Source: Candidatus Iainarchaeum sp.
GTDB taxonomy: Archaea; Iainarchaeota; Iainarchaeia; Iainarchaeales; CSSED10-239
Length of the DNA: 9,129 nucleotides
Assembly (NCBI GenBank): GCA_028693335.1
Contig: JAQUVR010000021.1
Span: 1-9,129, forward strand
Direction: 5' to 3'
Positions within the stretch are counted from its first letter, which is position 1. Each line of letters begins with the position of its first letter. Made by a program: the position numbers and the translations under genes. The notes below the pieces were generated by a model that worked only from the letters and a program-made list of their open reading frames with translations, was not told where the DNA came from and made no database searches. Shown piece after piece: positions 1 to 9,129 of the stretch.

Positions 1-287
1 CCAAGACAAGTAATATCTGGAGCAGATAATTGCGTTAATCCAGCATCTTTTATTAAAACACAAGGAAATCTGTTTTTTATGGATTGATAAAGTTCTAACA
101 ATTCTGTTTTTGATTCAATCTTTAAAACAACTTTCTTCTGACCATAAGTAAGCCAGTCATCAACAGCTCTTGGATCTTTTTTAGAAGTAAGTAAATAACT
201 TTCAATTGCAGCATGCCCTGCTTGTGCAGCAATTTTACCTTTGCCAAGTTTTAGATCATTTCTTACTATTATTACTTGTTTGTACAT
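1..287 (-). CDS. pth2: peptidyl-tRNA hydrolase, archaeal/eukaryotic Pth2 type (N-terminal 95 codons; the C-terminus runs off the left edge)
   Basis: Hand translation of the reverse complement from ATG at 287..285 is open to position 1. It reads MYKQVIIVRNDLKLGKGKIAAQAGHAAIESYLLTSKKDPRAVDDWLTYGQKKVVLKIESKTELLELYQSIKNRFPCVLIKDAGLTQLSAPDITCLG. The opening VRNDLKLGKGKIAAQAGHAA and the later IKDAGLTQ segment match the Pth2/PTRH2 family signature. This is not the bacterial Pth1 type. Confidence 0.8.
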   Translation of the reverse strand, partial: MYKQVIIVRNDLKLGKGKIAAQAGHAAIESYLLTSKKDPRAVDDWLTYGQKKVVLKIESKTELLELYQSIKNRFPCVLIKDAGLTQLSAPDITCL

Positions 288-323
288 ATTTTTCTAGAAA
301 GAATATTTAAAAAATGATGAAAA

Positions 324-674
324 TTATTCATCATCATCAGCAGAAGCCTCTTCTCCACCAGTTACAACACCTAAATAGGTTACTGTAAAAGTTGTTTGAA
401 GTCTTCCCCACATTGATGTTATTTGCTTAGTTTCGTTTAAATAAAGTATTGTATTAAACTCATAACCTCTATGTTCATTTTTTACTAAATAATGTCTATC
501 ATATTCTATTTGTGCACCATTTGATCTTACATTTGTTAATTTAAAAATATAAACTCCATCATGTAATCCAAATTCTTCTCCTTCAGACACAATAGCTTCT
601 GTTTCTTCTTTTGTGTTTTTTGTTGGTCTTTCCATATCAGTTACTTTTTTTATTATATGAAATTTTGCTTTCAT
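324..674 (-). CDS. hypothetical small protein (116 aa) with an acidic C-terminal tail
   Basis: ATG-initiated ORF on the same strand as its neighbours. A Shine-Dalgarno-like AAGGA (plus-strand 681-685) sits 6 nt upstream of the ATG, with GGAG at 689-692. The protein ends in GGEEASADDDE. I recognised no family motif. Confidence 0.55.
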   Translation of the reverse strand: MKAKFHIIKKVTDMERPTKNTKEETEAIVSEGEEFGLHDGVYIFKLTNVRSNGAQIEYDRHYLVKNEHRGYEFNTILYLNETKQITSMWGRLQTTFTVTYLGVVTGGEEASADDDE

Positions 675-767
675 GATTAATCCTTTTTCTCCATATATTT
701 TGAAATTTTCTAAAAATATTTATATCTAATAAACATAAGGATAATAGGTTTATAAATATAATTATTT

Positions 768-1766
768 TTACCAATTGATAATAACTTGATCAGTTCTAAA
801 TTTTGAATTTATTTTCGTATCTTTTAATTTCATTCCATTTTTGTAATTATGAATGTAGTGTTTAAGACCAAGATCTGCAATTATTAATCCATTATCAACA
901 CAAACAACCATTGGTGGAATAAAAAGTTTTATTTTGTTTTGTTTTGCAAAAATTTCTAACATCTCTTTTAATGCTTTACTTGCTGCAACTCCACCGATCA
1001 CCATAACTTCTTTTTTTTTTGTGTAGGAAAGTGCTCTATCAGTTACTTCTAAAAGCATAGCATAAGCGGTATGCATAAACGAATAAACTAGTTCTTCTTT
1101 TGGATAGTTATTTATTATTTTTTTAGAATGTGTTAATAATCCAGAAAAATTCAAATCCATTCCTTTTACAGAATATGGTAGTTCTATATATTTAGATCTA
1201 TCTGCCTTAAAATAAATTTCATCTAAAACAGGTCCACCAGGAAATCCATACCCAAGATCTCTTGCAAAGCTATCAAATAAATTACCTATTCCAATATCTA
1301 GTGTTTCTCCAATTATCTTATACCTGTTTTCATCTTTTGCAATTATTTGTGTGTTTGCTCCAGAGGTATAAATTATCAAAGGGTCTTTTGCTTTTAAAAG
1401 GGTTTTGCCAATTTCTATATGAGATATACAATGATTAACACCAATTATTGGTTTATTATATTTAATAGATAAAGTCCTAGCTAAGGTTGCAGAAACAGAA
1501 AGACATGGTGCAAGACCTGGCCCTTGTGAAAATGAAATAACATCTATATCTTTCATTTTTAATTTTGCTTTTCTTAATGCAGATTCTAAAACAGTTATAG
1601 CATTATCGTAATGAAAAATAGAAACATCAAATGGTTTTAATCCAACACCTTCTTTTGAAATAAATTGCATCTTTTCATTAGAAAGAATATTTCCGAAATT
1701 ATCAATTATTCCAACGCCTATTGTGTGAGCAGTACTTTCTATTCCTAAACAAATTTTTTTTGACAT
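768..1766 (-). CDS. kae1: tRNA N6-adenosine threonylcarbamoyltransferase, Kae1 (KEOPS catalytic subunit), stand-alone form
   Basis: 332 aa. The N-terminus LGIESTAHTIGVGI is Kae1/OSGEP-like rather than the bacterial TsaD GIETSCDET form. Also present are the metal-binding His pair GVNHCISHIEIG, then YTSGANTQI, GGVAASKALKEML and CVDNGLIIA near the C-terminus. The length indicates no Bud32 fusion. Confidence 0.9.
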   Translation of the reverse strand: MSKKICLGIESTAHTIGVGIIDNFGNILSNEKMQFISKEGVGLKPFDVSIFHYDNAITVLESALRKAKLKMKDIDVISFSQGPGLAPCLSVSATLARTLSIKYNKPIIGVNHCISHIEIGKTLLKAKDPLIIYTSGANTQIIAKDENRYKIIGETLDIGIGNLFDSFARDLGYGFPGGPVLDEIYFKADRSKYIELPYSVKGMDLNFSGLLTHSKKIINNYPKEELVYSFMHTAYAMLLEVTDRALSYTKKKEVMVIGGVAASKALKEMLEIFAKQNKIKLFIPPMVVCVDNGLIIADLGLKHYIHNYKNGMKLKDTKINSKFRTDQVIINW

Positions 1767-1774
1767 AATTATTT

Positions 1775-3772
1775 TTAATTAATATTATAATATCCAGAAT
1801 ATAGTTCTTCAATTGTATCTACATTTGTATATTTTGGATATATTACTCTAGATATTGATGCTTGACAATCACAAGTACCAGCATTACAACAATTATAAAG
1901 TGGCCTATATTTTAAATAATCTGGATTTCTTGGATTACATAGTTTGTCATAGACTACTGGAATATTATCTATATCTTTAAATTGACAATAATACCCATCA
2001 AAACAAGGATAACAATTTTTCGTACTTACCCAATAAAGAGTGTTATTTTTTTCTATAGATGTATAATCTTCTCTTGGATTTAATGTAATTCTATTTCTTA
2101 ATATTCCTTGAGTAAATGTTATATATTGATCTAAATTTACTGTTTCAACAATAGATCCATTCATATGAAGTATCTGATTTCTTCTGGAAGCAACATCTCC
2201 AAGATACAAAACAACATGAGTAAATTGTCTATCTCTTCCATTAATATCTCTTGCTCTTATTGGAATATTGTTTCTATTTAACACCAAATTATTTTCTGTT
2301 TGTCTATAAAGATAATTACTGGTTGGTAAATAAACACCTAGTATTGTTCCAGGAACTAATTTTAATTCCCTATTACTTTCTTTTTCCCAAATAACATTAT
2401 TTTCATATATTAGATCCCATGCATTAGCTCTTATATAATTTAGACCAAAGACCTTATTTGCAGCTGTCACTGCAACTTTAGAACATAAAAATGTCCCCCC
2501 AATTGCCATATCATGACAATTTGGATTAGAATCATCAATAACACAATTATATTTTAAAATATCAATATCAGACATTCTTTTTTCTCCAAGAACAATATTT
2601 TTTCTAATTGGTAGTGGACACATTCTTGTTAATAAATTTTCATTTGTATTATATGTTAAAATATTTACTGACCTTGAACCAATTCCAAGAGGATCATCAC
2701 CAATTGTTTGTGCAATAATAGATTCATCATATTCTCCAGCAAAACATTGTCTTCTATATGTTGATTTATAATATGTTGAATAATTTGCAATTATTCTTTC
2801 TTTCATTTCTGTATTATCATATCTTGTTGTTTCAAAAATTTCTTTTAAAACTATATATTTTGCCATTTTTACTGCAATTTGAACATCTGCATTATTACCA
2901 ACAACCCCTTCATAATTTCTAATTCCTAATTTAAATTTTATTGGACCAGAAGTATATTTATATGAATAACAAGTAGCATAAAATAAATCTACAGAGTCTT
3001 GGTGCGTTCTAGAAAAATTTGCAGAATTAGAAAGAATATTATTTATAACAAATGGTCTAGTTGAGTTTGCAGATTCTGATTCTATAACTTTAAGTATGTT
3101 TTTATAAATTGTAGCTCCTAAAATAGCAGACGCATATGGGTTTGTATTATCTCTTATCGCTGTTTTTAATTGATTAAATTCAGCATCAGAATCAATAGTG
3201 TTATTTTCCCCACCAAAACGAGAACCATATCGGTTTCTTTGTATTTCTTCATTTATTGTAAAAAGATTTGCGGATCTTAAAGAATCACTTAAAAATCGTC
3301 CAGGTCTTGTTCTTGTTTCTGTTGACAAAACTACATTGTTATACCAAACAGGGCCTATCTGAGCAACTCCTCTAAATAGTCTATCTCCACTAATTACTCC
3401 AATTCGTCTATTTTGATTACTCCAAACAGTACACCCTGATTCTGCTGACATCATTGCAAAATATTGAATAGTTTGTTCTTCAGTGAAATTAAATGCACTT
3501 GCAATTTGAAAAACAATTTTTAAAAAATCGCCTTGACAACCTTGATAATCTCCTAAAACTTTATTTATTTGCCCAGAAATTAATCGTTGTAGTGCAATTT
3601 TTCTTGATGGTTTTAATTCGAAATCTTCTAAATAATTAGCAATAACAATATCATAACTTGGCTGTGAGGCTGGTCTTGCCGGTGTTGCCGGTGTTGAGGC
3701 AAATACTGATATAGAACTCATTATTAAAAAAATAATTATTAATATTAAGAAAATTTTTTTCATTTTGTTCAC
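1775..3772 (-). CDS. secreted multidomain putative cell-wall hydrolase: signal peptide, TPA/RPA linker, SLT/lysozyme-like region, NlpC/P60-CHAP-like cysteine hydrolase domain, Cys-rich C-terminal tail
   Basis: 665-aa ORF. The track start at 3772 is GTG. The ATG at 3763..3761 (MKKIFLILIIIFLIMSSISVFAS) is the more likely start and gives a classic Sec signal peptide with a probable VFA/S cleavage site. SLT-like motifs are MMSAESG (Glu111, nt 3440-3442), then GVAQIGPVWYNN 24 aa later, and further on LFYATCYSYKYTSGP. The papain-like domain has FLCSKVAVTAANK (Cys430, nt 2483-2485), ANAW, VPGTILGV, FTHVVLYLG (His519, nt 2216-2218) and QILHMNG (His536, nt 2165-2167). The last 80 aa contain 8 Cys. The fold assignment rests on motifs only. 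Confidence 0.8.
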   Translation of the reverse strand: MNKMKKIFLILIIIFLIMSSISVFASTPATPARPASQPSYDIVIANYLEDFELKPSRKIALQRLISGQINKVLGDYQGCQGDFLKIVFQIASAFNFTEEQTIQYFAMMSAESGCTVWSNQNRRIGVISGDRLFRGVAQIGPVWYNNVVLSTETRTRPGRFLSDSLRSANLFTINEEIQRNRYGSRFGGENNTIDSDAEFNQLKTAIRDNTNPYASAILGATIYKNILKVIESESANSTRPFVINNILSNSANFSRTHQDSVDLFYATCYSYKYTSGPIKFKLGIRNYEGVVGNNADVQIAVKMAKYIVLKEIFETTRYDNTEMKERIIANYSTYYKSTYRRQCFAGEYDESIIAQTIGDDPLGIGSRSVNILTYNTNENLLTRMCPLPIRKNIVLGEKRMSDIDILKYNCVIDDSNPNCHDMAIGGTFLCSKVAVTAANKVFGLNYIRANAWDLIYENNVIWEKESNRELKLVPGTILGVYLPTSNYLYRQTENNLVLNRNNIPIRARDINGRDRQFTHVVLYLGDVASRRNQILHMNGSIVETVNLDQYITFTQGILRNRITLNPREDYTSIEKNNTLYWVSTKNCYPCFDGYYCQFKDIDNIPVVYDKLCNPRNPDYLKYRPLYNCCNAGTCDCQASISRVIYPKYTNVDTIEELYSGYYNIN
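3672..3698 (-). repeat. three tandem 9-nt units (ggtcttgcc / ggtgttgcc / ggtgttgag on the plus strand) encoding the TPA-TPA-RPA linker after the signal peptide
   Basis: Read directly from the sequence. The units are in frame within the 665-aa CDS (ASTPATPARPASQPS) and form the most GC-rich patch of that gene. Confidence 0.7.
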
Positions 3773-3824
3773 GCTCTCGCTCTAAATAATATATATTATT
3801 ATTTACAAAAATTATATAAAACCA
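3773..3824 (-). promoter_or_regulatory. candidate archaeal promoter and short leader for the 665-aa hydrolase gene
   Basis: 52-nt gap between the TAG stop of the 255-aa gene and the hydrolase start. The minus strand reads TGGTTTTATATAATTTTTGTAAATAATAATATATATTATTTAGAGCGAGAGCGTG. It has TATA-like TTTTATATAA and ATATATTATTTA, followed by a conspicuous GC-rich direct repeat GAGCG-A-GAGCG (plus-strand 3773-3783) just before the start codons. No experimental support. Confidence 0.3.
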
Positions 3825-4592
3825 CTATCTTTTAGGCAAAATTATTTCAACCAACTCATTTTCATATAAATATTCTTTTATTGGAAAAATATTTGCACCG
3901 TCTTCTTCTAAACTTATTATTGATTCAACACCATCTATCTTTCCAATAAATAAAACAACATGAGTATATTTTTTTGTATCTAATTTAAATTGGTTTATAA
4001 TCTGATTATTATTTTTTGTAATAATTCCTAAGATCGCACCTTCAGGGATATCACTATAATTAATTTTTTTATTTATATCTCTATTCCAAACAACAATATT
4101 ATTTTCTTTCTGATTTAAAAGCCAAGCGTGATCTAAGTCATAATCAACAGCATAAATTTTCTTTGCAGCAATTACACAAAATTGAGAACAATAATTTGTT
4201 TCTCTAACATATATCTGTTCACAAATTTGACCAAGTTTACAATTACCTATTGCTTTAATTATTTCAATGTCTACTACTCTTTTTGGATATATTATATTTT
4301 GATTATTACTTTTTATATCAAATTTATTAAATATATCAAAAATATCATAATTAAATATTATTGGAATTTTTGCTAAAATATTTGTTTGAAAATTATATAA
4401 ATTTAAAATATCAAATTTATTCTGATTTTCAAAAGTGCTATTTTGATCATTGATTTCTTCTGTAAATCCAAAACTTAGTAAAAAGATTAGTAATATTAAA
4501 ATTAAAATTTTTCTCAAATATTTCAACCATTTTTGTAATTTTAAAGATATTATTAATAAAATGTTTATAAATTGATTTTTTAAAAAAACCAC
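3825..4592 (-). CDS. membrane-anchored or secreted NlpC/P60-CHAP-like cysteine hydrolase paralog of the C-terminal domain of the downstream 665-aa protein
   Basis: 255-aa ORF with no in-frame ATG anywhere. The track start at 4592 is GTG. A TTG at 4526..4524 would give M-KYLRKILILILLIFLLSFGF, a clean signal or anchor sequence. Homology to the 665-aa protein is visible by eye: YCSQFCVIAAKKIY/DHAW/ENNIVVW/IPEGAILGI/YTHVVLFIG aligns with LCSKVAVTAANKVF/ANAW/ENNVIW/VPGTILGV/FTHVVLYLG. The candidate nucleophile is Cys135 (nt 4188-4190) and the candidate His is His211 (nt 3960-3962). Confidence 0.7.
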   Translation of the reverse strand: MVFLKNQFINILLIISLKLQKWLKYLRKILILILLIFLLSFGFTEEINDQNSTFENQNKFDILNLYNFQTNILAKIPIIFNYDIFDIFNKFDIKSNNQNIIYPKRVVDIEIIKAIGNCKLGQICEQIYVRETNYCSQFCVIAAKKIYAVDYDLDHAWLLNQKENNIVVWNRDINKKINYSDIPEGAILGIITKNNNQIINQFKLDTKKYTHVVLFIGKIDGVESIISLEEDGANIFPIKEYLYENELVEIILPKR

Positions 4593-4627
4593 TAATATTT
4601 TAATATTATTCTAAACATTAATATATT
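4593..4627. promoter_or_regulatory. divergent promoter region between the 255-aa hydrolase paralog and cysS
   Basis: AT-only spacer taatattttaatattattctaaacattaatatatt. A TATA-like TTTTAATA (4598-4605) is centred about 27 nt upstream of the cysS ATG. If the paralog starts at the TTG at 4526, the divergent region is 101 nt, which gives room for two promoters. Confidence 0.3.
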
Positions 4628-6073
4628 ATGAGCATAAAACTATATAATACACAATCAAAAAAAAAAGAAATATTTAAATCAGAAATACCTAATCTGTTAA
4701 AGATATATGTGTGTGGTGTAACTATTTATGATGATGTGCATATTGGTCATGCATTTTCATATATTAATTATGATATTTTGATTAATTATTTTAAACATTT
4801 CTTAGGATATGATATTCTTTATGTAAGAAATATAACAGATGTTGGCCATTTAACAGATGATGGAGATTATGGTGATGACAAAATTGAGAAAAGAGCACAA
4901 CAAAGAAAAATGCATCCAATGGAGTTAGTTTATATTTATAGCCATAGAATGTGGAAAAATTTTGATGCAATTAAACTATCTAGGCCAAACCTTGAACCAA
5001 CAGCATCAAGTCACATACCTGAAATGCAAGAGTGGGTTAAAAAAATGCTTGAAAATGGTTTTGCTTATGAAGTAAATGGAAATATTTATTATGATATTTC
5101 TAAATTTAGTGATTACGGAAAATTTGCAAATAAAAATATAGAAGATCTAGAAAAAAACACAAGATTTGAAAATGATCCTAATAAAAAAAATCTTCAAGAT
5201 TTTGCATTATGGATAAAGGCAGATCCAAAACACATTCTTAAATGGCCATCTCCTTGGGGAGAAGGATATCCTGGTTGGCACTTAGAGTGTTCTGTTATGG
5301 GAACTAAATATCTTGGTGAAAAATTTGATATTCATGGTGGTGGAATAGAACATGTCTTTCCACATCATCAAAATGAAATTGCACAAAATTATGGATATTA
5401 TAAACATCCAGTAGTAAATTATTGGGTACACACATCAATGCTTATGGTTGAAGGCAAAAAAATGGGTAAATCTCTTGGCAATTTTATAACTATTGAAGAT
5501 TTTTTAAAAAAACATTCTGCTGAAAGTCTAAGATATCTCTTTAGTACAGGACATTATAGAAAACCACAAAATTATACTGAACAAGCAATATTGGATTCAA
5601 AAACTGCTATTGAAAGATTAAATAAATTTATTAAAAGATTACAAGCAGTAAACAACAGTAAAGATAGTTCTTTTGGTAAAGAAATTATTGAAACAACAAT
5701 TGATAATTTTAAAAATTCAATGAACGATGATCTAAATACTCCTTCTGCATGGGCAAGTATCTGGATAATGATCAAAGAAATTAATAAACTTATTGATCAA
5801 GATAATTTAACTACAGAAGAAGCAAATAAAGTTCTTGATTTTTTACAAAAAGTAAATTTAGTGTTTAAGGTTTTTAATTTTGAACAAGATAATAAAGAAG
5901 AAAATGATAAAACAAAAATAAAAAAGGACGAAATTGAAGAATTAATTAAAAAAAGAGATAATGCAAGAAAAAATAAAAATTGGGAAGACGCAGATCTAAT
6001 AAGATTAAATTTAGAAAAAAAAGGAGTAATATTAAGTGATTCCTTAACTGGAACTACTTGGCATTATGAATAG
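4628..6073 (+). CDS. cysS: cysteine--tRNA ligase (CysRS)
   Basis: 481 aa. It has the class I HIGH motif (DVHIGHAFSY) and the KMSKS variant KMGKS. CysRS zinc-site contexts are present: YVCGVTIYD, GWHLECS and HGGGIEHVFPHHQNE. The C-terminus NKNWEDADLIRLNLEKKGVILSDSLTGTTW is typical of CysRS. There is no SD upstream. A TATA-like TTTTAATA lies about 27 nt upstream of the ATG, which suggests a leaderless or near-leaderless mRNA. Confidence 0.95.
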   Translation: MSIKLYNTQSKKKEIFKSEIPNLLKIYVCGVTIYDDVHIGHAFSYINYDILINYFKHFLGYDILYVRNITDVGHLTDDGDYGDDKIEKRAQQRKMHPMELVYIYSHRMWKNFDAIKLSRPNLEPTASSHIPEMQEWVKKMLENGFAYEVNGNIYYDISKFSDYGKFANKNIEDLEKNTRFENDPNKKNLQDFALWIKADPKHILKWPSPWGEGYPGWHLECSVMGTKYLGEKFDIHGGGIEHVFPHHQNEIAQNYGYYKHPVVNYWVHTSMLMVEGKKMGKSLGNFITIEDFLKKHSAESLRYLFSTGHYRKPQNYTEQAILDSKTAIERLNKFIKRLQAVNNSKDSSFGKEIIETTIDNFKNSMNDDLNTPSAWASIWIMIKEINKLIDQDNLTTEEANKVLDFLQKVNLVFKVFNFEQDNKEENDKTKIKKDEIEELIKKRDNARKNKNWEDADLIRLNLEKKGVILSDSLTGTTWHYE

Positions 6074-6383
6074 GATTTTCTATTAAAATTTCTTCGGTAT
6101 TATTTTCTTTAATTATTATAAAATCCACATCTTTATTTTTTAATTCTTTAAAATAATAATAAGCTAATGATTCCATTCCTTTATAATTTTTTATTAAAGA
6201 AAATAAATCCTCATCTCTAATTTTAAAATTAAAATCTTCTAATTTTTTTCTTTCAAGATTAAGATCTATACCCTTGATTCTTCCATTTATAAGTTCGCCT
6301 TTAAAACCAAGCCCAACTATAAATTGTAAAGGATGTTTTTTATGACTTAATGTCAAATTTGCATAACAGATTGCTTTATTCAT
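6054..6383 (-). CDS. hypothetical small protein (about 109 aa from the ATG at 6383; the track ORF extends to 6425)
   Basis: The ORF is on the same strand as, and immediately downstream of, the 143-aa ORF. The ATG at 6383..6381 follows the upstream stop (6387..6385) with one spacer nt (TAATATG), so I prefer it over the ATG at 6425, which would overlap the upstream gene by 41 nt. The 3' end overlaps the cysS 3' end convergently by 20 nt. No family motif recognised. Confidence 0.5.
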   Translation of the reverse strand: MNKAICYANLTLSHKKHPLQFIVGLGFKGELINGRIKGIDLNLERKKLEDFNFKIRDEDLFSLIKNYKGMESLAYYYFKELKNKDVDFIIIKENNTEEILIENPIHNAK

Positions 6384-6384
6384 A

Positions 6385-6816
6385 TTACTTTTTTTCTTTT
6401 CTTGTATAGATTCCAAATGCAACATCTTTTACACTAAACCCAGCAAGTAATAATTCTTCTGGTTTTGGACCGTACATTTCTATTATTTCTGGAATATATT
6501 CACCAACAAATTTAATTTGTTTTTTTCTAACTAACATTTTTGCAACATCTAATTCTTTAGATAAATCTGCTATTGCTTCTTTATCAATTTTTGCTTTTTG
6601 AGAATTAGTCATTTTTTTTAATTTTGTATTAATTGTTTCTACTTTTCTTAAAATCTCAACATATCTTCTTTCCATCTCAACTAATGTTTTGTTTACTAAT
6701 GGTTTTTTAGATCTTGGGATTTCTTGTATTTTTTTATTATCCATTAATTCTTTTCCTTTCTGATATTGTGTTTTTGAAATTGTTCGTTTTGCTGGTCTTT
6801 TCATAATTGTTGGCAT
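6385..6816 (-). CDS. hypothetical basic, Lys-rich protein (143 aa), probably with a coiled-coil middle
   Basis: ATG start with a good SD: AGGAG (plus-strand 6827-6831) lies 10 nt upstream. The N-terminus is basic (KRPAKRTISKTQYQKGK). The middle is a heptad-like charged segment (VEMERRYVEILRKVETINTKLKK...). The C-terminus reads PEIIEMYGPKPEELLLAGFSVKDV. No family motif recognised. Confidence 0.55.
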   Translation of the reverse strand: MPTIMKRPAKRTISKTQYQKGKELMDNKKIQEIPRSKKPLVNKTLVEMERRYVEILRKVETINTKLKKMTNSQKAKIDKEAIADLSKELDVAKMLVRKKQIKFVGEYIPEIIEMYGPKPEELLLAGFSVKDVAFGIYTRKEKK

Positions 6817-6826
6817 ATTTTTCTAT

Positions 6827-6831
6827 CTCCT
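6827..6831 (-). promoter_or_regulatory. Shine-Dalgarno-like AGGAG for the 143-aa ORF
   Basis: Plus-strand ctcct at 6827-6831 is AGGAG on the minus strand, 10 nt upstream of the ATG at 6816. Confidence 0.5.
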
Positions 6832-6936
6832 AGTGTATCCATTAATTTATTAATTAAAAATAATAATATTAAGCATCAGATTAATTTAAAAACATATTTT
6901 CTACAATAATTACAAAAGTAGATCTATGCTCATTTT

Positions 6937-6942
6937 AAAAAA
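6937..6942 (-). terminator. candidate oligo-T archaeal terminator after the methyltransferase gene
   Basis: An A6 run on the plus strand gives T6 on the minus strand (AATTTTTTAAAA), about 10 nt downstream of the TAA stop at 6953-6955. It lies at the start of the only sizeable intergenic gap in the minus-strand block. Weak on its own in DNA this AT-rich. Confidence 0.25.
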
Positions 6943-6952
6943 TTAAATAAAA

Positions 6953-7570
6953 TTATAATTTAGAACTACAAACAGCAATATAATTAAAATGATCATAAGC
7001 AAAAGGATCTTCCAATCTATCATTTAAATTAAATATGTCTGTATATATTTGCCCATAAATATTATCAATCTTAAAATATTTTGATAAAATCTTTTTAAAC
7101 TCTTCTAAACTAAATTCAACAACATGGTAAGGAGAACCATGTGGTTTTCTTGGAGTTGATATTATTAATCTTCCATCAGTGGTTAATACTCTCCTTATTT
7201 CTTTTAAAAAAAGATCTGGAGATTTTATATGTTCTATTCCTTCAAAAGAAATCACTACATCAAAATAATTATCTTTAAATAATTCCATATCTTGTATATC
7301 GCATACAAAAAAACAATTTTTATCATTACTGAATAATTCATTGGCATGATCAATTGCTGGGGGGAATATATCCACCCCATATACTTTAGTAGACTTCTCT
7401 GTTAATAATCTTGTACCATATCCACTACCACAAGGAGCATCTAAAACCACATCATCTTCTAAAATAAAATTTAATGCAAATTTATATCTAGCTAGATGAC
7501 TTGGCTCAGCAGCTTCTACTGTCTTTGGTGCCTGTCTTTCTTTATCTGATTCAATCATTGTTTTCTCCAT
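6953..7570 (-). CDS. class I (Rossmann-fold) SAM-dependent methyltransferase, substrate unknown
   Basis: 205 aa. Motifs are HLARYKFA followed by motif I VVLDAPCGSGYG, the acidic motif II VYGVDI, then FDVVISFEGIEHI and LKEIRRVLTTDGRLIIST. The ATG at 7570..7568 directly abuts the asnS stop (TAAATG). Confidence 0.85.
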   Translation of the reverse strand: MEKTMIESDKERQAPKTVEAAEPSHLARYKFALNFILEDDVVLDAPCGSGYGTRLLTEKSTKVYGVDIFPPAIDHANELFSNDKNCFFVCDIQDMELFKDNYFDVVISFEGIEHIKSPDLFLKEIRRVLTTDGRLIISTPRKPHGSPYHVVEFSLEEFKKILSKYFKIDNIYGQIYTDIFNLNDRLEDPFAYDHFNYIAVCSSKL

Positions 7571-8884
7571 TTATGGTTTATATCTTACCATTGTTCTTGG
7601 AAATGGTATGGTGTCTTTTATGTTATCTACTCCAGTAATATAAGCAATCAATCTTTCAACACCCATTCCAAACCCAGCGTGTGGAACAGAACCATATCTT
7701 CTAGTGTCTAGATAAAATTCATAATGTTTTGGATCTTCTCCATCGTCCTCTAATCTTTGCTTTATCTTTTCTAAGTCTGGTTCTCTTTCACTAGCTCCAA
7801 TAATTTCACCATATCCTTCTGGCCCAATACAGTCAAAACCAAGAACAACTTTTGAATCATCTGGATCTTCTTTCATATAGAACGCTTTTACAATTTTTGG
7901 ATATCTGGTTACAATTACAAAAGTATCATGTAGTTTACTTAATTTATCTTCTTCAATTGTTCTAAGATCTTTTCCCCATTCAACATCCATATCTGCTTTT
8001 TCTTTTAAAAGTTTTAAACTTTCAGTGTAAGTCATTCTTACAAATGGTTTTGAAATTGCAGTTTCTAATAAATTAATGTCTCTTTTTAAAATTTCTAGAT
8101 CTTCTTTGTGTTTTTCTAAAACTGTTTTAATTACATGTTTTATTAATCCTTCGCCATAATCTTGCAATTGCTCAAAATCAATCCAAGCACCTTCCATTTC
8201 AGCATGCCAATATTCTGTTAAATGTCTAGATGTTTTTGATTTCTCTGCTCTAAAGGATGGTGCTATTGTGTAAATCTTGCCCAGAGAAAATATTGCTGGT
8301 TCTGCATATAATTGCCAAGTTTGTGCTAAAAAAACACCTTCTTGTTCAAAATAATCAACCTTAAAAAGAGAAGAACCGCCTTCACATTGAACTGATTGAA
8401 GTATTGGTGATTGATATTCATAAAATCCTTCTTTACGAAAATACTCATGAATTGCTCCAATAGCTGTTGATCTAATTTTTAAAATTGCTGTCATTTTTCT
8501 GCTTCTAAGCCATAGATGTCTAACATCTAATAAGAACTCTTCTGAGAAGTCTTTTGATATTGGATAGTTCTCTGATTTTCCAATTAATTTTAAAGAATCT
8601 ATATCAATCTCATACCCTTGTGGAGATCTTTCTTCTTTTCGTAATTTTCCATAAACAATTATTGATGATTCTATTCCAAGAGTTTTTGCAAGTAAGAATT
8701 CTTCTTCCTTTAGTTTTTCTTTTGCAGCAATCAATTGAATAATTCCGGTTTCATCTCTTATTGTTATAAAGATGTTATCTTTTTGATCTCTTATTCTATA
8801 GACCCAACCTCTTAAGGAAACATCTCCTTCTTTTTTATCTAATATTTCTTTTACTGATAAATATTTTTTCATAATTTTTTTCAC
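7571..8884 (-). CDS. asnS: asparagine--tRNA ligase (class IIb, archaeal-style AsnRS)
   Basis: 437 aa. The N-terminal OB anticodon-binding region reads LRGWVYRIRDQKDNIFITIRDETGIIQ. Motif 2 is FRAEKSKTSRHLTEYWHAEMEGAW, the AsnRS-type form rather than the archaeal AspRS form. Motif 3 is GFGMGVERLIAYITG. The track start at 8884 is GTG. The in-frame ATG at 8872..8870 (MKKYLSVKEIL) is an equally plausible start. Confidence 0.9.
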   Translation of the reverse strand: MKKIMKKYLSVKEILDKKEGDVSLRGWVYRIRDQKDNIFITIRDETGIIQLIAAKEKLKEEEFLLAKTLGIESSIIVYGKLRKEERSPQGYEIDIDSLKLIGKSENYPISKDFSEEFLLDVRHLWLRSRKMTAILKIRSTAIGAIHEYFRKEGFYEYQSPILQSVQCEGGSSLFKVDYFEQEGVFLAQTWQLYAEPAIFSLGKIYTIAPSFRAEKSKTSRHLTEYWHAEMEGAWIDFEQLQDYGEGLIKHVIKTVLEKHKEDLEILKRDINLLETAISKPFVRMTYTESLKLLKEKADMDVEWGKDLRTIEEDKLSKLHDTFVIVTRYPKIVKAFYMKEDPDDSKVVLGFDCIGPEGYGEIIGASEREPDLEKIKQRLEDDGEDPKHYEFYLDTRRYGSVPHAGFGMGVERLIAYITGVDNIKDTIPFPRTMVRYKP

Positions 8885-8945
8885 ATCCTTTATTGCTTAT
8901 TAAATAATGGTTAACAAATATATTAAAAACAATTCATTTCTCTAA

Positions 8946-8969
8946 TAGATCTAATTATTTTAAGATCTA
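8946..8969. promoter_or_regulatory. pair of AGATCT-core palindromes (TAGATCTA, then AGATCTA) 16 bp apart, upstream of asnS; possible operator or 7-bp hairpin
   Basis: tagatctaattattttaagatcta, read directly. The two arms can also pair as a 7-bp stem with a 10-nt loop. The same 8-mer TAGATCTA occurs in the other promoter-bearing gap at 6919-6926. Confidence 0.3.
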
Positions 8970-9129
8970 GAGAAAATATATGCTAATAAAAAAAGATTTT
9001 TTCGGCCTTACTGGCCATTAAAGTTATTGATAACTATACAAAATTTTGATTTAAAACTAGATTTTTCTAAAACTATTTTGTATATCATAAATAAAATAAG
9101 AAAAGAAAAGTATTTAAAAGAGAAGGAAA

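Follow-up and report, generated by a model that had tools for sequence, protein, structure and literature searches.

Two Divergent NlpC/P60-Like Proteins of a DPANN-Type Archaeon, Predicted to Be Exported and Probably Aimed at Bacterial Walls

The gene pair and its archaeal setting

The window (the whole 9,129-nucleotide stretch of DNA analysed here) carries two adjacent minus-strand genes, which we call LONG and SHORT, upstream of a gene for Kae1 (Table 1). The ORF list confirms both reading frames, which had been recognised in an earlier note on this DNA. Both proteins probably begin downstream of the GTG codons that open their longest reading frames. The likely start of LONG is an ATG at 3763, giving 662 amino acids (MKKIFLIL...) as in its relative P0001, and that of SHORT is a TTG at 4517, giving 230 amino acids (MRKILILI...), where P0007 and P0008 begin at the aligned MKKIL. 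From these revised starts, both N termini are hydrophobic and resemble signal peptides. The N terminus of P0001, near-identical to that of LONG, reaches 3.25 in a 15-residue Kyte–Doolittle window. We infer from these sequence features that both proteins are exported.

Table 1. Positions in the window of the LONG and SHORT features and of the Kae1 gene
Feature	Position	Strand	Description
Kae1 gene	768..1766	-	start 8 nt past the LONG stop codon; same gene order in L001/L002
LONG gene	1775..3772	-	longest ORF, 665 aa from GTG 3772
LONG signal peptide, predicted	3695..3763	-	MKKIFLILIIIFLIMSSISVFA followed by S; from sequence
LONG N-domain	2783..3682	-	aa ~31-330; recurring domain, also present in P0009, P0016 and L020 proteins
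LONG Cys410/Cys419, conserved	2545-2516	-	just upstream of the NlpC/P60-like core
LONG NlpC/P60-like core	2078..2515	-	aa 420-565
LONG Cys430 codon	2485-2483	-	
LONG His519 codon	2218-2216	-	
LONG His536 codon	2167-2165	-	
LONG C-terminal tail	1778..2077	-	aa 566-665; 8 Cys across residues 587-636
SHORT gene	3825..4592	-	longest ORF, 255 aa from GTG 4592
SHORT signal/anchor and low-complexity stalk	4236..4517	-	aa 26-119; fast-evolving, omega about 0.73
SHORT NlpC/P60-like core	3828..4235	-	aa 120-255
SHORT Cys135 codon	4190-4188	-	
SHORT His211 codon	3962-3960	-	

SHORT consists of a signal or anchor segment, a variable stalk and an NlpC/P60-like domain. The variability of the stalk extends to a near-identical strain, whose orthologue (P0004) has a 31-residue deletion between NKFDI repeats. 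LONG instead ends in a cysteine-rich tail that is conserved among its orthologues only and is possibly a disulfide-rich binding module.

The flanking genes are those that the earlier note had named. The window Kae1 clears the archaeal equivalog model TIGR03722 (405.7 bits against a cut-off of 375), AsnRS passes its own equivalog model, as does CysRS, and Pth2, a cut ORF at the left edge, is 96% identical to an orthologue annotated with Pfam PTH2. Genes for thermosome and Hjc are also present on contigs syntenic with the window. The contig is thus archaeal, and the organism is a DPANN-type archaeon with a tiny genome, probably one of the Nanoarchaeota (Woesearchaeales/Pacearchaeales). LONG and Kae1 are probably co-transcribed. 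As had been judged by eye, the composition of the pair resembles that of its AT-rich neighbours (GC content 0.28 for LONG, 0.20 for SHORT and 0.27 for the remaining window), and scans with Pfam, NCBIfam and PHROGs recognised no mobile-element or immunity-like gene adjoining it. A scan of the window for tRNAs and Rfam families returned none.

Between syntenic genomes the neighbouring genes are 80–96% identical, and the synteny of the pair is conserved. Compared with a syntenic relative, the pair has dS values of 0.79/0.88, the same level as its neighbours, whereas its dN values of 0.28/0.37 are 3- to 10-fold higher than the 0.03–0.13 of the housekeeping neighbours. Omega is 0.36–0.42 for the pair and about 0.28–0.31 for the core domains, which are still under purifying selection. 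Because dS matches that of the neighbouring genes, allele replacement and horizontal transfer can be rejected as the source of the low identity. The two genes are therefore rapidly evolving residents of this locus rather than insertions, which bears out the earlier view that the pair is no recent arrival.

The shared domain and its relation to NlpC/P60 enzymes

A domain of about 140 amino acids is common to the two proteins, with BLASTP aligning residues 398–527 of LONG to residues 104–219 of SHORT (E=1e-10, 27% identity). The earlier note had likewise proposed a single shared domain, and all of its motifs (C-S-x-[FV]...AA-x-K, AW, ENN-x-V-W, P-[EG]-x-ILG and [YF]-THVVL-[FY]-[IL]-G) are found, with correct residue numbers for Cys430, His519 and His536 of LONG and Cys135 and His211 of SHORT. 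Its description of the genes as tandem paralogs is accurate in that both belong, as distant members, to one family. However, a recent tandem duplication is ruled out because each protein has closer relatives outside the pair (P0032 for LONG, P0009 for SHORT).

An exhaustive HMM search recovered 126 relatives at E<=1e-3, and the family amounts to no fewer than 126 clusters when sequences are grouped at 50% identity. Wherever diagnostic markers are present, the genomic contexts of these relatives are archaeal. Small members are widespread across DPANN genomes, some of them directly downstream of an Lrp/AsnC regulator, and giant relatives span 900–3200 amino acids. Signal-peptide-like N termini occur on 12 of 17 large relatives. 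In three giants (P0016, P0035 and P0072) the family domain is accompanied by YkuD, and in P0084 it stands beside a canonical NLPC_P60 domain.

The candidate catalytic residues are strongly conserved: the cysteine is present in 130 and the histidine in 132 of 134 sequences, and the third catalytic position is occupied by H (84), E (15), D (11) or Q (8) in 118 of the 134. The proposed order of Cys, His and a third polar residue or His applies to LONG and to the family. SHORT has the Cys and the His, but the position equivalent to His536 is Ser227, followed by an invariant Glu229. Serine in this column is limited to the SHORT orthogroup, accounting for 7 of the 134 sequences and for all seven SHORT orthologues.

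Searches with LONG and SHORT against Pfam, NCBIfam, PHROGs and PDB sequences gave no match. This includes the NLPC_P60, CHAP and SLT models of Pfam, with which the earlier note had proposed to check its assignment. All of Pfam-A was scanned with the window proteins at E<=1 and with 60 family members at E<=5. Among the 60 members, sub-threshold matches were obtained to NLPC_P60 (three, best E=0.0021), Peptidase_C92 (three), Peptidase_C97 (one) and BRK (two). NLPC_P60, Peptidase_C92 and Peptidase_C97 all belong to the papain-like Pfam clan. PDB profile searches with three alignments (A2, A3 and A5) produced no match, and no similarity to pseudomurein endoisopeptidase (Pei; MEROPS C71) was evident in the Pfam-A scans of the window proteins and the 60 members.

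Profile–profile comparison was more informative. When the 134-sequence family was aligned by hhalign with genuine NlpC/P60 domains (MepS, LytE, 7cfl and 8i2f), the match probability was 90.3% (E=1.5e-6), compared to 1.2% for a reversed control and at most 0.4% for 12 column shuffles. Without the window sequences the family still reaches 82%, and the link between the window groups and the remaining family members scores 99.8%. However, the window orthogroups alone yield 0.2–1.9% against NlpC/P60, which is not significant, and the homology is transitive because these groups by themselves fall short of NlpC/P60. The alignment places Cys430, His519 and His536 of LONG on the Cys/His/His triad of MepS in non-permuted order.

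An AlphaFold model of the core (pLDDT 77–94) positions Cys430 at the N terminus of a helix and the two histidines on consecutive strands, whereas a full-length model of LONG built from a 10-sequence alignment had a pLDDT of 37 and was unusable. Foldseek searches ranked CHAP and NlpC/P60 structures at the top, as the earlier note had anticipated, but all of these matches are weak: the best is the CHAP(K) domain of LysK (4csh; E=0.026, probability 0.82), the NlpC/P60 structure 8er5 has a TM score of 0.50–0.51, and nothing was found at E<1e-3. Although CHAP lysins share the papain-like clan, membership in CHAP itself is not supported, with an hhalign probability of 0.05 against 4csh, 8h1i and 6ist and no Pfam CHAP match. 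Of the NlpC/P60-CHAP assignment made earlier, the NlpC/P60 part is thus retained on profile evidence and the CHAP part is not.

Together, these data support remote homology of the LONG and SHORT domain to the NlpC/P60 superfamily, of which it would be a highly divergent, papain-fold member. The resemblance to NlpC/P60 enzymes (MEROPS C40; MepS/Spr, LytE/CwlO) thus embraces profile similarity, the arrangement of the triad on helix and strands, and predicted export. In contrast to these enzymes, the window proteins lack a PF00877 match, and the matches of the 60 scanned members are all sub-threshold or absent. LONG also differs in having the upstream Cys410 and Cys419, an insertion of about 30 residues (aa ~485–515) and the cysteine-rich tail. 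In addition, the genes are archaeal, and no peptidoglycan-binding domain (LysM, SH3b or PG_binding) is recognisable.

The N-domain of LONG and known murein hydrolases

The N-domain of LONG has invariant residues at Glu111-Ser112 (codons 3442–3437), Gly135, Gln138-Ile139 and Trp143. These form a motif of the lysozyme or SLT kind, Glu-Ser...GIAQI (E111-S112...G135-x-x-Q138-I139). Database matches fall below significance: a segment of P0009 matches Pfam Lys at E=3.3e-4 and the L020 N-domain matches Phage_lysozyme2 at E=0.009, both under the cut-off, and the match to PDB lysozyme C is weak (E=0.6). By hhalign, the N-domain reaches 7.6% against hen egg-white lysozyme (HEWL) and 7.3% against four E. 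coli SLT domains. No significant match was obtained to HEWL, MltE or the four-paralogue E. coli SLT alignment, yet the HEWL and SLT comparisons align the same glutamate and score above every shuffle. The L020 protein joins the N-domain to a canonical NLPC_P60 domain, which scores 31.4 bits against a cut-off of 23. Judging from the motif and these comparisons, the N-domain is possibly related to lysozymes or lytic transglycosylases.

A glycosidase followed by a cysteine peptidase is a familiar combination in Gram-positive conjugation systems and phage tails, as in TraG of pIP501, which joins SLT to CHAP. LONG would have the same order, a putative lysozyme-like N-domain and then a papain-like peptidase domain, but it lacks a mobile-element or secretion-machine context.

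Secreted murein hydrolases of DPANN archaea (Woesearchaeota and Pacearchaeota) and bactericidal archaeal peptidoglycan hydrolases have already been published (PMC8204110, PMC9723730, PMC12352652), and the proteins described here therefore represent a new divergent family rather than a new concept. The fam00969 (2021) and GH23 (Vigneron et al. 2022) proteins come from the same kind of organism, are secreted and were proposed to bind or degrade bacterial murein, and the window domain likewise has giant relatives. However, those proteins are recognised by SLT/GH23 annotation, whereas no Pfam SLT match occurs in the window proteins or in the 12 giants scanned. The hydrolases of Strock et al. 2025 (PMC12352652; Woldo/Danwoldo, M23 plus PG_binding_1) are also archaeal, secreted and directed against bacterial murein, with Nanoarchaeota prominent among the carriers. 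These modular enzymes combine Pfam catalytic with Pfam wall-binding domains, are patchily distributed and plasmid-biased, and are M23 metallopeptidases (PMC12352652). LONG and SHORT fall outside that definition, as they contain zero Pfam domains, resemble cysteine peptidases and lie in core synteny. No report pairing "DPANN" with "NlpC" was found in the literature searched.

Proposed function and alternatives

We consider it probable that LONG and SHORT are exported NlpC/P60-like enzymes of a DPANN-type archaeon and that bacterial walls are their target. We infer this ecological role, together with the secretion, enzymatic activity and murein substrate that it entails. In LONG, with His519 activating it and His536 orienting it, the Cys430 thiolate would attack a stem-peptide amide bond, such that the protein would act as a peptidoglycan endopeptidase or amidase. 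Its N-domain might cut the glycan strand by means of the single Glu111, as do lytic transglycosylases and goose-type lysozymes. SHORT would be a stalked, probably membrane-proximal version that relies on the Cys135-His211 pair, with Ser227 and Glu229 replacing the third histidine. Archaea are expected to make no murein (PMC8204110), and if this archaeon is murein-free, the substrate would be the walls of neighbouring or host bacteria, to be attached to, breached or scavenged. The genes belong to the core genome and appear to evolve at the speed expected of host-interaction proteins.

A rather unlikely alternative is that the same papain-like fold remodels or cuts a polymer or protein on an archaeal surface, either in the archaeon's own envelope or on an archaeal host, where S-layer, pseudomurein or glycoprotein would be the target. 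The NlpC/P60 superfamily does include acyltransferases and other amidases with non-murein substrates, and cultured DPANN archaea have archaeal hosts. A core-genome location with conserved synteny and probable Kae1 co-transcription is more suggestive of housekeeping than of a weapon, and the breadth and regulator linkage of the small members, as well as the missing murein-binding domain, also count for this alternative. However, the domain co-occurs with canonical NLPC_P60 and with YkuD, which acts on murein stem peptides, no resemblance to pseudomurein endoisopeptidase emerged from the full Pfam-A scan, and the high dN suits host interaction better than housekeeping. A pseudoenzyme role for one protein or for both, as catalytically dead modules for binding or adhesion, is improbable, although SHORT is the likelier case because serine replaces its third catalytic residue in 7 of 7 orthologues. 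The relaxed omega of the pair also counts for this reading. The cysteine and histidine are invariant in both orthogroups and nearly so across the family, the cores remain under purifying selection, and the invariant Glu229, two residues downstream, could stand in for the missing histidine.

Recent acquisition of a lysin cassette from a virus, a mobile element or bacteria is very improbable, and at the window locus it is largely refuted. One family member (P0013) does have virus-like surroundings, in which PHROG matches to YopX, DNA methyltransferase and amidoligase occur. At the window locus, however, the conserved synteny, the dS shared with the neighbours, the matching GC content and the lack of adjacent mobile-element genes all argue against it, and no viral relatives were found with Foldseek/BFVD, two IMG/VR pattern scans or tblastn against annotated phage records. 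The chance that the genes are ordinary autolysins on a bacterial or chimeric contig is negligible, given the archaeal markers in the window and on the syntenic contigs; no point in its favour was found.

Surveys of archaeal peptidoglycan hydrolases depend on Pfam domains (PMC12352652). A family that lacks them would raise the count of enzymes with which DPANN archaea may act against bacteria or interact with bacterial hosts, and it could supply new lytic enzymes. It also offers candidates, with predicted catalytic residues, for asking whether Woesearchaeota and Pacearchaeota attack or attach to bacteria, and the core-genome place and fast protein evolution make the locus useful for studying host adaptation. 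Going further, we tentatively speculate that this largely DPANN-specific family, the lysozyme-like N-domain and the YkuD domains of the giants form a core-genome toolkit with which Woesearchaeal and Pacearchaeal cells attach to and breach bacterial murein. If this doubtful but possible scenario is true, attachment to murein might even be covalent, through YkuD, the lineage would depend on bacterial rather than archaeal hosts, and the 3- to 10-fold non-synonymous excess would be the trace left by an arms race against the walls of the host.

The domain family and its relation to NlpC/P60

The adjacent genes LONG and SHORT encode putative exported proteins that align over residues 398-527 of LONG and 104-219 of SHORT (BLASTP, E=1e-10, 27% identity). 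The motifs named in the earlier note were all found in them, and its numbering of the candidate catalytic residues (C430, H519 and H536 in LONG; C135 and H211 in SHORT) is correct. Neither the proteins nor profiles made from them matched any entry in Pfam (including the SLT, CHAP and NLPC_P60 families that the note had singled out), NCBIfam, PHROGs or PDB sequences.

An exhaustive HMM search with the common-domain alignment against 1.84 billion representative proteins returned 126 relatives at E<=1e-3. Most are 150-220 aa long, and 17 are large (517-3182 aa), with the domain near the C-terminus. Over 134 aligned domains (LONG numbering), position 430 is Cys in 130 and position 519 is His in 132, while position 536 is H (84), E (15), D (11) or Q (8); Ser occupies the third catalytic position in seven SHORT-type sequences only. 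Outside its own orthologues, LONG is closest to family member P0032 and SHORT to P0009, and this difference rules out recent duplication of one from the other.

Compared by hhalign with genuine PDB chains (MepS, 7cfl and LytE 8i2f), the whole family aligns with NlpC/P60 over 88 columns, which place C430 on the Cys of DCSGF, H519 on the His of HVGIY and H536 on the His of FVHA. We call the predicted homology of LONG and SHORT to NlpC/P60 transitive because their orthogroups (the window groups) reach it via the family and not alone, yet it is well controlled. Of the NlpC/P60-CHAP assignment made in the earlier note, the first part stands at the profile level and the CHAP part does not.

Profile comparisons by hhalign
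Query	Reference	Probability	E
Whole family	NlpC/P60	90.3%	1.5e-6
Whole family	Reversed NlpC/P60 (control)	1.2%	0.046
Whole family	NlpC/P60, 12 column shuffles (control)	<=0.4%	>=0.15
Family minus all window-group sequences	NlpC/P60	82%	1.1e-5
Window groups	Remaining family	99.8%	1.3e-29
Window groups alone	NlpC/P60	0.2-1.9%	not significant
Whole family	CHAP	0.05%	0.81

Sub-threshold Pfam matches among family members include NLPC_P60 (three), Peptidase_C92 (three) and Peptidase_C97 (one), which we take to be papain-like clan families, as well as BRK (two). AlphaFold, given a 60-sequence alignment, produced a confident core at LONG 425-564 (pLDDT 77-94) with C430 at a helix N-terminus, H519 beginning a strand and H536 in the following strand. 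A Foldseek search of the PDB placed the anticipated folds on top, with CHAP(K) 4csh (E=0.026, probability 0.82) ahead of the NlpC/P60 domains 8er5 and 2evr, but none reached E<1e-3.

Small family members P0020 and P0012 lie directly 3′ of an Lrp/AsnC-type regulator, a conserved two-gene arrangement unlike the gene context in the window. Another, P0013 (192 aa), adjoins a run of small co-oriented ORFs that match phage families (YopX phrog_98, 6e-27; DNA methyltransferase phrog_11619, 5e-31; amidoligase phrog_2443, 2e-20; phrog_1250, 4e-21), and the region resembles a virus or mobile element with a copy of the domain.

Coordinates of features in the window and on contigs carrying relatives
Feature	Contig	Position	Strand	Remark
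LONG	window	1775-3772	-	665-aa ORF; probable start ATG 3763
SHORT	window	3825-4592	-	255-aa ORF; probable start TTG 4517
SHORT stalk (low-complexity segment)	window	~4290-4400	-	
AT-rich bin	window	4251-4750		GC 0.17
SHORT/CysRS divergent intergenic region	window	4593-4627		to ~4517 if TTG start
Lys/Glu-rich ORF	window	6385-6816	-	143 aa
Class I SAM-dependent methyltransferase	window	6953-7570	-	Methyltransf_11, E=1.7e-21
155-aa ORF	L001	7655-8122		
Regulator and P0020/P0012	L013; L014; L016	1229-2336; 533-1640; 4348-5480		
P0013 region	L007 (JGI Ga0378408_0003627)	1-11726		
PPDK_N and aRF1 genes	L009	1900-6081 and 8508-9677		inteins
P0016	L011 / L012	3280-8883 (L011)		1867 aa

Archaeal setting and evolution of the locus

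The contig is archaeal, as the earlier note has it, and of DPANN type, because the order AsnRS, two small genes, CysRS (opposite strand), SHORT, LONG, Kae1, a 118-aa gene and Pth2 is kept in a relative, represented by CAZPGO010000043.1 (titled “uncultured archaeon” at NCBI) and by a JGI contig, with Thermosome and Hjc near the block; remoter family members occur in MAGs labelled Nanoarchaeota and Candidatus Woesearchaeota; and others adjoin the archaeal markers diphthamide synthase, intein-containing aRF1, archaeal histone or Hef. A bacterial contig is essentially excluded. The neighbors are likewise as claimed: Kae1 scores 405.7 bits against the archaeal equivalog TIGR03722, above the cut-off of 375, CysRS and AsnRS pass their own equivalogs, and the truncated left-edge ORF is Pth2, with 96% identity to an orthologue annotated as Pfam PTH2. 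On the archaeal contig carrying family member P0010, the inteins of the PEP-utilising enzyme and aRF1 genes both contain LAGLIDADG homing-endonuclease domains.

Substitution rates, window against the syntenic contig L001 (NG86; approximate, given such AT-rich DNA and a dS of about 0.8)
Gene	Protein identity	dN	dS	omega
Pth2 (partial)	96%	0.028	0.71	0.04
Kae1	90%	0.064	0.81	0.08
CysRS	86%	0.084	1.03	0.08
AsnRS	86%	0.095	0.79	0.12
123-aa ORF	81%	0.108	1.09	0.10
116-aa ORF	80%	0.131	0.59	0.22
LONG	62%	0.283	0.79	0.36
SHORT	50%	0.370	0.88	0.42

Because dS is similar across the eight genes (0.59-1.09) and the dN of LONG and SHORT is 3-10 times that of the four housekeeping genes, the pair are old residents of the locus that evolve rapidly there while keeping the catalytic residues. 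Omega is nearly neutral (0.73) in the SHORT stalk and about 0.3 in the catalytic cores. A dS equal to that of the neighbors rules out fresh insertions or replaced alleles and, with the kept gene order, bears out the earlier view that the pair is no recent arrival; a viral or mobile origin of the locus is essentially excluded. GC is 0.28 for LONG, 0.20 for SHORT and 0.27 for the remaining window. In a near-identical strain (P0004 on L018), the stalk carries a 31-aa in-frame deletion bounded by NKFDI repeats; linker length thus varies between close strains.

Judging from orthologues and the DNA, both true starts probably lie downstream of the ORF-finder starts, and the N-termini from these revised starts are hydrophobic and signal-peptide-like. 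The SHORT/CysRS intergenic region, lying where the window is richest in AT, presumably holds both promoters; a bacterial-type promoter scan of it was uninformative. The methyltransferase gene begins right after the AsnRS stop codon with zero gap and is missing at the equivalent position in the otherwise syntenic L001 and L002, so these close relatives differ here by an insertion or a deletion. The Lys/Glu-rich ORF has next to no similarity to its positional counterpart in L001, the 155-aa ORF (BLASTP match over 19 aa only), which makes it the second gene of the block that evolves fast or was replaced. The well-conserved 123-aa ORF beside it overlaps the CysRS 3′ end convergently by 20 nt.

Partner domains and candidate functions

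We lean toward the view that LONG and SHORT are exported murein hydrolases. The Cys-His(-His) domain of each would act as an endopeptidase or amidase, LONG possibly has an additional glycan-cleaving domain, and the target of both would be bacterial walls. The main rival, which we regard as rather unlikely, keeps the chemistry and makes the substrate an archaeal surface polymer or protein. It draws on the core-genome position of the pair and on a murein-binding domain not being found, but the partner domains of relatives speak against it: YkuD L,D-transpeptidase domains beside the family domain in the giant proteins P0016, P0035 and P0072, and a canonical NLPC_P60 (E=1.5e-23) ~100 aa downstream of the divergent domain in P0084. 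These four are predicted to be secreted, and giant relatives also carry Ig-like and CarboxypepD_reg repeats, which are typical of surface proteins. SHORT is possibly a pseudoenzyme, given Ser227 at its third catalytic position, although it has invariant Cys135, His211 and Glu229.

At its N-terminus, LONG has a recurring domain of ~300 aa, which P0009 and P0016 share (E about 1e-19). A 1189-aa protein encoded on L020 has it too, followed by a canonical Pfam NLPC_P60 (31.4 bits, cut-off 23). P0016 thereby joins YkuD, NlpC/P60-like and LONG-type N-terminal domains in one giant protein. Invariant residues are Glu111-Ser112, Gly135-x-x-Gln138-Ile139 and Trp143. The weak matches (Pfam Lys, E=3.3e-4; Phage_lysozyme2, E=0.009; PDB lysozyme C, E=0.6; and the hhalign comparisons given next) all set Glu111 opposite the Glu that is catalytic in lysozymes or lytic transglycosylases. 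We consider this domain only possibly lysozyme-like because its hhalign scores against HEWL (7.6%) and four aligned E. coli SLT domains (7.3%) exceed every shuffled control yet are not significant. For the C-terminal tail of LONG, which contains eight Cys, relatives were found among orthologues only.

For DPANN archaea, secreted proteins with a proposed role in binding or degrading the murein of bacteria are already on record (Castelle et al., PMC8204110). “Vampiristic” Woesearchaeota with GH23 enzymes and pore-forming toxins have been proposed (Vigneron et al. 2022, PMC9723730), and archaeal peptidoglycan hydrolases, by a Pfam-based definition present in about 5% of archaeal genomes with Nanoarchaeota prominent, kill bacteria (Strock et al. 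2025, PMC12352652). No paper joining “DPANN” with “NlpC” was found in the literature searched. Because such proposals are already published, ours is a new, divergent family whose superfamily, like the ecological idea, was known before. With YkuD present on an archaeal surface protein, attachment to host murein by a covalent bond becomes conceivable. Pfam-based surveys would miss proteins of the LONG and SHORT type.
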